This document shows, piece after piece, positions 1 through 60,258 of a stretch of DNA of 60,258 bases. The notes beneath the pieces are model-generated. The model was not told where the DNA came from, did no database searches, and saw only the letters and a program-made list of their open reading frames with translations. Source of the DNA: Bryobacteraceae bacterium (GTDB lineage: Bacteria > Acidobacteriota > Terriglobia > Bryobacterales > Bryobacteraceae); the NCBI GenBank assembly GCA_049514735.1, contig JBEKUT010000001.1, positions 1 through 60,258 of the forward strand, read 5' to 3'. The position numbers and the translations under genes are program-made. Position 1 is the stretch's first letter, and each line of letters opens with the position of its first letter.

Positions 1-1
1 G

Positions 2-1780
2 TTCCTGGGTGACCTTGAGCGTGCATCGAATCACGAGAAAAGGGCAGTGGAGTTATTCTCGGCGATTCATGACCCGGCCAACTTGCTCATCGCCCTTGGC
101 GAACTGGGCCTGCTCTACGAAGTTCAGGACGAGTTCGAAAGGGCAATTCAGGCTTACCAGCGGGCCTATGATCTGGCTAAGAGTCTCAATCAATCCAAAG
201 ACGCCGCTCGAGTTGCGGTTAACCTGTCTGCAGCATATATCGAAAACGATCAGTGGAACGTAGCCGAAGAGTGGAATGAACAATCGCGCAAGTCCGACCC
301 TGGAGGAGGGTCCTCCGAACCCTATCAAATCCTGAACGCGGCCAGAATCGCCGATCACCGAGGTCAAACAGATCTGGCCATTCGCATGTATCGGGAAATC
401 GCTAATCGCCCGGGAGTGCCTCCGACACTTGTCTGGAACTGCGACTCATTTCTTGCGATGATCCGCGTTCAACAAAAAAAATACGCCGGCGCGGACAGGG
501 AATACCGGGCGCTACTCAAGATCATTGACCAGACTCGGTCGGACCTCCTCGAACCGCAGTTTAAGATCACTTTTTTGTCTTCTCTGATTCGGTTCCACCA
601 GGACTACGTCGACCTGCTCGTTACCCAAAACGACAACACCAACGCGCTCCGCATCATCGAATCCAGCCGCGCCCGCGTCCTCACCGAGCGGCTCGTCGGT
701 AAGGACGCCGCAATACCCAACAGCATCGACATTCCCCAACTCAAACAACTCGCCAAAGACACCAACACCTCGCTTCTCTCCTTCTGGATCGCCCCCAAAC
801 GCTCCTTCGCCTGGCTGATCGACAAATCCGGCGTGCATCGCTTCGACCTCCCACCCGAGGACCAGATTGAATCGCTCGTAACCGCGTACCGCGAGACCGT
901 GGAACACGCATTGCGCGACCCCATCGCCGCCGCCGACCCCAACGGACCCAAGTTGTGGAACGCCCTCCTCGCGCAAATCGCGCCGAAAATCCCGAAGAAC
1001 GGCCGCGTCGTAATCATTCCCGATGGCCCCCTCCATCGCCTCAACTTCGAAACGCTGCCCGTGCCATCACCGACGCCGCATTACTGGATCGAAGACGTCG
1101 AGATCGCCATCGCTCCTTCGCTTGCCATCGCGGCGTCGAAACCCGAGCCGCCTCGAGAAGGGAACCCATCGTTACTACTGATCGGCGCGCCGGATTATAC
1201 GGGCACGGATTTTCGCTTCTTAGCCAAAGCCGGCGCCGAAATTCACGATATCGAAGCCCGCTTCCCCAAGTTGGAGCGGGCCGTCTACACCGGACGCCAA
1301 GCTTCACCCGACGCGTATCGCGCCTCCCAGCCGGCCCGCTTCTCTTTGATCCATTTCGCCGCTCACGCCGAAGCGAGTCATGAGAGCCCGCTCGAATCGG
1401 CCGTGGTTCTCTCACGTCATGGCGATTCCAACAAGCTCTACGCCCGCGACGTCATCGATCAGCCCATACACGCCGACCTCGTCACCATCTCGGGCTGCCG
1501 CAGCGCCGGCGTGCGAGCCTATGCGGGCGAAGGTCTCATCGGTTTCGCATGGGCCTTTCTGCAGGCGGGCGCCCGATCCGTCGTCGCTGGATTATGGGAT
1601 GTCAGCGATTCGTCCACCGAACCTCTCATGAATCGGTTTTACGCCGGCATCGCGGCGGGCCAGCCGCCCTCTACCGCCATGCGCAATGCCAAACTCGCCT
1701 TGCTCAAGGGAGGCGCCGGCTATTCGAAGCCATATTATTGGGCGCCCTTCCAGGTCTATCTGCGAACGATTCGCAAGTAA
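2..1780 (+). CDS. CHAT domain-containing protein with N-terminal TPR-like repeats (5' end outside window)
   Basis: The frame is open from base 2, with no stop before the GTG at 47, so the gene starts upstream. The N-terminal part is helical and TPR-like (AIQAYQRAYDLAKSL). The C-terminal half carries the caspase-like His/Cys context of CHAT domains (HFAAHAEA ... ISGCRSAG) and the typical YYWAPFQVY ending. Confidence 0.8.
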   Translation, partial: FLGDLERASNHEKRAVELFSAIHDPANLLIALGELGLLYEVQDEFERAIQAYQRAYDLAKSLNQSKDAARVAVNLSAAYIENDQWNVAEEWNEQSRKSDPGGGSSEPYQILNAARIADHRGQTDLAIRMYREIANRPGVPPTLVWNCDSFLAMIRVQQKKYAGADREYRALLKIIDQTRSDLLEPQFKITFLSSLIRFHQDYVDLLVTQNDNTNALRIIESSRARVLTERLVGKDAAIPNSIDIPQLKQLAKDTNTSLLSFWIAPKRSFAWLIDKSGVHRFDLPPEDQIESLVTAYRETVEHALRDPIAAADPNGPKLWNALLAQIAPKIPKNGRVVIIPDGPLHRLNFETLPVPSPTPHYWIEDVEIAIAPSLAIAASKPEPPREGNPSLLLIGAPDYTGTDFRFLAKAGAEIHDIEARFPKLERAVYTGRQASPDAYRASQPARFSLIHFAAHAEASHESPLESAVVLSRHGDSNKLYARDVIDQPIHADLVTISGCRSAGVRAYAGEGLIGFAWAFLQAGARSVVAGLWDVSDSSTEPLMNRFYAGIAAGQPPSTAMRNAKLALLKGGAGYSKPYYWAPFQVYLRTIRK

Positions 1781-2095
1781 AACCCAGTGCAAAAATATTT
1801 CAAAATTAATGTTCCCCGTATCCCTAACAAACTGCGCCGCTTACAAGATCTGCCCGTCCGCGCCGAATTCCAACCGTTCACCATGCCCAGTATATTTAGA
1901 TCGAGGTTAGATGCTTTCCCAAGCCCCCGTCTCCACCGAACGCACGCTGCTGCGGAGGCAGGAACCCGATTCCAGCTTCCGCAGGACCCCTTCCAAAACT
2001 ATAAACCTAGCAACAACTATAACTTAACTCGGTGTACCCACTCTCTCACAGGCGGCAAAAGTAGGACAGGCCATCGGGTTTTGTGGCCTGTTGGG

Positions 2096-2234
2096 ATGGG
2101 CCTGCGGCCCACCCAAGTCGATGAAGAACAACGACCGTAACCGAGCCGTGACCGGCAGGGAGTGTCCATGGGCCTGCGGCCCACCCAAGTCGATGATGAA
2201 CAACGACCGTAACCGAGCCGTGACCGGCAGGGAG
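2096..2234. repeat. Tandem duplication of a 67-nt unit (period 72), part of a dispersed intergenic repeat family
   Basis: Units 2096-2162 and 2168-2234 differ at one base (GAAGAAC vs GATGAAC). Each opens with the palindrome GGGCCTGCGGCCC. An 8-bp-stem hairpin ACAGGCCA-N10-TGGCCTGT (2066-2091) sits just before them. The 3' part of the unit recurs inverted at 31108-31143. Confidence 0.9.
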
Positions 2235-2529
2235 CGGTTGGCCCATTTAGACATGTTCTTCAGGGGAGCGGTTGTCCCGAAGATAGTGGATAAGTCGAGA
2301 AGCCGCATTTTCGACCCTGTCTCCCCGCAGTCCTGAACCGCGTGACGCCGATGGCGTAATCTCCCGCCAACCGCTCCCCACGTTGCATTTCGATTCGCAC
2401 AGGCGCGTCACCGTCCGAGGCTTCGGCGTAGATCTCTACCTTGACGCCGTCCGCGACACGCGCGCAATACACCGCCGAACAAAACCACGCGCGTGAGCAA
2501 GGGAGCTATATTAAAATTCGAGGAACTCC

Positions 2530-3078
2530 ATGACCACACGCATTGCCACGTTCGCTCTCGTCTCTATTGCACTCACAGGCAGCGCCCTCACCGGCATCGC
2601 CGCCGCGCAGCCGCCCAGCCCTCCGGCTGAAGCATCCGTCACCGTCAACGGCAAGAACATCACCATTAAGTACTCTGCCCCGTCCGTTCGCGGCCGGAAG
2701 ATTTTCGGAGACGGTGGAGTGATATCGCATGATCCCACCTATCCCGTCTGGCGCGCTGGCGCCAATTCCGCCACATCCATGACCACCGACGGCAATCTCG
2801 ACATCAACGGCTTGAAGGTTCCGGCCGGTTCGTACACGCTCTTCGTCGCCCTAAACGGCGATCATGACTGGGACCTGATCGTCAACAAGAAGACCGGCGA
2901 GTGGGGACTTGCGTACAACAAGAGCGCGGATCTCGGCCGTGTGAAGATGACCGTCACGAAGCCGTCCGCTCCCATAGAGACGTTCCAGATTTCGCTCGAG
3001 GCCACAGGCGGAAACAAAGGGAAGCTCACGCTCTCCTGGGACAACGACGTTGCGACGGTTCCCTTCACCGTCCAATAA
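2530..3078 (+). CDS. DUF2911 domain-containing secreted protein
   Basis: It has a signal peptide (MTTRIATFALVSIALTGSALTGIAAAQ). The mature part has the DUF2911-like pattern YSAPSVRGRKIFG ... VWRAGANSAT ... GSYTLF ... WDLIVNK ... LSWDN. Confidence 0.7.
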   Translation: MTTRIATFALVSIALTGSALTGIAAAQPPSPPAEASVTVNGKNITIKYSAPSVRGRKIFGDGGVISHDPTYPVWRAGANSATSMTTDGNLDINGLKVPAGSYTLFVALNGDHDWDLIVNKKTGEWGLAYNKSADLGRVKMTVTKPSAPIETFQISLEATGGNKGKLTLSWDNDVATVPFTVQ

Positions 3079-5697
3079 ATGCAGCGGAGAACGTTTCTTA
3101 AACAAGCCGCAATTTCAGGAGCCCTGGCCGGAAGCTCCGTCGCGAAGCCGGACACTTCGGCGTACCCCAGAATATTCACGGGCCGCCAGCTTCAAATGCT
3201 GGCCTTTCCATTGGGAGGCGTCGGCGCGGGCAGCATCAGCCTCGGCGGCCGCGGCCAACTCCGCGATTGGGAGATTTTCAATCGCCCGGAAAAAGGCAAA
3301 TCGCCAGCGTACGCTTTCCCTTCGATCTGGGTCCGCAATGGCGGCGAGCCCATCGTCCGCGTTCTCGAAGCGCGCCTTCAACCTCCCTATGAAGGACCCA
3401 GCGGCTTGGGGTCGAACAACGTTCCCGGTCTGCCTCGCCTGAAGTCCTGCACATTCACAGGCGAATTTCCTATCGCGCAAATCGCGTTTCAGGATGCTCG
3501 CCTCCCAGTTCGAGTTTCGCTCGACGCTTTCACGCCTTTTATTCCGCTAGAAGCCGACGATTCCGGTCTGCCCGCCGCCATCCTGCGCTATCGCGTTTCG
3601 AACGCGGGAGCGAAAGCGTCCTCAGTCGCCATCGCGTATTCCATCGACAATCCCGTCGGCACGCAAGGCCGCTCCAACCAATTCCGCAAATCGGATCGCG
3701 TGCAGGGTCTGTTCATGCAGAATCCGTTTCTCGCGAAAACCGATCCCTTCGCCGGATCGTTCGCGTTGACAGCCTTGGATACCGAGGGCGCTCACGTAAC
3801 TTACGTGACCGGATGGGAGGGCGGCGGCCGCTGGAAGGTCGGACCGCTTTCTTTCTGGGACGATTTTTCAAGCGACGGCGATCTCGGCCCCGACGCTCCT
3901 CTGCGCGATACCGTCGGCTCGCTTTGCATCAAGCGCGACATCGCTCCGCGCACCGAAGCGCAATACACGTTCCTGTTGAGTTGGCATTTCCCGAATCGCA
4001 CTCCCGAACGCTGCTCCTGGACGGCTCCCAGAGACCATGAGCGCGACGTCATCGGCAATCATTACTGCACGCGCTTTCGAGATGCGTGGGACGCCGCTGA
4101 ATACACGGCCGGCCGCCTCCCTGAACTGGAAAAGCGCACCCGCCGATTTGTTGCCGCCATGCGCGCCACCACCATCCCCGCCGAAGTGCGCGAAGGCGCG
4201 ATGGCCAATCTCTCCACTCTCGTCACGCCCACTTCCTTCCGCACTGCCGACGGGCATTTCCACGGCTTCGAAGGTTGCAACAATTCCGGCGGATGCTGTT
4301 TCGGCAATTGCACCCACGTCTGGAATTACGAAGTCGCTACGTCCTTCCTGTTCCCTACCCTCTCGCGCTCCCTGCGCGAAAGCTCGTTTGGATACTGCAC
4401 GGACGAGCGCGGCAAAATGGACATTCGCGAGTTGCTCCCCGGAGGAATCGAACACTTCGGATACGCCGCCGCCGACGGCCAGATGGGCCAGATCATGAAG
4501 CTGTATCTCGACTGGCGCTTATCGGGTGACACGGAATGGCTGCGCACGCACTGGCTTGCGGCGAAACGCGCTCTCGAATTTGCGTGGATTCCCGGCGGTT
4601 GGGACGCCAATCGCGACGGCGTCATGGAAGGCGTGCAGCACAACACCTACGATGTCGAATTCCTCGGCCCCAATCCGCTCTGCGGCGTCTGGTATTTGGG
4701 CGCCTTGCGAGCCGCGGAACAAATGGCGACTGCCATGAACGACGCGGAATTTGCAGCCCAATGCCGCCAGTTATTCCAGAGCGGCAGTAAGTGGATCGAT
4801 GCCAATCTATTTAATGGCGAATATTACATTCAGAAGATACAAGGAACGCCCAAGGATCGCATCGCGCCTGGTCTCATTAGCGGCATGGGATCTGCCGACA
4901 CCGAGTCACCCGATTTTCAAGTTGGCGAAGGTTGCCTGGTAGACCAGTTACTCGGCCAGTATTTCGCGCATATGGTTGGACTCGGTCCTTTGCTCGATCG
5001 CGCCCATATACGCAAAGCCGTCCAATCGATTTATAAAAACAACTATAAGCGCTCCATGTACGAATGGGAATCGGTGCAGCGTACTTACGTTCTGAATGAC
5101 GAGGCGGCGCTCGTAGTGTGCGATTATCCCGCGGGCAAACGTCCCAAAGTCCCCTTCCCTTACTTCGCCGAAGTATTTACCGGGTTGGAGTACGCCACGG
5201 CTGCATTGATGATGGCTGAAGGCATGGTGGATGAAGGCGTCGAGGCCGTTCGAAGCGTCCGCCGTAGATACGATGGCGAGCGCCGCAACGCCTGGAATGA
5301 AGCCGAGTGCGGTAATCACTATGCCCGCGCCATGTCGAGTTGGGCGCCGATCGTGATCCTGAGCGGCTTTGATTACGATGCTCCGACCCTCGCCCTCACG
5401 GCGAAGCCACGAATTAATGCGAAAGATTTCAAATCATTTTGGTCCACGGCATCCGGGTGGGGAACCTTCTCGCATACACAGCGTCCGGAGTCGACAAAGT
5501 TCGCGATGACTCTCGATCACGGCGCGTTCCAACTCTCCTCCGTGGCACTCGCGCGGCAAGGGAAACAAACTCCATCAGTCTCCGCGCGGCTGAATGGAAA
5601 AGAAATTCGCGGCTTGAAATACAAGTCCGAGATAGTACGCTTTCCCGCCGAAGTAACTTTCCGGGAAGGTGACACCTTAGAGGTCAGTCTCGAGTAA
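3079..5697 (+). CDS. GH116 family non-lysosomal glucosylceramidase / beta-glucosidase (GBA2 type), Tat-exported
   Basis: It has a twin-arginine signal (MQRRTFLKQAAISGALAG). The N-terminal GBA2-type motif FPLGGVGAGSISLGGRGQLRDWEIFN is present. At 872 aa it matches the two-domain GH116 length. Confidence 0.8.
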   Translation: MQRRTFLKQAAISGALAGSSVAKPDTSAYPRIFTGRQLQMLAFPLGGVGAGSISLGGRGQLRDWEIFNRPEKGKSPAYAFPSIWVRNGGEPIVRVLEARLQPPYEGPSGLGSNNVPGLPRLKSCTFTGEFPIAQIAFQDARLPVRVSLDAFTPFIPLEADDSGLPAAILRYRVSNAGAKASSVAIAYSIDNPVGTQGRSNQFRKSDRVQGLFMQNPFLAKTDPFAGSFALTALDTEGAHVTYVTGWEGGGRWKVGPLSFWDDFSSDGDLGPDAPLRDTVGSLCIKRDIAPRTEAQYTFLLSWHFPNRTPERCSWTAPRDHERDVIGNHYCTRFRDAWDAAEYTAGRLPELEKRTRRFVAAMRATTIPAEVREGAMANLSTLVTPTSFRTADGHFHGFEGCNNSGGCCFGNCTHVWNYEVATSFLFPTLSRSLRESSFGYCTDERGKMDIRELLPGGIEHFGYAAADGQMGQIMKLYLDWRLSGDTEWLRTHWLAAKRALEFAWIPGGWDANRDGVMEGVQHNTYDVEFLGPNPLCGVWYLGALRAAEQMATAMNDAEFAAQCRQLFQSGSKWIDANLFNGEYYIQKIQGTPKDRIAPGLISGMGSADTESPDFQVGEGCLVDQLLGQYFAHMVGLGPLLDRAHIRKAVQSIYKNNYKRSMYEWESVQRTYVLNDEAALVVCDYPAGKRPKVPFPYFAEVFTGLEYATAALMMAEGMVDEGVEAVRSVRRRYDGERRNAWNEAECGNHYARAMSSWAPIVILSGFDYDAPTLALTAKPRINAKDFKSFWSTASGWGTFSHTQRPESTKFAMTLDHGAFQLSSVALARQGKQTPSVSARLNGKEIRGLKYKSEIVRFPAEVTFREGDTLEVSLE

Positions 5698-5741
5698 CAA
5701 CGCAGACGACGCTACGCGGCCGTCCGCGCTACCTTTTGTAT

Positions 5742-6554
5742 ATGACAGAGCCGATCGAGCGCATCCCTTGCCAGTGGTGCCAGAGCCTCAACGAAAAAAC
5801 CGCTCTGACCTGCCGGTCTTGCGGAGCGCCGCTGGATATACGGAATTTGGTCAGCGAGTCCGGCTGGCGCGAGGCCCCTCGCATCAAGGACATGACCGAG
5901 ATCCACTTCAACGCGAGCACGTGTCAGGTGGAGGGCGAGATCGTTCCGGTGGCCGAGATCAACCTCGCCCCGAACGACTCGGTCTTCTTCGAACATCACG
6001 TCATGTTGTGGAAGGATGAGAGCGTACCGCTGACCGTGCTGCAATTGCCGGGCGGCTTGAAGCGCGCGTTCGCGGGCATGCCGTTCATCATCAGCGTCTC
6101 GACCGGGCCCGGGCGGATCGCATTCTCGCGCGACGCGACCGGTGAGCTGGTGGTCCTGCCGCTGCATCCCGGCATGGAACTGGATGTCCGGGAGCACGCG
6201 TTTCTCCTCGCCTCGCATCAGATTAATTATTCCTTTGTGCGCGTCAAGGGTTTGACGAACATCCTCTTCGGCGGCCAGGGCATGTACATGGATCGCTTCG
6301 TAACGGCTGGCGCGCAGGGTCTGCTGATTCTCCATGGCTATGGCAACGTGTTTGAACGCGTGCTTAAGCCCGGCGAGAGCATCATGGTGGAACCGGGCGC
6401 GTTTCTCTACAAAGACGCGTCGGTGACCATGCAGGTGGAGTTTCAACGGCTGGGCACGGGCTTTTTTGGAGGCACGAACATGAGCCTCGCCAGGATGACC
6501 GGACCGGGACGCATCGGCATCCAGTCCATGTACGTGCATCATCACACGGAATAA
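5742..6554 (+). CDS. AIM24 (TIGR00266/DUF124) family protein with N-terminal zinc ribbon
   Basis: A CxxC-N13-CxxC ribbon (CQWCQSLNEKTALTCRSCG) precedes an AIM24-like body (FFEHHVMLWKD ... GPGRIAFSRD ... LHGYGNVFERVLKPGESIMVEPGAFLYKD). ATG 5742 is preferred over TTG 5736. Confidence 0.7.
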   Translation: MTEPIERIPCQWCQSLNEKTALTCRSCGAPLDIRNLVSESGWREAPRIKDMTEIHFNASTCQVEGEIVPVAEINLAPNDSVFFEHHVMLWKDESVPLTVLQLPGGLKRAFAGMPFIISVSTGPGRIAFSRDATGELVVLPLHPGMELDVREHAFLLASHQINYSFVRVKGLTNILFGGQGMYMDRFVTAGAQGLLILHGYGNVFERVLKPGESIMVEPGAFLYKDASVTMQVEFQRLGTGFFGGTNMSLARMTGPGRIGIQSMYVHHHTE

Positions 6555-6572
6555 GAGAGCGGAGATCAGAAC

Positions 6573-7559
6573 ATGTTCTGCACGAATTGCGGCTCTCAAG
6601 TTCCCGAATCGGCAAACTTCTGTGTTGGCTGCGGCAGCACCGTTAAGCGAGAGGCTTCCCCGCCGGCCCCCGCACCCACCCACGCGGCATCGAAGTGCGA
6701 ATGGTGCGGCGCTCCCGTGGACGCAACACAACAGAGTTGTCCCCGCTGCGGAGCCACTTTGAATATTCGCGGCATGTCCACGCGTTCCGGTTGGGTGCAA
6801 CTGCCCGGCCGCAAAGACATGGCGAAGCTGCAGTTTGGAAACTCGTTCTGCCAGATCGAAGGATTGTATGTTCCGGTCGCGGATTTCAACCTCGCTCCAA
6901 ACGACGGCATTTATTTCACGCATCACGTCCTGCTGTGGAAGGACCCGCAGGTGAACGTCACCACAATGCCGCTCAGCGGCGCGTGGAAGCGCATGTTTGC
7001 GGGCATGCCGTTGATCATGACGCAGGCGCAGGGTCCCGGCCACATCGCCTTTTCGCGCGATGCGCCAGGAGAGATGATCGCGGTGCCCCTCCATCCAGGG
7101 CAGATGGTGGATGTTCGCGAGCACCTTTTTCTAGTCGCCACCAGCAACGTCGGGTACGACTGGTTTTCCACCAACATCTGGTTCCGCACCAAGAGCGGCG
7201 ACGACACCGAGACCCACTATCCCGTGGGGATGTTTATGGATCGCTTCGCCTCGCCGCAAACTCCGGGCCTGTTGTTACTCCATGCGGCTGGGAACGTCTT
7301 CATCCGCGAACTACCTCCGGGTCAGACCATTCTGGTGAAGCCGACCGCGCTGGTCTTTAAGGATCCAACGGTCCAAATGCACCTTCACTTCGAGCAGCCC
7401 AACGCTGGATTTTTCGGCTGGGGATCGTGGAGCAACAAATACTTGTGGCTGCGGCTGACGGGTCCAGGACGCGTGGCGGTGCAGTCGGTTTTCGACAGGA
7501 TCGAAGGAGAATCCCGCAACATCTACGATTTCTCCTACGCCACGCAGACCCGCTGGTAG
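6573..7559 (+). CDS. AIM24 family protein with two N-terminal zinc ribbons (paralog of the upstream gene)
   Basis: It has two ribbons (CTNCGSQVPESANFCVGCG and CEWCGAPVDATQQSCPRCG). The body is collinear with the upstream paralog (YFTHHVLLWKD ... GPGHIAFSRD ... LHAAGNVFIRELPPGQTILVKP). Confidence 0.7.
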   Translation: MFCTNCGSQVPESANFCVGCGSTVKREASPPAPAPTHAASKCEWCGAPVDATQQSCPRCGATLNIRGMSTRSGWVQLPGRKDMAKLQFGNSFCQIEGLYVPVADFNLAPNDGIYFTHHVLLWKDPQVNVTTMPLSGAWKRMFAGMPLIMTQAQGPGHIAFSRDAPGEMIAVPLHPGQMVDVREHLFLVATSNVGYDWFSTNIWFRTKSGDDTETHYPVGMFMDRFASPQTPGLLLLHAAGNVFIRELPPGQTILVKPTALVFKDPTVQMHLHFEQPNAGFFGWGSWSNKYLWLRLTGPGRVAVQSVFDRIEGESRNIYDFSYATQTRW

Positions 7560-7616
7560 ACGTAACCTGGCGACACGGCTAAACGTCTATTCGCTGATTC
7601 CGGGGTCTCGCTCGCA

Positions 7617-7994
7617 ATGAAAGCCGTCGCGTTATATGTGTCGCTTGCCGCGCTTATGCTATTGACTCCGATGGCGCGGCCGCAACAAAAAGACGACTCT
7701 GAAGAGCGCGTCTACGAGCTCAACGACGATATCAAACCTCCCCGCATCACGCACCAGGTCAATCCCGACTATTCGAGCATCCGCGGCATACGCGTCAAAG
7801 GATCGGTGGAGGTTGCCCTGGTGGTCAGTTCGCAAGGCGCTCCCAAGGATCCGCGCGTGGTGCAGAGCCTGGACCCCGAAGTGGACCGCTGCGCGGTAGA
7901 CGCCATCAGGAAGTGGCGATTCGCGCCAGCCCAGAAGGACGGCAAACCCGTCGCCGTGAAGCTGACCATAGAGATGCAGTTCCACTCCATGTAA
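7617..7994 (+). CDS. Small secreted TonB C-terminal domain protein
   Basis: A signal peptide is followed by a TonB_C-like segment: PPRITHQVNPDYSSIRGIRVKGSVEVALVVSSQGAPKDPRVVQSLDPEVDRCAVDAIRKWRFAPAQKDGKPVAVKLTIEMQF. Confidence 0.75.
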   Translation: MKAVALYVSLAALMLLTPMARPQQKDDSEERVYELNDDIKPPRITHQVNPDYSSIRGIRVKGSVEVALVVSSQGAPKDPRVVQSLDPEVDRCAVDAIRKWRFAPAQKDGKPVAVKLTIEMQFHSM

Positions 7995-8241
7995 CCGCCG
8001 CCGATTGCGTAGCCGGGAATCCAGTGCGAAACTGGGTTTGGTTAAATGGATCTATGGTACGAGTAGGATCTGTGGTGAACTCCTGGACATCGCTCCCGGA
8101 TCTTCGTGTATCTTCATTTAAGGGGCCTTCGGTTTAAAGGGCCTTGTTCCGGCCACAACCCGCCGGCGGCTGTCTAGGCTTCGGCGTAAGCCCGTTGTTT
8201 CGATTCTTTAGAGTGACATTTTCACCCTGGAGGTAACAGAG

Positions 8242-8478
8242 ATGGTCAACTGCCCGAATTGCGATGCAGTAATCGACGTCGACGAAGAGGAACTGGACGA
8301 GGGGGAATCGGTACCGTGTGATGAGTGTGGCGCGATTCTGACTGTGGTGAGCCTGGATCCTCTGGAACTCGAGTCGGCCGAAGATGAGGAAGAAGACGAG
8401 GAGGAGGAGGAAGACCTCGATTTCGACGACGATGAAGAGGAAGAAGAGGAAGAAGAGGATGAGGAGGATTGGAAGTAG
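8242..8478 (+). CDS. LysW-like zinc-ribbon protein with a long polyacidic tail
   Basis: The ribbon is CPNC...CDECG and is followed by VVSLDPLELE, as in LysW-type amino-group carrier proteins. After that comes a run of about 35 residues of almost pure Glu/Asp ending EEDWK. AGGTAACAGAG precedes the ATG. Confidence 0.6.
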   Translation: MVNCPNCDAVIDVDEEELDEGESVPCDECGAILTVVSLDPLELESAEDEEEDEEEEEDLDFDDDEEEEEEEEDEEDWK

Positions 8479-8845
8479 CCTCGCCGCCGTGGCCGCTGTC
8501 GCGATTGCGTTAACGGGCGCCGGTCACGCGGAGAAGAACCACCAGATCGCCGGGGTCTATGCGGTCGTCGGCGGCACGGTATTTCGCGAATCCGGCTACG
8601 CTCTTCCGGGCGCCGAAGTTGTCCTTGTGCCGGATCCTCAACCAGGCCAGGAACGCGTCAAGATTCACGAGCCGAAAGCGATTTCCGACCATCGTGGAGA
8701 ATTCGCATTTCGAGTGCCGCTGACGGCGATGCGTTATACGGTGAAGGCTCACTTGAAGGGGTTTGAGCCGCAGCAGAAATCGGTAGATATAGAAGGGGAG
8801 CAGCGGGTGGATGTAACCTTGATTCTTCCAGCCGTATCCAAATAG
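8459..8845 (+). CDS. Carboxypeptidase regulatory-like domain secreted protein
   Basis: I chose the start at MRRIGSSLAAVAAVAIALTGAGHA (signal peptide). The body is a CarboxypepD_reg-like beta sandwich (GTVFRESGYALPGAEVVLV ... DHRGEFAFRVP ... YTVKAHLKGFEP). It overlaps the upstream stop by 20 nt. Confidence 0.65.
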   Translation: MRRIGSSLAAVAAVAIALTGAGHAEKNHQIAGVYAVVGGTVFRESGYALPGAEVVLVPDPQPGQERVKIHEPKAISDHRGEFAFRVPLTAMRYTVKAHLKGFEPQQKSVDIEGEQRVDVTLILPAVSK

Positions 8846-8850
8846 ACAGG

Positions 8851-9210
8851 ATGATCAGAGCGCTGTTCGTTATAGCCGCCTTGGCGTTGCCGTTTTCGCT
8901 TGGCGCACAGGACAACAAGAATCTCAATGAGGACGCCAACACCCGGTCCGTCAAAGGCACCGTGCTCGATGCCACGGGTAAGCCGGCGGGCGGCGCGGTT
9001 GTTCAGCTTAAGGACACCAAGACGCTTCAGATCCGCTCCTTCGTAACTCTCGTGGACGGGACCTATCATTTCGCCGGACTGAGCACCAACGTCGATTACG
9101 AATTGAAGGCGGACCTTGAAGGCAAATCGAGCGGCAGCAAAACTCTCAGCACGTTCGACTCGCGAAAAGCCGCCACGCTGGACCTTAAACTGAAAATGGG
9201 TAAGTCTTAA
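8851..9210 (+). CDS. Carboxypeptidase regulatory-like domain secreted protein
   Basis: A signal peptide is followed by VKGTVLDATGKPAGGAVVQLKD ... DGTYHFAGLSTNVDYELKA, the typical CarboxypepD_reg pattern. Confidence 0.7.
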   Translation: MIRALFVIAALALPFSLGAQDNKNLNEDANTRSVKGTVLDATGKPAGGAVVQLKDTKTLQIRSFVTLVDGTYHFAGLSTNVDYELKADLEGKSSGSKTLSTFDSRKAATLDLKLKMGKS

Positions 9211-9212
9211 AT

Positions 9213-9683
9213 ATGCGTCTGGCGATTCTGCTCTTATTTGCCGCCCCAGCCCTGACTTCGCTGACTCCAATCGACGAGGCAGGGTTTCAGAAGCTGGTGC
9301 AATCGAACAAGGGCAAGGTGGTCCTCTACGATTTCTGGGCGACTTATTGCGCCCCGTGCCGCGCGGAAACGCCGGAGCTTCTCAAGCTCGAAAAGAAGCT
9401 TCACGCGAGCGGCTTCTTGTTAGTCACCATTTCCGCCGACGAACCCGAGAGCGACGCCCGGGCGGCCAAGATGGCCGATCAACTGGGCATCACCAGGCCG
9501 GCCTATCGCAAGGAAGCCAAAAAAGACGAGGATTTCATCAACTCGATCGATCCGAAGTGGGAGGGCGCGCTCCCGGCCATGTTCCTCTACGACAAGAACG
9601 GCCGCCGCGTCCGGTCGTTTATTGGCGCGACAGATATAGCCACGGTAGAGAAAGCGATCATAGGAGCCATGGGTTCGAAGTAG
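9213..9683 (+). CDS. TlpA/redoxin family thiol-disulfide oxidoreductase
   Basis: It has a signal peptide, the thioredoxin-fold active site WATYCAPC, and a redoxin-like length of 156 aa. Confidence 0.8.
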   Translation: MRLAILLLFAAPALTSLTPIDEAGFQKLVQSNKGKVVLYDFWATYCAPCRAETPELLKLEKKLHASGFLLVTISADEPESDARAAKMADQLGITRPAYRKEAKKDEDFINSIDPKWEGALPAMFLYDKNGRRVRSFIGATDIATVEKAIIGAMGSK

Positions 9684-9707
9684 TCTGCTCCGTTCTCTCC
9701 CCTTTTT

Positions 9708-10523
9708 GTGTCAAACTCGAATTTCATGCCGGGTTGTTTCCTGAGCGTGCGCCAGGTCTGCGCGCTGGCGATCCTATTCGCGATTTTAGGCTCCGGCGCC
9801 GGAGCGCAAGGCGATGGCGTGATGCCGCAGCCTCATCCCTTCGGCTCTGCTGAGACTCTTCAGTACAGCATTGAATGGCGCCTGATTACGGCAGGCACGG
9901 CCGAGTTGAAAATCGAGCCCGCGCACGATGCCAATCATCCGGAGTGGCAAATCCACGGGCACGTCGAATCGGCTGGACTCGTGTCGAAGCTTTACAAGCT
10001 CGACGACAACTACACCTCGCATATCGGCGATCAGTTCTGCGTTTCGACCAGCGAAATGGACGCTTTCGAGGGCAAGAAGCACCACGACGCGAAAGTCTCT
10101 TACGACTACACGCGGAACCGCGCGGTGTTTTTAGAGCGGGATCTGCTGAAGAACACCACCATGAGTACGAAAGAAATCCAACTGCCGGGTTGCGTGAGCG
10201 ACGTGCTCGGCGGTTTGTACAAAATGCGCACGCTGCGGCTGCAACCAGGGCAATCCGCGCAGATCCCGACGAGCGATGGCAAGAAATGGGCGCCCGTACG
10301 GATTGAGGCGCAGGAGCGCGAGGAGATTAAGAATCATGTCGGCGATTTCAAGACCATCCGCTACGAGGCGTTTCTGTTCAACGGCGTGATTTATTCGAAG
10401 AAGGCCAGCATGCTGGTGTGGGTCACTGACGACGAACGCCATTTGCCCGTGCAGATCCGAGCCCGCATGGGCTTCCCGATCGGCTCCATCACTCTCTCGC
10501 TCGAAAAAGAAGATCATCAATGA
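9708..10523 (+). CDS. DUF3108 domain-containing protein
   Basis: The pattern is DUF3108-like: ETLQYSIEWRLITAGTAELKIEP ... YKLDDNYTS ... VWVTDDERHLPVQIRARMGFPIGSITLSL. The start is either GTG 9708 or ATG 9726. Confidence 0.7.
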   Translation: MSNSNFMPGCFLSVRQVCALAILFAILGSGAGAQGDGVMPQPHPFGSAETLQYSIEWRLITAGTAELKIEPAHDANHPEWQIHGHVESAGLVSKLYKLDDNYTSHIGDQFCVSTSEMDAFEGKKHHDAKVSYDYTRNRAVFLERDLLKNTTMSTKEIQLPGCVSDVLGGLYKMRTLRLQPGQSAQIPTSDGKKWAPVRIEAQEREEIKNHVGDFKTIRYEAFLFNGVIYSKKASMLVWVTDDERHLPVQIRARMGFPIGSITLSLEKEDHQ

Positions 10524-11599
10524 AAATCTTCGTTGTTCTGGCGGGTATGCTGGGCCTCGCCGCGCAGCCAGCCCAGCAACCGCTCACCGCGCCACAAGCA
10601 CAGCAGTTGATGACGCGGTCCGTTCAATTGATGGAATCCGCGGGGGTCGCCTTGCCGGAGCTGGCACGGGCCGGCGCGCCGCTTGCCGAGAACGCTCGCC
10701 AGGCCATCGAGAACGCGAAGGCCACTTCCGCAAACCTGGAATTTTACAACGTGTTTCAGGGCAACTTGCGCGCTTATTTGTTTGTCGCCGATTCTCTTCC
10801 GAAACCGGCCAGCTTCCCGGAACAGGCGCGCCAGCAGTTGGCCGAGTTGCGCGACAACTTCAGCCGCCTGGATACTTTTTTCGCTACGACGCTGGCGCAG
10901 CGCGATCTCCAGCTTCGCTCTCCGGACCGCGATAACCTGAACCGTTACGCCGAGGCCGATTCCAAACTGCCCGCGCCGCGTGCCGAGAATCCGCGAGTTG
11001 TTTTTCTGGGCGATTCGATTACCGATTTCTGGCGATTGAACGAATATTTTGGCGATCGGGATTTCGTGAATCGTGGAATCTCAGGACAGATCACCGGCCA
11101 GATGCTCGGCCGCATGATGGCGGATGTCGTGAATCTGCATCCGCAGGCGGTTCTGATTCTCGGCGGCACTAACGATCTCGCGCGTGGCGTCCCGCTGCTG
11201 GCCATCGAGAATAATCTCACGATGATCGCCGATCTTGCCGACCACTATAAGATCAAAGTGATCTTCGCGTCGGTGACGCCCGTGAGCGACTATCACAAAG
11301 ATGTGGACCCGAACTACGCGCGCACGAGGGATCGCTCGCCTTCGCTGATCCATTCGCTCAACGGCTGGATCCAAAGTATCTGCAGCGACCGCAGCTATAC
11401 GTACCTCGATTATTTCAGCGCCATGGTCGACAACACCGGCATGATGAAAACTGAACTGGCCGACGACGGGCTGCACCCCAACAGCGCTGGATATCGGATT
11501 ATGGCGCCGCTGGCGCTCGATGCTATTAATAAGACTGTGGGTACCGGAACAGCTCCAACGCAACGGGAACCCCGCAAGCGCCGTCTATTTTCCAAGTAG
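10520..11599 (+). CDS. SGNH/GDSL hydrolase family protein (secreted)
   Basis: The SGNH blocks are present: VVFLGDSITDFW (block I Ser), GISGQ, LGGTNDL, and DGLHPNSAGY (block V Asp/His). An ATGA overlap links it to the upstream gene. Confidence 0.8.
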   Translation: MKIFVVLAGMLGLAAQPAQQPLTAPQAQQLMTRSVQLMESAGVALPELARAGAPLAENARQAIENAKATSANLEFYNVFQGNLRAYLFVADSLPKPASFPEQARQQLAELRDNFSRLDTFFATTLAQRDLQLRSPDRDNLNRYAEADSKLPAPRAENPRVVFLGDSITDFWRLNEYFGDRDFVNRGISGQITGQMLGRMMADVVNLHPQAVLILGGTNDLARGVPLLAIENNLTMIADLADHYKIKVIFASVTPVSDYHKDVDPNYARTRDRSPSLIHSLNGWIQSICSDRSYTYLDYFSAMVDNTGMMKTELADDGLHPNSAGYRIMAPLALDAINKTVGTGTAPTQREPRKRRLFSK

Positions 11600-11632
11600 A
11601 TGCGTGTGTCCAGCCATATGCAGGGTGCGGCA

Positions 11633-12733
11633 ATGAAGCAAATCTTTTGTATTCTGGCGTTTACGTTTCTAGGCGTCGCGGCCTCCGACATGACCATGAC
11701 GGTGGCCCAGCTCAAGGACTTCATCAAATCGTCCGTCGAAAAGAAGTACCCGGACAAAGAGGTAGCCGAGTACCTGAGGCACGTCAAGCTAAAGAATAAG
11801 CTCGATGACGAGACGGTCGAGAATCTTCAGAGCCTCGGTACCGGCCCCAAGACGACCGCCGCTCTTCACGACCTTCGCGACAGTACGGAAAAGCTCGAGC
11901 CGCCTCCGCCACCTCCGCCACCGAAGGCCTACCATGAGGCCGATCCGCCGGATTCCATCGAGCAGGCCAAGATTATCGACGGCGCGCGCGAGTACGCCAT
12001 GAACTATGAGAAGACCCTCCCGGACTTCTTCTGCGCAGAGATTCAGCGCCGTTACATGGACCCGCTTCATCACAACGTACATGGTTTGGACCAGCCGGAA
12101 TGGCGGCTGGAAGACACCATCACGAGCAAGTTGACGTACTTCGATCACCAGGAAAAGTACGAAGTTCAGATGGTGAACAATGCGTCGGTTACGAACATGC
12201 CGATGGAGAAGCTGGGCGGCGCCGTGTCCAGGGGTGAGTTCGGCAGTATGATGCGGTATATTTTCGACCGCAGCTCGGAAGCCCGTTTTGAGTGGGACCA
12301 CTGGGGCACGTTGCGCGGGCGCAGGACTTACGTATTCTCTTTCGATATCGACCAGGACCATTCGAAGTATCAGATCGTGTGGGACAACTCGCTGGAGCTG
12401 CGCCCGGCGTACCGCGGGAAGATTTATATCGACCAGGAAAGGGGCATGATCGTGCGGATTGTGGAATCGCCGTACGACATTCCGTCCACGTACCCGGTGC
12501 AGGCCGTGAGCGACACACTCGATTTTGAGTTTACGAAGATCGGAGACGGCGAGTACCTGGTTCCGATGCGAGCCGTCGTCATCTCAGCAACGAATAAGTA
12601 CCTGGCGCGGAACGATAAAGAATTTCGGTTGTATCAGAAGTTCGGCACGACCTCGACGATCAATTTCGGCGATATCGCGAACGATCCTCTGCCGCCAGAA
12701 AAGCCGGAAAAACCGGAAAAACCGCCGCAATAG
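11633..12733 (+). CDS. Hypothetical secreted protein with an octaproline linker
   Basis: It has a signal peptide (MKQIFCILAFTFLGVAAS), a P8 tract (EPPPPPPPPKAY) and a C-terminal (PEK)n tail. I recognised no family. An alternative start is ATG 11600. Confidence 0.55.
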   Translation: MKQIFCILAFTFLGVAASDMTMTVAQLKDFIKSSVEKKYPDKEVAEYLRHVKLKNKLDDETVENLQSLGTGPKTTAALHDLRDSTEKLEPPPPPPPPKAYHEADPPDSIEQAKIIDGAREYAMNYEKTLPDFFCAEIQRRYMDPLHHNVHGLDQPEWRLEDTITSKLTYFDHQEKYEVQMVNNASVTNMPMEKLGGAVSRGEFGSMMRYIFDRSSEARFEWDHWGTLRGRRTYVFSFDIDQDHSKYQIVWDNSLELRPAYRGKIYIDQERGMIVRIVESPYDIPSTYPVQAVSDTLDFEFTKIGDGEYLVPMRAVVISATNKYLARNDKEFRLYQKFGTTSTINFGDIANDPLPPEKPEKPEKPPQ

Positions 12734-12739
12734 AACGAA

Positions 12740-13948
12740 TCAGAGAACGCTCTCGATCTGATCGAGTGCCTCCACTACTTGCGGCCAGGGATCTATGCCG
12801 GGCTCGCACTTCACCACCCGGATCAGCCCGTCGCCGGTCGGCCGCCAGCGCTCGAAGAATCGCTCGCTTGGATATCCCGCAAAGATGCTGACCATCGGCA
12901 CGCCGCACGCCGCTGCTACATGACCGCCCGCCGAATCGTAGCCCACATACATGCTGCTTCTGCGGATATGGTTCGCAAATCCAGCGAATGAGCCATCCCA
13001 AACCTTAACTTCAGAGTCACACTCTGCGACTGCTCGCTCCACACGCTCGGCCTCTTCTCCGCCCGCGCCTTTGTCGATCAGAATCGGACGCGGGAGACGC
13101 TGCAGCAGCTCTGCTTCGAATGGATCGGGCAGACGTTTGTTCGGGTTCTCACCGACGCCGAAGCTTACAGTAGTGGCGAATTCCGGGAGCGTAGTCGTCA
13201 TCGGCATCGGCTCGATGAACGGTTTGGCGTCATCAACGTTGAACGTCTCCGCGACCCATTTCTGGGTCAGCCGGACTAGCGAGTCATCCGATTCGGAGCG
13301 ATAGGCGCGGCTCTCGAAGAAGAAATAATCTTCTTCAGAACAAAGCGGCAGCAGGCCCAGTTGCGTGAGTCGGGAATCCGGATCGATAACGATACTTCGT
13401 CTTCTACAGACGGAGTCGCGCAACGGCTTCCACACCGCGAGCCGGTCGCGAATGCTGTCGGTTCGCCCATACTGGACCGGAAGGTGTTGGATGCGATCGT
13501 CGCCCGCAAAAAGCTCCCAGCTTTTTTGAGTTCCAACGAAGTAGATATGGGCGTCCGGGAATGCGCGCTTGGCCGCGTCGAGCACCACGCTTGTCACCGC
13601 GACATCGGCCCCCAAAGTTACGCGGGATAACACGAATACATTGCGTACTCCGAGACCCGAAATCTCGGCGATGTTGCGGGAACGCCGCACGCGTCGATAA
13701 CGTGCCAGCAGGTGGGCCGCGTGCAGATCGTCGGGCAGGACGCGAGCGACCACTTCCGCGAACAACTCGGAGTATACGTCGCACAAGCGGGGTTCGAACA
13801 GATCCGAGAGCCCTTCCACTACAGTGCTGAAGAGGGCCCGGCTGTTATCGTCCTGTACCATGGAGTCGATCAGCGCTTCGGGCCAGGTAGTGCCCTTCAT
13901 GCAGTGCGACAGCAGTTCCTGTGCGAGTTCAGCCGATGTACTTTCCAA
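12740..13948 (-). CDS. Glycosyltransferase family 9 (heptosyltransferase-like)
   Basis: GT9-like blocks are RNVFVLSRVTLGADVAVTS and MYVGYDSAGGHVAAACGVPMVSIFAG. The start is uncertain (13948 or internal ATG 13900). Confidence 0.65.
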   Translation of the reverse strand: MESTSAELAQELLSHCMKGTTWPEALIDSMVQDDNSRALFSTVVEGLSDLFEPRLCDVYSELFAEVVARVLPDDLHAAHLLARYRRVRRSRNIAEISGLGVRNVFVLSRVTLGADVAVTSVVLDAAKRAFPDAHIYFVGTQKSWELFAGDDRIQHLPVQYGRTDSIRDRLAVWKPLRDSVCRRRSIVIDPDSRLTQLGLLPLCSEEDYFFFESRAYRSESDDSLVRLTQKWVAETFNVDDAKPFIEPMPMTTTLPEFATTVSFGVGENPNKRLPDPFEAELLQRLPRPILIDKGAGGEEAERVERAVAECDSEVKVWDGSFAGFANHIRRSSMYVGYDSAGGHVAAACGVPMVSIFAGYPSERFFERWRPTGDGLIRVVKCEPGIDPWPQVVEALDQIESVL

Positions 13949-14789
13949 CCAGCAACTCCAGCTTCTTACGAGTGACGTAAGGGATCGCTTTCGGGTCCGT
14001 GATCAAGGCGTGTTGCAGCGCCAGCCCGCATTTACACTCGCGGCGGTCGGGCATGGACGCCACGGCATTGAGCACAACCTTACACGCGTTCTCGGCGTTT
14101 TTCGTGAGGTTCGCGAGAATATCCGTAACGGTCACAGCAGCGTGTTCTTCATGCCAGCAGTCGTAATCGGTCACCATCGCGACGGTCACGTAACAAATCT
14201 CAGCTTCGCGTGCGAGCTTCGCCTCCTGAAGATTGGTCATACCGATCACGTCCATGCCCCAGCTCCGATACACGTTCGATTCCGCTTTCGTGGAAAAGGC
14301 GGGGCCCTCCATGCACAAGTACGTCCCCCCTCTCTTGACAGTCACGACAGCCTCATCGCACGCCTTTGCGACCACTTCCGCAAGCTGCGGGCAGATGGGA
14401 TCGGCAAAGCTGATGTGCGCGACTAAGCCCTCGCCAAAGAACGTCGAAACGCGCCCGCGAGTGCGGTCGACGAATTGATCGGGGATCACGAAATCGAGCG
14501 GCTTGTGTTCTTCTTTCAACGATCCGACCGCGCTCAATGAAATGAGCCGCTCCACACCGAGCTGCTTAAACCCATAAATATTCGCGCGGAAATTCAACTC
14601 CGACGGCGAGATGCGATGCCCGCGCCCGTGCCGCGCGAGAAAGGCGACTTGCTGTCCGGCAAGCTGCCCCACTACGTACGGATCGGAAGGACTGCCCCAC
14701 GGCGTGTCTAACGTTTTTTCTTCCTGGGCTTCAAAGCCCGGCATGGAATAGAGGCCGCTGCCCCCGATAATTCCGATGGTTGGTTTCAT
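13929..14789 (-). CDS. mtnP: S-methyl-5'-thioadenosine phosphorylase
   Basis: The sequence is MKPTIGIIGGSGLY ... FLARHGRGHRISPSELNFRANIYGFKQLGV ... MEGPAFSTKAESNVYRSWGMDVIGMT, a PNP/MTAP family signature. I chose the start at MKPTIG, which gives an ATGA overlap with meaB. Confidence 0.85.
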   Translation of the reverse strand: MKPTIGIIGGSGLYSMPGFEAQEEKTLDTPWGSPSDPYVVGQLAGQQVAFLARHGRGHRISPSELNFRANIYGFKQLGVERLISLSAVGSLKEEHKPLDFVIPDQFVDRTRGRVSTFFGEGLVAHISFADPICPQLAEVVAKACDEAVVTVKRGGTYLCMEGPAFSTKAESNVYRSWGMDVIGMTNLQEAKLAREAEICYVTVAMVTDYDCWHEEHAAVTVTDILANLTKNAENACKVVLNAVASMPDRRECKCGLALQHALITDPKAIPYVTRKKLELLVGKYIG

Positions 14790-15697
14790 TGTCCTCTGGC
14801 TTCGATCCACTGCTCGATTAAAGTGTACGGGTCGACCGAGCGTGAGACGACCTGCGCCGCTGCGGCGTCAAAATCGATTCCGCTAAGATCCTGCAGCAAG
14901 CGATCACGCAGCATCTCGCGAAGCCGCAGGCTCCAGTTGCCGGCCGCGCGCATTTTGCGACCACTCGATTCACGATATCGCTCGATGGCGGCGAGCGTCT
15001 CCTCGATTCCAGTTCCATCTTTGGCGACCGCTCGCACGATCGGTGGTCTCCATGAATCGGGACGTTTAGCGAACTCCTCAGCCGTCTTAACTTCGCGCTC
15101 CAATCGGTCGGCTCCGGGTTGATCTGCCTTATTAATTACGAAGACATCGGCGATTTCCATGATACCGGCTTTGATGGCCTGGACATCGTCGCCCATGCCC
15201 GGCACCAGCAGCACCACGGTGACGTCGGCCAATCTCGCAATCTCGATTTCATCCTGACCTACGCCAACGGTCTCGACCAGAACTACATCGCAACCTGCGG
15301 CGTCCAGCAGCAGCGCCATCTCTGTAGTAGCCTTCGCAATCCCGCCCAGCGCACCGCGCGTCGCCATGGATCGGATAAAGACTCCGGGGTCGGCGTAATG
15401 GTCCAACATACGAATGCGATCGCCAAGAATTGCCCCACCGCTGTACGGACTGGTGGGATCGACGGCAATCACGCCGACTCGTTTACCATCGCGCCGCAAT
15501 GCATGCGTGAGCTGATCGACCAGCGTGCTCTTGCCCGCGCCCGGAGATCCCGTAATGCCGATCAAAACGGCGTGTCCCGTGTGCGGAAACAATTCACGCA
15601 TCAGCGGCTCGGATTCTCGATTGCGATTCTCGATGATGGTGGCGGCACGAGCCAACGCGCGCGGGTCTCCGCTGAGAACGCGTTGGCCCAAGTCCAT
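14786..15697 (-). CDS. meaB: Methylmalonyl-CoA mutase-associated G3E GTPase MeaB/ArgK
   Basis: The P-loop is GITGSPGAGKSTLVDQL, followed by VIAVDPTSPYSGGAILGDRIRM and VETVGVGQDE. I chose the start at MDLGQRVL (TAATG junction with the upstream gene). Confidence 0.8.
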   Translation of the reverse strand: MDLGQRVLSGDPRALARAATIIENRNRESEPLMRELFPHTGHAVLIGITGSPGAGKSTLVDQLTHALRRDGKRVGVIAVDPTSPYSGGAILGDRIRMLDHYADPGVFIRSMATRGALGGIAKATTEMALLLDAAGCDVVLVETVGVGQDEIEIARLADVTVVLLVPGMGDDVQAIKAGIMEIADVFVINKADQPGADRLEREVKTAEEFAKRPDSWRPPIVRAVAKDGTGIEETLAAIERYRESSGRKMRAAGNWSLRLREMLRDRLLQDLSGIDFDAAAAQVVSRSVDPYTLIEQWIEARGQ

Positions 15698-16839
15698 TAG
15701 CTTTTGAGCAACTGCCGTGCGATCACCATCCGCTGAATTTCGCTGGTCCCTTCGCCGATGGTACACAGCTTCACATCGCGATAAAACTTCTCTACGGGAT
15801 AGTCTTTGATGAAGCCGTATCCGCCGTGAATCTGTACAGCTTCATTGCACACGTCCACGGCAATCTCCGACGCGAAAAGTTTGGCCATCGCCGATTCTTT
15901 GGTGACGCGGTTGCCCTGATCCTTCAACGCGCCCGCGCGATGCGTCAACAGCCGAGCCGCCTCAATGGATGTGGCCATGTCGGCGAGTTTGTGCTGAATG
16001 GCCTGGAACTCGGAAATGGGCCGGCCAAACTGTATGCGATGTTTAGAGTACTTCAGCGCCGCTTCATAAGCGCCCTGCGCCGTCCCAACCGCAAGGGCCG
16101 CAATCGAAATGCGGCCGCCGTCGAGGGTGCGCAAGCTGTCCACGAATCCTTCGCCATGCGCGCCTAATAATTGCGATTCCGGCACGCGGCAATCGTGGAA
16201 GAGCACCTCGCCGGTGGCGCTGGCGCGCATACCCATCTTGTTTTCTTTCTTGCCGACGCGAAATCCTGGCGTGTCCTTTTCAACAATAAAGGCCGATATG
16301 CCATGCTGCGACGAGCCGCGATCTGTCACCGCCATGGCCACGCAAACATCGGCGTACTGCGCGTTGGTCGTAAACGTCTTGCTGCCGTTGATCACCCAGC
16401 ACTCGCCGTGTTTCACAGCCTGCGTGCGCGTGCCCGCGGCATCCGACCCGGCCTCCGGCTCGGTCAGAGACCAGCATCCGATCCACTCACCGGTGGCGAG
16501 CTTCGGAATATAACGCTGCTTCTGTTCGTGCGTGCCGGCCAGATAGATATGGTTCGTGCAGAGTGAATTATGCGCCGCAACAATCAGGCCGACGGAAGGA
16601 TCGACGCGCGCCAGCTCTTCGATGATGATGGCGTATTCGATGTAGCCGAGTCCGGAGCCGCCCAGTTCTTCCGGGAAAATTGCGCCCATGAAGCCGAGAT
16701 CGCCTGCTTTTTTGATGGCTTCGAGCGGGAAGATCTGCTCCTCGTCCCACTCGAGCACGTGCGGACCGATTTCGGCCTCGGCGAATTCCCGAACCGCTTT
16801 TCGAAGGTGGACTTGCTCGGGAGAATATGAGAAGTCCAT
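15697..16839 (-). CDS. Acyl-CoA dehydrogenase
   Basis: It is 380 aa with ACAD family blocks ([14 protein letters not shown] ... [10 protein letters not shown] ... [34 protein letters not shown]). Confidence 0.85.
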
Positions 16840-16845
16840 TGCCGG

Positions 16846-18051
16846 CTAGACGATTTCCTCTTTCGCGGGGTCCCACTTCACGGCGCGGCCCTTACGATAG
16901 CTGTCGACGGCCATGCGGCACGCAATGGAAACACGGAAGCCAAGATCGAAGGGGCAGTTTGTCTCTTTCCCCGACCGTATGCAATCGAAGAAGTTCTCCA
17001 TGTGCGCGATCGGCGAGGCCGTCGTGGAACCGGTCAGCTCGGTCCCGTCCGGGCGATTCACCTTCTGCGGCGTGTATCGAATCTGATGGCCCTTCGAGAT
17101 GGTGCCGTCGGTTCCGAGCACGTCTTCGCTCACTCCGAGTGCGTTATTGCCAAAGCCAGAGTCCCAACTCACTAGGATTTCTTCGGGCTGCTCCAGTGAG
17201 ACGTTCATGGTGTCCGGAACTTCACGGCCATCTTTCCAGAGAAAGAGCCCGCCGGTCATATTGACGGTCTTCGGAATCTGGAGATTCATCGCCTTGTACC
17301 AGAACGCCACCTGGTGGCACATATTCTCGTACACGTTGCCGCCCGAGTAGTCCCAAAAAAATCGCCAGTTGACGTAGCGATTCGGATCGAACGGGTGCTT
17401 CGCCGCTTCGCCCTGGAACGACTCCCACAGAATATTTTCGGCCGTCATATCCGGATACACCGGCCGCGCCCATTGCGGCTTTCCATGCGGCGTGTTGCGA
17501 TACATATGCATGTGAACCGCGGTGACTTTTCCGACGTTGCCGCTCGCGAGCATTGTTTGCGCATCCGGCATCTGGCCCGACGAACACCCTTGATGACCCA
17601 CCTGCACCGTGAGTTTCCCGTTCGCCGCGCGGTATGCCGCACGCATGTGCTTGGCATGGTCGGCAGTGAACGCCATCGTCTTCTCCTGATAGACGTGCTT
17701 GCCGGCCTGCATTGCGTGGACGAAATGCTCGCAGTGCAGGTGCTGTGGGGTGGCGATCAGGACTGCGTCGATCGTTTTGTCGTCAAGCAACCGCCGATGA
17801 TCCAGATAGGTGGCCGCGTTCGGGGCAAGCTGTTTCGCGTTCTCCAGCCGGCGCGTGTAGATATCGGAGAAAGCGACAAAATCGACGTTGGGGCATTTGA
17901 GCGCCCAGCGAGTGATCTCGGTTCCACGGTCGCCAATGCCGATGATTCCCACGCGGATCCGCTCGTTCGATCCGAGCACGCCCTTTGGCATGGCGAGAGT
18001 GGTCGCGAGACCGGAGGCCATGGTCCCGATGAATTTACGGCGTGAGTCCAT
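16846..18051 (-). CDS. Gfo/Idh/MocA family oxidoreductase, Tat-exported
   Basis: I chose the start at MDSRRKFIGTMASGLATTLAMP (twin-arginine signal). The Rossmann motif is IRVGIIGIGDRG. The upstream 55 codons of the ORF-track call are Arg-rich and non-protein-like. Confidence 0.8.
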   Translation of the reverse strand: MDSRRKFIGTMASGLATTLAMPKGVLGSNERIRVGIIGIGDRGTEITRWALKCPNVDFVAFSDIYTRRLENAKQLAPNAATYLDHRRLLDDKTIDAVLIATPQHLHCEHFVHAMQAGKHVYQEKTMAFTADHAKHMRAAYRAANGKLTVQVGHQGCSSGQMPDAQTMLASGNVGKVTAVHMHMYRNTPHGKPQWARPVYPDMTAENILWESFQGEAAKHPFDPNRYVNWRFFWDYSGGNVYENMCHQVAFWYKAMNLQIPKTVNMTGGLFLWKDGREVPDTMNVSLEQPEEILVSWDSGFGNNALGVSEDVLGTDGTISKGHQIRYTPQKVNRPDGTELTGSTTASPIAHMENFFDCIRSGKETNCPFDLGFRVSIACRMAVDSYRKGRAVKWDPAKEEIV

Positions 18052-18089
18052 GCGGAGGGGAAACCTTCGTCTCCGATTATACCAGTTGG

Positions 18090-18959
18090 TCAAAAAGGCA
18101 GACCACAAACCCCGATGGTCTGCCCTACATCGTTGCCAGTCGCGATCATCCAGTAATCGACCGGTCCGTCCCACTTCGTGAACGTCCAAAGCTCGGCAGC
18201 GACGCGGTTGCTCCATCGCTCCACTCCGTGTTCCGGCGCTTGAGACGCCTGCGCGTCGGAAACCGCGGATAGCCCGAGCCAGATATGAGCTAACTCATGT
18301 GCAAGCGTGAACATCTGGGCGGCCTTAGTGTCCGAGCCGTTGATGAACACGAGCGGCGCGAGGTTATCCGCGAGGGCGAAACCCCGGAACTCTTGTGGAT
18401 CTAGTTTGCGGCGGTTGTTGCTCCCCACGACTCCGTTCACCATGACCAAGACTCCGACTGCATCGGCCTGTTCGATAAGACGGCGCAGCGCGTCAGTCCA
18501 GGCGGGCATCCGGCGGCGCTCCTCAAGGTCGAACCCTAACTTGATCCGAATTGCCGCCGCAGTCACTTCGACGTCATCAGTCAAACTCGCGGAGCCTACG
18601 AACGGAGCCGGCTCCCGGCCCTCAGATCGCGCGAAATCGCGGTACGACTCCTGACGCTGCTGGCAGAGATAGATGGTGTCAAGAAGGTCTGGACTCGGAG
18701 GTTCAATGTGCCTGTTACCGGCGGTGCGGAAGTCCGGAATGGGAACATCTTCGACAGGCGGCGCCTGAAGGAAAAAATAACCGACAGGTGCGTGCGTGGC
18801 CCTCGCGAAACTCTCTAACTGCTTGAGGGTCGGGAGAGACTCGCCGCGTTCCCAGGTATCAAGCCGCGGAAAGCGGCGGGCGAGCGTTTCGGCGTCGAGC
18901 CCGGAACGCGATCGCGCCCAGCGCAGCAGTTCCGGTTTAATATCGACACGGGTCGTCAT
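18090..18959 (-). CDS. XRE-HTH / ImmA-IrrE (COG2856) metallopeptidase fusion, probably 3'-truncated
   Basis: The N-terminal HTH is LLRWARSRSGLDAETLARRF ... LPTLKQLESFA. The zinc motif HELAHIW is present. After RVAAEL the sequence becomes non-homologous (WTFTKWDGPV...) and stops 39 nt before the neighbouring gene, which suggests a deletion. Confidence 0.6.
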   Translation of the reverse strand: MTTRVDIKPELLRWARSRSGLDAETLARRFPRLDTWERGESLPTLKQLESFARATHAPVGYFFLQAPPVEDVPIPDFRTAGNRHIEPPSPDLLDTIYLCQQRQESYRDFARSEGREPAPFVGSASLTDDVEVTAAAIRIKLGFDLEERRRMPAWTDALRRLIEQADAVGVLVMVNGVVGSNNRRKLDPQEFRGFALADNLAPLVFINGSDTKAAQMFTLAHELAHIWLGLSAVSDAQASQAPEHGVERWSNRVAAELWTFTKWDGPVDYWMIATGNDVGQTIGVCGLPF

Positions 18960-19016
18960 AGTCCTGCTCTCATTGTCCGCCACAGCAGCGCTGGACGGCT
19001 TATTCAAGAGGGCGCC

Positions 19017-19285
19017 GGGTGCGCGACATAGAAGTGGAAGTCACGCGGCCCGACGGCCTTCCCAGTAATTCTCGAAGCGGCGATTGAGGTGGCAACATCG
19101 CAATGCGATGATCGAGTTGGCGCCGCGGACGGTCCAGAACATGCCGGATTGTTTCAGGCGGGAACCGATGACTGTCTTGCAGCCGGCTTCGATCACGCCG
19201 GAGCCAACAAAGAGGTGCTGACGGCGGAACTTGGGATAGCGCATACGGTCGGCATTGCGCTCAAAGTAGTCAGCCTCGGTGCGAG
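19017..19285 (-). mobile_element. Right-end fragment of an ISKra4-like IS (terminal IR plus last ~80 transposase codons)
   Basis: The fragment encodes EADYFERNADRMRYPKFRRQHLFVGSGVIEAGCKTVIGSRLKQSGMFWTVRGANSIIALRCCHLNRRFENYWEGRRAA. This is about 85% identical to the C-terminus of the transposase at 22196-23509. Its terminal sequence GGGTGCGCGACATAGAAGTG (19017-) matches that element's IR. Confidence 0.8.
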
Positions 19286-19299
19286 TCTTTTCCTGGACC

Positions 19300-19880
19300 T
19301 CGATATCCCGTCCGGATCTCGTCAGGGCTGCACGGGAGGCAGCCGACACCCAGTTCGACGTGCTCATCGCCTGCGCGTTCAATTTCGACGCGCATTCCTG
19401 TGAGTTTCATAAGCTTGGCCGCATCCCGGTTCTGAAGGCCAGGATGAATGCCGATCTTCACATGGCCGAAGACCTCAAGAATACCGGGAAGGGCAATCTC
19501 TTTGTCATCTTCGACGAACCCGATATCGAATTGCTGCCGGCCGCCGGGAGCCAGTTGCAGGTCAAGATCGAGGGCGTTGATGTTTTCCATCCCGCTACTG
19601 GCGACATTCGCAGCGACGGACCAGAAGGCATCGCTTGCTGGTTTCTGGATACCGACTACAACGAAGAGAGTTTTTTTGTCCGCCACGCCTATTTCCTCGG
19701 TGCAAACGACCCGTACAAGTCCTGAAGACTACGCTAAGAGCTGAGATCGACGAGGATGCGTGGGCGACTCTGCATAGCGACACGTCGCGGCCGTTCGACA
19801 AGCCGACTTCGGGGCGCATTGCCGTGAAGGTCATCAACCACCTGGGCGACGAAGTCATGAAGGTGTTTCGGGTCGGATAA
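19300..19880 (+). pseudogene. DNA methyltransferase remnant (5'-truncated by the IS fragment, plus a frameshift)
   Basis: The sequence FDVLIACAFNFD ... ADLHMAEDLKNTGKGNLFVIFDEPDIEL ... IACWFLDTDYNEESFFVRHAYFLGANDPYKS continues in another frame as LKTTLRAEIDEDAW ... GRIAVKVINHLGDEVMKVFRV. That is the C-terminal region I associate with a widespread class of site-specific DNA methylases. There is a 1-nt frameshift near 19720. Confidence 0.6.
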
Positions 19881-20113
19881 TCAGAATATGGCTGCGACGA
19901 TACAACTGTCTGAGAATCTCGCGGGCCAGCTGGAAGACCTGGCTAAGGATGAGAGCGTCAGCGCCTTGTCTCTTAGCATTTGGGAACGCCGCAAGCGCCC
20001 GGTGGGGAACGAAGAAGAGTGCGCTTTCCGATCCTATCGAGGGAAGAGACGGGGCCGGGCCGGTCTCTGACCGGACCGGAGATCGACTGGATATTCGCGG
20101 ATGAAGCCACACG

Positions 20114-20533
20114 TCAGTCTTCCAAGTCGTCATCATAAGGGCTGCAATAGACTGCGGAGTCGTGTTCTATTAGACCGAGCCGAACTCGATTGAGAAAACC
20201 ATGCCGACCCAGCACGTTCCGCATCTTTCCGGAATCTTGATAGAAATACACGGTTGTCGAATCCAAAGTCAGATCCAGCACCTGAATGGTTAATTCGTGC
20301 CCGAAAGCCTGAAAACTCCCGCCCATCGAACTGAACTCCCTAAGCTCACCCTTTTCGACGTCGATTGCGAGAGCTTCGGCATACCCTCGTTCGAACATGC
20401 AGTAGTCCGCTCCGGTGTCGATCTTGGCCGTCAGATCAAGTGATACGTCCGAGACTCGCAGCGAAACGGGAACAGCGATGCCGGTTTGCCTGTCGTCAAA
20501 ACGATAGCGTGTCTTGAAGCGCAGAGGAAACAT
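20114..20533 (-). CDS. Retropepsin-like (clan AA) aspartic protease
   Basis: It is 139 aa with the catalytic-type motif KIDTGADYCMF and the C-terminal pattern LGRHGFLNRVRLGLIEHD, both typical of small bacterial retropepsin-like proteins. Confidence 0.6.
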   Translation of the reverse strand: MFPLRFKTRYRFDDRQTGIAVPVSLRVSDVSLDLTAKIDTGADYCMFERGYAEALAIDVEKGELREFSSMGGSFQAFGHELTIQVLDLTLDSTTVYFYQDSGKMRNVLGRHGFLNRVRLGLIEHDSAVYCSPYDDDLED

Positions 20534-20539
20534 CGGATC

Positions 20540-20980
20540 TTACCAGCCCCCAAACGGCAACTCGTCCTCGTCGGGTACATGGACGATCAAGGCACGATCG
20601 AATCCACGCTCCCTCGCATCCCAAAAGACCTCTTTGGCCGATTGCCCGTGGCTGATCAGCGAATCGCCAAACAGCGCCACCCATTGGCCCCGGAACTCCC
20701 TGCCATGCTCGTGAAACCAATTCTGTTCGCGAACCCGATCGGGGTCCACTATGCTCGCTTCGATGGCTGAAGGGTCCACTCCCGAGCGCAATGCGCTGAC
20801 TTTCCGGGCCCGATTGGCCGCGTGACTGTTACGGGTCCGTGCTCCAGAGAGTCCATCGCGCCCAACGGGAACAAAGTGTCCGCGCTGCGCTAAGGGTGTC
20901 GACGCGCTCCGATATCTTACTTGTGGTCGGCTTCTTCGGGCACGTAACAGGGGTTTTAGAGTCAAAGCGTGACCGCTCAT
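20540..20980 (-). CDS. Hypothetical protein: basic disordered N-half, DUF5678-like C-half
   Basis: The C-terminal part WFHEHGREFRGQWVALFGDSLISHGQSAKEVFWDARERGFDRALIVHVPDEDELPFGG resembles the small partner proteins usually encoded next to retropepsin-like proteases. Start ATG 20980 forms an ATGA overlap with the upstream gene. A 6-nt gap separates it from the protease gene. Confidence 0.45.
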   Translation of the reverse strand: MSGHALTLKPLLRARRSRPQVRYRSASTPLAQRGHFVPVGRDGLSGARTRNSHAANRARKVSALRSGVDPSAIEASIVDPDRVREQNWFHEHGREFRGQWVALFGDSLISHGQSAKEVFWDARERGFDRALIVHVPDEDELPFGGW

Positions 20981-21654
20981 GATTGTGCCTCGATCATACC
21001 GATCCCCAATGCGCCGAGGAGACCGCCAAGCCGATCCCATGCCGCTTCGATCGCATTGACCGGATCGAGCTTGCGATAGACGAGCGTCGCGCTCACCTGT
21101 AGAGGGACATCGTTGTCGCCCGTGCGGTTGAGGACCAGACTCGACTCCTTACCACCTGACTTTGGATCAGGCGGCAGATAGAAGACGACTGCTGTCTCCG
21201 TGCCTAAAGGGAGACCGTCGGGCTTCGGAGCGAACCGGTTCAGGAACTCCTGATAGGAGCCATCTTCAATCTTCGCCTCCATTTCCACCTGTATAGTATG
21301 GCTGGTGGCCTGGACCCCTGCGAGAGCGGCCTCCAGAGCCTGCCAGATCTGAAGCGGAAAATCTTTAGCGGGCGGCTCATTCAAGGTGCAATCGTTAAAG
21401 TGGATTTCCGTTCGGTCCCCGCGGACCTTCACGGTAACGCTGGAGTTGTCCAGTTCGATAATCAACGCCCGCTCGCCTGGATCGCCATCTTCCAACCGGA
21501 AATTCTCGCTGGCTGCGCCGTACGCGGCGAGTCTTTCCAGTAGAACGTCGCAGAGTTTGCCAGGGGTGTCGAGCAGCCGAAAACCGGACGGAGAGATCGC
21601 GATCTCATAAGTCAAATCCCAGGTTTCAGGTCGAATTCGCAAGCGAGGCATCAC
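20977..21654 (-). CDS. Hypothetical protein (first gene of the 3-gene cassette)
   Basis: It is a 225-aa ORF with protein-like composition. I recognised no motif. It is translationally coupled to the next gene. Confidence 0.5.
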   Translation of the reverse strand: MMPRLRIRPETWDLTYEIAISPSGFRLLDTPGKLCDVLLERLAAYGAASENFRLEDGDPGERALIIELDNSSVTVKVRGDRTEIHFNDCTLNEPPAKDFPLQIWQALEAALAGVQATSHTIQVEMEAKIEDGSYQEFLNRFAPKPDGLPLGTETAVVFYLPPDPKSGGKESSLVLNRTGDNDVPLQVSATLVYRKLDPVNAIEAAWDRLGGLLGALGIGMIEAQS

Positions 21655-21794
21655 CTACCAGATTACCTGTTCGGTGGGGGCCAAAGCGCGTGCAGAGTTG
21701 TCCAAGGGTGCGCGACATCGAAATGACAGATTGCCGGTTTCCTTTTTTCAGGCTGCGAATCTGAGCGTATAATAACGTTCAGAAAGGATTTCTT

Positions 21795-22199
21795 ATGCTC
21801 GATGTCGCTAACCTGGAAGCTGATCGCTCCCGGCTTCTCGATGAGTTCCTCGGCTTGGGCGATCTGCGGCCCGGCTCCATTACTGCCGTTGTCCGGCGTT
21901 GTGGTAAGCCGTCCTGTCATTGCGCCAAGCCGAACGATCCCGGTCATGATCCCCAGTTCCGCCTGACTCGCAGAGTGGCGGGCAAAACGGTGACCGAGAC
22001 GTTCCCCAATCCGACTGCGCTACGCAAGGCGCAGCAGGAGGTCTCCGAGTTCCACCGGTTCCAGAAGCTCAGCGAAGAATTGGTGAGCATTAACGAGAAA
22101 ATCTGCGAGCTTCGTCCCGGCCAGCAACAACGAGGCGGCTGGACCGACCAGGAAAAAAAACGGCTGCTGCAATCCATCAAGAGATCGCGCGGGAAGTGA
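21795..22199 (+). CDS. IS orfA (Cys-rich DUF6788-like N-terminal transposase module)
   Basis: The motif GSITAVVRRCGKPSCHCAKPNDPGHDPQFRLTRRVAGKTVTETF is one I associate with the N-termini of these transposases. The ORF ends in a GTGA overlap with orfB. An A8 run at 22153-22160 lies 36 nt before its stop codon. Confidence 0.7.
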   Translation: MLDVANLEADRSRLLDEFLGLGDLRPGSITAVVRRCGKPSCHCAKPNDPGHDPQFRLTRRVAGKTVTETFPNPTALRKAQQEVSEFHRFQKLSEELVSINEKICELRPGQQQRGGWTDQEKKRLLQSIKRSRGK

Positions 22200-23509
22200 A
22201 CCAACTGCTGACCCGGATCTTTGCACAGCGCCGCACTACGGATCGAATGGATCTGGAGGCCGTGGAGAATGCGTTGCGGTCGGCTCTTCATCACGCCGGC
22301 GCGGCCGCTTTGAGCGAACTGCTGCAATTCGAGCCCCCGGCTGCAGACCAGCGTCAACTGCCGTGTCCGTGTGGGCATCGCGCTCAGTACCAGGAACTGC
22401 GCTCTAAAACGGTGCTCACGGTAGTAGGCCCCGCACGGATGCTGCGCCCTTACTACCTGTGCTCCCATTGTCACCAGGGGCAATTTCCCGCCGACGTGGA
22501 ACTCGATGTGGAGGGCACGGAGTTTTCGCCTGGCGTGCGGCGCATGTTGGCCGTAGTAGGACAGGCGGCGCCCTTCGATAACGGGCGAGAGCAAATGAAA
22601 CTACTAGCCGCCCTCGACGTCACCACCAAAGCGGTGGAGCGAACGGCGGAAACCATAGGGGAAGACATCGGCGCACGCGAACGAGAGCAGATCCAGCGGG
22701 CCGTACAATTGGATCTCCCCGTTATCGTAGGCGAGCCGGTTCCCATTCTTTATGTCCAGATGGACGGAACGGGAATACCTGTGACGAAGGCCGAGCGCAG
22801 AGAAGGCAAAAGCGTGGGACTGCCTGCGCACACACGAGAAGTCAAACTGGGTTGCTCGTTTACGCAGACCACCTGGGACCAGGAAGGCTACGCCATCCGC
22901 GATCCAGATTCGACCACCTACACGGGTGCTATTGAAACCGCCGCCGAGTTCGGCAGACGCATATATCTGGAAGCATGGAACCGCGGCTGGAGCCGGGCCG
23001 AGAAGAAAGTGGTGATTGGCGACGGGGCCGAGTGGATCTGGAACATCGCCGAGGAACACTTTCCCGGAGCCATTCAGATTGTCGATCTATTTCATGCGCG
23101 TCAGCACCTCTGGGATCTGACGAGACTCCTATACCCGGGCGACGAGGCGCGCCAGAAAGCCTGGATACTGCGTCACCAGAGCAAACTGGATGAAGGAAAG
23201 ATCGAGAAGCTGGTGCGCTTTCTTCGCTCCCTCCAAGCGCCCTCTCCCGAACTGGCCGAAACCATCCGCAAAGAAGCCGATTATTTTGAGAAAAACGCCG
23301 CGCGGATGCGCTATCCCGACTTCCGCAAGCAGCACCTTTTCGTCGGCTCCGGTGTAATCGAAGCCGGATGCAAAACCGTCATCGGCAGCCGCCTCAAACA
23401 GTCGGGCATGTTTTGGACGGTCCGAGGCGCCAATGCCATCATCGCTCTGCGCTGCTGCCAGCTCAACGGCGAACTTGAACAGTATTGGGAAAATCGCCGT
23501 GCCGCGTAA
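22196..23509 (+). CDS. ISKra4 family transposase (orfB; possibly expressed as an orfAB fusion)
   Basis: It is 437 aa. The C-terminal signature is ADYFEKNAARMRYPDFRKQHLFVGSGVIEAGCKTVIGSRLKQSGMFWTVRGANAIIALRCC. The reading frame is already open from 22094, upstream of the GTG. Confidence 0.8.
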   Translation: MNQLLTRIFAQRRTTDRMDLEAVENALRSALHHAGAAALSELLQFEPPAADQRQLPCPCGHRAQYQELRSKTVLTVVGPARMLRPYYLCSHCHQGQFPADVELDVEGTEFSPGVRRMLAVVGQAAPFDNGREQMKLLAALDVTTKAVERTAETIGEDIGAREREQIQRAVQLDLPVIVGEPVPILYVQMDGTGIPVTKAERREGKSVGLPAHTREVKLGCSFTQTTWDQEGYAIRDPDSTTYTGAIETAAEFGRRIYLEAWNRGWSRAEKKVVIGDGAEWIWNIAEEHFPGAIQIVDLFHARQHLWDLTRLLYPGDEARQKAWILRHQSKLDEGKIEKLVRFLRSLQAPSPELAETIRKEADYFEKNAARMRYPDFRKQHLFVGSGVIEAGCKTVIGSRLKQSGMFWTVRGANAIIALRCCQLNGELEQYWENRRAA

Positions 23510-23657
23510 CTATGAATCCATCTTAATCACTTCTGTGTCGCACACCCGTTGTCCAAGAGGGCGCCCGCAGGGGATCCATGATGCGTCTCCGATGTCGATG
23601 GTTAGATGGCCCGTCTTGCGACAGACACGCGTTGCTGTATGGTGCCTGTCTGGAATT

Positions 23658-24234
23658 ATGATGAAGCTCTGGATCTTCGCTCGCAGTGTCTTTGCGTCGA
23701 ACGGTCTGCGCCTGACGCACAGTTTGGGCCACCGGCCAACAGAGAAACGACACAACCGGGAGACGTCGAGAACGTTTCACGGACCACGATGACGGTCTAT
23801 TCGCCCAAAGAGGTCTGCGATTGGCTGACATCTAAAGAGATCGCATGCGTGCTCTTGAAAATACCGCGTGCCGCTCTCCGGGCCGCGATGGAATGGGCGA
23901 TGCCGTAGTCAGATGAATCCGAAAGCACCGCTGGCGCTCGAACGATGCGCAGAGGACCATGGGGTTGCTCAGCTTGCACGCCGCGGAATATCACATCGAT
24001 CCGCACAAGATCGGCGTGCTTGGATTCTCCGCGGGCGGGCACCAAGTTTAAGTTGAATCCGGATGTGCCTGCCAACAATTCGTTGGTTTACTAGATTGCG
24101 GTGAAGAACGCCGGGGTTCCGCAGAAATGCATTTATACGCGGAAGGCAAACATGCCTTTGGGCCGCTTCCCAAGAAGTTTCCGATAACGCGATGGCCGCA
24201 GTTAGTGGAGACTTGGCTGGGACGATCGGGATGA
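23658..24234 (+). pseudogene. Alpha/beta hydrolase (esterase-like) pseudogene with multiple frameshifts and deletions
   Basis: The pieces lie in different frames: signal-like MMKLWIFARSVFAS; TMTVYSPKE..DWLTSKEIACVLLK; DAQRTMGLLSLHAAEYHIDPHKIGVLGFSAGGH followed by a stop (nucleophile elbow GFSAG); VKNAGVP; and EMHLYAEGKHAFG..PITRWPQLVETWL. Confidence 0.5.
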
Positions 24235-24287
24235 TTTCGAAATAGCGCTCCGAGCGCGAGCTATGATGGCGACGGAGATTCTCGCCG

Positions 24288-26708
24288 TTGCATTGGCTCG
24301 CCAGCTTCTTACAACACCTGCGGTTCGCCTTCCGCCTGTTTCGTAAGAGCCCGGCATTTGCAGTCATCGCTATCGCAACAATCGCGCTAGGCACCGGCGC
24401 AAATACGGCCATCTTCAGTGTGGTGTATGCGGTTCTGATGAAGCCGCTCCCTTATCGCGATCCCGGCCGGCTCATCAGCCTCTCAGAAAAACATCTGTCG
24501 ATGCCGGGAGTGGACCGCCTGGCTTACGCCACCGGCCGCGACCTGCTCCAGCGGAGTGGCGCCATCGAGGACATCGTGTACTATCGCGACGGCGCAGGCG
24601 GCCGCATGATTGAAGACGGCGAAGCGGAGGTCGTCCGGGGCCAGCGTGTCAGCGCCAACTTTTTCGATTGTCTCGGTGTTCGAGCCCAATTAGGCCGCAC
24701 CTTCGTCCCGAACGACCGCCTGCCGGGCAGCAATGAGGTCGCGATGTTGTCTGATGCGCTCTGGCGGAACCGGTTTGGCGGCGACCGAGCCATCATCGGC
24801 CGTCCGCTCCACATATCCGGCCGTCTCATTCGCGTCATCGGCGTCTTGCCGGCAAGCTTTCATCCGTTTCACATGTCGAACCCGGGTGAGATACCGCAGA
24901 TTTTTCGGGCCGTCGAAATCGCAGATATGGAGTCTGAGGATCGGCGTGAAGGCGCGACTGCCATCGCGCGTTTGAAGCAGAGCCCAACAGCCGGGCAGGC
25001 GCAGGCGGCCTTGGACACTACCATGCGGATCTTGATACGGGAGCATCCAACGGACTATCCGCGCGACGCGGCCGTTATCGTCCAGCCTCTTGACAAAAAG
25101 TTAACCGGGAACGTTCGAACCATCTTATGGGTGCTACAGGGAGCGGCCGTGTTTGTACTTCTGATTACCTGCGCGAACGTCGCCAATCTCCTGCTGACTC
25201 GGGCCAGCACGCGTGACACCGAGATGGCGGTGCGAGCGGCGTTGGGTTGCGGCCGCTGGAGGCTGGTTCGGCAAGTCCTGACGGAAAGCCTTGTGCTCTC
25301 CCTTCTGGGCGGCTTGGCTGGCCTGATGCTGGCATGGGCTGCGACGAAGGCCGTGACCGTCTTCGCCCCAACAGAGATCCCCCGTGCGGATGAGATCCGG
25401 ATGGACAGCAGCATCTTAATCTATGCAGTTCCGATCAGCGTCATAAACGCGGCGCTGTTTGGCTCCGCTTCCGCCATCAAGGTGGCGCGGCTTAGGCTGC
25501 ACGAGGTTCTACAAAGCAGCCGCGATCCTTCCGGCGGACGCCAGGCACGTCACATGCGCAATGGGTTGGTTATCGCTGAGATCGCTTCCGCTTTTGTGCT
25601 CATCATCGGCGCTGGCTTACTCGGACGCAGCCTGAATCAACTGTTCGGCGTCGACGCAGGCTACGACCCTCACCATCTTCTGACAATGACCGCGTTCATT
25701 GACGACGACACGCCGGAGAAACAGCTGCAGCATTATCGACGGATCGTCGACGGGGTTCGTGCGCTGCCCGGCGTTCGAGATGCGGCTATGGTCAGCACCC
25801 TCCCCCTCAGTTCGCCGCAACAGAGCAGCGTCTATGTCGAAGGCCGGTTGCTGCCGAACGATGCCGCGGCGCCGGCGATCGACTCCTACTTCGCCACTCC
25901 CGACTATTTCCGTGTCATGAGAATCCCGCTCCGGCGCGGGCGCTTTTTCAGCCACCAGGACGGGCCCAACTCGACTCCCGTTGCGATCGTAAGTGAATCG
26001 TGCGCACGCGCGCTATTCCCGAACGAGGATCCCATCGGCAAGAGACTTGGCTTCGGCGGCCGCGGCCAGTGGGTGACCATCGTGGGTATCGTCGGCGATG
26101 TGTGGCAACACGGCATGGACGAAGGGCCGAGCGCGGGCGTGTACTGCCCGCAGGCGCAGCATGCAGCTTACTACTATCGGCTGCTCGTCCGGACGGCAGG
26201 CAATCCATGGCACTTATACCCGGCGGTGCGCGCGGTGCTGCGTGAATTGGACCCGAACCAACCCATGTTCCATGTCCAACCGATGGACGACTACGTAACA
26301 AAATCGCTGGCCAACCGCGTTTTCGCACTTTCCTTAATCGGTTTCCTCGGCCTGCTTGCCCTCGTCCTCGCTGCAATCGGCATCTATGGCGTGGTCTCTT
26401 ACACGGTCAGCCTGCGCACACGTGAGTTGGGCATTCGCATAGCGCTGGGGGCCGGCCGCGCGGCGGTAATGGGGCTTGTGATGGGAGATCTGTTAGCGCT
26501 ACTCGGCACGGGTCTGGGCATCGGACTTATCGGCGCCTTGGTCCTGACCCGCTTCCTGGTCCATCTGCTTTACGGCGTTCATACGACCGACTTGGTTACG
26601 GTGCTCGCAGCTGCGCTGATCGTCGCTTGCGTCGCGCTCGCCGCCGCTATTGTGCCTTGCCGCCGCGCCATCGGCGTGAATCCCTCGACAGCCCTGCGGC
26701 ATTCCTGA
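24288..26708 (+). CDS. ADOP family duplicated FtsX/MacB-like ABC transporter permease
   Basis: It is 806 aa. The N-terminus is LRFAFRLFRKSPAFAVIAIATIALGTGANTAIFSVVYAVLMKPLPY. Two MacB-periplasmic + FtsX modules sit in one chain. The start is TTG. No ATPase gene is adjacent. Confidence 0.85.
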   Translation: MHWLASFLQHLRFAFRLFRKSPAFAVIAIATIALGTGANTAIFSVVYAVLMKPLPYRDPGRLISLSEKHLSMPGVDRLAYATGRDLLQRSGAIEDIVYYRDGAGGRMIEDGEAEVVRGQRVSANFFDCLGVRAQLGRTFVPNDRLPGSNEVAMLSDALWRNRFGGDRAIIGRPLHISGRLIRVIGVLPASFHPFHMSNPGEIPQIFRAVEIADMESEDRREGATAIARLKQSPTAGQAQAALDTTMRILIREHPTDYPRDAAVIVQPLDKKLTGNVRTILWVLQGAAVFVLLITCANVANLLLTRASTRDTEMAVRAALGCGRWRLVRQVLTESLVLSLLGGLAGLMLAWAATKAVTVFAPTEIPRADEIRMDSSILIYAVPISVINAALFGSASAIKVARLRLHEVLQSSRDPSGGRQARHMRNGLVIAEIASAFVLIIGAGLLGRSLNQLFGVDAGYDPHHLLTMTAFIDDDTPEKQLQHYRRIVDGVRALPGVRDAAMVSTLPLSSPQQSSVYVEGRLLPNDAAAPAIDSYFATPDYFRVMRIPLRRGRFFSHQDGPNSTPVAIVSESCARALFPNEDPIGKRLGFGGRGQWVTIVGIVGDVWQHGMDEGPSAGVYCPQAQHAAYYYRLLVRTAGNPWHLYPAVRAVLRELDPNQPMFHVQPMDDYVTKSLANRVFALSLIGFLGLLALVLAAIGIYGVVSYTVSLRTRELGIRIALGAGRAAVMGLVMGDLLALLGTGLGIGLIGALVLTRFLVHLLYGVHTTDLVTVLAAALIVACVALAAAIVPCRRAIGVNPSTALRHS

Positions 26709-26747
26709 ACTGTCAACAGAGGAACTAAATACGCGCGGAACATGCGT

Positions 26748-26950
26748 TTAGATAGCGCACGCCAGAAAGACCAGTTCCTGGCGCAGGGTGTCGAAGTGCT
26801 TTTCAGGCTCAGTTGACTCCGGCAGCCTTCGGCTGACCCCAATCATCACACCCTGGAGCATCGAAGCTATGAGTTGAGGATCGGTGGTGAGCTGCTACAT
26901 GCCCGCCTGGAGCAATACCTGAATGGTCGCGTCGAGCTTGAGAACGCTGC
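26748..26950 (-). pseudogene. TetR/AcrR family regulator remnant
   Basis: The minus-strand reading is LDATIQVLLQAGM-stop-QLTTDPQLIASMLQGVMIGVSRRLPESTEPEKHFDTLRQELVFLA. The start of the HTH region is joined directly to a TetR-like C-terminus, with an in-frame stop. It lies divergent from the aldo-keto reductase gene. Confidence 0.4.
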
Positions 26951-27008
26951 CGTAAATGCAAAGTCCTGAATGGAAGGTTTCTTCATCTAACCACGGTAGG
27001 AGACACGA

Positions 27009-27881
27009 ATGACGAAACAATTAGAGCTGGGCGGCAGCTTCACGCTTCCGGAGACTTCGATCACTTTGAAGCGCATGGGGTATGGCGCAATGCAACTTGC
27101 CGGTCCGGGGGTTTATGGACCGCCGCGCGATGTTGACGCTGCCATCGCGGTTCTGCGAGAGGCTGTCGCGGCCGGGGTGAACCACATCGATACGAGCGAT
27201 TTCTACGGTCCGCATGTGACCAACCAGATCATCAAGCGGGCTCTGCACCCCTATCCGGATGGACTGGTGCTGGTCACCAAACTCGGCGCACGGCGGCCGC
27301 CTGACAAATCGTGGGTCCATGCCCTTTCGCGTCAAGAGCTGATCGATGGTGTCCACGACAATCTGAGCAATCTTGGACTCGACGCCTTGGACGTGGTGAA
27401 TCTGCGGGTTGGCGGGATGATGGCTCCTTCGGACGGGTCGATCGAAGAACCGCTGACCGTGCTTGCGGAACTCAAGAGTCAGGGATTGATTCGGCATCTC
27501 GGCCTGAGCAACGTCAGTCCGAAGCAGTTGGAGGAAGCGCGGGCGATCACGGAGATTGTCTGCGTTCAGAACATGTACAACGTGGCGCAACGGAATGACG
27601 ACGGCTTTATCGAAGACCTTGCAACCAGCGGCGTTGCCTATGTGCCGTTCTTTCCGCTGGGAGGCTTTACTCCGCTGCAATCGTCGAAGCTTGACGCAGC
27701 CGCGGCGGCACTGCATGTGACGCCGATGCAAGTGGCACTCGCCTGGCTGCTGCAGCGCTCACCGAACATCCTGCCGATCCCCGGTACATCTTCACTCGCG
27801 CACCTTCGCGAGAATCTGAGCGCTGCGGCGCTGGAGCTTCCATCGGAAACGATTGCCGATCTTGATTCGATCCGCGCATAG
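27009..27881 (+). CDS. Aldo/keto reductase
   Basis: AKR family blocks are present: MGYGAMQLAG ... AVAAGVNHIDTSDFYG ... LVTKLG ... GLSNVS ... VQNMYN ... IPGTSSLAHLREN. Confidence 0.85.
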   Translation: MTKQLELGGSFTLPETSITLKRMGYGAMQLAGPGVYGPPRDVDAAIAVLREAVAAGVNHIDTSDFYGPHVTNQIIKRALHPYPDGLVLVTKLGARRPPDKSWVHALSRQELIDGVHDNLSNLGLDALDVVNLRVGGMMAPSDGSIEEPLTVLAELKSQGLIRHLGLSNVSPKQLEEARAITEIVCVQNMYNVAQRNDDGFIEDLATSGVAYVPFFPLGGFTPLQSSKLDAAAAALHVTPMQVALAWLLQRSPNILPIPGTSSLAHLRENLSAAALELPSETIADLDSIRA

Positions 27882-27890
27882 AACTTCGCG

Positions 27891-30431
27891 CTAGCGCGGG
27901 CTGAACGAGAAGCCTGAAATCGCGACCTCATCCTTGCCAGGGATGAAGAATCCGAACTTACCCTGGTTTGCATTCGCTTGCGGAAGCGTATCGATCACCA
28001 CCCACTGATCGCCTTCGCGCATCTTGTGAACAATGCGATCCGCTGAAATTTCGATCTGCAGGGTGAATGGCTCCTGGCCTTCAATCTGGACCTTCGGCCG
28101 CTCAACGCTCTTGCCGTTCGATACGATTCTCGACTGCAGGGTTTTCTTGTCGAGCTGGAAGTGGACGTAATTCTTATCGTCCACATTGTTGACACGCCAC
28201 TGGATGTGCTTGGTGAAAACGCCGCCCTTTAACAAGCGGGCGGAGAAGATGAAGACGCCCGTGCTGGGCTGCACATTGAACGGCACGAAGTTGCCGCCAC
28301 TGTGGACGAGCCAGCCGTTGCCGGCCTGCCACTCCGCCGGGTGCTCCCAATCCGGTTTGGCAATCGCCGCCTTGACGGTCCCGCCTTCCTTGACGAGCTT
28401 CACTTCGGCCACGGCCAGGTCGCCCGGCTTCACTTGGACCGAGACGGTAGCGTCCGTGTAGCCGGGGGCCTTGCCGACCAGAACATAGTTGCCCGCCGGA
28501 AGCGAGTGCGATCCGGCGACGATCGGATTTCCACGCGACTCGTCGGAGCGGCGGATCAGTACCTGGGCCTCCTTGGGCGTCAGAGTCAACCGCAGCGTCC
28601 CAGTGGCGCGTTCCAGAACCACAGCATCACCCGACAGTTCGAGGGTCTCGCCGGGACGGAAGGTTTTGCTCAAAGTCTTGGGGATGTACTGCTCCCGCCG
28701 GATCTCGACAGTATGATCGCCGGGAGCGACATTGGGGTATGAGAGCGCGCCGCTGGCATCGATCTTACCGGCGCTCTGGTTGTCGATCAGAACATCCGCG
28801 CCAGGCGTGGCGCCCGTGATGTGCAGCACCGCAATTTGCGGGATGGCCTGCAGTTTGAATGCAACCCGCGCCTCTTCACCCTTCTTGACGGAGGCGGTCT
28901 GCTCCTGCGAATCCTGGAATCCCTGCTTTACAACTTTTATCTTGTAGTCCTTGGGCGCGAGATTGTAGATCCACAACTGGCCGCGCTTTGTTTTGTGGGG
29001 ATACGCCTTGCCGTCGACCAGGACGGTCGCATTGTCCTCGCCAGCGTTGACCACCAGCACGCCGCTGGTGCTGGCGTTGATCCAGGCCGTGAGCACGGGA
29101 GCGGGACTGGCCGTTACCGTAAGTTTGCGGTCGTCTTTCCCGTCGTTGAGGGTCAGTTCATGATCCCCCGCTGCGATGTCGTTCAGGTCGATTCCATTGG
29201 CTCCCGCGTCTCCCGCCGGCTTGCCGTCGAGAGACACTTTCATCGGCATCACGCTGGTGCCGATGTGGATCTGGCTGCCAAGGCCGCTGGCCAGGACAGC
29301 CGCGAGATTTTTCGTGGCGATGGAACCCTGAAGCGTGGGCGCCGATCCGGGGGAGGCTAGAAAAGAGAACTTCGCCTCAGCGCCTTTATCGCTGGTGATT
29401 TTGACGTCGTGGGTACCGGCCGCCAAACGATCGAAAACGGCCTGCCCATCCTGGAGCGGTCCCATGGGCTTGCCGTCCAGAACCACTTGGCCGCCATTGC
29501 CGAGGTCGGTAAGGATTTTGAGCGTAGGAGCCTGCGGGATCAGCGTCAGGCTGAGCGTGACCGGATGGCCCGCCTCCACGGTGACGCTCTGGAGGGCTTG
29601 CTCGTATCCCGGGAGAACCGCCATCAGGTTGTATTGTCCAGGTTTAAGATCGATGCGGCAGTTTGACTTACAGGTCGATTGATCGTTGACGCGAATCTCG
29701 GCTCCGGCGGGGATGGTGCCGACCGACACCGCGACGGTAGAGGCCGGCGGCGCGATCGGCGGCGCGGCGGGCTTCCGCTTCACGTAGGCCATAACGCCTA
29801 CGATGGCAGCGACTACGAACAGGCCGAGGAACCCGCCGATCAACGCGGGTTTCCTCCAGTTCGCAGGCGGTCCAGCGGGCGGAGGAGGGGGCGGCGGAGG
29901 CGGCGGCGTCCTGACAGGAGGCACGTAGACTTCGCGCATCGATTCAGTCCGACTGCCGATGGATTCCTCGGGGGCGGTCCGCCCAGGATTCGGGAGGGGC
30001 AGCGTGTCGTCTATCTGAGCCGGGTAGGAAGACGTCGGGATGCTCGGAACCGGCGGCGCGCCGGTGGCGGACATGGCAATTCCGAGCGACCCGGTGGCAT
30101 GGGAGGCCAGCATGGGATTGCTCCCCGTGGTGACGCCACCCTCCGGTTTCAGTTCACGGCCGCGGCTCATAAGGTGCTGCTTGATGCCGGAGACCCGCTT
30201 CTGGACATCGAGATCGGCCGAGTTGTCCTTAGTAATCTCCTCAAGACGATAGAAAATCGGCTTCAAAGCGTTCAGGTCCGGAGCGGCGTCGATCTGGCCA
30301 TCCAGACGGTTCAGCTCATCCACAACGGACGAAGTTTCGCGTTTATTATCCACAACGTTCCTGCATCCTGAATTATATAGCCCGAGCGCAGGGGACGGTG
30401 GAGCCCCTGATTCCGCGTGCTTTACGGGCAC
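27891..30431 (-). CDS. Membrane-anchored PEGA-domain repeat protein with a proline-rich juxtamembrane region
   Basis: It has a cytoplasmic N-part, a P11 tract, and one TM helix (ALIGGFLGLFVVAAIVGVMAYV). Repeated PEGA-like beta modules follow (IRVNDQ ... LKPGQYNLMAVLPGYE; VLIDNQSAG ... APGDHTVEIRREQY; etc.). The start is uncertain. Confidence 0.65.
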   Translation of the reverse strand: MPVKHAESGAPPSPALGLYNSGCRNVVDNKRETSSVVDELNRLDGQIDAAPDLNALKPIFYRLEEITKDNSADLDVQKRVSGIKQHLMSRGRELKPEGGVTTGSNPMLASHATGSLGIAMSATGAPPVPSIPTSSYPAQIDDTLPLPNPGRTAPEESIGSRTESMREVYVPPVRTPPPPPPPPPPAGPPANWRKPALIGGFLGLFVVAAIVGVMAYVKRKPAAPPIAPPASTVAVSVGTIPAGAEIRVNDQSTCKSNCRIDLKPGQYNLMAVLPGYEQALQSVTVEAGHPVTLSLTLIPQAPTLKILTDLGNGGQVVLDGKPMGPLQDGQAVFDRLAAGTHDVKITSDKGAEAKFSFLASPGSAPTLQGSIATKNLAAVLASGLGSQIHIGTSVMPMKVSLDGKPAGDAGANGIDLNDIAAGDHELTLNDGKDDRKLTVTASPAPVLTAWINASTSGVLVVNAGEDNATVLVDGKAYPHKTKRGQLWIYNLAPKDYKIKVVKQGFQDSQEQTASVKKGEEARVAFKLQAIPQIAVLHITGATPGADVLIDNQSAGKIDASGALSYPNVAPGDHTVEIRREQYIPKTLSKTFRPGETLELSGDAVVLERATGTLRLTLTPKEAQVLIRRSDESRGNPIVAGSHSLPAGNYVLVGKAPGYTDATVSVQVKPGDLAVAEVKLVKEGGTVKAAIAKPDWEHPAEWQAGNGWLVHSGGNFVPFNVQPSTGVFIFSARLLKGGVFTKHIQWRVNNVDDKNYVHFQLDKKTLQSRIVSNGKSVERPKVQIEGQEPFTLQIEISADRIVHKMREGDQWVVIDTLPQANANQGKFGFFIPGKDEVAISGFSFSPR

Positions 30432-30520
30432 ACGCGGGCTTGAACGTCACACCTGGCGCACGAGATGCCAACTGAGTATTGATCGGCAGGTAGGTCCATT
30501 ATTTGCAGGGGTGGGGTTGT

Positions 30521-30922
30521 ATGAACAGGCTTGGCGCCGTAGTTGTGCTGCTCGCCGCGCTTAGTACTACTGGTACTGCGCAGCCGCAGAGATTCGTGGG
30601 TGATTGGGAAGCGCGGTTTAAGGGCGACGTGTTTCTGACGCTCAAACTCCAGGAGGGAGAGCCCATATCGGGGACTATGAGCGGGGGTTCTATCCGCGTC
30701 GATGACGATGGCAACCTGACGGAAGCGTCCGGCGGAGGCGACGAGCTACCGATCTCGAAAGCCGTTATTGAAGGCGATACGCTTTCGTTCGACTGGAAGG
30801 GCTCCGACGATGAAACGCTACGCATCCGGATGCGCGTGACCGGTGATGGTGAGGCGCAGCTTCAGTTTATGGGTTTGCCCGAGGGATTGAAGATGAAGCC
30901 TTTCACGCTCAAGCGAAAGTAA
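30521..30922 (+). CDS. Hypothetical secreted protein
   Basis: A signal peptide (MNRLGAVVVLLAALSTTGTAQP) is followed by a small beta-rich domain. I recognised no family. Confidence 0.5.
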   Translation: MNRLGAVVVLLAALSTTGTAQPQRFVGDWEARFKGDVFLTLKLQEGEPISGTMSGGSIRVDDDGNLTEASGGGDELPISKAVIEGDTLSFDWKGSDDETLRIRMRVTGDGEAQLQFMGLPEGLKMKPFTLKRK

Positions 30923-31107
30923 GACGGTGAGATCATCGGCTCGCTCACGCACCGACCCTCGATTCCGAGCCGCGCCCAGCAGGAAGCGGTTGGTCAAGGT
31001 GTTCGCGAAGCCAGACTGTGAGTGAAGTACGAGCAGTGCCGCTCCGTCACATTCGCGCTTTTGCAACCGGAAAGCGCTTCGCTCCCTCTGAAGAATCTGT
31101 ATGAATC

Positions 31108-31143
31108 GGGCAGCCGCTCCCTTCCGGTCACGGCTCGGAACGG
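31108..31143. repeat. Inverted partial copy of the 2096-2234 repeat family
   Basis: The reverse complement CCGTTCCGAGCCGTGACCGGAAGGGAGCGGCTGCCC matches CCGTAACCGAGCCGTGACCGGCAGGGAGCGGTTGGCCC (2207-2244) apart from a few substitutions and indels. It overlaps the last codons of hisA. Confidence 0.75.
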
Positions 31144-31865
31144 AGGGTTCGCGGCGAGGCCGGCGATTTCCATTTCAGGGATTCGGACGAAAGGGCTGCC
31201 AACTCGGCGAGATCGAGGCGACCCGTGTAGATGGCCATTCCGAGCGCGGCGTTGATATTGAGCTGGTGCAGGGCGCGAATATCGTCGATCGTTGTGATTC
31301 CGCCGGCCGCGGTGATTTCGTGGTTGGTGCGGGCGCGGAGCCGGCGAAACCAGTCAAGGTCGGTCCCGGCCAGCATGCCTTCCTTGTCGACGTAGGTGCA
31401 GAGGAAGCCGGAACAGTATGGCTCGAACTGTTTTAGGACGTCCTCGGCTGTGACATTGGTCGCTTCGGTCCAGCCTTGCACCACCACTTTGCCGCCCTTC
31501 GAATCGAGCGCGATAATCAGCCGATCCGGCCCGATAGCCGCCACGATCTGCTCCAGCACGGGTTTGTTGAACGCCGCTGTTCCGACGATCACCTTGTGCG
31601 CGCCTTGATCGATGAGCTTGCGGGCGCGCTCGGCCGTGCGGACGCCCCCTCCGACCCGCGTGACGGCGCGCGACGCGAGCAGTTCTACAATCTCGTCGTT
31701 GGAGCCTTTAGACATGGCGGCGTCCAAGTCGATCACCTGAATCTGCGGAAACGCCGCGAATTTCTCAAGCATCACGAGCGGCGAATCCCCTTCGAGCGCC
31801 TTCTCGCGGCCTTGAACGAGTTGGACGACTTTGCCATCCATCAGGTCGATACAGGGGATGATCAC
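31128..31865 (-). CDS. hisA: ProFAR isomerase HisA
   Basis: The sequence is [19 protein letters not shown] ... VGGGVR ... [11 protein letters not shown] ... AAGGI. An ATGA-type overlap links it to hisF. The C-terminal tail runs into the repeat element. Confidence 0.8.
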
Positions 31866-32626
31866 TGGGCTGGTCTCACGGGAACGTTCCGCTCTTGCAA
31901 ATAATGTTTCAAGTCAGCGACCGTGTAGGTTCCGTAATGGAAGATAGAGGCTGCCAGGGCGGCATCGGCAAGGCCTGTGGTTAGAACACGCTCGAAATCT
32001 TCGGGCTTGCCCGCGCCTCCGGAAGCGATGATGGGGATTTGCGTGGCGCGTGAGATCGCCGCGGTCAGGGTGCAATCGAAGCCTTCCTGAACGCCGTCCG
32101 TGTCCATCGACGTGAGCAGGATTTCGCCGGCTCCCAGTGCTTCGCCTTGCTGTGCCCACTCGATGGCATTGATGCCTTCGTCGTCGCGGCCGCCGCGCGT
32201 GTACACGTTCCACGATCCGTTATCGTTGCGTCGCGCGTCGATGGCGAGCACTACCGCTTGAGCGCCAAACTCCTGGCTCAATTCGTGGATCAGCTCCGAG
32301 CGACGGACCGCGGCGGTATTGATGCTGACCTTGTCGGCGCCGCTGAGCAGGATGCGGCGCGCATCGGCGATGGAGCGAATGCCGCCGCCGACCGTCAATG
32401 GAATAAAGACGCGGCGAGCCGTGCGCGCGACCACGTCGGCCATGATTTCGCGCGCGTCGCTCGAAGCCGTAATGTCGAGAAAAACCAGTTCGTCCGCGCC
32501 CTGGCTGTTGTAGCGTTCGGCGAGTTCCACGGGATCTCCCGCATCGCGCAGATTGACGAAATTCACGCCCTTGACGACGCGGCCGCCAGTGACATCCAAA
32601 CAGGGAATGATGCGTTTGGCTAGCAC
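31862..32626 (-). CDS. hisF: Imidazole glycerol phosphate synthase cyclase subunit HisF
   Basis: The sequence is [36 protein letters not shown] ... TVGGGIRS ... [12 protein letters not shown] ... ASGGAG. Confidence 0.9.
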
Positions 32627-33219
32627 AGGTCGACGAAATTTCTCACAATCGCGAGGCCTAGCGGCCCTGATTTTTCGGGGTGAAACTGCACGCCGTAAAT
32701 ATTGTTCGAATCGAGCAAAGCCGTGTAAGGGAGCGTGTACGTGCAGGTGGCGGCAGTGGAATCGACCACCGGCGCGTAATAGCTATGAGCGAAATAGACG
32801 TAGGGCGCGGCGCCGAGATTTGTGAGCAGTTTGGAATTGCGCAGCGGCTCGAGTTCGTTCCATCCCATGTGCGGAATGCGAACGTCGCCGCCGGCGAAGC
32901 GCCTGACCTTGCCCTGAAAAATGCCGAGGCCGGTGAGTTCGGGCGCTTCCTCGCTGGAACCGAACAGCGCCTGCAGGCCGAGGCAGATTCCGAGAAACGG
33001 GACGCCGGCGTGGATGCGTTCAAGCAGCGGTTGGCGCACTTCCATGTTGTCGAGAGCGCGCATCATTTGGCCGAAGTGTCCGACGCCGGGAAGGATGATC
33101 TTCGTCGCTTCGTGAAGTTCATCGCCCGTTTGAACCAGTTGGTAGTCGGCGCGGATCTCGTCGAGAGTGTTCTGGACGGAGCGGATGTTACCCGCGCCAT
33201 AATCGAGAATGCCGATCAT
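32620..33219 (-). CDS. hisH: Imidazole glycerol phosphate synthase glutamine amidotransferase subunit HisH
   Basis: I chose the start at [15 protein letters not shown]. The catalytic motifs are [10 protein letters not shown] ... HSY ... GVQFHPEKS. It overlaps the hisB stop by 4 nt. Confidence 0.9.
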
Positions 33220-33803
33220 AAGAGTCCTTTGGTGGATGGCAATTGATCTTTTAAGCGCGCGTCTTTGGAACAGGCATATCGCAAGGCGCGCGCAAAACAC
33301 TTGAAGATCGCTTCGATTTTGTGATGGCTGGACCGGCCGTAGAGAACTTTCGCGTGAAGATTTGCGCCGGCGTGATTTACGAATCCGCCGAAGAAATCTT
33401 CGACGAGCTCGGTTTGCAGATCGCCCACCGTTCGAACTTTGACCTTATCCTTATAGACGAGCGCTGGCCGGCCGCCGAGGTCGAGCGCCACAACGGCGAG
33501 CGTTTCATCCATCGTCATCACAAAATAACCGGCGCGATTGATGCCTTTGCGATCGCCGAGGGCTTGCGCGAACAACTGGCCCAGCACGATCCCGACATCT
33601 TCCACGGTGTGGTGCTGATCGACATCGAGGTCGCCGGTGGCTTTGAGTGTGAGGTCGAACCCGCCATGCTTGGCGAACAGCTCCAGCATGTGATCGAAGA
33701 AGCGGATGCCGGTTGAGATGTCGTACTTGCCGCGTCCCTCAATGCGGAGCGTCGCGGTGATCTGAGTTTCTTTCGTGTTGCGCGTGAGATCAGCAGATCT
33801 CAT
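33216..33803 (-). CDS. hisB: Imidazoleglycerol-phosphate dehydratase HisB (monofunctional)
   Basis: I chose the start at [23 protein letters not shown]. The IGPD motifs are [12 protein letters not shown] ... [11 protein letters not shown] ... [13 protein letters not shown]. There is no fused phosphatase domain. Confidence 0.9.
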
Positions 33804-34446
33804 TGATGTCACCCAAAACCTGGATGGCGCCTTCCTGCTGGAGCAGCGCGACCACATCGTTTCTGCCTGGCGTCTCCGGACCTACGACGCCGATGAAGGG
33901 CACGTTTGCGGCGCGGGCGCTGCGGGCGTCATCGACAGTGTCGCCGACGTAGAGCAAGCGCTTGCCGGGATGCTGCGCGGCGATCTTCATGAGACCTTCG
34001 GGATGCGGTTTGCCGTTCTCGACATCGTCGGAAGACACGATCATGCAGAAATGCTCGCCGCAGCGCTCGCGTTGCAGCGTGACGCCGGCTTCCTTCCGAT
34101 TGCGGCCGGTAAAGATTGCAAGATCGAAGCGCTCTAGAAGCGTCTCGAAGAAGCCGTTCTTCGGGAGCCAGCGCTCGCGATGGATGAGTCCCTGATCCAG
34201 GAACAGCTCATTGAAATACGCGACCACCGTTGCATAGTCGACTTCGACGCCGAGGTCGGCGCAAATCTTCCGCGATAAGGCCCAATCGTTATTCCAACCG
34301 CCCGAGTTCTTGTAATCCTGGATCCGCTCGCGCGCGATTTTCTTGCCGGTGAAATGCTCGACAGTCCGGACGATGGTTTCGCGATACGATTCGGACACGT
34401 CGACAAGCACGCCGTCCATGTCGAAAACGAGAAGCTGTTTCACCAT
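33790..34446 (-). CDS. HAD superfamily (subfamily IA-like) hydrolase embedded in the his operon; candidate histidinol-phosphatase
   Basis: I chose the start at [16 protein letters not shown] (HAD motif I). Also present are FTGR (motif II), GKPHP (motif III Lys) and [11 protein letters not shown] (motif IV). It overlaps both hisC (7 nt) and hisB (14 nt). Confidence 0.7.
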
Positions 34447-35516
34447 ATTTCGCGAAGCTCCTTCAGGAAGCGGCGGACCTGATCGCGCGTGCCGACGGTT
34501 ACGCGAACACATCCAGGAATTTCGTAGCTGCGGTCGCGAACGAGTACGCCCTGGGCGCGCAGTTCGTCGCGGATGAAAACGGCACGCTCGCCGGCGTCGA
34601 AAAGGACGAAGTTCGCTTTGCTCTCGTAATATGGGATGCCCAGTTCTTCCAGGCCGACGTAGAGCAGTTCGCGCGCGGCCAGCACTTCCGTCACGTACTT
34701 TTCGACGAAGGCCGTGTCTTGCACCGCGGCACGGGCCGCGACCGTCGCAACCGTGTTTACGCTGTACGGCGATTGGGCTTTGTGCAGGAACTCGACATTT
34801 TCGGATTGCGAAAAGAGACACCCGATGCGCATCCCGGCCATGCCGTAAACTTTCGAGAACGTCCGGCTGACGAAGAGGTTCGGATAGTCGTTGATCAGGC
34901 CGAGCGTGGTGACGCCCGAGAATTCGTAATAGGCTTCGTCTATTAGCACCGCGGCGTTCGTCGCTTTTTCCAGGACTCGTTCGATACCCGCGCGCGATGT
35001 GCCGGTGCCGGTGGGATTGTTCGGATTGGAGATGAGCACGGCGCGAGTGACGGGGCTGATCGCGTCCAGTAACTCTTCCAACGGAAACGCGAGCTTCTCG
35101 CGGCGGTAAGGAATTTCGCGAACCTCCGCTCCCGCGACCTCGGCGTAAAAGCGATACATGGCGTAAGAAGGCTGCAGCGAGACGACCTCGTCGCCATCGT
35201 CCACATACGTGTTGATGAGCACCTGGATGGCTTCGTCGGTGCCGTTGGTGAGGATGAAATCCTCCGGTTCGACGCCGAAGAACGCGGCCAGTTCCTGCTT
35301 CGCGGCGCGGTATTCCGGGTAGACGGCGAGGCGCTCTTCCGTCAAATATTCGAGCAGCGCTTCGATGACTCGTGGCGATGCGCCGATAGTGTTCTCGTTG
35401 AAATCGAGACGCACTTTTCCAAGGCGGCCTGATGTCGGCGGCGAGTACGGCTGCATGCGAAGGACCGCTTCTCGCGGCTGCAGCACGCCGGGTGGCAGTT
35501 CGATTTCTCTAGACAA
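34440..35516 (-). CDS. hisC: Histidinol-phosphate aminotransferase HisC
   Basis: It is a class II aminotransferase: LDFNENTIG ... LISNPNNPTG ... VSRTFSKVYGMAGMRIGC (the PLP-binding Lys). Confidence 0.9.
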   Translation of the reverse strand: MSREIELPPGVLQPREAVLRMQPYSPPTSGRLGKVRLDFNENTIGASPRVIEALLEYLTEERLAVYPEYRAAKQELAAFFGVEPEDFILTNGTDEAIQVLINTYVDDGDEVVSLQPSYAMYRFYAEVAGAEVREIPYRREKLAFPLEELLDAISPVTRAVLISNPNNPTGTGTSRAGIERVLEKATNAAVLIDEAYYEFSGVTTLGLINDYPNLFVSRTFSKVYGMAGMRIGCLFSQSENVEFLHKAQSPYSVNTVATVAARAAVQDTAFVEKYVTEVLAARELLYVGLEELGIPYYESKANFVLFDAGERAVFIRDELRAQGVLVRDRSYEIPGCVRVTVGTRDQVRRFLKELREIW

Positions 35517-36735
35517 GTCTTACCTCCACGGAGCGCGCGTGCGCTTCTAGTCCTTCAGCCCGCGCAAGCGTTGTGACGGCCGGCGCGAGTTTCTTCAGAG
35601 CGTCGTGCGTCAATTCCTGTATCGAAATTACTTTTACGAAATCGGCTGAGGAAAGGCCGCCTCGGATGCGGGCGGCGCCGGATGTTGGCAGCACGTGATT
35701 CGGGCCCGACGCGTAATCGCCCGCGGCTTCGGGACTGTTCGGTCCGATGAAGACGCTGCCAGCGTTTTGAATTCCTGTTAGGAGCGATGCATCGGGAATC
35801 GCGAGATGCTCGGGGGCGATGCGGTTTGAAATCTCGACTGCTTCTTCGATAGAACGCACCAGCACGATGGCGCTGTTATTCTTGATCGCCTCGCACGCGA
35901 CAGGCGCGGTGGGCAGCATGTCGAGTTGGCGGCTGACTTCCAAGGCCACGCGTTCGGCCAGTTGACGCGATGTGGTGAGCAGGATCGACGATGCTTCCGT
36001 ATCATGCTCGGCCTGCGCCAGCATGTCGGCGGCGATGTGCCGTGGATCGCCTTCTTCGGCGATGATCACGATCTCAGTGGGACCGGCCACAAAATCGATA
36101 CCAACCTCGCCCGCGAGCAGTTTCTTTGCGGCCGCGACATAGATGTTGCCGGGACCGACAATCCGATCAACCTTGGGAACGGTCTCCGTGCCGAAGGCAA
36201 ACGCCGCGATCGCGTGCGCGCCTCCGAGGCGGAACATACGGCCTGTGCCGCAGAATTCGAAAGCCGCGAGAATCTCGGTGCTTGGATGCGGGCACGCGAC
36301 GCAGATGTTCTTGACGCCAGCGACCTGAGCCGGGATGACGGTCATTAATAATGTCGAGGGCAGCGGATAACGTCCGGCGGGGATGTAAGCGCCCATGGAA
36401 TCGAGCGGACGCACGATGTTCCCGAGCCTGCGCCCTCCGGGCAACTCGGTGGAACTCTCGCGCGGCAACTGCATCTGGGCGTATTCGCGAATGTTCGCGG
36501 ATGCCACTTCCAGTGCGCGCGTAAACTCAGGGGTAACGTGGAGCGGTGATGGCGCTACCAGAAAACTGTCGCCCTCGAACGCGTCGAACTTGCGTGCATA
36601 TTCCAGCAGCGCCGCGTCGCCGCGTCTACGCACGTTATCGAGGATCGGCGCGACCGTCGCTTCCGCTTCTGAGAGCCGAACGGATCTGCGCGCGATGAGC
36701 TGTTCGGATTGTGAACTGTCGATGATTCGCAGCAT
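35509..36735 (-). CDS. hisD: Histidinol dehydrogenase HisD
   Basis: I chose the start at MLRIIDSS. The motifs are GAYIPAGRYPLPSTLLM ... VGPGNIYVAAAKK ... AEHD ... GDYASGPNHVLPT. Confidence 0.9.
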   Translation of the reverse strand: MLRIIDSSQSEQLIARRSVRLSEAEATVAPILDNVRRRGDAALLEYARKFDAFEGDSFLVAPSPLHVTPEFTRALEVASANIREYAQMQLPRESSTELPGGRRLGNIVRPLDSMGAYIPAGRYPLPSTLLMTVIPAQVAGVKNICVACPHPSTEILAAFEFCGTGRMFRLGGAHAIAAFAFGTETVPKVDRIVGPGNIYVAAAKKLLAGEVGIDFVAGPTEIVIIAEEGDPRHIAADMLAQAEHDTEASSILLTTSRQLAERVALEVSRQLDMLPTAPVACEAIKNNSAIVLVRSIEEAVEISNRIAPEHLAIPDASLLTGIQNAGSVFIGPNSPEAAGDYASGPNHVLPTSGAARIRGGLSSADFVKVISIQELTHDALKKLAPAVTTLARAEGLEAHARSVEVRLV

Positions 36736-36737
36736 GG

Positions 36738-37607
36738 TCACATCACGATCTTGTTCAATGGATATTCGACGATGCCCTCGGCGCCGGCCTCCTTGAGACG
36801 CGGAATAATGATGCGGACAGTGCTCTCGTCGAGGATGGTATGGACTGCTACCCAATCGTCTTCGCTGAGGTTTGAAATGGTCGGTTTCCTCAGCGCCGGC
36901 AGGATTTTGAGGACCGCCGGGAGATGGTGCTTTTCGACGTTCAACATCAGGCCGACCTTGCCCAGCGCGTTAATGGCCCCTTCGAGCAACATCTTGATAT
37001 CTTCCAGTTTGCGACGCTTGTCGGCATCGCGCCAGGAATCGACATTCGCGATGAGTTGCGTGTTCGATTCGAGAACAGTTTCGATGATGCGTAGATTATT
37101 CGCGCGCAGAGACGAGCCGGTCTCGGTGACCTCGACAATCGCGTCGGCGAGTACGGGCGGCTTCACTTCGGTGGCGCCCCAACTGAACTCGACCTTCGCC
37201 GTTACGCCGTTCGCTTCGAGATAACGCCGCGTGGCGGAAACTAATTCGGTCGCAATAATCTTTCCTTGCAGATCTTTGACGGAACGAAATGGAGACGCTT
37301 CCGGAACGGCGAGTACCCAACGCACTTTGCCGAAGCTCTGCTTGGCATAAATCAAATCGGCGACGGTCTGAACGTGCGCCTCGCCTTCTTGTACCCAGTC
37401 GCGGCCGGTGAGGCCCGCATCGAGAACGCCGTCCTCGACGTAGCGGGCCATTTCCTGCGCGCGGATCAGCATGCATTCGATTTCGGGATCGTCGATGGAT
37501 GGGAAATACGATCGCGAGCTGGTGGTGATGTTGAAGCCCGCGCGGCGAAATAAATCGACGGTCGCGTTCTCGAGGCTGCCCTTAGGAATTCCGAGCTTCA
37601 GCATCAT
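36738..37607 (-). CDS. hisG: ATP phosphoribosyltransferase HisG (long form)
   Basis: It is 289 aa: [12 protein letters not shown] ... [16 protein letters not shown] plus the C-terminal regulatory domain. This is the long HisZ-independent type. Confidence 0.85.
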
Positions 37608-37984
37608 TTGCTGTAAACCTCGGCGGGATCGTAGGCGCGCTCTTCAGATTCCACCCACTCACCTTCGTCCAGCCTGCGGAAAAAACAACTCCGATAGCCT
37701 TCGTGGCACACGCCCGGCCCAAGCGCTTCGACGCGGATGAGCAGCGCGTCCTTGTCGCAATCGGTGGAGATTTCCTTCACAACAAGACGATGCCCCGATG
37801 TTTCGCCCTTCAGCCACAGCTTGTTGCGGGAACGGCTGTAAAACGTCGCAAAGCCGCTCTCCACGGTCTTTTCGAACGCTTCCTCATTCATAAATCCAAC
37901 CATGAGGACGCGTCCCGTTTCGTGATCTTGAATGACGGCCGTTATAAGACCGCCGAGTTTACTGAAGTCCAAATCTGTCTTCAT
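37604..37984 (-). CDS. hisI: Phosphoribosyl-AMP cyclohydrolase HisI (no fused HisE)
   Basis: The sequence is [26 protein letters not shown] ... [18 protein letters not shown] ... [11 protein letters not shown] ... [10 protein letters not shown]. It is only 126 aa. Confidence 0.9.
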
Positions 37985-37987
37985 AGC

Positions 37988-38022
37988 AATAAAAAAGCCC
38001 GCCTTGAACTCGGCGGGCTGGC
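37988..38022 (-). terminator. Intrinsic terminator of the his leader (attenuator stem-loop) directly abutting the hisI start codon
   Basis: The minus strand reads AGCCCGCC-GAGTTCAA-GGCGGGCT followed by TTTTTATT, then GCT, then the hisI ATG. The + strand has no T-run after the stem, so the element is minus-strand specific. Confidence 0.8.
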
Positions 38023-38043
38023 TTGTTTCAGTTCAAAATCGGT

Positions 38044-38100
38044 TTAGACGCCCGCCCGCCATCGCGCATGGTGATGATGATGGGCGTGCGTGAAAAACAT
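38044..38100 (-). CDS. his operon leader peptide (18 aa, MFFTHAHHHHHARWRAGV)
   Basis: The codons are ATG TTT TTC ACG CAC GCC CAT CAT CAT CAC CAT GCG CGA TGG CGG GCG GGC GTC TAA. Six of 18 codons are His and five are consecutive. The ORF lies 21 nt upstream of the GCC-extended terminator stem (24 nt upstream of the 8-bp stem). Confidence 0.75.
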   Translation of the reverse strand: MFFTHAHHHHHARWRAGV

Positions 38101-38144
38101 GAAGTTTCATCTTAGCACGCGGGCCTGATAAAGTAGATACCTGC

Positions 38145-39740
38145 GTGCCAGCGATCCGATCCATGATCGACCGGGAATCTAACTTATACCAGTCCAACTA
38201 CGCCGCTATGCAAGCCGCGCTGGAGCGGTTGCGCGCGGAACTGAAGCGCTCAACCGAAGGCGGCGGCGAGAAATACGTCAAGCGCCATATCGAACGGGGA
38301 CGCCTGCTGCCGCGCGACCGCGTCGAGATGCTGCTCGACGAAGGTTCCTACTTTCTCGAAATCGCGCCGCTAGCAGGTATCGGGATCGAGGGCGAGTTTC
38401 CTGGCGCAGGCGTGATTGGCGGCATTGGACTCGTGTGCGGCCGCGAGTGCTTGATCATCGCCAATGAAGCAACAGCGAAGGGCGGCGCGACCGGAGAAGC
38501 GGGTCTTTGGAAGAACGCGCGGCTTGCCGATATCGCGCGGCAAAATCACTTGCCGACGATTATGCTTGTGGAATCCGCGGGCGCGGATCTGCCGCAGCAG
38601 AGCAAGATCTTCGTCGCGGGCGGACGCGGTTTCCGCGAGATCACGCGCCGATCGAAGCTTCGCATTCCGACCATTTCGGTTGTCTTTGGTAGCTCCACGG
38701 CCGGCGGCGCTTACCTGCCCGGCATGTCCGATTACGTGATCATGGTGAAGAAGCAGGCGCAGGTTTTTCTCGCCGGACCTCCGCTGGTGAAGATGGCTAC
38801 CGGCGAAGTGTCGGATGAAGAATCGCTGGGCGGCGCCGAGATGCACTCGCGTGTTTCGGGATTGTCGGATTTTCTCGCGGAAGATGAACTCGATGCGATT
38901 CGCATTGCTCGTGAGGTGATCGGTCATCTGAATCGTCCGAAACCGGGAGTTCCGGCAGCTACGCCGCGCCCTCCTGCATATGATGTTGACGAGCTTCTCG
39001 GCATCGCGTCGGCCGATGTACGCTTGCCGTTCGAGATTCGCGACGTGATTGCGCGGATTGTCGATGCAAGCGAGTTTGTGGAGTTCAAATCTGAATATGG
39101 ACCGACGCTGGTGACTGGATTCGCGCATGTTCACGGCTTTCCGGTCGGCATTCTCGGCAACAACGGCGTGTTGATGACGGAGTCGTCCGAGAAGGGCGCG
39201 CAGTTTATCGCGCTCTGCAATCAGCAGAATATCCCACTTCTGTTTCTCCAGAACATCACTGGATTTATGGTGGGGCGCGCGTATGAAGAGGACGGCATCA
39301 TTCGGGCGGGCGCGAAGCTGATCAATGCGGTTTCAAACTCGACGGTTCCTGCGATCACGATTATGGTTGGCGGATCTTACGGCGCCGGAAATTACGCGAT
39401 GTGCGGACGCGCCTACGAGCCTCGTTTTCTATTTACATGGCCGAACCATCGCATCGCGGTGATGGGTGCGCAACAGCTATCGGGCGTGATGGATATTATC
39501 CGCCGCGAGGCTGCCGGGAAAGCGGGACACGCTGTCGATGAAACGAAGTTGACGTTTGCGAAGAAGGCGCTGGAGGATCAGATCACACGCGAATCGGATT
39601 GTTATTTCGCGACAGCGCGTTTGTGGGACGACGGTATTATCGATCCTCGGGACACGCGCACAGTGGTCGCGATCGCGTTATCGGCGGCGTACAACGCGCC
39701 GGTGGAAGGAACCATGGAGTGGGGCGTGTTCCGGCACTAA
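38145..39740 (+). CDS. Acyl-CoA carboxylase carboxyltransferase (beta) subunit, methylcrotonyl-/geranyl-CoA carboxylase type
   Basis: At about 530 aa it has a carboxyl_trans domain pair ([11 protein letters not shown] ... [19 protein letters not shown] ... [11 protein letters not shown] ... [16 protein letters not shown]). The start is GTG 38145 or ATG 38163. Confidence 0.8.
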
Positions 39741-41514
39741 TATGGCTCTACTCCGCAGAATCCTGATTGCAAATCGCGGCGAGATCGCGGTGCGAATTAT
39801 TCGGACGTGCCGCGCGATGGGGATTGAAACGGTCGCCGTCTATTCGGACTTCGACGCCAACGCGCTTCACGTTCGGCATGCGGATTTTGCGGTGCGTATC
39901 GCATCGTATTTGAATATCGAAGCTATGCTCGAAGCCGCGAAACAAACGGCGGCGGACGCTGTCCATCCCGGCTACGGTTTTCTCGCAGAGAACGCCGATT
40001 TCGCGGCCGCATGCGAAGGCGCGGGCGTTATTTTTATCGGTCCGCGTTCGGAAGTGATTCGCGCGTTGGGATCAAAAGTTAACTCGCGCGGGCTGGCGGA
40101 ATCGGCTGGCGTGCCGGTAGTGCCTGCTCCGAAAGAGGGCGAATTTCCGGTCCTTATAAAAGCGTCGGCGGGCGGCGGCGGACGCGGGATGCGCATTGTT
40201 CACAGCGCCGCGGAGTTGAACGACGCGTTACAGGCCGCGCGTTCCGAAGCTGAGCGTGCTTTCGGCGATGGAACGCTGCTGATTGAGAAATACATTGAAG
40301 GCGCACGGCACATCGAGGTCCAGATCTTTGGCGATCATCACGGCAACGTCATGCACTTGTTCGAGCGCGACTGTTCCATTCAGCGCCGTTATCAGAAAGT
40401 CATTGAAGAGAGCCCCGCGCCCAATCTGCCAACGACGTTGAGGGATCGCATCGCAGACGCCGCAGTCGCTTTTGCGAAGAAGCTCGGATATACAAACGCG
40501 GGCACCGTTGAATTTCTCGTCGCGCCCAGCGGCGAGTTCTATTTCATTGAGGTGAACACGCGCATTCAGGTGGAACATCCGGTGACGGAAATGATCACGG
40601 GGCTCGATTTGATTCGTTTGCAAATCGAGATTGCGGAAGGCCGTCCACTTCCTCCACAACCCGAGCCCAAGGGTCACGCTATCGAAGCGCGATTGTATGC
40701 CGAAGTTCCGGAGAAGGGCTTTATGCCGTCGACCGGAGTTCTGCACGTTTGGGAGCCGCCGGATCATGTTCGTGTCGATACCGCGGTCGAGCGAGGAACC
40801 GAAATCGGCGTCCACTACGATCCATTGCTCGCGAAAATAATCGCGCATGCCGAGGATCGCGAAACGGCGGTTCGCAAGTTGGAATACGCGCTGCGAAAAT
40901 TCGTGGCGCAAGGTGTGGAGACGAATCGGGAATATCTGATCGAGTTGCTCGGAGGCAAGCAGGAACCACCGGATGATGCGCTGTTCGCCTCGGTTGTCGC
41001 GGATTATATCGAACGCTCGGGGCAGGCGCGGCGAACGATCCTTCCGTCGATTCCGATCGGCTATCGCAACAATCCCTATCCACGCCCGGCCATGAAGTTC
41101 GAAATCGCGGGACGCGAATATTCAGCCCATGCTCGATGCGGCGGCCAGCGATACGAAATCCATCGGAACGGCGACGAGTATTATGTCCGCTCCGCGCTGG
41201 TGCAGCGCACGGTTCGCCGTCTGCCTCGCTATCCGAACGCCGCCGGTAAAGCGCTGCATGAAACGGCGAATTCGCCGATGCCCGGTTTGGTTCTGCGAGT
41301 TCTGGTCAGCGCGGGGCAGCAGGTTCAGCCCGGCGATCCGCTAGTGGTCCTGGAGGCGATGAAAATGGAGCAAACTATTAAAACCAGCATCCAGGGCGAG
41401 GTGCGCGCCGTATTGGTAAAGTGCGGTGACATCGTTGCGCCGGGACAAATGCTGGTCGAAATTGTGGCAGGGGGAAAAGATGAGCACGCACGCGGTACCG
41501 CAGCTAACGACTGA
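39741..41514 (+). CDS. Acyl-CoA carboxylase biotin carboxylase + BCCP (alpha) subunit
   Basis: I chose the start at [23 protein letters not shown], 1 nt after the upstream stop. It has the ATP-grasp ([15 protein letters not shown]) and a C-terminal biotinyl domain with [11 protein letters not shown]. Confidence 0.85.
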
Positions 41515-42652
41515 GTTTCCGTATTTCGACGAGGATCATGATCTCATCCGGCAAACGGTAAAGCGGTTCTGCCGGGAAGAGATTGCGCCCTACGCAGCCG
41601 ATTGGGACGACGAAGGAATTTTCCCGCGCGAGCTGTTTCGCAAGGCCGCGGACCTGGGACTCTTCGGCATCCGCATCGATCCCAAGTGGGGCGGCAGCGG
41701 TCTCGATTGGTGGGCGACGGCCGCGTATCTCGAAGCCATGAGCGAGTCGGAAAGTGGAAGCGTCAACATGGCGTTTATGGTCCAGTCGGAGCTGACCATC
41801 CCCGTAATTCAGGAACTGGGGACAGCGGAGCAACAGGAGCAATTCATCCCGAAGGCCGTCAGCGGCGAGTGGATCGGATCGCTCGGAATCAGCGAGCCGA
41901 GCGGCGGATCGGATGTGGCGGCCATCAAGACGCGTGGTCGATTCGCTGGGGACGATCTGGTTATCTCTGGCCAGAAATTGTGGATCACGAATGGCACGCG
42001 CGCGGACTTCATCGTGCTTGCGGTGCGGACGGGCGCGGAGGGTCACAAAGGTATTTCGCTGGTGCTCTTCCGAACGGATACGCCGGGGTTTTCCGTCGGC
42101 AAGAAGCTCAAGAAGATCGGCAATCTGGCGTCCGATACTGCCGAGCTGTTTTTCGACGAATGCCGCGTGCCTGCAGGCAATATTCTGGGCGAAGTGAATC
42201 GCGGTTTCTACTACATCATGGAAAATTTCCAGGGCGAGCGTCTGGCGGCTGCAATCGGCGCGCTGGCCGCGATGGACAAAGGAATTCGCGATGCCATCGC
42301 GTATGGCCACGAACGTACCGCGTTCGGTTCGCAAGTTGGAAAATTCCAGGTCTGGCGTCACCGTTTCGCCGAACATCTAACAGCGATCGAGGCTGGTCGC
42401 TGGCTCGTTTATCGCGCGCTCGATTTGTTGAACCGCGGCAAACGTGCCGTCCGCGAGATCACGATGGCGAAATTGTACACTTCGGAGCTGTCGCAGAAAA
42501 TCTCCTATGACTGCATGCAGATCTTCGGAGGGTTCGCATATACAACCGAATATCCGGTGGGACGCATGTGGCGCGATCTGCGTTTGAATACCATCGGCGC
42601 GGGAACGTCTGAAGTGATGAAAGAGATCATCGCCAAAGAAGAAAAACTTTAG
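41480..42652 (+). CDS. Acyl-CoA dehydrogenase (isovaleryl-/citronellyl-CoA dehydrogenase candidate)
   Basis: I chose the start at MSTHAV, preceded by GGGGGAAAAG. ACAD blocks are [16 protein letters not shown] ... [34 protein letters not shown]. Confidence 0.8.
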
Positions 42653-42653
42653 T

Positions 42654-44192
42654 ATGTCTGAGATTGGCCTCAACCTGATCCATCGCTTCAACGTAGCCGA
42701 TGCGTTGAAACGCAGCGCCGCGCGCAACCCGAATGCGTCCGCGATCCATTTCATGGGCCGCGATCTCACCTACGCCGAATTCGACGCCCTGACAAACAAA
42801 GTCGCGCGGCTCCTCATACAAAACGGCATCGGGCGCGGCGATGCGGTCGCGATCTTTGCGATGAACTCTCCCGAATATGCCGCGGCGTTCTTTGCCTGCG
42901 CGCGCATTGGAGCGATGCTCGTCCCCATCAATCTGATGTTCACCGCGGAAGATGCGGACTACGTGCTCGAGAAGACCCGCGCGAAGGCGCTGCTGATTGA
43001 GCCGGTGTTCATAAACAAAGTGAATCGCCCTCCGGCGGTGCGATTCGTCATGGACGAGGCGTTCCGAACTGAGCTGAACACCTACAGCGGAAGCGCCGTC
43101 GAGAAGTTCGTCGCGAATGAAGATCCGAACATTATCATCTTCACCAGCGGGACCACGGCGCGGCCAAAAGGCGTGGTGCTGAATCATCTCAATTGGTACG
43201 CCTACCTGCTCGCGAGCTATTCCGATTACGGCCTGGATCGAACGTTGAAATACCTGCTCGCGCTCCCGATGTTTCATGTCGCCGGTCTGGTGATGACCTT
43301 CTCGTGTTTCGCGTCCGGCTGCGAAGGTGTCATCATTCCGCTACCTCGACCGGAACCGATTCTGGATGCCATCGCTCAACAAAAAGTAAACACGATCGCT
43401 CTGCCGGCTACTGTTTGGGTCGGCTTGATCCAGACGCCAGCCATCGATTCCGCGGACTTGTCGAGCTTGCAGCGGCTGTTCGTTTTTCAGTACCTGCCGA
43501 CGCCGGTGTTTCAGCGTTGGAGGCAGCTTGTGCCGCATGCACAATGGGTAAATGCATGGGGGCAGACCGAAACGACGGCGCTCGGGTCGTCGACGCCATC
43601 GGCCGAACTGGGACACATGCTCGCGGCGCCAGATCCGATCGGCATTGAGCATCTGCCGCTGGAACTGCGCATCGTCGATGCACAGATGAATGACGTCCCT
43701 TCGTCAAGTCCAGGCGAGATTGTGCTGCGCGGCCCCTCCATTACGCCCGGCTACTTCGAAGATCCCGAAGCCAACGAGGCGCTCTTTGAAGGCGGCTGGC
43801 ATCACACTGGCGATATCGCCTATCGTGACGCGAGCGGCTGTCTCTACTTTCTCGACCGCAAGAAGGACATGATCAAGAGCGGGGGCGAGAACGTGGCCAG
43901 CCAGGAAGTGGAAGAAGCCATCGCGCAGCATCCCGGAGTCGGCGAGGTCGCGGTGATCGGACTGCCCGATCCGTACTGGATCGAAAAAGTAGTAGCGTGC
44001 GTAGTGCCTTTCGCCGGCGCTCACATCGACGAAGAAGAACTGCTCGCTCATGCGCGCTCACGCCTCGCGAGTTTCAAAGTTCCAAAGCAGATTGTGATCC
44101 TGGAAGACTTCCCGAAGAATCCAAGCGGGAAGATCCTGAAGCGCGTCCTGCGCCAGCGCTTAGGCGACGCGGCAGCGGGAGCCGCGGGGTGA
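42654..44192 (+). CDS. AMP-dependent acyl-CoA synthetase/ligase
   Basis: The AMP-binding motif is IIFTSGTTARPKGVVL. Also present: GQTETT, HTGDIAYRDASGCLYFLDRKKDMIKSGGENV, and the C-terminal PKNPSGKILKR. Confidence 0.85.
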   Translation: MSEIGLNLIHRFNVADALKRSAARNPNASAIHFMGRDLTYAEFDALTNKVARLLIQNGIGRGDAVAIFAMNSPEYAAAFFACARIGAMLVPINLMFTAEDADYVLEKTRAKALLIEPVFINKVNRPPAVRFVMDEAFRTELNTYSGSAVEKFVANEDPNIIIFTSGTTARPKGVVLNHLNWYAYLLASYSDYGLDRTLKYLLALPMFHVAGLVMTFSCFASGCEGVIIPLPRPEPILDAIAQQKVNTIALPATVWVGLIQTPAIDSADLSSLQRLFVFQYLPTPVFQRWRQLVPHAQWVNAWGQTETTALGSSTPSAELGHMLAAPDPIGIEHLPLELRIVDAQMNDVPSSSPGEIVLRGPSITPGYFEDPEANEALFEGGWHHTGDIAYRDASGCLYFLDRKKDMIKSGGENVASQEVEEAIAQHPGVGEVAVIGLPDPYWIEKVVACVVPFAGAHIDEEELLAHARSRLASFKVPKQIVILEDFPKNPSGKILKRVLRQRLGDAAAGAAG

Positions 44193-44947
44193 TTCTCTAC
44201 GACGTCGCGAACGGCATCGCGCGCATCACGCTGAACCGGCCGGACAAGCGCAACGCGCTCAACTCTGAACTGATTGACGCCGTTAAGAACGCGCTTGCTA
44301 AGAGCGCGGGCGCTCCCGAATGCCGCGTAGTTCTGCTCACGGGTGCCGGAAAAGATTTCTGCTCGGGCGCGGATCTTGCAGGGCTTGAAAAGACCGCGCA
44401 GGCCGGCGTGCTCGACAACATGGGCGATGCTCGCAACATGGCGGAATTGTTTATCGCGATGCGCAATCATCCTCATCCCATTGTGGCCGCAGTGCAGGGC
44501 CGGGCGCTCGGGGGAGGCTGCGGGCTCGCGACGGCATGCGACATTATTCTCGCCTCGGAATCCGCGCAATTCGGATATCCGGAAGTGAACATTGGATTCG
44601 TGCCGGCGATGGTGATGGCGATTCTGCGGCGATCTGTTTCCGAAAAGGCGGCGTTTGAATTGGTCGCAACGGGCGAGGTCATCTCCGCGATGCGGGCCCG
44701 CGAACTCGGACTGGTCCACCACGTTTATCCCGCTGACAGCTTCGCGGAGGAAGTGGATGCGTACACCTCGCGCCTAACCGAGAAATCCGCCTCGGCTGTG
44801 ATGCTTTCGAAACGGCTCCTCTACCAAATGGATTCCATGTCGTTCGAGGCCGCGCTTGAAGCCGGCGTTCAAACCAACGCCATCGCGCGAATGACAGAAG
44901 ACTGCCGCCGCGGGGTGGAACGTTTTTTGGGGCGTCAACGGAGTTAG
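44189..44947 (+). CDS. Enoyl-CoA hydratase/isomerase family protein (methylglutaconyl-/isohexenylglutaconyl-CoA hydratase candidate)
   Basis: The GTG start overlaps the ligase stop (GTGA). Crotonase blocks are ITLNRPDKRNAL ... LTGAGKDFCSGADL ... AAVQGRALGGGCGLATACD ... PEVNIGFVP. Confidence 0.8.
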   Translation: MILYDVANGIARITLNRPDKRNALNSELIDAVKNALAKSAGAPECRVVLLTGAGKDFCSGADLAGLEKTAQAGVLDNMGDARNMAELFIAMRNHPHPIVAAVQGRALGGGCGLATACDIILASESAQFGYPEVNIGFVPAMVMAILRRSVSEKAAFELVATGEVISAMRARELGLVHHVYPADSFAEEVDAYTSRLTEKSASAVMLSKRLLYQMDSMSFEAALEAGVQTNAIARMTEDCRRGVERFLGRQRS

Positions 44948-44956
44948 ACTGGACCC

Positions 44957-46261
<1,305 letters not shown>

Positions 46262-46312
46262 ATGGAAAAGGCAGGCCACGCAAAGCGATGACCTGCCCTA
46301 CCGCCCGCCCGG

Positions 46313-49300
46313 TTAGAAAATGAACTTGAGCGCGAGTTGCAATGAGCGCGGGTTGCTCGAGAACGCCTGCGACGGTTGCGCGAAGATTCCCGACTGCGGC
46401 TCCAGGAAATTATGCGACGCCTGGCTGGTCTGCCCGATCGGCGCGACATCGCTCAAGAAGCCCCCAATGTACTGCGGGTGGTTAAACAGATTGATGAAGC
46501 GGGCCGAGAACTGCACCTTCTTGCTCTCCGTGATGTTGAAGCTCTTGGCGACGGTCATATCCACATCGTTGATAGGAGGAAGCTGCGAGGTGTTGCGGCC
46601 GCCGTTGGGCAGCGTGCCTGGGGCGGCTTCGATGTAGCGGGCGCTCGGGTTGGTGGCCAGGTAAGCCACAGTCTGGCCCGAGCTGTTCATCAGAGGCGTC
46701 ACACCGGATCCCGTGTTGGCCGTCCCGCTCGGGTTAACGATCGTACGGTCGCCGGCGGAGTCCGCGTTCAGGTTGGAGTCCACGCCACTCTGGACGTCGT
46801 ACCAGGTACCGCTTTGATAGGTGTAAATGGGAGCGAATTCCCAGTTGCCCACGACGTTCTTCATGAGCCAGTTGCCGTGCTTGAAGAACGGTAGATCGTA
46901 AAGGACCTCGTAGGTGAACCGTTGGCGATGATCGAGGGCGGAATTGGAGCGGTCCAGCGCCAGGTTGGTCGAATCTTCCGGACGGCGGGGCGTGATGTAG
47001 GTGCTGAACACGTCTGCCGTGGAATCGTCGATGGCGTGGCTCCAGGTGTAGGCTGCGTTCATCTGCAGGCCATTGGAGAAGCGGCGGGTCAAAGAGTTCG
47101 ACCAGCCGTGGTAGATGGAATTGCCCCACGGCATGTAGGCGGTGATGAAGCTTTGGAAACCGGCGTTCAGGTAAGCCGGTTTGAGGTAGCCCCCGTTGTC
47201 ATAAGCGGTTTCCAGGCTGGACAGGTTGCTGGTAAGCCCGTTTAGCGTTGCCTGGCTAGGCGCGGTCAGGTACGTCGGCAAGGCGTTAGAGGCATTCACC
47301 ACAGGCTGCTCATCCAAGCGTTCCTGGACCGACAAATGCACGCTGTGGTCACCCACGTAGCGAGTTTCAAAAGTGTAGTTGCTGCCAAATTCGTGCTGGA
47401 TGCCAATATTCCACGAGATTGTCTCCGGCCGGGTCTGGTTCGGGACGTAGCCACTGGTTTCGGCAATTGCCTGCGCCGGGGTCAGCGCCCCGGCGTTTGC
47501 GCTGGCCGGAATACCCCCGTTGGCCAGGAAGCCGCTCCCCGCATTCCCGCCCTCGTCTATCGTATGGTTGGCTTCCGGCGGAAGCGTTAGCAGACCTTGA
47601 TTATCATAGAGCACGTCGTAGTACATGCCGAAGCCGGCGCGAATAGAGGTTTTGCCGCTGGTGCCGGGTGAGTACGCAATGCCGACGCGAGGCATGAAGG
47701 CATTCCCTTGAGGTTGCGGTTGGCCGAAGGTCAGGACGCCAGGGACGTTGGCAATCGCGTTTTCGGTCTGCAGCCGTTCGGTGTAGGGTACCGTCTGGTA
47801 TTCGTAGCGCAGACCTAAGTTCAACGTGAAGTTCGGCTTGATTTTCCAACTATCGTTGGCGTAATAGCCTGTAAGAATCCGGTCGCCATAATACTTCGAG
47901 CCGCCCAGGGTGCGCTCCGCCAGGTAGTCCGGAATGTTGTCGTACAGGTAGTCCGACAGATAGCTCCATTCGTAGTCGCCGCGGGAACGTTGCGTGAAGG
48001 TTTGCGGCGAGATCTGCTTCCAGCCATCGAAGCCGAACTTGAGAGTGTGCGCGCCCTTAGTCCAGGAGATGTTATCGCTCAACTGGTATTGGTTCTGAAT
48101 GCCGCTCTGCGGCGCATTCGGATCGGGACCGAAAGTATTATTCACGCCACCGAGCTCGAAGATATCGATGTTAGGGAATGCATCCAGCCCCGGGAAGCTG
48201 ATGTTGGGGACTGGCGTGGCGCTGGAACTGCGGTTGTACCCTAGCCGGAACTCGTTGACTAGCGCGGAGGTGAAAGTGTGAAACTCCGACAACGTCACAA
48301 GATACTCATTGGTCGGTATGGTCTGGTAGAAAACCGATGGGAAACCGCTTGAATCGATGGTGCCCGTGCGATTTAGAATGAAGCGGCCCCGCAGGGAATC
48401 TTTTTCCGAAATGTTGTAGTCGATGGCGGCCACCCCGAACTCGTTGTTGGTATAGGCAGGCGACGTTACCGGGACCAATCCGATGGGGATGGATACACCA
48501 GTCGGGCTCGGCCCGTTGACGCTCTCGTTTCCAGGCCCTACAACGGGATATGCGCTGTCGCCGCAAGCCGACGGCGAAGATGCCGCCCCGGCCGTGCCCA
48601 GATACTTCTGCAATTGGGACAGATTGGTCTGGTTGATTCCCGATAGTCCACCCAGAGTGCTGTAGCCGGCGGATGTCGGAGCGCAAACCGTCCCGCTCGC
48701 ACCAATGGTGCCGATCGGGTTGTACTCATAATCGACAAAAAAGAACAGCTTGTTCTTCTTGATCGGACCGCCGAAGGTGCCCCCGAAGCGGTTGTCGTCG
48801 AAGCGGGGGTGCAGCGGGATGCCCTCCACGGCATTTATGTTGTCCGCGGCATTCAGGTTCCTGTTCTCTAAATAGTCGAAAGCCGAGCCATGAAATGCAT
48901 TGGTGCCGCTCTTCACAACTTGATTGAACTGGCCGCCCGACGAATGCCCGAAATCCGCGCTGAACTGATTCTGCAGGAACGTGAATTCGGCAACGGCATC
49001 GTTGGGAACGAAAACCAACGGGCCCGTGACGCTGCCGCTGTTGTTGTCGACGCCTTCGATGGTGAAGTTGTTATTGCGCGGGCGTTGTCCCCCGACGCTG
49101 GGACCGGTACCTACGCCGACTGCGCCGCTGGTTGCCACGCCAGGCGCCAGCAGCGACAGGTTAATAACGCCCGAACCGCTGGAAGCGGTGGGAAGTTCCA
49201 TCAACTGTTGGGTCTCGAACGTGTTCTGAAGCTGCGCCGTTGTGGTATCGATCGCTACCGCACCGGAGCTGACTTCCACTACTTCCGCGCTTTTGCCGAC

Positions 49301-49639
49301 CTGCAGAGTAACGTTGGCAGTCGCGGTGACGTTTAGGTCCACCCGTACGCTCTTGAGCTCTGCCTTCGAAAAGCCGGGCGCCGTCACCACGATGGTGTAC
49401 GTCCCAGCGGGCAGGTTAGCGATGCGGTATTCGCCCGTCGAGGTTGAGATCGCTGTGTTATCGACTCCGGTGGCCTCGTTATGGGCAATCACCGTCGCGT
49501 TCGGTATAGTCGCTCCGCTGATGTCGTAAACCGTGCCTGTAAGGTTACCGCTGACCAATTGCCCAAAAGCAGTCACCGCTCCGATTCCTAATAGTATAGC
49601 GGCTATGCTAAGAAACAACATGCTCCTTGATTTAAGCAT
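46313..49639 (-). CDS. TonB-dependent receptor with N-terminal carboxypeptidase regulatory-like domain
   Basis: It is 1108 aa. A signal peptide is followed by a CarboxypepD_reg module (GNLTGTVYDISGATIPNATVIAHN ... YRIANLPAGTYTIVVTAPGF), then plug and barrel. The C-terminus LQLALKFIF ends in an aromatic residue. Confidence 0.85.
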   Translation of the reverse strand: MLKSRSMLFLSIAAILLGIGAVTAFGQLVSGNLTGTVYDISGATIPNATVIAHNEATGVDNTAISTSTGEYRIANLPAGTYTIVVTAPGFSKAELKSVRVDLNVTATANVTLQVGKSAEVVEVSSGAVAIDTTTAQLQNTFETQQLMELPTASSGSGVINLSLLAPGVATSGAVGVGTGPSVGGQRPRNNNFTIEGVDNNSGSVTGPLVFVPNDAVAEFTFLQNQFSADFGHSSGGQFNQVVKSGTNAFHGSAFDYLENRNLNAADNINAVEGIPLHPRFDDNRFGGTFGGPIKKNKLFFFVDYEYNPIGTIGASGTVCAPTSAGYSTLGGLSGINQTNLSQLQKYLGTAGAASSPSACGDSAYPVVGPGNESVNGPSPTGVSIPIGLVPVTSPAYTNNEFGVAAIDYNISEKDSLRGRFILNRTGTIDSSGFPSVFYQTIPTNEYLVTLSEFHTFTSALVNEFRLGYNRSSSATPVPNISFPGLDAFPNIDIFELGGVNNTFGPDPNAPQSGIQNQYQLSDNISWTKGAHTLKFGFDGWKQISPQTFTQRSRGDYEWSYLSDYLYDNIPDYLAERTLGGSKYYGDRILTGYYANDSWKIKPNFTLNLGLRYEYQTVPYTERLQTENAIANVPGVLTFGQPQPQGNAFMPRVGIAYSPGTSGKTSIRAGFGMYYDVLYDNQGLLTLPPEANHTIDEGGNAGSGFLANGGIPASANAGALTPAQAIAETSGYVPNQTRPETISWNIGIQHEFGSNYTFETRYVGDHSVHLSVQERLDEQPVVNASNALPTYLTAPSQATLNGLTSNLSSLETAYDNGGYLKPAYLNAGFQSFITAYMPWGNSIYHGWSNSLTRRFSNGLQMNAAYTWSHAIDDSTADVFSTYITPRRPEDSTNLALDRSNSALDHRQRFTYEVLYDLPFFKHGNWLMKNVVGNWEFAPIYTYQSGTWYDVQSGVDSNLNADSAGDRTIVNPSGTANTGSGVTPLMNSSGQTVAYLATNPSARYIEAAPGTLPNGGRNTSQLPPINDVDMTVAKSFNITESKKVQFSARFINLFNHPQYIGGFLSDVAPIGQTSQASHNFLEPQSGIFAQPSQAFSSNPRSLQLALKFIF

Positions 49640-49870
49640 TTCTTCTCCTTGTCCTCGTTTTAGCAGTTTATTAACCAGACCTTACTTTGTTGTGGAGCAA
49701 AGAGATATTCTGTCGCGTGCGCTGAACCCTATTAAAAACGGTAGCTCGGGGGCTTGTCCTTTCCAAGAAAGAGAAATAGATCTGGGGAAGGCCGTCCTGC
49801 TGCAAGCCGCTTCTCTCCGTTAAGTGAGAAGTTAAAGTAACCTTCTATCCTTCCATGAGGTCAAACGATC

Positions 49871-49893
49871 TAACGGTTATATTGTAACCGTTA
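49871..49893. promoter_or_regulatory. Perfect 9-bp inverted repeat TAACGGTTA-N5-TAACCGTTA (candidate operator)
   Basis: It is seen directly in the sequence. It lies 20 nt downstream of the recN stop codon and about 230 nt upstream of the TonB-dependent receptor start. No T-run follows on either strand. Confidence 0.4.
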
Positions 49894-49913
49894 CATATGA
49901 CAATCCCACCTTA

Positions 49914-51587
49914 TTATTCGTTTGCCAGACGCATCAACTGCTCAGCCTGCTTAAGAGCTTCCGGCGTGACCTTTTCACCCGATAGCATGCGGCCTATCTC
50001 GCGCTTCCTTAACGCAGGACTTAATTCCTCGATTTCAGCGACGGTACGGCCCTTCACTTCATGTTTACCCACTACATAGTGGTGGTCGGCAAAACCGGCG
50101 ACCTGCGCAAGATGCGTCACGCACAAAACCTGGTTCGACGCGGCAAGCTGCTTCAGACGCCTGCCGACGCTTTCGGCCACCGCTCCGCCGATACCGGTAT
50201 CGATCTCGTCGAATACCAGAGTGCGGGGCGCTCCACTCGCCGGTGGCTGCCGCAAACACGTTTTGAGCGCCAGCGCGATTCTCGATAGCTCACCGCCTGA
50301 GGCAATGCGCCCCAAGGGGCGGGGCTCCTCGCCCGCATTCGGCGAAATTAGGAACTCAATTGCATCAGCCCCGCGCTCGGACCAATCCGTTTTCTGAAGC
50401 TTGATCTGAAACACAGTGTTTTGCATGGCGAGCGATCCGAGCTCGCCTTCCACGGCGCGAGCCAACTTGAGTGCGCCATCCGTGCGTAGCTTAGTCAGCC
50501 GCCCAGCGGCCGCGCTGTACAGATCCGCGATTTCTTTGATGCGTGCCGCCAGAGCGCTTTTCCGCTCTTCCGTACTTTCGACGGCGCCCAGCTTGGCGCT
50601 GACGTCGTCGAAAAAAGCCAGGATCTCCTCCACCGATCCTCCGTATTTGCGCTTCAGCCGGTCGATCAGTTCCAAGCGCGTTTCGATATCTTCCAGACGA
50701 TTGGGATCGGCCTCCAGCTTGTCGAGATAATCGCGCAGTGTGCCAGAGGCTTCGTCCACGGCTATACCGGCCGGCTTCAAACCGTCGAGCGCGCTTTGCA
50801 AGCTTGCGTCGATACGGCACAAGTCCTCGATCTTCTTAATCGCGATGCGCAATTGCGTGGCGGCGCTCGCGGGCGCGTCGTAGAGCGCGGCATATGCTGC
50901 GTTCGCGTTCTCCTGCAATCGCACTACGTTCTTCAGAACGCGGCGCTCATTGTCGAGATCGGTATCTTCGCCGGGCTTCAGTTGCGCCGCTTCGATTTCT
51001 TTGCGCTGGAAAGTCCACAGATCGGCCATGCGGAGACGCTCCTGCTCCGACCGTTCCAACTTCTGAAGCTCGCGCGATGCCTCGCGCCATTCGCGGAACA
51101 GCTTCGAAGTTTCATTCAACGCAGACTCGGCTTCGACGAAATCGTCCAGCATGTCGAGCTGCGCCTCGGGCGAAAACAACTGCTGCTGATCGTGTTGTCC
51201 GTGGATGTCGCCCAGATAAGGCGCGAGGTCGCGCAACAACGCTGCGGCCACCGGCCTGCTACCCGCGAACGCTCTGGATTTTCCGCTCGCTAGGATCTCG
51301 CGTTCGATTAATAATTCGCCATCTTCCGACTCGATGCCAGCCTCGTCCAATATTTTCCTTAACGCAAACGAGCGCGGCGTTTCGAAAATCCCGGAGATTC
51401 TGGCGCGTTCCGTCTCCGAGCGAACCATGTCGGCCGAAGCGCGTCCGCCGAAGAGCAGGCCAAGCGCATCCACCACCATGGACTTACCGCTGCCGGTCTC
51501 GCCCGTCAGCAGATTCAGCCCCGCGTGGAAGCGCACGCGCACCCGTTCGACCACCGCGTAATTCTCGACTACCAGTTCCACCAACAC
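49914..51587 (-). CDS. recN: DNA repair protein RecN
   Basis: It has MLVELVVENYAVVERVRVRFHAGLNLLTGETGSGKSMVVDAL (Walker A), a long coiled-coil, ASGGELSRIALALK (signature motif) and LVFDEIDTGIGG (Walker B). Confidence 0.9.
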   Translation of the reverse strand: MLVELVVENYAVVERVRVRFHAGLNLLTGETGSGKSMVVDALGLLFGGRASADMVRSETERARISGIFETPRSFALRKILDEAGIESEDGELLIEREILASGKSRAFAGSRPVAAALLRDLAPYLGDIHGQHDQQQLFSPEAQLDMLDDFVEAESALNETSKLFREWREASRELQKLERSEQERLRMADLWTFQRKEIEAAQLKPGEDTDLDNERRVLKNVVRLQENANAAYAALYDAPASAATQLRIAIKKIEDLCRIDASLQSALDGLKPAGIAVDEASGTLRDYLDKLEADPNRLEDIETRLELIDRLKRKYGGSVEEILAFFDDVSAKLGAVESTEERKSALAARIKEIADLYSAAAGRLTKLRTDGALKLARAVEGELGSLAMQNTVFQIKLQKTDWSERGADAIEFLISPNAGEEPRPLGRIASGGELSRIALALKTCLRQPPASGAPRTLVFDEIDTGIGGAVAESVGRRLKQLAASNQVLCVTHLAQVAGFADHHYVVGKHEVKGRTVAEIEELSPALRKREIGRMLSGEKVTPEALKQAEQLMRLANE

Positions 51588-51706
51588 TCGATGAAATTAT
51601 ACGAGGTTGGAGTTCGTCTAAAGTTAGCAGTTGAACGTCCTTGTGTTAGCAGGTCTCTTGAACTGCTTCCCGCGCGTCTCCGATCCATATGTAGCTATGA
51701 TGGGTC

Positions 51707-52414
51707 TTGAATGTGAAAGGAGCCGGTTTGATACTGCCCCACACCGGTGGGATCTTCCTACAACTGAGTATCTGGGAGCTGATCGAGAGCGCGCACATCG
51801 TGCCGCAGGCGGTGATGGTGATCCTGGCTATCTTCTCCTTGCTTTCCTGGGCTGTCATTTTCTCGAAGTGGAACATCTTCCGCCAGGCGCAATCGGCAAA
51901 CACCTCGTTCCTGCGGGCGTTTCGCAAGGCCAAGGGATTAGAGTCCGTCGCTGTAGCGAGTGAACAGTTTCGCGCGTCACCACTGATTTCCGTTTTCGAT
52001 TTCGGATATAGCGAGGTAAACCGGCAAATCAAAACGCGCGGCGCGCTCACTAATAAGACGGCGCTGGAGCGCAACCTTCAGCTCGGTATCAGCGAAGAGG
52101 TTACTAAGCTCGAACGCAACATGAATCTGCTCGCGACCACCGCGGCTGTCTCGCCGTTCATCGGTCTGTTCGGGACCGTATGGGGCATCATCGATTCGTT
52201 CTCCGCGCTCGGAACTGCGGGCGCTGCGAGCCTGCGAGCGGTTGCTCCCGGCATCTCCGAGGCGCTTGTCACTACTGCTCTCGGGCTGGTTGCGGCGATT
52301 CCCGCGGCCATCTTCTATAACATTTTCGGCAGCAGGATTCGCGAGTTCGGAGCGCGCATGGAAGATTTCTCGCTCGAATTTCTGAACCTCACCGAAAGGA
52401 CCTTCGAGGATTAG
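51707..52414 (+). CDS. tolQ: MotA/TolQ/ExbB proton channel protein (TolQ by context)
   Basis: It has three TM segments and the motif LATTAAVSPFIGLFGTVWGIIDSF. The start is uncertain: TTG 51707 in the ORF track, or TTG 51728, which sits a few nt after AAGGAG. Confidence 0.8.
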   Translation: MNVKGAGLILPHTGGIFLQLSIWELIESAHIVPQAVMVILAIFSLLSWAVIFSKWNIFRQAQSANTSFLRAFRKAKGLESVAVASEQFRASPLISVFDFGYSEVNRQIKTRGALTNKTALERNLQLGISEEVTKLERNMNLLATTAAVSPFIGLFGTVWGIIDSFSALGTAGAASLRAVAPGISEALVTTALGLVAAIPAAIFYNIFGSRIREFGARMEDFSLEFLNLTERTFED

Positions 52415-52418
52415 CGCG

Positions 52419-52862
52419 ATGGCGTTCTCACTCGGCGGAACTTCCAACGGCGGCCGCAGCCGTTTTCGCGGCACCACCACGTTATCCGAAATCAACATCG
52501 TGCCGTTAGTCGATGTGGTGCTGGTGCTGCTCATCATTTTCATGTTGACGGCTCACGTGATGGAGTTCGGCCTTGAGATCGACGTTCCCAAGGTCAATAA
52601 GGTCAAGGACACCATCAAGGAACTCCCGGTGGTCTCCATGAACCGCGATGGCGAACTCTATCTCAACGGCAAAACGGTCAACATCAACCTGCTTGGCGAT
52701 GAAGTGAAGCAGCATTTTCCGAACGCGGCCGCAGTCTACCTGCAAGCCGACAAGAGCACCACGTGGGAGCCGATCGCGGGAGTGATCGCCGCTCTTGGCG
52801 ATGCCAAGCTGCACGTCAACATCGTGACGCAGCCGGAAGACGACACCGGCAAACGTAAGTAG
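52419..52862 (+). CDS. tolR: ExbD/TolR biopolymer transport protein
   Basis: SEINIVPLVDVVLVLLIIFM is the TM segment. A periplasmic ExbD-like domain follows. Confidence 0.85.
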   Translation: MAFSLGGTSNGGRSRFRGTTTLSEINIVPLVDVVLVLLIIFMLTAHVMEFGLEIDVPKVNKVKDTIKELPVVSMNRDGELYLNGKTVNINLLGDEVKQHFPNAAAVYLQADKSTTWEPIAGVIAALGDAKLHVNIVTQPEDDTGKRK

Positions 52863-52864
52863 AT

Positions 52865-53650
52865 ATGGTTCCGCATGCGGATATCCTCGACCAACAGGAG
52901 TCGCTGAAGAAGCCGTTTCTCGCTTCGGTCCTGTTTCACGCCGGGGTGATTGTCGTATTCGGCGGCTGGCATCTTTATTCGAACGCCAATAAAGTCACTC
53001 TCGGCACCGCCACTCCGGGCTTTGGAAACTCGGTCTCCGTGGATTCCGTGCGCGCGATCCCGATACCGTCTCGGCGCGGCCGTCTCAACCCCGTTGCAAA
53101 TGACACGGAGAGCCAGCTTCAGCAACACGCCGAAGAAAAAACGCAACCACGCCAGAAGACGCCTCCGCCTGAAAAAGACGCGGTCAATCTCAGGAGCCGC
53201 ATGCCGGAGAAGCCCGTCAATAAAAACTACGCGATTCAAAAATATCGCGCGCAGCCCTTGCAGCCGAACCAGATCACCAGCAGCCAGGCGCCGGCAGCCG
53301 TGTCTCCGATGTTTCAGAAGCCGGGTACAAATTTCGGCGTCGGCATCAACCCGAACAGCATCGTCGGCACCATGTTCGGCGGGTATGCGCAGGCGCTCAT
53401 GGAAGCCGTGGCGCGCCATTGGAACACCGGTGGGCTGATTGGTGTGCAAGTTCCTATGGCGATTATCAATGTCGATATTATGCGCAACGGAAGCATAAGG
53501 AATCCTCAGATTGCGCAGCGCAGCGGCAATACGACACTCGACTATTCGGCGTTGCGGGCGGTCACGGAGGCCGCGCCGTTCCCACCGCTGCCGCCGGAGT
53601 ACAACGGCAGCTACATGAACATAGACTTCAGATTTCAACTACAGCGATGA
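52865..53650 (+). CDS. TolA-like / TonB C-terminal domain envelope protein
   Basis: It has an N-terminal TM (FLASVLFHAGVIVVFGGW), a Pro/Gln/Lys-rich linker, and a TonB_C-like C-terminus (INVDIMRNGSIRNPQIAQRSGNTTLDYSALRAVTEAAPFPPLP). Its position lies between tolR and tolB. Confidence 0.7.
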   Translation: MVPHADILDQQESLKKPFLASVLFHAGVIVVFGGWHLYSNANKVTLGTATPGFGNSVSVDSVRAIPIPSRRGRLNPVANDTESQLQQHAEEKTQPRQKTPPPEKDAVNLRSRMPEKPVNKNYAIQKYRAQPLQPNQITSSQAPAAVSPMFQKPGTNFGVGINPNSIVGTMFGGYAQALMEAVARHWNTGGLIGVQVPMAIINVDIMRNGSIRNPQIAQRSGNTTLDYSALRAVTEAAPFPPLPPEYNGSYMNIDFRFQLQR

Positions 53651-54987
53651 AAAGATCCCTCATTCTCACCCCCCTCTTTCTGGGCGCAGCCGTGGCGATT
53701 CTGTTCGCGCAATCGCGGGCATCCATCGACATCAGTGGTCATCCCGAAAAACCGGCCCTCGCCATCCCCGATTTCCGTGGCGCAGGCGAAGCCCAACAAC
53801 ACATGGACGCCTTCAACCGGACCCTCTGGAACGAACTCCAAAACTCCGGCCAGGTGAAGATGGTTCCCAAGACCTTCTACCCGATCCAGATCCCGCAGCA
53901 GCCCGCCGATTTCAAAACCACGCCGCAGACGCCGTCGCTCACGCAATGGTACGGGCCTCCCGTGAACGCGAACTGGCTGGCGTTCGGCTACACCGCCGCG
54001 CAGAACGGCCAACTCGCCCTTTACGGTTGGCTCTTCAACGTCTCGCAGCCGACCCCGCAGAGCGCGCAGGTCCTGGGCAAGGTTTACGTCGGCACACTCG
54101 ACGACGCCGGGGCTATGAAAGTGGCGCGCGAGTTCGCCGCCGACATCCTCAAGCAGTTCGGCGCCAAGAGCCTGAGTGGCACCAAGATCTACTTCGTGTC
54201 GGAGAGAACCGGCCACAAAGAGATCTGGTCCTGGGATTATGACAGCGGCACTCAGACGCAGATTACGCACTATAACTCCATCACCACGTTCCCGGCCGTT
54301 TCGCCCGACAACACGAAAGTCGCGTTCATGACCTACGCCAAAGGCCAGCCGCAGATCTTTGTGCATTCGCTGGAATCGGGCCGTAAGCTACCCTTCTACA
54401 ATCAGGCCGCTTCCATGAACGCGCCCTCGGACTTCACGCCCGATAGCCAACGCGTCCTCTTTTACTCCAGCGCGGGAGGCGGCGAAGTTCAGATTTTCAT
54501 GTCGAATGTAGACGGCAGCAACCTGCAGCGCATCTCGCATTGCCGCTGCATCGACGTCGAGCCGAAGGTCAATCCCAAGACCGGCGGACAGCTTGTTTTT
54601 GTCTCGGATCGCGGAGGGCTCCCGCAAATATATAGAATGAATACAGACGGATCGGACATAGTTCGTCTGACCAACGGACAGGGCGAGGCGACGAACCCGT
54701 CCTGGAATCCCGATGGCCAGCACATTGCGTTTGCATGGACGAAAGGTTTTGAACCTGGAAACTACAACATCTTCACCATGGACGTCGCGACCGGCGATGT
54801 GATTCAGTTGACTCATGGCGAGGGAAGGAACGAAAATCCGAGTTGGGCGCCCGATGGGATACATCTCGTTTATGCATCCAAACGCGGCCGCGTCAGCCAG
54901 CTCTGGACCATGCTCGCCGATGGGTCGGGTAAACAGCAACTCACCACGGTTGGCAGCAATGAAAACCCTGTCTGGAGCCGTCAATAA
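53647..54987 (+). CDS. tolB: Tol-Pal system beta-propeller protein TolB
   Basis: I chose the start at MKRSLILTPLFLGAAVAILFAQ (ATGA overlap). A TolB N-domain is followed by repeated WD40-like PD40 blocks (SPDNTKVAFMTY, TPDSQRVLFYS, NPDGQHIAFAW, APDGIHLVYAS). Confidence 0.85.
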   Translation: MKRSLILTPLFLGAAVAILFAQSRASIDISGHPEKPALAIPDFRGAGEAQQHMDAFNRTLWNELQNSGQVKMVPKTFYPIQIPQQPADFKTTPQTPSLTQWYGPPVNANWLAFGYTAAQNGQLALYGWLFNVSQPTPQSAQVLGKVYVGTLDDAGAMKVAREFAADILKQFGAKSLSGTKIYFVSERTGHKEIWSWDYDSGTQTQITHYNSITTFPAVSPDNTKVAFMTYAKGQPQIFVHSLESGRKLPFYNQAASMNAPSDFTPDSQRVLFYSSAGGGEVQIFMSNVDGSNLQRISHCRCIDVEPKVNPKTGGQLVFVSDRGGLPQIYRMNTDGSDIVRLTNGQGEATNPSWNPDGQHIAFAWTKGFEPGNYNIFTMDVATGDVIQLTHGEGRNENPSWAPDGIHLVYASKRGRVSQLWTMLADGSGKQQLTTVGSNENPVWSRQ

Positions 54988-55030
54988 AGTTCTGCAACCA
55001 GTTCGAACCAAGAGGAGAAGGAATCCCGAA

Positions 55031-55825
55031 ATGACTCACAACTACAGATCGCAAGTAGGGAAGCAGACCGCCATGATGCTGGCGCTCGCGCTTCTCGTGT
55101 TTGCTTCCGGTTGTAAAAAGAAAGTACCTCCACCACCGCCGCCTCCGCCCGTGGTCCAGCCCCAACCGCCACCGCCAGCGGCTAAACCGTCTATCAACAG
55201 CTTTACGGCTGAGCCCAGCACGATTCAAAAGGGTCAGTCTTCAACGTTGCGTTGGTCCATTAGCAACGCGACGGATATGAACATCGATCAAGGTATCGGC
55301 GCCGTTCAGAGCAATGGCTCGCGCCAGGTGTTCCCCAGCGCGACCACCACGTATACACTTGTGGCCAACGGGCCGGGCGGATCGGATACGCGCTCCGTTA
55401 CGGTAGAAGTCACCAACCCGCCGCCGCCTCCACCGCCGCAGCCGCCACCCCCGACGTTATCGTCGGCCGATATGCTCACCAAGGAAGGCCAGGATGCCTT
55501 CTTCGATTACGATAAGAGCGACATCCGTGCCGATGCGCGCGACGCCTTGACGCACGACGCGGATCTTCTCAAACGAATCTTCCAGAACGATCCCAACGTC
55601 GTAATCATGGTGGAAGGTCATTGCGACGAACGGGGCTCAGCCGAATACAACCTTGGCCTGGGCGATCGCCGCGCTACCTCCGCGAAGGAGTTTCTGGTGC
55701 AACTCGGCGTGCCCACCGACAAGCTGAAAACCATCAGCTACGGTAAGGAGCGTCCGCAGTGTACTGACGCGACCGAAGAGTGCTATCAGAAGAATAGACG
55801 GGCTCATCTTTCCGTGGCCCAATGA
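55031..55825 (+). CDS. pal: Peptidoglycan-associated lipoprotein Pal (OmpA family) with an inserted Ig-like domain
   Basis: The lipobox is LVFASGC. The C-terminal OmpA-like domain is FFDYDKSDIR ... VEGHCDERGSAEYNLGLGDRRA. An extra domain of about 80 aa is bracketed by polyproline tracts. Confidence 0.8.
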   Translation: MTHNYRSQVGKQTAMMLALALLVFASGCKKKVPPPPPPPPVVQPQPPPPAAKPSINSFTAEPSTIQKGQSSTLRWSISNATDMNIDQGIGAVQSNGSRQVFPSATTTYTLVANGPGGSDTRSVTVEVTNPPPPPPPQPPPPTLSSADMLTKEGQDAFFDYDKSDIRADARDALTHDADLLKRIFQNDPNVVIMVEGHCDERGSAEYNLGLGDRRATSAKEFLVQLGVPTDKLKTISYGKERPQCTDATEECYQKNRRAHLSVAQ

Positions 55826-55830
55826 GTGAA

Positions 55831-55855
55831 GCGGGTCTCGGCGACCCGCGTTTTA
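55831..55855 (+). terminator. Intrinsic terminator-like hairpin after pal
   Basis: The hairpin is GCGGGTC-TCGGC-GACCCGC followed by GTTTTAG. A second hairpin, GCAGGCCGG-N8-CCGGCCTGC (55865-55890), follows before ybgF. Confidence 0.55.
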
Positions 55856-55905
55856 GTTAGACGGGCAGGCCGGCTCTCTAACCGGCCTGCTCAAAAGGAG
55901 CATGC

Positions 55906-56844
55906 ATGAAAGTCTTAGGCATCACTTGTGTCCTGCTGGTCTCGATGCCGCTTTCCTTCGCCGCGAGCAAGGAAATTATCGAGTTGCAGCGCGACGTTGC
56001 CCAATTACAAGACCAGGTCCGGAGTCTTCAGAAAACCTTGGATCAGCTCACCGTTCTGGCGCAGCAGACGGTGGATGCGCAGACACGAACGGCCACTTCG
56101 CTGGCGGTGATGCAAAGCGGCTTCAACGATACCGTCAGGCAGCAACAGGACAAGGTTGCAGGTCCCGTATTGAGCGTCGGAGCGAAGCTCGATACCATGT
56201 CGGAAGATTTCCGCAATTTGCGCGAGACCGTGAATGACGTCAGCGCGCGAATCGGCAAGCTCGACGCCAAGGTTACCGACCTGCAGAACACGGTCAATGT
56301 GATCCGGACTCCCGCTCCGCCTCCGCCGGCGGGAAACGTATTGCCAGGTTCCACGGCCCCCGGAGGTTCACAGCAGCTCGGCGCCACCATGCCGGCCACC
56401 ACGGCCGCTCCATCCGGTCCACCCGCGGGACTTTCTGCAGAGACGCTCTATTCCAATGCCTACCGCGATTATCTAGGCGGCAACAACGATCTGGCGCTTC
56501 AGGAATTCAGCGATTACACCAAGTACTTTAACGAAACTCAGTTCGCGCCCAACTCCCAGTTCTACATTGGAAACATCTACTACAAGAAACAAGACTTTCC
56601 GAACGCGTTGGCTGCCTTCGACGCCGTTCTGGAACACTACACCGACAATCCCAAGACCGCCGGCGCTCATTTCTGGAAGGGCAAAACCCTCCTCGCGATG
56701 GGTAAGCGCGACGCCGCTGCCAAGGAATTTCGCGAGATAGTCAGTAAGTATCCCACCAGCGATGTTGCTCCGCAGGCCAAGACGGAACTCCGCAACTTGG
56801 GACTGTCAACGGGAGCGAAAAGCCGCTCCCGCCGGTCCCAGTAA
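55906..56844 (+). CDS. ybgF: Tol-Pal system protein YbgF/CpoB
   Basis: It has a signal peptide, a coiled-coil N-half (IELQRDVAQLQDQVRSLQKTLDQL), a Pro/Ala linker and a C-terminal TPR block (YSNAYRDYLGGNNDLALQEF ... YYIGNIYYKKQDFPNALAAF). Confidence 0.8.
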   Translation: MKVLGITCVLLVSMPLSFAASKEIIELQRDVAQLQDQVRSLQKTLDQLTVLAQQTVDAQTRTATSLAVMQSGFNDTVRQQQDKVAGPVLSVGAKLDTMSEDFRNLRETVNDVSARIGKLDAKVTDLQNTVNVIRTPAPPPPAGNVLPGSTAPGGSQQLGATMPATTAAPSGPPAGLSAETLYSNAYRDYLGGNNDLALQEFSDYTKYFNETQFAPNSQFYIGNIYYKKQDFPNALAAFDAVLEHYTDNPKTAGAHFWKGKTLLAMGKRDAAAKEFREIVSKYPTSDVAPQAKTELRNLGLSTGAKSRSRRSQ

Positions 56845-56917
56845 ACCTCCCTCGGCGCCTCCCTCTCAGCTTTCCTCCAGAAAAACAGGCCGTTCAGCTT
56901 ACAATGTAACGAGCAGT

Positions 56918-57613
56918 ATGACCAACCTTACGGCGTCCGAACCTCGTACTTACGAAGACCTCGCGACCATTTGTGAGTTGCCTCTCTTGGATCCTCAGCT
57001 CACCGAAGAGCAGGTGGCTCAAGGCTGCGCAGTGGCGAAACGTCTGTGCCTGGGCGCTGTTATTGTTCGACCTTCCGATCTCGACCTGGCCGAACGATGG
57101 ACCGGACCCTCCATCGCATTGAGCACGGCGGTCGATTGGCCACACGGGTATTCGACCACGGCTACTAAGCAGTATGCCGTCCGCGATGCTTTGCGGCGCG
57201 GAGCGAAAGAGATCGTCGTCACGATGAACACTGGCAAGCTCGTCTCACGGCAATTCCAATACTTAGAGATGGAACTCGTCCAGATCGCGGACGCGTGTCA
57301 CGAAACCCGCGCGCTGCTGACCGTAAACCTGGAATCGGAATATTTGACGGACGAACACAAGATCGTCGCTTGCCGCATTGGGAAACGTACCGGAGTGGAT
57401 TTCCTGGCCACGCCGAATCTTGCCGACATCGCTATCCTTCGAAACCACTCACGCGATAAAATCCAACTGAAGTATCGCGCCGCGGACTCGCTCGAAGCGG
57501 CATTAGAAGCGTTTGCGGCCGGGTGTACGCGCATTGAATCGTCGAACGCCGAACAGGTTATGGAAGCATGGAAGGCCCGCCTTGTCCCTGCTCAGTCCGG
57601 CGAGCATGCGTAA
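56918..57613 (+). CDS. DeoC/LacD-fold (deoxyribose-phosphate aldolase-like) protein, apparently lacking the catalytic lysines
   Basis: The layout is DeoC-like (LDPQLTEEQVAQGCAVAKRLCLGAVIVRP ... GAKEIVVTMNTGKL ... LTDEHKIVACRIGKRTGVDFLATPN ... AAGCTRIESS). The positions I expect to hold Lys (LKVIIE, DFVKTSTG) read LTVNLE and DFLATPN. Confidence 0.55.
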   Translation: MTNLTASEPRTYEDLATICELPLLDPQLTEEQVAQGCAVAKRLCLGAVIVRPSDLDLAERWTGPSIALSTAVDWPHGYSTTATKQYAVRDALRRGAKEIVVTMNTGKLVSRQFQYLEMELVQIADACHETRALLTVNLESEYLTDEHKIVACRIGKRTGVDFLATPNLADIAILRNHSRDKIQLKYRAADSLEAALEAFAAGCTRIESSNAEQVMEAWKARLVPAQSGEHA

Positions 57614-58010
57614 CGTTGTTGTCGGCGCGGCATTCCTTTTTTTTGGAACCGGGCTTTTTGCCCAGACTACTCAATTCACCATCCTGCCCTTTGCGGGCGC
57701 GGTTCGCGATATTGGCGACAACGGTCCGGCAACGTCCGCGCTACTGAACGCTCCGCATGGCGTTACGGTGGATTCCAGCGGCAACATTTATGTCGTCATG
57801 GTCACGGCGGATCGAAGTCTCGAATATCAACAGAATCTGAAAGGCCGCAAACTGGCTCTCGTCGTACTCAGTACGAACCACATTGGTGTGCTCGAAAAGC
57901 ATCCTGAGAGACTGGTGGCGGCGGTCGATGCGGCACGGGAAGACGGTTACGAGTTCGTCAGGTTCGAATTGCCGCCAAAAAGCAAACCGGGCGGGAGTCC
58001 ATCGGCCTAG
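57606..58010 (+). pseudogene. Chimeric ORF: signal peptide plus first NHL repeat fused to the C-terminus of an unrelated small protein
   Basis: MRNVVVGAAFLFFGTGLFAQ ... GDNGPATSALLNAPHGVTVDSSGNIYV is the start of an NHL-repeat protein. It switches abruptly to ADRSLEYQQNLKGRKLALVVLSTNHIGVLEKHPERLVAAVDAAREDGYEFV. That second part resembles the tail of small PIN/DUF-type proteins found at TA loci. Confidence 0.4.
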
Positions 58011-58172
58011 CCAACGCAAGTTGCGGAATTCGCGTTGGGAGTGATTGCAGCAGCGACTCTCAGAAAACCGGGCGTCTCGATCACCGTCATCTGTACAGAG
58101 AGCACGAATACCAAGGTACGCTAATAGCGCATCCTGGGCAATCTGGTGCGAGGGGCCAAAAGCGTTATTCTA

Positions 58173-58598
58173 TCAGAACAGGCTTACGTCCATGCCTGCT
58201 ATGAAGTGAATACCGGGAATCGCCAGGGGCTGCAAGCGGTGGTCATTAGTAAGGAAGAGGTCGACGCCCGGAATTGACGCGCTGGCCAAGTGGATGGCGT
58301 CCGCGGGCGAAACCCGGTGGCTGGCGCGAATCCTGGCATAGGCGTCCGCTGTTTCCGGCGTCAAGGGAATCAATTCAATTTGAGGAGAGCGGAACGCTTC
58401 CCGTATCTGAGACGCTATTTGCAACGCATCCCGCTTATACAGGCCGGTGAGCACCTCGCCGATGGTGAAGACACTGGTGCAAAGTTTGTCTCCGCGCGCC
58501 TGCATGCGCTGGTGAATGCGATTCATGCGGTCCGCATGTTGCGGATGGTCTTCGAGCCAGTATATGAAGAGCATGCTGTCCCAATAGATACGGCTCAA
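58173..58598 (-). CDS. vapC: PIN domain ribonuclease toxin VapC
   Basis: The acidic PIN residues are in context: IYWDSMLFIYWLE (Asp), TIGEVL (Glu), ADAIHLASA (Asp), FLTNDHRL (Asp). It overlaps the upstream gene by 4 nt. Confidence 0.8.
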   Translation of the reverse strand: MSRIYWDSMLFIYWLEDHPQHADRMNRIHQRMQARGDKLCTSVFTIGEVLTGLYKRDALQIASQIREAFRSPQIELIPLTPETADAYARIRASHRVSPADAIHLASASIPGVDLFLTNDHRLQPLAIPGIHFIAGMDVSLF

Positions 58599-59044
58599 CT
58601 CGTCTCTCCAGGGCCATGGAATTGTTCACGCTCTTTACGAAGGAACTCCTCGCCGCCACCAAGGCTGCGAAAAACTTCCTTCGCGACGCCGCGCAGCTTT
58701 TGGAAGGGCCATTCTTCAGGCTGCGTGGAGGGCGGCTGAACGGCGTCCAAGATGCGATAAGTGAAGGCAACGGTGGTGCTCATACCCGACGGCGGGCCTT
58801 CCCATTTTTCCAGGACCAAGTGGTTTTCGGTCAGGAATTTATCCGATTTGAGCGCCTGGCAAACCAGCGGTACACGATTACTTAGGCCCACCGCCTTTTG
58901 CACCTCGCCCGCTACGATGCGGACCGTGGGCTGATGGCGTGCTCTGGCGGGCTCGATGTATTCCCGGCGTGCGTAGTCGCGAACTCGATCCGTGGGATTG
59001 GTTGTTATAAGAGCATTGTAAAGCAAGATTAGCAAGCATAGCAA
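58595..59044 (-). CDS. Putative atypical antitoxin or partner of VapC (149 aa, unrecognised N-domain)
   Basis: It is translationally coupled (ATGA) to the PIN gene. The C-terminal FQKLRGVAKEVFRSLGGGEEFLRKEREQF resembles toxin-binding tails. The N-terminal ~90 aa (YIEPARARHQPTVRIVAGEVQKAVGLSNRVPLVCQALKSDKF) is not an RHH, AbrB or Phd fold that I recognise. The start is uncertain. Confidence 0.45.
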   Translation of the reverse strand: MLCLLILLYNALITTNPTDRVRDYARREYIEPARARHQPTVRIVAGEVQKAVGLSNRVPLVCQALKSDKFLTENHLVLEKWEGPPSGMSTTVAFTYRILDAVQPPSTQPEEWPFQKLRGVAKEVFRSLGGGEEFLRKEREQFHGPGETS

Positions 59045-59087
59045 GCTTTAAACTTGAAGGACCTGTGGGTTTGTGTATGATGCTGTT

Positions 59088-59312
59088 GTGCGAACGACCA
59101 TCGACATTGCGGATGAGGCCTATTACATTGCCAAGGCTATCGCACGAGATCGGAACCGGAGCCTCGGACGAGTTGTTGGCGACTTGATTCTGCAATCGGT
59201 AAAGGTGTCGAAAGGCGCAGAGATTAGCATGAGCGATTATGATTTTCCGATTTTCCGTTGCGCCCGGCCTGTGACTACCGAAGATGTCAAGGCTCTGGAT
59301 GACGAAGAGTAA
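59088..59312 (+). CDS. vapB: VapB family antitoxin
   Basis: I chose GTG 59088, which gives the typical (M)RTTIDIADEAYYIAKAIARDRNRSLGRVVGDLI N-terminus. The ORF-track start is 59073. Confidence 0.7.
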   Translation: MRTTIDIADEAYYIAKAIARDRNRSLGRVVGDLILQSVKVSKGAEISMSDYDFPIFRCARPVTTEDVKALDDEE

Positions 59313-59703
59313 GGCTTATCTGCTCGATTGCAACGTTCCGATCGCGCTTGCGACGCCGGAGCACAGTCTGAACGAGCGCGCGGCTGCGTGGTTCCGCAAC
59401 GGACACCGGTTTGCGACGTGCCCCATCACACAAGGCGCGCTGGTCCGCTTCCACCTGCGCGCGGGCGTGGGCGCAACGGCGGAATCGGCAAAACTACTCT
59501 TGGAATCCATTTCGTCGCTGGCCCGCCACGAATTCTGGCCGGACGATGCTTCGTATCTCGATATGCCAACCACAGGAATTATCGGGTATCGGCAGGTAAC
59601 TGACGCTAACCTGGCGCTGTTGGCGCGTAAGCACGGCTCTTCGCTCGCCACCATGGACCGGGCGTTGGCCGCGGTCCAGGCAGGGACCACGCTCGTCGAG
59701 TAG
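59299..59703 (+). CDS. vapC: PIN domain toxin VapC
   Basis: The sequence is AYLLDCNVPIALATPEH ... TCPITQGALVRF ... GYRQVTDANLALLARKHGSSLATMDRAL. It overlaps vapB by 14 nt. Confidence 0.75.
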   Translation: MTKSKAYLLDCNVPIALATPEHSLNERAAAWFRNGHRFATCPITQGALVRFHLRAGVGATAESAKLLLESISSLARHEFWPDDASYLDMPTTGIIGYRQVTDANLALLARKHGSSLATMDRALAAVQAGTTLVE

Positions 59704-59937
59704 ACGATTCGTGGCGCGGCACACCTGTGCGGAAGTCGCGCACGACGGACCGCGACCCGCTCTGCCTCACCGCGAGTTCCTGGTCTGTATGGCGCCGCGG
59801 GCTGCTCGACCTCTTCAATGCGCCGATCAGGTACAGCGCCTTGGTGGCACTCGTCTGAAGGGGCTCTTGTTACGACAAGCGATCCTCGTTGGCTCTGAAC
59901 GGGCAGAATGCGCCACAATTGTACTGGAGCGTAATAG

Positions 59938-60258
59938 ATGCCCGACTACTCATTCAGATGGAGCCACTTTAGGGACCTTCCGGAAAACTCTGCTGGACTG
60001 GCTGACACGGAGGTTGCGACATTGCGGAAGGTGTGGCTTGAACAGAGGGACGGCTTGGAAGGGCACGGTCTGGTTTCAGATTTCACTGAGCGACTGATCC
60101 GGGAGTACGCAATCGAAGGCGGAATCATCGAACGTGCCTACACGCTCGACCGGGGCATCACGCAGTTGCTGATTGAGAGGGGAATTGATGCCAGCCTGAT
60201 TCCCCACAACAAGACGGATAAGGACCCACAACAGGTGGCCCGGATTATTCAAGCTCAT
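59938..60258 (+). CDS. Fic/DOC family protein, N-terminal part (3' end outside window)
   Basis: This ORF is not in the supplied track because it has no stop in the window. ATG 59938 opens MPDYSFRWSHFRDLPENSAGLADTEVATLRKVWLEQRDGLEGHGLVSDFTERLIRERYAIEGGIIERAYTLDRGITQLLIERGIDASLIPH-type sequence (as read: ...ERLIREYAIEGGIIERAYTLDRGITQLLIERG...). That is the helical N-terminal region I associate with Fic proteins. The HxFx(D/E)GNGR motif would lie beyond the window. Confidence 0.55.
   Translation, partial: MPDYSFRWSHFRDLPENSAGLADTEVATLRKVWLEQRDGLEGHGLVSDFTERLIREYAIEGGIIERAYTLDRGITQLLIERGIDASLIPHNKTDKDPQQVARIIQAH

Follow-up and report, generated by a model that had tools for sequence, protein, structure and literature searches.

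A probable His-codon leader-peptide attenuator in front of the hisI-led operon of Bryobacterales

The his operon of a Bryobacteraceae bacterium is preceded by a region of about 115 nt which carries a conserved, His-enriched short open reading frame, an intrinsic terminator in front of the first his gene, an antiterminator that is mutually exclusive with this terminator, and a further upstream (1:2) pairing. Judged from the comparison of related loci and from modelled folding, this region is very probably a ribosome-mediated leader-peptide transcription attenuator, which would sense charged tRNA-His and control the hisI-led operon. The DNA analysed is a stretch of 60,258 nt (the window), to which all positions refer. 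A preliminary description of the window had proposed a ribosome-mediated his attenuator following the logic of enterobacterial hisL; this proposal is supported here by comparison of related loci, covariation and folding with ribosome masks, although the element does not belong to the Rfam His_leader family. It is conserved throughout the sampled Bryobacterales, with a probably leaderless start as its one unusual feature.

Leader ORF, terminator and alternative pairings in the window

The hisL-like leader ORF is located on the minus strand (38044 to 38100) and encodes MFFTHAHHHHHARWRAGV in 18 codons plus stop. Read directly from the sequence (38100-38044), its codons are ATG TTT TTC ACG CAC GCC CAT CAT CAT CAC CAT GCG CGA TGG CGG GCG GGC GTC TAA, with the start ATG at 38100 and the stop TAA at 38046-38044. 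Six of the 18 codons specify His. The regulatory His codons (38068 to 38088, minus strand) comprise a single CAC (38088-38086), followed after one Ala codon by five consecutive ones, CAT CAT CAT CAC CAT (38082-38068). Coordinates and codons of this ORF, including the run of five and the sixth His codon, were verified on the minus strand as previously described. The leader run is the only one of at least four His codons in all six frames of the 60-kb window, for which an analytic calculation from base composition gives an expectation of about 0.1 for four codons and 0.003 for five. An out-of-frame ATG further upstream (38111) was rejected as leader start, as it lies within the -10-like element described below and has no His run in frame. 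A plus-strand ORF (37703-38047) was rejected as a gene, being antisense to hisI.

The first gene to be regulated, hisI (37604 to 37984, minus strand), encodes phosphoribosyl-AMP cyclohydrolase and begins 60 nt after the end of the leader ORF. Its identity, assumed in the preliminary description, was confirmed with NCBIfam (NF000768, E=2e-45, above cut-off). The remaining operon (31128 to 37607, minus strand), assigned by NCBIfam and Pfam matches, consists of hisG, hisD, hisC, a gene for a HAD hydrolase, hisB, hisH, hisF and hisA. All genes of the resulting order, hisIGDC-HAD-BHFA, are found on the same strand, with neighbours abutting or overlapping. The upstream neighbour of the operon, an acyl-CoA carboxyltransferase gene, is transcribed divergently, and the hairpin described in the following lies inside the 5' region of the his operon; it therefore terminates no upstream gene.

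This hairpin (segments 3:4; 37996 to 38019, minus strand) is an intrinsic terminator with the perfect stem AGCCCGCC-GAGTTCAA-GGCGGGCT, comprising 8 bp (7 of them G-C) and an 8-nt loop (-18.1 kcal/mol), and is situated exactly 24 nt past the leader stop. It is followed by TTTTTATT (37995-37988), by GCT and then by the hisI ATG at 37984. The arrangement of hairpin, U-tract and hisI ATG 3 nt further on, noted before, was verified in the sequence and agrees with a terminator scan. The U-tract (37988 to 37995, minus strand) reads UUUUUAUU, and its T-run is conserved in the alignment of related loci (alignment A1, see below). No second GCCCGCC...GGCGGGC hairpin with a T-run is found in the window. 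The terminator stem had also been described as sitting directly on the hisI initiation region. Its proximity to hisI was borne out, but the stem ends 12 nt before the hisI AUG and leaves it uncovered; the terminator structure includes neither this AUG nor a Shine-Dalgarno-like sequence.

Two further pairings compete with the terminator or with each other. Segment 1 (38076 to 38091, minus strand) shares nucleotides with the first His codons and provides the 5' half of the 1:2 hairpin, which is an anti-antiterminator or pause hairpin. Segment 2 (38048 to 38063, minus strand) is formed by the last leader codons and was found by folding to pair with either segment 1 or segment 3. Segment 3 (38012 to 38022, minus strand; GCCAGCCCGCC), identified by folding with a ribosome mask, serves two structures, as 3' half in the antiterminator and as 5' arm in the terminator. 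The 1:2 helix (38091-38076 with 38063-38048) was calculated at -22.4 kcal/mol, which substantiates the anti-antiterminator suggested earlier. The 2:3 antiterminator joins GGCGGGCGGGC (38060-38050) to GCCAGCCCGCC (38022-38012) with 10 pairs in 11 positions, exactly as had been stated, with -21.6 kcal/mol in context.

Without a ribosome, the whole leader folds into 1:2 and 3:4 together (-40.5 kcal/mol). With the A site on His codons 7-10 and a stalled-ribosome mask reaching to +12 nt, the antiterminator (-21.6 kcal/mol) prevails over the terminator (-18.1 kcal/mol), even when the full-length RNA is folded to equilibrium. A ribosome at the stop codon covers segment 2, and the terminator alone forms. 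The 5' half of the antiterminator is thus within the ribosome footprint at the stop and outside of it at the His codons. Folding with and without constraints, recommended as a check in the preliminary description, hence gave the expected switch when ribosome masks were placed on the His codons or the stop. Based on these folding states, the geometry in the window is exactly that of a classical attenuator.

Conservation, covariation and switching among Bryobacterales

For comparison, the 80 closest HisI loci were used, with one genome per species and HisI proteins 74-93% identical to that of the window. All 80 loci listed belong to Bryobacterales, a group also given as Solibacteraceae or as Acidobacteriota subdivision 3. 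A His-rich short ORF is found at the same place in 78 of these 80 closest species, with 3-6 His per 7-codon window. Counted from the nearest AUG, the leader ORFs comprise 15-25 codons; in the 78 loci, they end 57-148 nt before hisI. This spacer is far from the peak at 10-15 nt known for reinitiation (PMC4833913), and translational coupling or reinitiation from the leader to hisI was rejected. The spacer between ORF and terminator is short (24 nt in the window) and variable across loci. The leader is missing at one locus (L071); another (L078) has the complete architecture but just two His codons.

The leader peptides are otherwise very diverse, e.g. MRSAHHHHHRTVWRSAAF, MSAARHHRHHHHHRHAAPRRAHS and MASVTLARHHHHSSTRRALQ. 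Across loci, the leader His codons vary synonymously (CAT 275, CAC 181), i.e. the codon identity is kept. Frequently, the peptides have C-terminal Arg-Arg-Ala motifs, written CGA-CGG-GCN: CGA is used in 25 of 34 and CGG in 33 of 34 cases, compared to a background of 6% CGA and 23% CGG among the Arg codons of the adjacent hisI genes. Since these codons form segment 2, they are fixed at the nucleotide level (GCGACGGGC). When metagenomes were scanned for four His codons followed by a gap of 18-48 nt and the terminator, 17 matches were obtained, 12 of which are His-rich leaders directly in front of a Bryobacterales-type hisI. The five others have no downstream hisI; four of them are without any His-rich ORF, and one (L086) has a doubtful His-containing ORF.

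Alignment A1 was made with MAFFT from 79 sequences (the 78 loci and the window) and was not fitted to any structure. The GCCCGCC/GGCGGGC core with its U-run is present in 76 of these 79 leaders. In nearly all loci, a run of 5-8 U follows directly after the G+C-rich stem, whose end is 10-25 nt away from the hisI start in most loci. Because the stem core is almost invariant, the terminator offers no covariation of its own, and the compensatory changes anticipated for this third stem were not found. RNAalifold applied to the MAFFT alignment recovered only the invariant 6-bp terminator core without covariation; therefore, the 1:2 and 2:3 helices were tested with explicitly stated structures.

In the fixed 10-bp register of the antiterminator, 80.7% of the cells in A1 are paired, compared to 27-42% with the partner slid by 1-3 columns, and the covariation score of this helix was reached by none of 500 shuffles. 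The one antiterminator pair outside the terminator core that covaries, columns 91-156, occurs as GC (28), UA (18) and GU (4). For the 1:2 helix, 78.4% of the cells are paired versus 33-60% when slid, and columns 20-81 covary (UA 32, CG 13, UG 8). Segment 1 is located just upstream of the His run in most loci, placing the His codons in the 1:2 loop. At both covarying pairs, the alternative states are found in several separate clades of a rough neighbour-joining tree based on hisI-hisG DNA, and thus do not go back to one single inherited change. The preliminary description had looked to the hisI upstream regions of relatives for a conserved His run and compensatory changes; the run was found in 78 of 80 species and the changes in the 1:2 and 2:3 helices.

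The thermodynamic switching is likewise seen in most loci. The 2:3 duplex has a mean of -20.1 kcal/mol, compared to -12.9 kcal/mol for shuffled segment 2. When the mask was set for a ribosome stalling on the second His codon and the RNA was cut off ahead of the 3' arm of the terminator, 61 of 76 loci formed the antiterminator; in the stalled state of the remaining 15, no more than 3-4 of the 6 core nucleotides in the 5' arm are paired to the leader. A ribosome at the stop gave the terminator in 75 of 76 loci, and folding without a ribosome gave it in 66 of 76. Under the stalled mask, the full-length equilibrium fold still prefers the terminator in 49 of 76 loci. In these loci, since equilibrium favours the terminator, antitermination depends on the formation of 2:3 before segment 4 is made, as in classical systems.

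Leader start, proposed mechanism and alternative explanations

A putative promoter element of extended -10-like type, TGCTAAGAT (38109 to 38117, minus strand), was recognised by its conservation and ends 8 nt before the leader AUG. When the 60 nt upstream of 79 leader AUGs were aligned, TGnTAtaCT was found conserved at -17 to -9, with T at -17 (59 of 79 sequences), G at -16 (56), T at -14 (56), A at -13 (58), C at -10 (48) and T at -9 (56). Between this element and the AUG, five variable bases are followed by a conserved TTY at -3 to -1. Of all ATGs in the loci, no more than 1.3% have a TANNNT at this distance upstream. Around -35, no conservation was detected in the 79 aligned upstream regions; a scan for sigma-70 consensus promoters reported nothing, and the hexamer of the window, TAAGAT, is a weak match. 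The assignment as a promoter therefore rests on conservation across species.

Since the -10 hexamer ends 8 nt before the AUG and the putative transcription start would be located approximately 0-3 nt before it, the mRNA on which the leader ORF is translated is probably leaderless or nearly so. Strictly leaderless genes usually have a spacing 1-2 nt shorter than the 8 nt found here. No Shine-Dalgarno sequence is visible in the window in front of the leader ORF, as had been noted earlier, nor in front of hisI. For the leader, its absence would be explained by the probably leaderless or nearly leaderless mRNA, to which the -10-like element 8 nt before the AUG points. Such a start fits an earlier genome-wide prediction for the three Acidobacteria genomes available at that time, according to which 9.7-19.4% of the genes are leaderless (PMC3160421). 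A more tentative proposal, which falls somewhat short of being probable, is that the transcript is truly leaderless, its AUG lying 0-3 nt from the 5' end, and that a ribosome loads right behind RNA polymerase and takes the decision between termination and readthrough.

According to the proposed mechanism, transcription would start shortly after the extended -10 element, either directly at the leader AUG or no more than about 3 nt away from it. With plentiful His-tRNA, the ribosome would reach the UAA and cover segment 2 (38063-48), segments 3 and 4 would pair, and RNA polymerase would be expected to terminate in the U-tract, 4-11 nt before hisI. With scarce His-tRNA, the ribosome would stall on the His codons (38082-68) and cover segment 1, leaving segment 2 free. 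The latter would pair with segment 3 once this is transcribed, no terminator would form, and readthrough into hisIGDC-HAD-BHFA is predicted as the response to histidine shortage. Without any ribosome, 1:2 and 3:4 would form together and transcription would be terminated.

Instead of ending transcription, the hairpin might act mainly on translation, with the 3:4 stem blocking ribosome loading at hisI, a His-stalled ribosome relieving this block, and little or no termination taking place. The location of the stem 10-25 nt before the hisI start in most loci and the lack of a visible Shine-Dalgarno sequence at hisI would suit such a role, for which leaderless sORF attenuators sequestering a ribosome-binding site are a precedent (10.1101/834739). 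The conserved run of 5-8 U after the stem, however, is needed for termination and not for occlusion, and the stem includes neither the AUG nor a Shine-Dalgarno-like sequence; control of translation in place of termination is considered unlikely. Termination and translation-blocking effects could coexist. Still less probable is control of the terminator by another kind of sensor (e.g. a T-box, riboswitch or RNA-binding protein), with the short ORF remaining untranslated. The ORF lacks a Shine-Dalgarno sequence and T-boxes control his genes in other phyla (PMC9413887), but in the region 37700-38400 neither the T-box covariance model nor a riboswitch matched at E<=10, and no Rfam model matched at its gathering score in the whole window. 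The short and variable spacer between ORF and terminator also speaks against another sensor, as do the His codons, which are in frame with an AUG and a stop and vary synonymously in 78 species.

Similarly improbable is a functional micropeptide, whose transcript would be ended by the terminator and for which the position of hisI would be incidental. Such a peptide might bind metals, as Ni or Zn binding is possible for His-rich peptides, or act in trans like peTrpL. Leader peptides with trans functions exist (PMC7298713). Beyond the His run, however, the peptides are not conserved, and the one other conserved part is kept in its nucleotides rather than in its amino acids. Furthermore, 78 of 80 species and 12 of the 17 pattern matches have the ORF linked to hisI, and the complementarity between its 3' end and the terminator arm would be left without a reason. 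An ordinary terminator or insulator standing beside an accidental His-codon run can hardly be assumed, given the expectation of 0.003 for the five-codon run in the window and the maintenance of the arrangement in 78 species with divergent sequences; chance is in effect already refuted by the comparative data.

Relation to known attenuators

In the enterobacterial his operon, attenuation by a leader peptide with His codons is textbook control. HisL of E. coli comprises 16 amino acids, seven of them His, and hisL has a normal 5' UTR and a Shine-Dalgarno sequence. The element described here shares with enterobacterial hisL a small ORF of comparable length that precedes the his operon and contains His codons in tandem, four segments with 1:2, 2:3 and 3:4 as alternatives, a stop codon beside segment 2, and a terminator just before the first his gene. 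It differs in that no homology in sequence or structure was detectable, that the first gene is hisI instead of hisG, that five consecutive His codons and one more are present instead of seven, and that it is found in Acidobacteriota. In addition, the leader in the window has no Shine-Dalgarno sequence, lies 8 nt from the -10-like element and is probably leaderless. A permissive Rfam search, of the kind suggested as a check, gave no match to His_leader (RF00514) even at E<=10 in the region 37700-38400, i.e. the element is not a member of this family and is regarded as an analogue of hisL rather than a homologue. The probable His attenuator of Bryobacterales apparently evolved independently of enterobacterial hisL, which would be one more independent invention of His-codon attenuation by convergent evolution.

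In the same region (37700-38400), resemblances below the Rfam thresholds were obtained for Thr, Phe, Trp and Leu leaders; they are due to the terminator and the overall arrangement. The best of these, Thr_leader (RF00506), scored 32.2 bits (E=4e-4) over the full model length, compared to a gathering score of 55. Its architecture is the same (repeated codons, hairpin, GCCCGC...GCGGGC terminator and U-run), while the codons are His instead of Thr/Ile and the operon is his instead of thr. As all scores are below threshold, membership in the Thr, Phe, Trp or Leu leader families was rejected and the similarity is architectural only.

Other, unrelated His leaders have been predicted in Firmicutes, for the Bacillus cereus group (PMC2965389) and for three lineages (PMC9413887); they include those of hisZ/hisS in the B. 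cereus group and those of Peptostreptococcaceae and Erysipelotrichales. Like the element in Bryobacterales, these are lineage-specific, have terminator and antiterminator hairpins, were derived from comparative genomics, give no match to RF00514 and are regarded as convergent (PMC2965389, PMC9413887). They differ in phylum, downstream genes and sequence, and a leaderless arrangement is not mentioned in these two papers.

Among regulatory sORFs located at the very 5' end of an mRNA, the nearest precedent is that of the mycobacterial leaderless poly-Cys sORFs ('Cys ribulon'), which act by sequestration of the ribosome-binding site and not by a terminator (10.1101/834739). Common to both are the lack of a Shine-Dalgarno sequence, a run of codons for the amino acid of the downstream operon and a stalled ribosome that remodels the downstream RNA, in Bryobacterales according to the proposed mechanism. 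In contrast to the Cys sORFs, a canonical intrinsic terminator with U-tract is present here, and the codons are His instead of Cys. The leaderless start was demonstrated for the Cys sORFs, whereas that of the Bryobacterales leader is only inferred. The element probably combines classical termination control with leaderless translation which, if confirmed, bears on the coupling of transcription and translation in cases where a 5'-terminal AUG is the loading site of the ribosome. Provided that the transcript is truly leaderless, it would represent a terminator-based amino-acid attenuator on a leaderless mRNA, independent of the proteobacterial, firmicute and actinobacterial ones.

A search of the open-access literature yielded no description of a leader-peptide attenuator in Acidobacteria/Acidobacteriota, which is absence of evidence but agrees with the preliminary description, where such a system was held to be undescribed for this phylum. 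Hardly any cis-regulatory RNA of Acidobacteriota has a known function, and the attenuator would be one with a functional assignment. It is a well-supported and easily testable regulatory element of an abundant order of soil bacteria and, if the proposal is true, would be fixed across Bryobacterales and perhaps found more widely in Acidobacteriota. Leader ORFs of 15-25 amino acids are missed by genome pipelines; a covariance model built from the 79-sequence alignment could find them.

Codon choice and probable His sensing in the leaders

The His-rich leader ORFs upstream of hisI favour CAT, the wobble-read and less used His codon. Across the 80 related Bryobacterales loci (L001 to L080, one per species), CAT accounts for 60% of the leader His codons (275/456; e.g. 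window 38082-38068), compared to 27% in the neighbouring hisI genes and 35% (15/43) in the his genes of the window, from which the preference of the leaders for the less used codon is apparent. This preference could reflect a tuning of stalling sensitivity, or it could merely serve the 1:2 pairing, the anti-antiterminator helix within the leader.

Two of the loci may represent cases of lost or weakened His sensing. In L071 (2170-2500), a promoter-like box (CTGCTATACT) is retained upstream of hisI, while neither an AUG nor a His ORF was found in the box-bearing region and a long G+C-rich stretch is located where the attenuator would be. L078 (2330-2500) has retained the full architecture with just two His codons (MVPAARHHRRNPIPVRRALS).

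Translation start of hisI and the his operon

A recognisable Shine-Dalgarno sequence is absent before hisI, both in the window (37985-37995, minus strand) and in the equivalent region of the loci. The hisI AUG is located 3 nt past the terminator U-tract in the window; in most relatives, the distance from the terminator stem to the AUG is 10-25 nt. For initiation, hisI presumably depends on the unstructured, A/U-rich stretch.

HisI (37604-37984, minus strand; 126 aa) is monofunctional, comprising the cyclohydrolase only. No hisE (phosphoribosyl-ATP pyrophosphatase) was recognised adjoining the his operon of the window, and the two small ORFs 3' of hisA, in 30499-31128 (30818-31066 and 30499-30825, minus strand), gave no Pfam match. 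Between hisC and hisB, the operon includes a gene for a HAD-family hydrolase (33790-34440, minus strand; approximately 216 aa). The hydrolase matches Pfam HAD_2 and, at a score below the cut-off, resembles NCBIfam TIGR01548; it could carry out the histidinol-phosphate phosphatase step. The ORF is listed as 33790-34821 (minus strand); since a GTG start at 34821 would result in an overlap with hisC, the true start is probably near 34440.

Neighbouring genes

Divergent from the his leader, a gene cluster (38145-42652, plus strand) resembles an operon for the catabolism of leucine or branched-chain acyl-CoA. It encodes an mmdA-like acyl-CoA carboxyltransferase, a biotin carboxylase that includes a biotin-carrier domain (39556-41514), and an acyl-CoA dehydrogenase (41426-42652). 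The promoters of cluster and leader share an intergenic region of approximately 45-60 nt. Downstream of the his operon, a large protein (846 aa) with PEGA and carboxypeptidase-regulatory-like domains is encoded (27891-30431, minus strand).
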